DNA from: Anaerohalosphaeraceae bacterium
GTDB lineage: Bacteria; Planctomycetota; Phycisphaerae; Sedimentisphaerales; Anaerohalosphaeraceae
Reading direction: 5' to 3'
DNA: 18,520 bases
NCBI GenBank assembly: GCA_050309605.1
Contig: JBNRMN010000048.1
Span: 1-18,520 of the forward strand
The position numbers were made by a program, and so were the translations under genes. Under the pieces are notes generated by a model. That model was not told the origin of the DNA and made no database searches. It saw nothing but the letters and a program-made list of their open reading frames with translations. Each line of letters begins with the position of its first letter. Positions within the stretch are counted from its first letter, which is position 1. Positions 1-18,520 of the stretch are shown piece after piece.

Positions 1-126
1 TTTTACGCTCAAACAACGCGGATTAAACCCCGTGAATACAGTAAAAGAGGCGCTGAAAATCTATCTCAAAACCGGCCAGCTGCCGGCATTGAAAGAGTTC
101 ACTGCTTCAAATGGCTAAAATCTTAC
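1..126 (+). mobile_element. Right end of an IS66-family insertion sequence (partial, continues left of the window)
   Basis: Transposase-like C-terminus followed by GCTAAAATCTTAC ending at 126. IS66 terminal inverted repeats begin with GTAA (reverse complement TTAC). The left end is outside the window. Confidence 0.65.
2..118 (+). CDS. IS66-family transposase, C-terminal fragment (FTLKQRGLNPVNTVKEALKIYLKTGQLPALKEFTASNG*)
   Basis: Translated by hand in frame 2, stop TAA at 116-118. The TLKQRG-x-NP...GQLP pattern resembles IS66 transposase C-termini, and the stop lies inside the putative terminal inverted repeat. Confidence 0.6.
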   Translation, partial: FTLKQRGLNPVNTVKEALKIYLKTGQLPALKEFTASNG

Positions 127-575
127 ACATATTTGATGACCGTCTTCTGCTCTAAGACCGCAACACGATAAGAGTCCAACAGAACCGGTATCACTGGCTG
201 GAGATGCTGAAAAAGAGGTATTGTTCGTGAGGGAGCGGCAAAGGTAACGCCGGCAGGCGTCGTCGAAAGCATGTCGGCCGGCCAGGCGACTGTAAAGGGG
301 ACATCCCGGCTCTGCGCAAGAGAAAGGCACACTGAATGCCGGCGGGTAACTGTGAAAGCCCGTCCTTTCCTTGCGACGTCAGACAATTCCATTGTCGGCG
401 GCCTATAAACAACCGCCCCCATGGAAAATGCAACCGATCGGAGTAAACACGTGCTCACCCCTGACCTCCCGTCCGATTAACCTAACTGATCCCCCCACTA
501 ATTTCGCATTACCCACGCATTAATGTCTGAATCCTTACTTTGTCAGGTTGCCTGAAAACCATTCCTGCATTTTAT

Positions 576-604
576 AGTTTACCGCATGGTCCGATAAATG
601 TCAA
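576..604 (-). promoter_or_regulatory. Sigma70-type promoter firing leftwards (TTGACA-17-TAAACT)
   Basis: Minus strand: TTGACA (604-599), 17-nt spacer, TAAACT (581-576). Predicted TSS about 570. Confidence 0.65.
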
Positions 605-770
605 TCAAAAAAAGTAAGATTTTAGATTTTTTCGATAATTATGATAAACGAAGTCCTTTATTTTTATTCTATCTGCACATTCAACCGGCGTTGATGAATA
701 AGCGGCCCGCTGGTCCAGATGACCTGTCCGGCCGGGTTGGCCTCGATGGCGAAGATGTCGCTTTTTCCAG

Positions 771-814
771 AAAAACATAAAGCCCTGTAGGTTAATGACC
801 TACAGGGCTTTATG
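771..814 (-). terminator. Intrinsic terminator downstream of tRNA-Asp
   Basis: Perfect 17-bp inverted repeat CATAAAGCCCTGTAGGT (776-792) / ACCTACAGGGCTTTATG (798-814), followed by T5 on the minus strand (771-775). Confidence 0.85.
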
Positions 815-817
815 AAG

Positions 818-891
818 CGAGGCCGAAGGGGCTCGAACCCTCAACCTTCGGATCGACAGTCCGATGCTCTAACCAATTGAGCTACGGCCCC
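818..891 (-). tRNA. tRNA-Asp (anticodon GTC), CCA not encoded
   Basis: Reverse complement is GGGGCCGTAGCTCAATTGGTTAGAGCATCGGACTGTCGATCCGAAGGTTGAGGGTTCGAGCCCCTTCGGCCTCG: acceptor stem GGGGCCG/CGGCCTC, anticodon loop CT-GTC-GA, T-loop GGTTCGAG, discriminator G. Confidence 0.97.
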
Positions 892-905
892 AACCAAAGA
901 ACCGG

Positions 906-935
906 AATTTAACAAAAACTTCGGTGTTCTGTCAA
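906..935 (-). promoter_or_regulatory. Sigma70-type promoter of tRNA-Asp
   Basis: Minus strand: TTGACA (935-930), 18-nt spacer ending in TGt, TAAATT (911-906), 14 nt upstream of the tRNA 5' end. Confidence 0.7.
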
Positions 936-1103
936 TATATTTTTGGCTGCAAAAAATATTTTTTCGAGTAAATACGCCGAACGCATTAATCAAATCGCAG
1001 TCCATACCCCCACGAACAACGACTGTCTCATACAGAAACGTCTTTTATACGCACCTTAAACCAATGAAACCAAATAAATGAGACACAAAAAACCTTAAAG
1101 TTC

Positions 1104-3545
1104 TTACTTTCGCCGCTGGCTTCGACCGGTTTTACGGGCGGTTTTTTTTCGGGTTTTCGGCGGCTCAATGGCGATCTCAATGAGGTCCTGTGCCTTTTCG
1201 ACAAAGACCATCTTCAGTCCGGATTTGGCTTCACGCGGCACATCGACCAAATCCTTCTCGTTACGTTTGGGCAGGACGACCGTTTTGATGCCGGCCTGTT
1301 TGGCGGCCAGAATTTTTTCCTTCAGCCCCCCCACCGGCAACACCAGCCCTTTCAGCGTCATCTCTCCGGTCATCGCCACATCCGGTCGAGCCGAACGATG
1401 GGTCAGCAGCGACACCAGCGACGTAAACATCGTAATGCCCGCACTGGGACCGTCCTTGGGCACCGCCCCGGCCGGAACGTGAACATGAAAATCATTCTTA
1501 ACGAACACCTCCCCGTCAATATTCAAAGTCGCCGCGTTGGCCTTGACATTGGAAAACGCCGCCTGGGCGCTTTCCTTCATCACCTCGCCGATCTGCCCGG
1601 TCAATAAAAGCTGACCCTTGCCGGGCATCATCGCCGATTCGACAAACAGAATCTCCCCGCCGACCGGCGTATAAGCCAACCCCGTTACCACACCCGGCAC
1701 AGCCGTTCGCAATGCCAGTTCGGATTCGAATTTGTGCGGGCCGAGAATGGACGCAAGATCCTTGACCCCAATCGTCATTCGACGTCGCTTTTTCTCGGCG
1801 ATCTGCGTGGCCGCATACCGGCAAATCGTCCCGATGGTGCGCTCAAGGTTGCGAACGCCCGCCTCATGGGTATAACGCTGAATCACCTCAATCAACGCCT
1901 CATCGCGAACCGTCAGTTGTGTTTTTTTCAGGCCGTTTTCTTTCATCTGTCGATCGACCAGATACTTCCGCGCAATATGCAGTTTTTCAGTCTGAGTATA
2001 ACCGGGCAGATGCAGAATCTCCATTCGATCCATCAGGGCCGGCGGAATCGGTTCGGTATAATTGGCCGTACCGATAAACATCACATGCGACAAGTCGAAC
2101 GGCTGCTCAAGATAGTGGTCGGTAAAACTGTTGTTCTGCTCCGGATCGAGCACCTCCAGCAGGGCCGAGGCCGGGTCGCCGCGAAAATCCTGCCCGATCT
2201 TATCCAGCTCATCGAGCATAAACACCGGATTTTTCGATTCGGATTTTCGCAGTTCCTGCAGGATGCGCCCCGGCAAGGCGCCGATATAGGTGCGTCGATG
2301 GCCGCGAATGTCGGCCTCATCGCGAATGCCGCCCAGCGAGATGCGCACAAATTTGCGCCCCATCGCACGGGCAATCGAACGACCCAGACTGGTCTTGCCA
2401 ACCCCCGGCGGACCGACAAAACACAGGATCGGACTTTTGCCGTGCGGATTGAGTTTGCGTACCGCAAGAAACTCAAGGATCCGCCGTTTGACCTTGTCCA
2501 GACCATAGTGATCGCGATTGAGAATCCGTCGGGCGCGGGCAATATCAATCCGATCCGCGGTGGCTTTGGCCCAAGGCAGTTCACACACCCAGTCCAGATA
2601 CGTGCGAAGGACACTGTACTCAGGCGAGGCGGGCGAAATCTTGCTCAGCCGATCCAGCTCGCGCAGCGCTTCGGCCTCGACAGCCCTGGGCATTTTGGCG
2701 GCTTTGATCTTGGCGTGCAGTTCTTTGGTCTCCTCGGTTCGCCTATCATCCTGCCCCAGCTCAGCCTGAATCGCCTTGAGTTCTTCCTGAAGAAAATACT
2801 CGCGCTGGCTTTTATCAATGGATTCACGCACCTGCCCCTGAATTTTATGACTCAGTTCCAATACTTCGAGCTGATTGGCCAGTGCGACGGAAATTTTTTC
2901 AAGCCGTCGATGGGTATCCAGCTCCTCCAGCAATTCCTGCTTTTCCTCTATCGGAATATTGAGTGTGGCCGCAAGAAAGTCGGCCAGCGCTGACGGCTCC
3001 TGGATATTTTCCAGCAGCATCGAGGCCTCTTCGGGCATATTGGGACTCAGTGCGACAACCCGATTGGCGGTATTGCGCACACCCATCACCAGGGCCTGCA
3101 ATTGTTTGGTGCGACGTGTGCGGGTCTTGAGCATGTTGACACGAGCCTTAAGATAAGGCTCCGAAGCAACATAGTCCACTATCTCAAATCGCGCCATCCC
3201 GTGGACAATCATATTGATCGATCCGTGCGGCATTTTGATGACTTTCAGGACCGACGCGGCCGTCCCGATGCGGTACAGATCATTTTTTGTCGGGTCTTCA
3301 ATGTCTGGATTTTTTTGGGCAACAAGCCCGAACACTGTTTCTTGTGGTTCAATATCTAAAACAAGGCGTTTGCTCCGTTCACGCCCGATGGCCAACGGCA
3401 TCACCGTCCCCGGAAAAGCCACCGCACTTCGAATGGGCAAAATGCCCATCACATCAGGGACCTTCAATTCTATGTCCGATGTCTCGCCCCTCTGAACCGA
3501 GGATGACGTGTCGGAATCCAATTCAATCAGTTCAATCAATCGCAT
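1104..3545 (-). CDS. lon: ATP-dependent protease La (Lon)
   Basis: 813 aa. LON N-domain (ILPIRSAVAFPG), Walker A GPPGVGKTS, Walker B MLDELDK, RGHRRTYIGALPG, catalytic Ser motif PKDGPSAG and Lys motif GGLKEK. Confidence 0.97.
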   Translation of the reverse strand: MRLIELIELDSDTSSSVQRGETSDIELKVPDVMGILPIRSAVAFPGTVMPLAIGRERSKRLVLDIEPQETVFGLVAQKNPDIEDPTKNDLYRIGTAASVLKVIKMPHGSINMIVHGMARFEIVDYVASEPYLKARVNMLKTRTRRTKQLQALVMGVRNTANRVVALSPNMPEEASMLLENIQEPSALADFLAATLNIPIEEKQELLEELDTHRRLEKISVALANQLEVLELSHKIQGQVRESIDKSQREYFLQEELKAIQAELGQDDRRTEETKELHAKIKAAKMPRAVEAEALRELDRLSKISPASPEYSVLRTYLDWVCELPWAKATADRIDIARARRILNRDHYGLDKVKRRILEFLAVRKLNPHGKSPILCFVGPPGVGKTSLGRSIARAMGRKFVRISLGGIRDEADIRGHRRTYIGALPGRILQELRKSESKNPVFMLDELDKIGQDFRGDPASALLEVLDPEQNNSFTDHYLEQPFDLSHVMFIGTANYTEPIPPALMDRMEILHLPGYTQTEKLHIARKYLVDRQMKENGLKKTQLTVRDEALIEVIQRYTHEAGVRNLERTIGTICRYAATQIAEKKRRRMTIGVKDLASILGPHKFESELALRTAVPGVVTGLAYTPVGGEILFVESAMMPGKGQLLLTGQIGEVMKESAQAAFSNVKANAATLNIDGEVFVKNDFHVHVPAGAVPKDGPSAGITMFTSLVSLLTHRSARPDVAMTGEMTLKGLVLPVGGLKEKILAAKQAGIKTVVLPKRNEKDLVDVPREAKSGLKMVFVEKAQDLIEIAIEPPKTRKKTARKTGRSQRRK

Positions 3546-3884
3546 ACGTTTCTTTTGTCAGACATAACCTATCTATATCGCTTAAATCTTGATTACATTC
3601 TCATCATACCGGAAAATGAAGGCACTGAAAAGGAAATTATATCGATAGGCCCTTGCGTGTGATTCCTTCAAAAGAAACCCGAAAAGTCCGATATAAATGC
3701 GGTTTTTCGGATTATTTGTCTTCTAACGCCTCTTTTTTCCGCGAAATAGTCAAAGCTCAAAAAGAATTATTGATTTTTGATTAATTTTATGTTAGAAATG
3801 GCATATAATGGTGATTATAATAAGAGATGGTGCCAAGCGGTGCTTTGCACTATACGAACCGTCAATATGGGTGGGATAAGGAGA

Positions 3885-4751
3885 ATGCAGCAATTTTCGA
3901 GAGATTTGATGCAACAAACCAGCTCGGGGGGCAACCTCTATGAGGCTATTCCCCGTGTGCGCGGTTCCGTGCAACCTGTTGCCAACTCCTCGACTGCGGA
4001 ACATTCATCCACTTTATTAGCCAAACGGTACGAGCTGAAGTACCGCATCCCGGAATCGACCGCTGTGGCCGTTCGAGCCTTTGTCCAAAGCTATCTGCAA
4101 ACGGACAAATACGCCCTCAAACATCCCAATCGACAATACCCGATATGCAGTCTGTATCTGGACTCGCCGCGGTTTGATTTATTTCATGAGACCATTTATG
4201 ATAAATGCAATCGGTTCAAATTGCGGATCCGGGGATACGACGACGACCCAAACAGCCCGCTTTTTTGTGAAATAAAACGCAAACTCAATCGTATCATTTA
4301 TAAAAGCCGTGCCCGCATTCATAAAGCTCAGCTTGAGCCTATTCTGAACGGTTGCTACGTACCGCGGGATTTGCCGGAGAAGGATCGAAAAGTACTCAAG
4401 CAATTTATGCATTACTGTCAATGTCTTCAGGCACGTCCGGTGGCATTGATTCGTTATATGCGCGAGGCGTACGAGAATCAGACCGACTCGAAAGTGCGCA
4501 TTACCTTTGATCGTCAATTGTATTATAAATATACCAATAACCCGGCATTTACACTCAATGGACTGGGATGGCAGCGGGTACCGATTGATTTTGTGATACT
4601 TGAAATCAAGTTCACGGCCAGCTATCCCTCGTGGCTCAAAGAGCTGGTGCGGATGTTTGATTTGAGCCGGCAGTCGATGTCCAAGTATTGCAGCTCCGTT
4701 CGGCGGTTAGTGCCTCAGGGACCTGCGATTTACAGACTTCCGAGCCGGTAA
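3885..4751 (+). CDS. VTC-domain (polyphosphate polymerase-like, CYTH/TTM superfamily) protein
   Basis: Motifs RYELKY, SLYLD, KLRIRGY, EIK, YMREAY, RITFD, ILEIK and SKY. The start is uncertain: ATG 3885 follows AAGGAG, and ATG 3909 is an alternative. The ORF-track start at 3777 runs through AT-rich DNA containing TATAAT boxes (3804-3809, 3816-3821). Confidence 0.85.
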   Translation: MQQFSRDLMQQTSSGGNLYEAIPRVRGSVQPVANSSTAEHSSTLLAKRYELKYRIPESTAVAVRAFVQSYLQTDKYALKHPNRQYPICSLYLDSPRFDLFHETIYDKCNRFKLRIRGYDDDPNSPLFCEIKRKLNRIIYKSRARIHKAQLEPILNGCYVPRDLPEKDRKVLKQFMHYCQCLQARPVALIRYMREAYENQTDSKVRITFDRQLYYKYTNNPAFTLNGLGWQRVPIDFVILEIKFTASYPSWLKELVRMFDLSRQSMSKYCSSVRRLVPQGPAIYRLPSR

Positions 4752-4774
4752 ACATGAAGGACAAGTTATAAGTT

Positions 4775-5470
4775 ATGGATACATTATGGCAGATTCTGAA
4801 TGGCAGTCCGCTTGACCAGGGGGTTGACGGATGGACGATTTTGCTTTCGCTGCTGCTGAGCTTTGTGCTCGGACAGGTGCTCGCATGGGTCTATTATTTT
4901 ACGCACAACAGCTTGTCTTATTCCAAATCTTTCGTACAATCATTGATTATCATTACAATGGCCGTGGCGCTGGTCATGGCAACTATATCGGGCAGTTTTG
5001 TGATCGCCGTCGGGTTGATGGGCGCCGTTTCACTGATTCGGTTCCGCAACATCATTAAAGACACCCGCGATATCACGTTTTTATTTTGTGCCCTGGTCAT
5101 CGGAATGGCCTGCGGCTCGCAGCGTTACGCCATTGCCGTACTCGGCACGCTGGGGTTGTGTCTGGTTCTGGTTTATTTACATATTGCGGATTTTGGTATG
5201 CACCATTCTTATAATGCCTTTTTGCGTTTCAGTTTCGACGGAACGATCGAACCGAATCATCCGCTTCTGGCGATATTGAAACGGTTTACCCGGACGTTCA
5301 CACTGATTTCGTCCAACTCCTCGGCGCCGGAAGGTGAGAATATGGACTATGCGTACCAGCTTTCCCTTCGGACGGCGCGGAACAATGAGCAACTGCTCTC
5401 CGAAATACGTAAAATCGAAGGGGTGCATAATGTCAGCTTGACAATGCAGGAACAACTGTTGGAGATGTAA
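4775..5470 (+). CDS. DUF4956-family (MgtC/SapB-like) inner membrane protein with a C-terminal soluble ACT-like domain
   Basis: 231 aa, about 4-5 hydrophobic segments, signature GLMGAVSLIRFRNIIKDTRD and GMACG. Lies directly after a VTC gene, the usual context for this family. Confidence 0.85.
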   Translation: MDTLWQILNGSPLDQGVDGWTILLSLLLSFVLGQVLAWVYYFTHNSLSYSKSFVQSLIIITMAVALVMATISGSFVIAVGLMGAVSLIRFRNIIKDTRDITFLFCALVIGMACGSQRYAIAVLGTLGLCLVLVYLHIADFGMHHSYNAFLRFSFDGTIEPNHPLLAILKRFTRTFTLISSNSSAPEGENMDYAYQLSLRTARNNEQLLSEIRKIEGVHNVSLTMQEQLLEM

Positions 5471-5487
5471 GGAGAGACAGTCCTGAG

Positions 5488-6633
5488 ATGACACCGAAAA
5501 GACAAGGAAAGTTGTTTGGCGGGATGCTGCCTGTAGTGGTCTGGCTGTCCGCGGTTGCAGCGGTGGTTTTTTTGTATGCGCGGCGTCATCAGACATTCGC
5601 CTTGACCGGCCTGGCCATGGCGCCTTCGCAGACCTTATCTGCGGTGGACAACGGCGTTGTTCGGCACATTCCGGTATCGCTGTTTGATCCTGTTCAGCGG
5701 GGGGACCTGCTGGCCATCGTCGAATTGGGTTCGCCCCCTGAAAACGAATATCTAAGGGCAGTCAACGAAGCCCGTAAAAACACGATGCTGACCGAGCTGG
5801 ATCGGCTCAGAGCCGAACTGACCGCCGTCGAACAGCAGCTTCGTTATGACCTCGATGTGGATACCAAAGGCCAGATGCTTCGCTATGGACAGCTTGTGCT
5901 GGATGTGGAAAATGCCCATCTGGACCTGCTCAAGATTCGCACCGAACTGGAAATGGACAGAGGCCTTCTGGCCGGGCTGGAACTGGAAAAAAACGCTGTC
6001 CAGGAGTTGTTGGAAAAACAGGCCGTCCATCCGTATGAAGCCCGACAGGCCGAGCTGGAATATGAGGCCCTGGCGCGAAAAGTGGCCGCGACGGAAATAC
6101 TCGAAGCCCAGGCGCAGAACAGTGTGGCCGTCGCTCGCAGGCAGCTTGAGCAATCGACGCTCGACCGGCAGGAGGAAGCCTACATCGATACCCTGCTTGA
6201 GCCGCATCGCAAAGCCGTCGCCGTACAGGAAAAAGTGCTCGCCGAATTGTTCACCCCGACCTTTCGGATGATGCTGACCGCCAAGATCGACGGCGTGGTC
6301 AGTTCGATTCTGATTTCAGAGGGCCAGGGCGTACAGGCCGGTGATATTATTCTGACAGTCAGTCCGCCTTCGGCTGACTATATTGTCGCGTGGCTGGATC
6401 CGGTCTTTACCGGACGTCTGGAAACCAATCAAGAAGTCCAAGTTTCCAAACACAGCTTTCCGCAACAGAGCTTTCGTTCTAACGTGGCCGCGATCAGCCC
6501 GTCGGTCGAACTGATGCCCGAACAGATGTGGCCGACGCCCACAACCCCCAAATGGGGGCGGCCGATCAAGATTCCCGTCCCCGACGACATTCAGTTGGTC
6601 GGCAACGAAATCGTAGGCATTCGCGGACTGTAA
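5488..6633 (+). CDS. HlyD-family membrane fusion (periplasmic adaptor) protein
   Basis: 381 aa. N-terminal TM helix, split lipoyl half-motifs (VQRGDLL; AKIDGVVSSILISEGQGVQAGDIIL) around a long coiled coil. AAGGAG upstream. Confidence 0.85.
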   Translation: MTPKRQGKLFGGMLPVVVWLSAVAAVVFLYARRHQTFALTGLAMAPSQTLSAVDNGVVRHIPVSLFDPVQRGDLLAIVELGSPPENEYLRAVNEARKNTMLTELDRLRAELTAVEQQLRYDLDVDTKGQMLRYGQLVLDVENAHLDLLKIRTELEMDRGLLAGLELEKNAVQELLEKQAVHPYEARQAELEYEALARKVAATEILEAQAQNSVAVARRQLEQSTLDRQEEAYIDTLLEPHRKAVAVQEKVLAELFTPTFRMMLTAKIDGVVSSILISEGQGVQAGDIILTVSPPSADYIVAWLDPVFTGRLETNQEVQVSKHSFPQQSFRSNVAAISPSVELMPEQMWPTPTTPKWGRPIKIPVPDDIQLVGNEIVGIRGL

Positions 6634-8373
6634 ATGAACCTCCTCAAGATGAGTCAGAAACACAGATTCGGTATGATGAGTGCTCGACAGAAGACGCAAG
6701 TCAGAAACCAGCCATCGCAAGCCGAAGTCTGTCCGCTGTTATTCGTTCCTTTCCCACGCATGCTCCGGAATGGAGATGGCGCGGCGTCTTTTTTTCGTTG
6801 TGTGCCTTCCGTTGTCTGCCTGCTGTTGTTCGTCTTCTGCCTGGCAGGCTGCGGCTTGGACGCCCGCGAAGCGGTCGTCCAAGCCGACAAGAAGGTCTAT
6901 ACCGCCATCGAGAGCAACTGGCAGGACGACTTCGGCACCCGAACGGATGTGCGTGTCGATCCGAACGACCGCCGTTTGGCCATGGCCGAAGCCATCATTG
7001 AGGATGTACGCCACACACAAACCCTTCGTCTGGAGCAAGCGGTTCAACTGGCCGTTTTGGCCGGGCCGGAATATCGCACGGAAATTGAACGGCTGTACCT
7101 GACCGGGCTGGATCAATGGGACGCCGAGCATGTGTTCGCCCTGATCCCGCTGGCCGGCGGATCCTCGTTCTATGCGACCGACGGCACCGATGAAACCGTG
7201 TCAACCCAAGGGTTTGTCGGCATTCAGCAACTGCTGTCAACCGGTGCCGTTGCGGCCGCTGATATAACGCTCGGCTCGCTGGATGTGTTAACCGGCGACC
7301 TGCGAAGCGGTTCGTCATCGATCTTTCGGGCGGCGATCGTGCAGCCCCTGCTGCGCGGCGCGGAGCGGACCGTTGTACTGGAAACACTCACGCAGGCGCA
7401 GCAGAACACGCTGTACGCGGTGCGACATTTCAATCGTTTCCGAAAAACCTACTGCGCGTCGGTTGTCAGCGATTACTATCGCCTTTCGGAACTGGCCTTG
7501 CGAACGCAAAACACCCTGGACAACATCCGGCAACTGGAAAGTTTGGTCGAGCGGATGGAGCATCTGACCGGTGTGGCCCGCGTGGGACAATATGAACTGG
7601 AAGAGACCCAGCAGGATTTGCTTAAGGCGCGCGACGACTATCTCGATTTTCAGCGGCGCTACGCCGAAAGCCTGGATTTGTTTAAGGTGCGGCTCAACAT
7701 CCCGCCGCACATCGAATTTGAACCGTATCTCGGCGACTGGCTGATGCTTTCCGAATCGATCTTTGCCGAGAGCGGCTGGGATGAGCAGGCTGCCGTCGAG
7801 GCGGCTCTTGCCCAGCGTTTGGATTTGGCCAATATGCAGGATCAGATCGCCGACGCCCAGCGAAAAGTCCACGTCGCCGAGGACGCGCTGGGCGGGGATT
7901 TGTCGCTGATCGCCGCCGCTGCGCCGGCATCGGGCAGAACCGATTCGCAATATACGATCGGCATTGAAGGCGCTCTGCCGCTGGATCGCGTCAACGAAGC
8001 GACCCAGTATCGCCGCGCTCTGATCGCGCTGACCGCTCAGCAGCGACTGTATGACCAGCACACGCATCAGGTGGCCGCCGAAGTTCGCAAAGCCTGGCGG
8101 GATATGGCCGAAGCCAAAGAACGCTATCTGCTCCAGCGGCAGGCCCGCGATCTGGCCCGCAAACGTCTTGAGAATACCACCCGATTGCTGCACTACAGCC
8201 GAGCCAATACGCGCGATGTTCTGGATGCCCAGGAAGACCTGTACGACGCCGAAGACGATTTCATCGTCGCCCTGTCGGATTTTGCCGTTGCCCAAATGAA
8301 TTTCCTCCGCGACACGGAAACCCTCTGGATACTGCCGGACGGCACTTACGAAACCCAACTGGCATTACAGTAG
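6634..8373 (+). CDS. TolC-family outer membrane efflux channel lipoprotein
   Basis: Hydrophobic stretch with lipobox LAGC (Cys codon 6850-6852). Two OEP-like repeats (LRLEQAVQLA...QPLLRGA; ALAQRLDL...LPLDR...DVLDAQEDL). The start is either 6634 (abutting the upstream stop, TAAATG) or 6760 (gives a more normal signal peptide). Confidence 0.85.
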   Translation: MNLLKMSQKHRFGMMSARQKTQVRNQPSQAEVCPLLFVPFPRMLRNGDGAASFFRCVPSVVCLLLFVFCLAGCGLDAREAVVQADKKVYTAIESNWQDDFGTRTDVRVDPNDRRLAMAEAIIEDVRHTQTLRLEQAVQLAVLAGPEYRTEIERLYLTGLDQWDAEHVFALIPLAGGSSFYATDGTDETVSTQGFVGIQQLLSTGAVAAADITLGSLDVLTGDLRSGSSSIFRAAIVQPLLRGAERTVVLETLTQAQQNTLYAVRHFNRFRKTYCASVVSDYYRLSELALRTQNTLDNIRQLESLVERMEHLTGVARVGQYELEETQQDLLKARDDYLDFQRRYAESLDLFKVRLNIPPHIEFEPYLGDWLMLSESIFAESGWDEQAAVEAALAQRLDLANMQDQIADAQRKVHVAEDALGGDLSLIAAAAPASGRTDSQYTIGIEGALPLDRVNEATQYRRALIALTAQQRLYDQHTHQVAAEVRKAWRDMAEAKERYLLQRQARDLARKRLENTTRLLHYSRANTRDVLDAQEDLYDAEDDFIVALSDFAVAQMNFLRDTETLWILPDGTYETQLALQ

Positions 8374-8438
8374 CCTTCCGAAATTCATATCCCCAAACAA
8401 GCCGCTGGCGATTCTTGTTTAAGAGTGTATTGTTTTAT

Positions 8439-8456
8439 TTGCGACTATTTTCACAA
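8439..8456. promoter_or_regulatory. Palindromic operator TTGCGA-CTATTT-TCACAA (Rex-like or Crp/Fnr-like box) upstream of hydG
   Basis: 18-bp imperfect palindrome with one arm mismatch to TTGTGA-N6-TCACAA. It overlaps a candidate promoter TTGCGA-16-TATGAT (8439-8466). Confidence 0.55.
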
Positions 8457-8512
8457 TAAATATGATTGTTTTTTGTGCATTGAGTTTTTTTGCACAATAT
8501 TTGTTACAACAG

Positions 8513-8541
8513 TTGCATTTTGTCGGTCAATCGGGTATGAT
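8513..8541 (+). promoter_or_regulatory. Sigma70-type promoter of hydG (TTGCAT-17-TATGAT)
   Basis: TTGCAT 8513-8518, 17-nt spacer, TATGAT 8536-8541. GGAG ribosome binding site before ATG 8575. Confidence 0.6.
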
Positions 8542-8574
8542 TGGGTGTGACGCGGTGATCCATGGAGAATAAAA

Positions 8575-9972
8575 ATGACAAAAAACACCTCAAACATCAT
8601 TAATGAAGACGCCATCGTGCAGACGCTGGAAAAAGCGGCGCGGCGTGATGCGGCCGCTGTGCGCGACGTCCTGGCCAAGGCCCGCCAGCTTAAGGGGCTG
8701 GACTCGGATGACATCGCCGTGCTGGCGGCGGTCAGCGATCCCGACCTGCTCAAAGCGCTTTTTGATACCGCCCGAATCGTCAAAGAAACGATCTACGGCC
8801 GACGGCTCGTGCTGTTTGCCCCTCTGTATATCTCCAATCTGTGCAGCAACGAATGCCTGTATTGCGCGTTTCGGGCCAGAAATACCGCCGTTCATCGACG
8901 CGCCCTCCGACAGGATGAAATCCGCCGTGAGGTTGACATTCTGATTCGACAGGGACACAAACGAATCCTCCTGGTCGCCGGCGAGGCGTACCCCAAAGAC
9001 GGATTTGAGTACATTCTCCGGGCCATCGAGACCATCTATGACACCCACGTCGGCCCCGGCCAGATCCGCCGGGTCAACGTCAACATCGCGCCGCTGACGC
9101 GGGATGAATTCAAACGTCTCAAGGCCGCCCAAATCGGCACGTATCAACTGTTTCAGGAAACCTACCATCGCCAGACCTATGCCCGTGTGCACGTCGCGGG
9201 AAAAAAATCGGACTACGACTGGCGCGTGACCGCGATGGATCGCGCAATGGAAGCGGGCATTGACGATGTCGGCATCGGCGTCTTATTCGGCCTGTGCGAC
9301 TGGCGGTTTGAACTGCTGGCGTTGATGCAGCATATCGCCCATCTGGAAAAACACTTCGGCGTCGGCCCGCACACCATCAGCGTGCCCCGACTGGAACCGG
9401 CGACGGGATCGGATATGGCGACCCATCCGCCCCAGCCGGTCTCGGATGTGGACTTCCGCAAGATCGTCGCCATTCTGCGCCTGGCCGTGCCGTACACCGG
9501 CATCATTATGTCCACCCGCGAAACGCCGAAGATGCGGCGGGAAACGTTTGCCCTGGGCGTCTCGCAAATCTCCGCCGGTAGCCGCACCAACCCCGGCGGC
9601 TATGCCGAGGGCGAAGACATTCTCGAAGAAGCCCAGTTTTCACTCGGCGACCATCGACCGCTTGATGAAGTCGTCGGCGATATTGCCGCATTGGGTTATA
9701 TCCCGTCATTCTGTACCGGCTGCTATCGACTGGGACGCACCGGGCAGGACTTTATGGATATGGCCAAGCCGGGATTGATCAAGGAACACTGCGATCCGAA
9801 TGCGCTTTCGACTTTTCTGGAGTATCTGCTGGATTACGGATCGGACAAGACCCGTGCCGCCGGTGAAGCACTGATCCAAAAAGCATTGACCGAGATGAAC
9901 GACAACGCCAGAGAACGCAGCACATCCATGCTCGAAAAAGTGCGCCAGGGTCGCCGCGATGTGTTTTGCTGA
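8575..9972 (+). CDS. hydG: [FeFe]-hydrogenase H-cluster radical SAM maturase HydG
   Basis: 465 aa. FAPLYISN-CSNECLYC radical SAM motif, LFQETY, GPHTISVPR, and the C-terminal Cx2Cx22C (FCTGC...EHC) that distinguishes HydG from ThiH. hydF is nearby. Confidence 0.95.
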   Translation: MTKNTSNIINEDAIVQTLEKAARRDAAAVRDVLAKARQLKGLDSDDIAVLAAVSDPDLLKALFDTARIVKETIYGRRLVLFAPLYISNLCSNECLYCAFRARNTAVHRRALRQDEIRREVDILIRQGHKRILLVAGEAYPKDGFEYILRAIETIYDTHVGPGQIRRVNVNIAPLTRDEFKRLKAAQIGTYQLFQETYHRQTYARVHVAGKKSDYDWRVTAMDRAMEAGIDDVGIGVLFGLCDWRFELLALMQHIAHLEKHFGVGPHTISVPRLEPATGSDMATHPPQPVSDVDFRKIVAILRLAVPYTGIIMSTRETPKMRRETFALGVSQISAGSRTNPGGYAEGEDILEEAQFSLGDHRPLDEVVGDIAALGYIPSFCTGCYRLGRTGQDFMDMAKPGLIKEHCDPNALSTFLEYLLDYGSDKTRAAGEALIQKALTEMNDNARERSTSMLEKVRQGRRDVFC

Positions 9973-10105
9973 AATGACACAAGCGCAGCAGCGCAAGCGG
10001 CCCGACAAAACGCCGCGCAGTGGGTGACGCAACCACCCCGCCCCGATGAATCGGGCCTCCCCTCCTTGATTAAGGAGGGAAGCTGAACAAAAGGCGGCTC
10101 GGCTT
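9972..10105. repeat. 134-bp hairpin-rich direct repeat, copy 1
   Basis: Aligns without gaps to 11026-11159 (offset 1054), 13 mismatches by hand count. Contains hairpins CCCGA-TGAA-TCGGG and CCCTCCTT-GATT-AAGGAGGG. Confidence 0.95.
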
Positions 10106-10109
10106 TTGC

Positions 10110-10138
10110 TTGAATTTTCAGGACTCGAAATCTATAGT
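10110..10138 (+). promoter_or_regulatory. Sigma70-type promoter of the Bro-N gene (TTGAAT-17-TATAGT)
   Basis: TTGAAT 10110-10115, 17-nt spacer, TATAGT 10133-10138, immediately after repeat copy 1. Confidence 0.55.
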
Positions 10139-10185
10139 AGAACCGTCGCAACCGAAGATTGAGGACGTGATTTGGAGCAGCCATT

Positions 10186-11031
10186 ATGACAGACAAACTG
10201 GCGGTGTTTCAAGACAAGCAGATTCGCAGGGTTCTGCACCAGGGCGAGTGGTATTTTTCGGTCGTCGATATCATAGCCGCCCTGACGGACAGTGAAAATC
10301 CGCGTGATTACTGGTATCGGATGAAGCGGCGGGAAAAGGAATCCTCCGGGATCGAGTTGTCGACATGTTGTCGACAACTGAAGCTAACATCTTCTGATGG
10401 AAAGAGTTACAAGACAGATGCTGCCAACACAGAAGCCGCTTTTCGGATCATCCAGTCCATCCCCAGCCCCAAGGCCGAGCCGTTTAAGCGGTGGCTGGCC
10501 AAGGTCGGCTATGAACGGGTTCAGGAGATTGAAAACCCGGAACTTGCTTCACAGCGGGCAAAGGCGATTTACAAGGCCAAGGGGTATCCCGATAGCTGGA
10601 TTGAAAAACGCATCCGTTCGATTGCGATTCGGGACGAACTGACCGACGAATGGCAACAGCGAGGGATTCAGGAGGACGCCGAGTTTGCGATTTTGACGGC
10701 GGATATGGCCAAGGCCACATTCGGCCTGACCCCGTCGGAATACAAAAAGCTCAAGGGTCTGAAACGGCAAAATCTGCGCGACCACATGAACGACCTGGAA
10801 CTGATATTCTCCATACTCGGCGAGGCGGCCACGACGGAAATCACCCGCAAGAACGACGCGCAGGGCTTCCCTGAAAACCAGACCGCCGCCGTCGAAGGCG
10901 GCACCATCGCCGGCAACGCCCGCCGACAACTCGAACAAAAAACCGGCAAACCCGTCGTCTCCGGCCAAAACTATCTCGACCTGAACCCCAAAAAACAAAT
11001 CGCCGCGAAAGGCAACAGGAAGCCAAAATGA
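10186..11031 (+). CDS. Bro-N domain DNA-binding protein (phage antirepressor-like) with a DinD-like C-terminal region
   Basis: 281 aa. IRR...EWYFSVVDII...YW...QLKL...DGK...RIIQSIPSPKAEPFKRWLA is a Bro-N-family signature; KLKGLKRQNLRDHM resembles the DinD C-terminus. GGAG upstream. Confidence 0.85.
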   Translation: MTDKLAVFQDKQIRRVLHQGEWYFSVVDIIAALTDSENPRDYWYRMKRREKESSGIELSTCCRQLKLTSSDGKSYKTDAANTEAAFRIIQSIPSPKAEPFKRWLAKVGYERVQEIENPELASQRAKAIYKAKGYPDSWIEKRIRSIAIRDELTDEWQQRGIQEDAEFAILTADMAKATFGLTPSEYKKLKGLKRQNLRDHMNDLELIFSILGEAATTEITRKNDAQGFPENQTAAVEGGTIAGNARRQLEQKTGKPVVSGQNYLDLNPKKQIAAKGNRKPK

Positions 11032-11159
11032 CAAAAGCGCGGCCGCGCAAGCGGCCCGATGGACCGTTACGCAGTGGGTGACGCAACCACCCCGGCCCGA
11101 TGAATCGGGCCACCCCTCCTTGATTAAGGAGGGGAGCTGAACAAAAGGCGGCTCGGCTT
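11026..11159. repeat. 134-bp hairpin-rich direct repeat, copy 2
   Basis: Second copy of 9972-10105. Hairpins are perfect here: GGCCCGA-TGAA-TCGGGCC and CCCCTCCTT-GATT-AAGGAGGGG (11113-11134). It supplies the Bro-N stop codon (TGA 11029-11031). Confidence 0.95.
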
Positions 11160-11193
11160 GTGTTTTACGCGGATTGAATTTGTGATATTAAAA

Positions 11194-11214
11194 GGTGGGC
11201 ACGGCCTACCCTAC
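11194..11214 (-). repeat. GTAG-family REP-like element
   Basis: Minus strand reads GTAG-GGTAGGC-CGT-GCCCACC: a GTAG tetranucleotide followed by an imperfect GC-rich hairpin. Only one copy is seen in the window. Confidence 0.5.
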
Positions 11215-11233
11215 GAACTACGAACTGAGAACT
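11213..11233 (+). repeat. Short heptamer tandem repeat (ACGAACT ACGAACT GAGAACT)
   Basis: Three 7-nt units plus a partial GAAC directly before the hydF ATG. Confidence 0.6.
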
Positions 11234-11238
11234 GAACG

Positions 11239-12492
11239 ATGAAAGAATCGACACCCAAAGGAATGCGGCTGCATATCGGGTTGTTTGGGCGGCGGAATGT
11301 CGGCAAGAGCAGTTTACTGAATGCCGTTGTGCGGCAGCAGGTTTCGATTGTCTCGGCGTTTGCCGGGACGACGACGGATCCGGTCGAAAAGCCGATGGAG
11401 CTGTTGCCCATCGGGCCGGTGCTGTTTATCGATACGGCGGGCATCGACGACGAAGGCGCGCTGGGGCAGTTGCGTATCGGCAAGACGCGTAAGGCCATCG
11501 ACCGCACCGACATCGGCGTGATCGTCACCGACGGCGACTGGGGCGATTTTGAAGATCATCTGTTGGCCGAATTGACATCGCGCAGCGTCCCGGTCATCGC
11601 GGTACTGAACAAGGCCGACCTGCACAGCCCACCGACGGACTTGATCGACCGGCTAACGGCTCAACAGATACGAGTCGTCGTTGTCTCTTCAACGACGGGA
11701 ACGGGGCTGGATGCGTTTCGTGCGGCATTGCTGGCCGCGGCGCCGGCGGAATTCGTTGACAACCCGGTCATTGTCAGCGATCTGGTCGGACCGGGTGAGA
11801 CGGCGGTGCTGGTTATCCCGATTGACAAGGAAGCGCCCAAAGGCCGCATCATCCTGCCGCAGGTGCAGACCCTCCGCGACCTGCTCGACCACAACGCCCT
11901 GAGCCTGGTCGTCAAAGAAAGTGAGCTAAAGACGGCCCTGACCAATCTTAAACAGCCGCCGGCACTGGTGGTCACCGATTCGCAGGCGTTCAGAGAAGTG
12001 GCCGCCGTTGTCCCCCCGAATGTGCCAATGACCGGTTTCTCGGTGTTGTATTCGCGGTTCAAGGGCGATCTGGTCAGCCAGACGCAAGGCGCCTTTGCCG
12101 TGGATACCCTCCGTCCGGGCGATCCCGTACTTATCGCCGAGTCGTGCAGCCATCACCCTATCGAAGACGACATCGGCCGCGTCAAAATCCCCCAATGGCT
12201 CAATCAATATGTCGGCGGCCCGCTGCACTTTACCACAGTGCAGGGGCAAGACTTTCCCGACGATCTAAGCCCTTATAAACTGGTCATTCACTGCGGCGCG
12301 TGCATGTGGAATCGCCGTTTGATGCTCAACCGCATCCTTCAGTGCCGTCGTGCGGGCGTGCCGATCACCAACTACGGCTTGGTCATCGCCTACAGTCTGG
12401 GCATCTTCGAACGTGCCCTGCGGCCGTTTCCGACCGTCCACGCCCTGCTGCGTCAACGCCCCGCCGAGTACCGTCCAACCGCCGCACCCTAA
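11239..12492 (+). CDS. hydF: [FeFe]-hydrogenase H-cluster maturation GTPase HydF
   Basis: 417 aa. P-loop GRRNVGKSS, GTTTDPV, DTAG, NKAD, APKGRIILPQVQ, and FeS ligand motifs ESCSHH and HCGACM. Confidence 0.96.
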   Translation: MKESTPKGMRLHIGLFGRRNVGKSSLLNAVVRQQVSIVSAFAGTTTDPVEKPMELLPIGPVLFIDTAGIDDEGALGQLRIGKTRKAIDRTDIGVIVTDGDWGDFEDHLLAELTSRSVPVIAVLNKADLHSPPTDLIDRLTAQQIRVVVVSSTTGTGLDAFRAALLAAAPAEFVDNPVIVSDLVGPGETAVLVIPIDKEAPKGRIILPQVQTLRDLLDHNALSLVVKESELKTALTNLKQPPALVVTDSQAFREVAAVVPPNVPMTGFSVLYSRFKGDLVSQTQGAFAVDTLRPGDPVLIAESCSHHPIEDDIGRVKIPQWLNQYVGGPLHFTTVQGQDFPDDLSPYKLVIHCGACMWNRRLMLNRILQCRRAGVPITNYGLVIAYSLGIFERALRPFPTVHALLRQRPAEYRPTAAP

Positions 12493-12529
12493 AAAAAACC
12501 GCCCGACAGGTCAACTTCCCGTCGGGCGG
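12491..12529 (-). terminator. Intrinsic terminator between convergent hydF and the secreted-protein gene
   Basis: Stem CCGCCCGAC (12499-12507) / GTCGGGCGG (12521-12529), with A8 at 12491-12498 giving a U-tract on the minus strand. Confidence 0.75.
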
Positions 12530-12568
12530 ATATCCCGTTCAACATCCACTCAATGATGTTTAGACAGC

Positions 12569-13183
12569 TCAATCATTCTGTTGCTGTCGGCCGCGCTGCG
12601 GCGCTTGACGCTGCTGTCCTCTCGGCTGAGCTGTGTCCGGTCGAGGGGGACGACCGGGAATCTCATCTTCGGCTGACACGCCGGGACGCCGGCTGCGATC
12701 TTCAAGCCGTTCCTGCAACCGCTCCTGCAATTCCTGACGCCGACGCTCGGCCTGCTCGATCTGGTCTTTCATTTCTTTGTCCTTCTCGGCGATCAGCGCT
12801 TTGAGCGCTTCGACGGTTTTGGTCGCTTCTTCCGCTTCAGCAATCTTGACAATCGCCTCCAGCTTGGCAATTTCCTCGCGATGCTGTTCCATCCGACGCG
12901 CCATGGCCTGACGCACCATATCCTCCCGACCGCCGGGAATAACAGCAGCACCGCCTCGTTGTTGTGTCTGCTGGTCGTCTTCAGCAGCAGCGGCAGCGCC
13001 GCGTCCACGCTGGCCCGGCGCCGCGATGGGGCCGCGCCCCGGCAATGGTCGCACCGGGCGCTGCGGCCTCTGGACAGCGGTTTCCTCTGATGCGGCCGCC
13101 TCGTCGGAATCAGCCGCAAAGGCTGCCATCGTTACCACAATTAAACACGCACATGTCCACAATAAAATACCCTTGAGTTTCAT
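12569..13183 (-). CDS. Hypothetical exported protein (signal peptide, disordered P/R/G/Q-rich arms, central coiled coil)
   Basis: Start moved to ATG 13183 (MKLKGILLWTCACLIVVTMAAFA-AD, a Sec-type signal) with AGGAGA at 13196-13191. 204 aa. Confidence 0.75.
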   Translation of the reverse strand: MKLKGILLWTCACLIVVTMAAFAADSDEAAASEETAVQRPQRPVRPLPGRGPIAAPGQRGRGAAAAAEDDQQTQQRGGAAVIPGGREDMVRQAMARRMEQHREEIAKLEAIVKIAEAEEATKTVEALKALIAEKDKEMKDQIEQAERRRQELQERLQERLEDRSRRPGVSAEDEIPGRPPRPDTAQPRGQQRQAPQRGRQQQND

Positions 13184-13282
13184 TGGAATGTCTCCTGAAA
13201 TTATCAATAATCACTTATCCGGTTACGTCATACTTCTATAGACGTCATCGGCCTGTTCGACCTTATCAGATAATTAAAAAAA

Positions 13283-13666
13283 TTAAAACTTGCGATACAC
13301 CAACCCCTCAAACAAGGCGATGGTTTGCTCTGTCTGGTCGGTAATCGTGATGGTATAGCTTCCGATGCGTCCGCGCTGATTGTTTTCGACGGCGCGGGCG
13401 CAAAGAATGCCGCTTTCTGTCGATTTAAGGTACGAAATGTTAATATTAATAGCCACCGCCACATAGCCATGTGAATTGGCCGCGGCGGCAAACACCGCAT
13501 CGGCCAGCGTGAAGATCGCCGCGCCGTGGACAATCCCCACGCCATTGAGGTGTTCAGGCCCGATTTCCAGCCGGCCGTGAGCCGTTCCTTCGCCAATCTC
13601 AAGCAATTCAACGCCGCAATGCCGAGCAAACGCATCTTTTTCTGTAAACGCTTTGACCTTGTCCAT
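13283..13666 (-). CDS. PaaI-family hotdog-fold thioesterase
   Basis: 127 aa with HLNGVGIVHGAAIFTLADAVFAAAAN motif. Starts 21 nt downstream of clpC and is probably co-transcribed. Confidence 0.88.
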   Translation of the reverse strand: MDKVKAFTEKDAFARHCGVELLEIGEGTAHGRLEIGPEHLNGVGIVHGAAIFTLADAVFAAAANSHGYVAVAININISYLKSTESGILCARAVENNQRGRIGSYTITITDQTEQTIALFEGLVYRKF

Positions 13667-13687
13667 ACAGAGCCTTGAATCCGGATG

Positions 13688-16255
13688 TTATTTCTCACCA
13701 TCGGGCGCAGGGGTATCGTCCTGGCCGGCGGCCGAATGCACCACGACGGCCTCCCCTTCGGCCTTATCGGACGATTCAATCCCTTCAAACCGCAGATGAT
13801 CGTCATCCTGCACACCAATGCGGATAACCGCCTTGTCCTTGAATTTTCCGCGGAGCAAATCTTCCGACAGCGGATCTTCAATATACCGCTCAATGGCCCG
13901 ACGCAGCGGACGTGCGCCGAATTCGGGGTTATACCCCTTGTCAATCAGAAATTCCTTGGCAGCGCTGTCCAGATCAAGATGCAGGCCATGTTCAATCAGC
14001 CGCTTGAAGACCTTGTTCAATTCATACTCGACAATCGTTTCAAGGTCTTTGCGGGTCAGCGCACGGAAGACAATCGTCGCATCCAGACGGTTCAGAAACT
14101 CCGGACGGAAATGACGCTCCATTTCCTTGTCCAGCAGTTCTTTCATCTTTTCATAATTGGCCTGCTCGGTACGCTTGCCGAAACCGAAACCCGACTGATT
14201 GCGAATCAGATCAGCGCCGATATTACTGGTCATAATCAAGATCACGTTGCGGAAGTCCACATGCCGCCCGAACGAGTCGGTCAGCCGTCCTTCTTCCATA
14301 ATCTGAAGCAGGATGTTATACACATCGCCATGGGCCTTTTCAATCTCATCCAGCAGCAGCACCGCATACGGACGACGGCGAATGCGCTCGGTCAACTGGC
14401 CGCCTTCTTCATACCCCACATATCCGGGAGGTGCACCGACCAGACGGCTGACATTGTGCTTTTCCATATATTCGCTCATGTCAATCTGGATCATCGCGTC
14501 CGGATCGCCGAACATAAACTCCGCCAGCGCCCGCGCCAGCAGGGTCTTGCCCACGCCGCTGGGGCCGATAAAGATAAAGCTGCCCATCGGTCGATTGGGA
14601 TCTTTCAGACCGCTTCGACTGCGGCGGACCGCCTTGGCCACCGCGGTGATCGCCTCATCCTGCGAGACGACGGTTTTATGCAGCTCGGCTTCCAATTCGA
14701 GCAGTTTTTCCGCTTCTTCTTTTTCGAGCCGGGTCAACGGCACACCGGTCATCTTGCTGACCACTTCAGCGACCACCTCTTCGTTGACTTCGCCGATGAT
14801 TTCGTTGTTCTTTTCCTGCCATTGACGCTGCACCTCGGCCTTCTCGTCGAGAATCCGCTGGATGTCGTCGCGCAGCGCGGCGGCCCGCTCATAATCGGCG
14901 CTTCGCACCGCCTCGTCCTTTTCGGCCTGGAGCTTTTCCACCTTGGCCTCATACTCGGCCAGATCCGGCGGCGGCGTCATATTCTTCAGACGCACCCGCG
15001 CTCCGGCCTCGTCAATCACATCAATCGCCTTGTCCGGCAGACACCGACCGGAGATGTACCGCGTCGAAAGCTCCACCGCCGCGTGCAGCGCAATATCAGT
15101 AAAGTGCACGCGGTGATGCTGTTCGTAACGATCGCGCAATCCCTTCAAAATACGGACTGTTTCTTCCTTGCTCGGCGGCTCGACCATAATCGTCTGGAAC
15201 CGCCGTTCGAGAGCCGCATCTTTTTCGATGTATTTGCGATACTCATCGAACGTCGTCGCGCCGATGCACTGCACCTCGCCGCGCGCCAGCGCCGGTTTGA
15301 GCACGTTGGACGCATCAATCGCGCCTTCCGCGCCGCCGGCCCCGACCAGCGTATGCAGCTCATCGACAAACAAAATGACGTTGCCGGCCCGGCGCACCTC
15401 GTTGATGACCGCCTTGATTCGCTCTTCGAACTGGCCGCGATATTTCGTACCGGCCACCATCATCGCCAGATCCAGCACCACCAGCCGACGCTCTTTGAGC
15501 AGCTCCGGTACTTCGTGCGCGACGATTTTCTGGGCCATGCCCTCGACAATCGCCGTCTTACCCACGCCCGCTTCGCCCAGCAGGACGGGGTTGTTCTTGG
15601 TACGTCGGCACAAAATCTGAATCAGCCGTTCGATCTCCGTCGTGCGGCCGATGACCGGATCCAATTCGCTCTTGGCCGCCAGTTCCGTCAAATCGCGGCC
15701 GAAGCTGTCCAGCGCCGGTGTTTTACTCTTGGCGCGGGCCGCGGCTTGCTGAGCGGCCATATTCGGATTCATCTTCATCCCCATCGGCGGCTGGTACGAC
15801 GTGCCGTTGTCTTCCACGCCGGCGCCCAGCAGATTCAGCACTTCCTGGCGCACATCCTCGAGCTTGAGCCCCAGATTCATCAGCACCTGGGCCGCGATGC
15901 CTTCCGTCTCGCGCAACAGACCCAGCAGAATGTGTTCGGTGCCAACGTAATTATGATTCAGTGCCCGCGCCTCTTCAATCGCATATTCAATCACTTTCTT
16001 GGCACGCGGCGTTTGCGGCAGCTTGCCCATCGTCACCATATCCGGGCCGCTCTTGACCAGTTTTTCGATCTCCAGACGCAGTTTCTTGATATCCACATCC
16101 AGATTTTTCAGTACATTGGCGCCGACGCCGCTGCCTTCCTTGACCAGCCCCAGCAAGATGTGCTCAGTCCCGATGTATTCGTGGTTAAACCGCTGAGCCT
16201 CCTGGTTGGCAAGGGCCATCACCTTACGCGCACGGTCTGTAAAACGTTCAAACAT
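13688..16255 (-). CDS. clpC: ATP-dependent Clp protease ATP-binding subunit ClpC
   Basis: 855 aa. [10 protein letters not shown] double Clp-N domain, Walker A motifs GEAGVGKT and GPSGVGKT, short UVR-type middle domain ([18 protein letters not shown]), GFGF ClpP-binding-loop-like segment, GARPLRR. Confidence 0.95.
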
Positions 16256-16299
16256 TATTTCATCTCCACTGTGAGTTACACGTCGATCAATACAAATTC

Positions 16300-16327
16300 A
16301 TTTTAACACATCCCGCCCCGCTGTCAA
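16300..16327 (-). promoter_or_regulatory. Sigma70-type promoter of clpC (TTGACA-16-TAAAAT, extended -10)
   Basis: Minus strand: TTGACA 16327-16322, then TGt-TAAAAT 16305-16300. Confidence 0.7.
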
Positions 16328-16669
16328 ATACGCTCCATTATCTTATTGCAGTACTTATACTATACTCTTATCGGTACTTGACAGTTCATTGTCTTTTGAA
16401 CGGGACGCGGCCTGCGGCGCACACTTCAAATTAAACACCCATTCTATCGACAAAAAGCCGCATCAACTTTCGCTCATTCAGACAAAATAACCTGACTATT
16501 AGAGTAATTTATTGCGCTATTTGTACCCAAAAACACTTTTTTTAAGACAAAAATAAAGACAAGGTTTAAACTCAATAAGGGGCTTGTCCTTCTTCAAGGG
16601 GTTTTCAAATGCGCAGACGCTCCCTCAGGAGCACGATAATGCCGACATGCTGCCCGATGGTAAAGAGGA

Positions 16670-16933
16670 TCAAGGCTTGTATATCAAGGGATATTTTTCT
16701 CCCTGCCCCAAAGACTCCACTTCCAAATCCACATCAAGCGTCGGCCAATGCAAATGAGCATCGTGATATAATTGCACGTTAAGAATGTCTTTTACCTTAG
16801 CCTCGATAAACCACGGATACTCGTCATAAGGCAAGAAATACTCTGTCCCCTGCACATCAATCCATATCCCAAGAGAATTGATGAGCGAGACTTCAACACC
16901 CGAAATGGATTTTCCATGCTTCAAGGATTTCAT
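16670..16933 (-). CDS. DUF2442-family protein (putative antitoxin)
   Basis: Start moved to ATG 16933 (GAGGAT upstream). 87 aa MKSLKHG...GIWI...FLPYDEYPWF...HLHWPTLDVDL, where HWP-x-LDVDL is typical of DUF2442. Adjacent to a DUF4160 gene. Confidence 0.8.
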   Translation of the reverse strand: MKSLKHGKSISGVEVSLINSLGIWIDVQGTEYFLPYDEYPWFIEAKVKDILNVQLYHDAHLHWPTLDVDLEVESLGQGEKYPLIYKP

Positions 16934-17132
16934 CTTAACTATCCTCAACAATTCTTTGTAACTCTGAAATAACTGACTCTGAGAATCCATAATTTCGAGC
17001 CGTTTCGACAGCGGGTTCCAACCAAAACTTCGCTTGTCCGTCCGGCGATGAAACATGGATATGTGGACGTTGTTCTTCCCGCGAAAAAAACAAAAATCGA
17101 TAATTTTTATAAAGAAATACAGTTGGGCTCAT
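16893..17132 (-). pseudogene. DUF4160-family protein (putative toxin) interrupted by an in-frame TAA at 16937-16935
   Basis: MSPTVF...YRFLFFSREEQRPHIHV...AKFWLEP...IVEDS*DEILEAWKIHFGC*. The family-typical W-x-x-HF terminal helix continues in frame after the stop. The intact product would be 79 aa and the truncated one is 65 aa. Confidence 0.75.
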
Positions 17133-17139
17133 AAAAACG

Positions 17140-17168
17140 AGTATCTCAGAAATATCGACAACATTCAA
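17140..17168 (-). promoter_or_regulatory. Candidate promoter of the DUF4160/DUF2442 pair (TTGAAT-17-GATACT, extended -10)
   Basis: Minus strand: TTGAAT 17168-17163, TGa-GATACT 17145-17140, then 7 nt to ATG 17132. Confidence 0.5.
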
Positions 17169-17220
17169 CTGACTTTTCATATAAACAATCGGCAAAAAAT
17201 TGTCGTTTGGTGGGCCTCAC

Positions 17221-17260
17221 AAAAAGGAAAGGGCCGAGTCGCGTTGACGACCCGGCCCTT
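17221..17260 (-). terminator. rRNA operon terminator
   Basis: Stem AAGGGCCG-x-GTCG / CGAC-x-CGGCCCTT (17229-17260) followed by a T-rich tract on the minus strand, just after the 5S rRNA. Confidence 0.8.
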
Positions 17261-17265
17261 ATAAA

Positions 17266-17374
17266 TCCTGGCATTCACCTACTTTCGCCCCAAAGGACTA
17301 TCATCGGCCGTTCGGGCTTAGCTTCTGAGTTCGGAATGGGATCAGGCGTTTCCCCGAACGTATGGACACCAGGA
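17266..17374 (-). rRNA. rrf: 5S ribosomal RNA (~109 nt)
   Basis: Reverse complement is TCCTGGTGTCCATA...GATCCCATTCCGAACTCAGAAGCTAAG...CCGATGATAGT...GAAAGTAGG...GCCAGGA, with paired termini. Confidence 0.96.
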
Positions 17375-17501
17375 AACTTGTGAAGCGATTTTTCACAAAA
17401 TCGCGTCTCTCTTGACTTATACACGTTCACAGCGGATAAAAATGAGCGATTGCAAATATAAACCTGTGCGAATTGCAGCCCATATCAACCCATGATTGAT
17501 A

Positions 17502-18520
<1,019 letters not shown>

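Follow-up and report, generated by a model that had tools for sequence, protein, structure and literature searches.

A VTC-DUF4956-HlyD gene cassette with a replaceable outer-membrane partner: a candidate polyphosphate synthesis and export system in Anaerohalosphaeraceae

Described systems and the cassette

In the yeast VTC complex, polymerisation of polyphosphate (polyP) at the membrane is coupled to passage of the chain through a channel formed by the small subunits. Synthase-dependent secretion of exopolymers (cellulose by Bcs, alginate, Pel and PNAG) combines a polymerase at the cytoplasmic face, coupled to translocation through the inner membrane, with an outer-membrane exit of its own. 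The VTC, or triphosphate-tunnel (TTM), fold is also found in triphosphatases and other hydrolases, and to our knowledge none of the bacterial VTC-domain proteins has been characterised biochemically. In the Gram-positive pel loci, such as S. intermedius SIR_1594/1593/1592 (cotH, polyP-polymerase-domain and DUF4956 genes), a VTC protein is paired with a protein consisting of an MgtC-type transmembrane part plus an ACT domain, together with a secreted CotH protein (PMC12345266; bioRxiv 10.1101/2024.04.20.589940). Deletion of the DUF4956 or the CotH homologue in S. intermedius gives less Pel production and aggregation (PMC12345266), and the preprint puts forward that polyP may remain cytoplasmic (bioRxiv 10.1101/2024.04.20.589940).

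Here we analyzed an 18,520-nucleotide stretch of DNA (the window) from an Anaerohalosphaeraceae bacterium, an anaerobic planctomycete, in which four genes on the same strand within 3885-8373 encode a VTC protein, a DUF4956 protein, an HlyD-type adaptor and a TolC-like duct, as judged from the ORF list and Pfam. The Pfam matches bore out the four families (VTC, DUF4956, HlyD and OEP) named in the original prediction, which had also given intergenic gaps of 23 nt (VTC-DUF4956), 17 nt (DUF4956-HlyD) and 0 nt (HlyD-TolC). These gaps agree with the ORF coordinates, the last one when counted from ATG 6634; it would be 126 nt if the TolC-like protein starts at ATG 6760. The cassette is flanked on the left by a divergent lon gene (1104-3545, minus strand) and on the right by a radical-SAM/BATS gene (hydG-like, start at 8575) and hydF (at 11239), all assigned by Pfam. 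The AT-rich divergent region between lon and VTC contains 10 sigma-70-like sites vs 4.2 +/- 1.9 in shuffles, and the best match, TAGAAA-17-TATAAT at 3793..3821 on the plus strand, is a promoter candidate by consensus match only (10/12 positions). The gene order is conserved beyond chance, as it recurs across dozens of species, and we found no paper on a VTC-DUF4956-HlyD-TolC system.

The cassette has the catalytic domain family and the tunnel residues in common with the eukaryotic VTC complex (Vtc4 + Vtc1/2/3; 3g3q, 7ytj, 8i6v), and by analogy the logic of polymerising a chain and threading it through a channel may be alike. It differs from that complex by having neither SPX nor a DUF202/Vtc1-type membrane domain, by a partner that is a predicted MgtC-like DUF4956 protein with an ACT-like domain, and by the proposed destination, which would be the cell exterior, via adaptor and outer-membrane duct, instead of the vacuole lumen. 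With synthase-dependent secretion the proposed system would share its concept, although the polymer would be inorganic, and the periplasmic and outer-membrane parts are a membrane-fusion protein (MFP) with an outer-membrane factor (OMF) or secretin instead of TPR-porin proteins. Unlike the cassette, the pel loci, which belong to bacteria with a single membrane, encode neither an adaptor nor an outer-membrane channel. Also unlike that trio, CotH is not adjacent to the cassette; Pfam finds no CotH gene in the window, and 10 copies lie elsewhere in the genome.

Sequence and predicted structure of the four proteins

The VTC-domain protein P0001 (3885..4751, plus strand, 288 aa) is a soluble, Vtc4-like protein of the TTM fold that matches Pfam VTC PF09359 (E 5.4e-42) over profile positions 1-234 of 235. 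Its ATG at 3885 is preceded by an AAGGAG-like site and relatives of the same genus align from residue 1, the first ~45 residues being variable. Pfam finds the VTC domain only, SPX and DUF202-type membrane domains being absent from P0001. A profile of 18 relatives matched Vtc4 (3g3q) in the PDB with E 9e-10. Twelve residues (K52, R114, R116, K131, K140, R142, Y191, R193, R205, E240, K242 and K267) are invariant in these relatives and S266 is nearly so, and the conserved residues align to the KYW, RLR, ERK, KAR, YNR, RVR, LEVK and SK positions of Vtc4, the last two motifs (E240/K242 and S266/K267) in a low-scoring second alignment segment. In Vtc4, K200, R264, R266, K281, K294, Y359, R361, R373, E426, S457 and K458 were reportedly given basic tunnel or catalytic roles by Hothorn and co-workers in 2009, in a residue numbering that agrees with chain 5iiq at offset 3. 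These positions are matched in P0001 by K52, R114, R116, K131, K140, Y191, R193, R205, E240, S266 and K267. P0001 is the sole VTC match in its genome (99.7% complete), where PPK1 and PPK2 gave no match, and judged by its sequence it is a candidate polyP polymerase.

The DUF4956 membrane protein P0002 (4775..5470, plus strand, 231 aa) matches Pfam PF16316 (E 4.8e-15) over residues 36-144 only. In a model of moderate confidence (mean pLDDT 69.6, pTM 0.49) five helices (19-43, 51-71, 75-92, 97-114 and 118-137) are followed by a C-terminal ACT-like domain (residues 147-224, beta-alpha-beta-beta-alpha-beta). With some five helices and an ACT-like domain at its C-terminus, the modelled protein resembles the MgtC/SapB family in architecture, and Pfam MgtC PF02308 was matched sub-threshold by 18/18 DUF4956 family members (best E 1.9e-5). 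P0002 itself reached 16 bits against this profile (cut-off 31.4) and 35 bits (E 7.9e-9) against NCBIfam MgtC/SapB NF007431 (cut-off 214). The C-terminal domain aligned with those of MgtC 7qa5 (Z 8.8, rmsd 2.9, 88 aligned) and 2lqj (Z 8.3), matches that stand among many ACT/ferredoxin-like folds of similar Z. DUF4956 differs from MgtC/SapB in scoring under the curated cut-offs, in its own signature (GLMGA-x3-IRFRN-x2-KDTRD) and in its partners VTC and HlyD. A Vtc1-like nature was set aside in favour of the MgtC-like architecture. The basic IRFR-x3-K motif that had been pointed out earlier is present at residues 88-95; R89, F90, R91 and K95 are conserved alike in the HlyD-linked and unlinked subfamilies, and mean column identity is 73% among 18 relatives. 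The membrane part of P0002 matched no solved channel, and PMC12345266 describes a regulatory rather than a channel function for relatives of MgtC. We regard P0002 as a candidate inner-membrane conduit. A search with one query, which is weak evidence, found no fused VTC-DUF4956 protein.

The adaptor P0003 (5488..6633, plus strand, 381 aa) is an HlyD/EmrA-type membrane-fusion protein by Pfam (HlyD_3 E 1.2e-11, HlyD_D23 E 6.2e-10, Biotin_lipoyl_2) and combines a lipoyl domain, coiled-coil hairpin and beta-barrel with a single TM helix and a short, basic tail at the N-terminus. Its profile matched EmrA 4tko (E 1.9e-14), MacA 4dk0 (E 6.4e-12) and LipC 5nen (E 1.6e-11) in the PDB, and all NCBIfam adaptor families scored below their own cut-offs. 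The TolC-like outer-membrane factor (6634..8373, plus strand, 579 aa) matches OEP PF02321 (E 4.5e-15) with a single repeat and bears a signal peptide and a LAGC lipobox. The TolC-like fold was confirmed at the level of a structural model (pLDDT 83.5, pTM 0.77), for which Foldseek returned E. coli TolC 1ek9 (E 4.2e-15, TMt 0.76), then OprM, CmeC and CusC. From the sequence its start may be either of two codons: ATG 6634 directly follows the stop codon of HlyD, ATG 6760 (M43, giving 537 aa) lies just upstream of the signal peptide and lipobox, and the more distant relatives align only from ~residue 40-60.

Conserved core, outer-membrane exchange and CotH

For gene order we compared species-level loci of DUF4956 relatives, taking the best 80 of the 221 found. 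Within this set VTC and DUF4956 are adjacent in 79/80 loci, the 80th being without upstream room, and HlyD follows directly in 77 of the 78 loci with room, a secretin being interposed in the 78th. The linkage of HlyD to VTC-DUF4956 in other genomes was thereby upheld, and it persists down to ~28% adaptor identity. The conserved order is found across Sedimentisphaerales, and its VTC-DUF4956-HlyD part also in other families of Planctomycetota: outside Sedimentisphaerales HlyD is adjacent in 9/40 sampled DUF4956 loci from 5 family codes, with HlyD_3 Pfam-confirmed in 6/6 scanned in the correct frame, most of these HlyD-linked loci being without an adjacent outer-membrane gene. Every other flanking family is limited to 10 or fewer of the best 80 loci. 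Of the four-gene unit originally proposed, the VTC-DUF4956-HlyD core thus holds as conserved, but TolC is replaceable, by a secretin or by no adjacent partner.

This exchange was followed in those 74 of the best 80 loci (of 221) where 1.5 kb or more of sequence lies beyond HlyD. The partner is TolC-like in 58/74, a secretin in 9/74, both in one (L118) and neither in 6/74. The swapped-in secretins carry STN, Secretin_N and Secretin domains and are orphans, as no T2SS or T4P genes were found among 14 neighbouring ORFs scanned. Secretin loci fall in three clusters on the HlyD tree and at least 3 changes are therefore needed, although the well-supported branches force only 1 TolC/secretin change. 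A secretin is a very wide channel, and both TolC and secretins are able to carry proteins. The combination of one adaptor type with outer-membrane channels of two unrelated kinds speaks for a product that must cross the outer membrane.

The cassette resembles EmrAB-TolC, MacAB-TolC and HlyBD-TolC in its EmrA/MacA/LipC-like adaptor with N-terminal TM helix and its neighbouring TolC-fold lipoprotein duct. Unlike these tripartite efflux and type I systems, no ABC, RND, MFS or PET transporter is linked to the cassette, nor to its relatives among the recurring neighbours of the best 80 loci (of 221), the inner-membrane place is held by VTC and DUF4956, and relatives can use an orphan secretin as duct. 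The absence of an ABC, RND or MFS pump had been predicted, and the Pfam scan of the 12 window ORFs agreed; these domains were also not found in 17 cluster representatives of cassette neighbours.

Ten CotH ORFs of 1231-2199 aa are present in the genome, at least 7 of them with hydrophobic, signal-peptide-like N-termini. The suggested co-occurrence of cassette and CotH was recovered over 41 relatives: VTC and CotH are both present in 22 and both absent in 17, with one VTC-only and one CotH-only genome, which are incomplete (71% and 73% complete). In 28 high-quality genomes both were found in 17, neither in 11, and none was discordant. As related genomes are not independent, these counts overstate the number of events. 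In 20 of the best 80 loci (of 221) the cassette has a CotH-domain ORF no more than 600 nt away, and a genome may hold up to 24 CotH paralogues.

Proposed polyphosphate export and rival readings

We give about even credence to the view that the four genes form one machine which couples polyP synthesis to export across the envelope and probably serves extracytoplasmic CotH proteins. The soluble VTC protein, as a Vtc4-like tunnel enzyme, would turn ATP into polyP at the membrane's inner face, and the nascent chain would enter an oligomer of the MgtC-like DUF4956 protein, whose universally conserved basic RFR-x3-K stretch sits on helix 3, at the end predicted to be cytoplasmic. Anchored through its single TM helix, the HlyD/EmrA-type adaptor would span the periplasm to the TolC-like duct, or in some relatives to the orphan secretin. 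Outside the cell, polyP would likely be used by the many giant CotH (kinase-fold) proteins with signal peptides; these have no ATP there and could take it as donor or substrate. Polymerase activity, translocation by DUF4956, the contacts between the proteins and the use of polyP by CotH are what we infer. The original prediction is supported in part, and those of its computational checks that were run all came out for it. Tentatively, we extend this to a synthase-driven tripartite exporter, in which polymerisation itself would power threading through the MgtC-like channel, HlyD and TolC or secretin, and polyP would feed the CotH kinases.

A rather doubtful reading keeps one envelope unit with another cargo: VTC would be a tunnel hydrolase or nucleotide-phosphate enzyme energising or regulating an MgtC-like transporter, and adaptor and duct would carry, e.g., an ion, orthophosphate or a small phosphorylated metabolite. 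The synteny supports a unit and is silent on its cargo, and the MgtC-like character of DUF4956 fits here, as PMC12345266 ties MgtC to phosphate and ATP-synthase regulation. Hydrolases are also found among proteins of the TTM fold, and a CYTH gene is a repeated neighbour of the cassette (7/80 loci, best 80 of 221). P0001, however, scores as VTC and not as CYTH, has retained the basic tunnel residues that align with those of the polymerase Vtc4 and belongs to a genome in which no other recognisable polyP synthase was found; the wide secretin that replaces TolC also suits a polymer better than an ion. It is unlikely, in our judgement, that the cassette directly secretes, anchors or activates the giant CotH proteins, with VTC and DUF4956 as accessories and any polyP staying periplasmic or at the inner membrane. 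The near-perfect co-occurrence of VTC and CotH, their frequent adjacency and the capacity of TolC and secretins to transport proteins would favour such a role, but the CotH N-termini are Sec-type hydrophobic signals, unlike type I substrates, the cassette is linked to neither an ABC exporter nor T2SS assembly genes, and as many as 24 paralogues would depend on it. The VTC-DUF4956-CotH trio is moreover found in Gram-positive bacteria, where an outer membrane is lacking (PMC12345266).

That HlyD and TolC are ordinary efflux parts for a pump encoded elsewhere, next to VTC-DUF4956 without functional meaning, seems very improbable. All six other MFP/OMF pairs of the genome adjoin their own pump (4 RND, 2 MacB) and only the cassette pair does not; no unpaired pump, which the original prediction had considered, is evident in this inventory of RND and MacB-type pumps. 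Its matches without an adjacent adaptor are one weak MacB_PCD-like (C95) and two partial ACR_tran-like (C3:15729, C62:6635), and these could speak for an unlinked pump. The adaptor linkage in 77/78 loci (best 80 of 221), which reaches low adaptor identity and other families of the phylum, speaks against it, as does the constancy of the adaptor when the outer-membrane partner varies.

If the synthase-driven exporter is real, the giant CotH kinases outside the cell, as many as two dozen in a genome, would receive an ATP-free phosphoryl donor or substrate. A role in transport would then be established for the MgtC/DUF4956 superfamily, and a membrane-fusion adaptor would prove able to dock on a secretin.

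Gene order of the cassette in the window and its relatives

The window is an entire contig of 18,520 bases. ORF calls and Pfam agree on four co-oriented plus-strand genes of VTC, DUF4956, HlyD and TolC type, as in the original prediction: the VTC gene (3885-4751, E 5.4e-42), the DUF4956 gene (4775-5470, E 4.8e-15), the adaptor gene (5488-6633; HlyD_3 E 1.2e-11, HlyD_D23 E 6.2e-10) and the TolC-like gene (6634-8373, OEP E 4.5e-15), with the anticipated gaps of 23, 17 and 0 nt. The proposed TolC-like start at ATG 6634 does abut the HlyD stop, giving the gap of 0, but as a start codon it competes with ATG 6760, which lies just 5' of a signal peptide and LAGC lipobox and may be the true start. The cassette is bounded by the divergent lon on the left (1104-3545, minus strand) and by a hydG-like radical-SAM/BATS gene on the right (8575-9972), and the top promoter-like site is found 5' of the VTC gene (3793-3821). 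A terminator scan of the window gave 6 sites vs. 6.0 in shuffles, and the two plus-strand sites fall within coding sequence. RNA-library contigs on the VTC and DUF4956 genes came from two libraries and were at least 99% alike and short (151-200 nt), and the DUF4956/HlyD junction was crossed by one contig, whose library is probably of DNA. At such length and number, these contigs show neither expression nor co-transcription of the cassette.

Further to the right, the stretch between the hydG-like gene and hydF (11239-12492) contains a gene with a Bro-N domain (PF02498, E 2.3e-11; 10186-11031, plus strand), whose family is characteristic of phages and other mobile elements. Two minus-strand ORFs of 212 and 238 aa (12569-13207 and 13228-13944) matched no Pfam family. 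An 873-aa plus-strand ORF without Pfam match (13685-16306) runs antisense over the entire Clp ATPase gene (13688-16255, minus strand; Clp_N, UVR, AAA_2 and ClpB_D2-small by Pfam) and is most likely a shadow ORF.

The original prediction also held that the cassette has no ABC, RND or MFS pump, and Pfam on 12 window ORFs gave none. The source genome, which is 99.7% complete, carries seven genes each of the adaptor and OEP types. In an inventory of RND and MacB-type pumps, six adaptor/OEP pairs adjoin their own pump, four of them RND (contigs C3, C90, C26 and C64) and two MacB-type (C20 and C3), and the pair in the window is the only one of seven without an adjoining pump.

The same four-protein order was present in 20 fetched loci, with identity down to ~41% for VTC and ~28% for the adaptor. 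The species-level survey used one genome per species and covered the best 80 of 221 DUF4956 relatives; loci were searched with a DUF4956 alignment, because no stretch of the HlyD alignment was sufficiently conserved, and architectures were called with profiles from the first 20 loci. VTC-DUF4956-HlyD-TolC was found in 57/80 loci and once more with a contig end upstream (1/80), while a secretin took the last position in 9/80, co-oriented in five and convergent in four. VTC-DUF4956-HlyD ran into a contig end in 4/80 and VTC-DUF4956 in 2/80, six of the 80 had no TolC-like or secretin gene within 1.5 kb of VTC-DUF4956-HlyD, and one related locus (L118, 1/80) read VTC-DUF4956-secretin-HlyD-TolC fragment. 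Thus, among these best 80 of 221, 78 loci have room for an adaptor after DUF4956, and in 77 it stands immediately 3' of that gene; a TolC-like partner is present in 58, and the gene order is conserved in other genomes. Every other flanking gene family was limited to 10 or fewer of the 80, and the 17 flanking-gene cluster representatives scanned were housekeeping or unrelated, with no pump. A CYTH-domain protein (E 4.6e-24; 17460-18056 in locus L097), from the other branch of the triphosphate-tunnel superfamily, was seen in the cassette flanks of seven of the 80 loci, L097 and six more.

Across the phylum, 301 genomes of Planctomycetota were sampled, 86 of them with a DUF4956 match, and in 40 loci from different families a VTC gene lay within ~3.5 kb of DUF4956 in 36. 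An adaptor directly adjoined DUF4956 in nine of these 40, exactly those with the best DUF4956 scores against the window's subfamily, and HlyD_3 was confirmed by Pfam in all six of the nine tested in the correct frame. 3' of the adaptor these nine loci showed one OEP gene, one CotH and otherwise nothing recognisable; among 22 ORFs lying 3' of HlyD in other families' high-GC loci, Pfam assigned no family to 10, many of them probably spurious frames. VTC-DUF4956-HlyD is thus the conserved core, and the outer-membrane part varies.

Enzyme, membrane protein and adaptor

A single VTC sequence matched the PDB weakly (E 0.063), whereas a profile of 18 VTC relatives found yeast Vtc4 (3g3q) at E 9e-10 and, less strongly, the inactive Vtc2 at 1.4e-5. 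Invariant in the 18 relatives are K52, R114, R116, K131, K140, R142, Y191, R193, R205, E240, K242 and K267, and S266 is nearly so. These residues align with the KYW, RLR, ERK, KAR, YNR, RVR, LEVK and SK positions of Vtc4, the last two motifs in a low-scoring segment, and the aligned positions (offset 3 in chain 5iiq) correspond to residues that are reportedly catalytic or in the tunnel (Hothorn et al. 2009). The source genome has a single VTC gene and no match to PPK1 (PF02503) or PPK2 (PF03976), so the VTC protein would be its sole recognisable polyphosphate (polyP) synthase.

The DUF4956 model (pLDDT 69.6) combines five helices with a beta-alpha-beta-beta-alpha-beta domain at the C-terminus. 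In structure searches with this model only the C-terminal domain found matches, to ACT domains including those at the C-terminus of MgtC (Z 8.8 and 8.3), and the membrane part had none; MgtC matches below threshold were given by Pfam for 18 of 18 DUF4956 relatives, and NCBIfam concurs. An MgtC membrane domain followed by an ACT domain is likewise the architecture described for the S. intermedius homologue (PMC12345266). A search for longer, fused DUF4956 forms, which is weak evidence, found none. By the positive-inside rule, the RFR-x3-K stretch and the ACT-like domain would face the cytoplasm, on the side of the VTC protein. R89, F90, R91 and K95 are common to HlyD-linked and unlinked subfamilies, whereas the HlyD-linked one has conserved residues of its own and a C-terminal QEQLLE tail that its unlinked relatives lack. 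This tail, LTMQEQLLE(M/V) (residues 222-231 of the DUF4956 protein, window ~5438-5467), is conserved in HlyD-linked and absent from unlinked DUF4956 in the phylum, and is a candidate contact site.

The adaptor profile was nearest EmrA, MacA and LipC, and the model of the TolC-like duct (pLDDT 83.5) matched TolC, OprM, CmeC and CusC. E. coli TolC has two beta-strands per repeat; the duct model shows four long ones in the first repeat and two in the second (residues 129-196 and 380-405 from ATG 6760), which may mean a larger or extended barrel.

Outer-membrane channels and CotH partners

All eight secretins tested carried STN, Secretin_N and Secretin domains by Pfam, and no type II secretion or type IV pilus genes were found among 14 ORFs scanned around them; the four convergent ones are solitary. 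A tree built from 75 adaptor sequences places the secretin-linked loci in three clusters, so that at least three channel changes are needed, of which only one is forced by well-supported branches. The tree and the loci show that one adaptor family occurs with two unrelated outer-membrane channels, which is hard to explain unless the product of the system crosses the outer membrane. In L118 (10109-14494), HlyD is preceded by a secretin with a C-terminal TPR extension, itself 3' of DUF4956, and followed by an OEP fragment of 129 aa; this locus may be a snapshot of channel replacement. A DUF3616 protein adjoins an orphan secretin, or lies within ~2 kb of it, in five secretin-type loci (L100:9645-10742, L104:9033-10112, L130:5763-6899, L073:12954-14087 and L115:15401-16537), and another is found near the TolC-type locus L071.

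The source genome encodes 10 CotH ORFs of 1231-2199 aa, at least seven with signal-peptide-like N-termini. VTC protein is present in 23 of 41 related genomes, and the expected co-occurrence with CotH was found: 22/41 have both and 17/41 neither, the exceptions being one genome with VTC only (1/41, 71% complete) and one with CotH only (1/41, 73% complete). Among 28 high-quality genomes 17 have both and 11 neither, and both states occur inside the genus and inside four family codes; as relatives are not independent, we take this as a pattern rather than a statistic. A profile restricted to the CotH domain detected a CotH ORF in 28/80 loci, 20 of which have it no more than 600 nt from the cassette; the figure of 28 supersedes a count of 30/80 from a profile of the whole multi-domain protein, which may include LTD-only matches. 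CotH ORFs also occur in 19 of the 40 phylum-wide loci. Some relatives have a second, smaller cluster, absent from the window's genome, in which a ~700-aa CotH adjoins either another DUF4956 or a VTC-like gene of distant relationship (27% identity) (relatives' genomes G001:C19:41291-43956, G023:C22:58562-61089 and G007:C68:9064-12069); it looks like the classical VTC/DUF4956/CotH trio, without an adaptor.

A proposed export of polyP and its alternatives

To our knowledge, bacteria have no known route for placing polyP outside the cell, although polyP of bacterial origin has reportedly been described there (Rijal et al. 2020). We give about even chances to a polymerisation-coupled export, in which the VTC protein would act as polymerase, growth of the polyP chain would drive its passage through DUF4956, putative contacts between the proteins would hand it to the adaptor and on to the outer-membrane channel, and extracytoplasmic CotH proteins would be its likely users. 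That the cassette instead carries a cargo other than polyP seems to us unlikely, yet worth keeping in mind. It is more doubtful that it handles the CotH proteins themselves; type I-like secretion of CotH was ranked low, because these proteins bear N-terminal signal-like segments. That the adjacency of the cassette genes is meaningless is very hard to credit beside the order kept in the surveyed loci.

Earlier work on Gram-positive pel loci had already remarked on the VTC/DUF4956/CotH trio, and deletion of the DUF4956 or CotH homologue in S. intermedius led to less Pel and less aggregation, with no mechanism given in the accessible part of that source (PMC12345266); the VTC domain in eukaryotes is surveyed in a review (PMC10657179). 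Literature searches on DUF4956, or on CotH with VTC and polyP, returned nothing beyond the pel papers and passing mentions, and searches joining polyphosphate polymerase with HlyD, or polyP export with TolC and VTC, returned no paper. If polymerisation-coupled export of polyP is true, it would give bacterial VTC-domain and DUF4956 proteins their first function, add a new class of engine to the tripartite envelope machines, provide a first pairing of an efflux-type adaptor and a secretin, and explain how secreted CotH kinases could act where ATP is absent.
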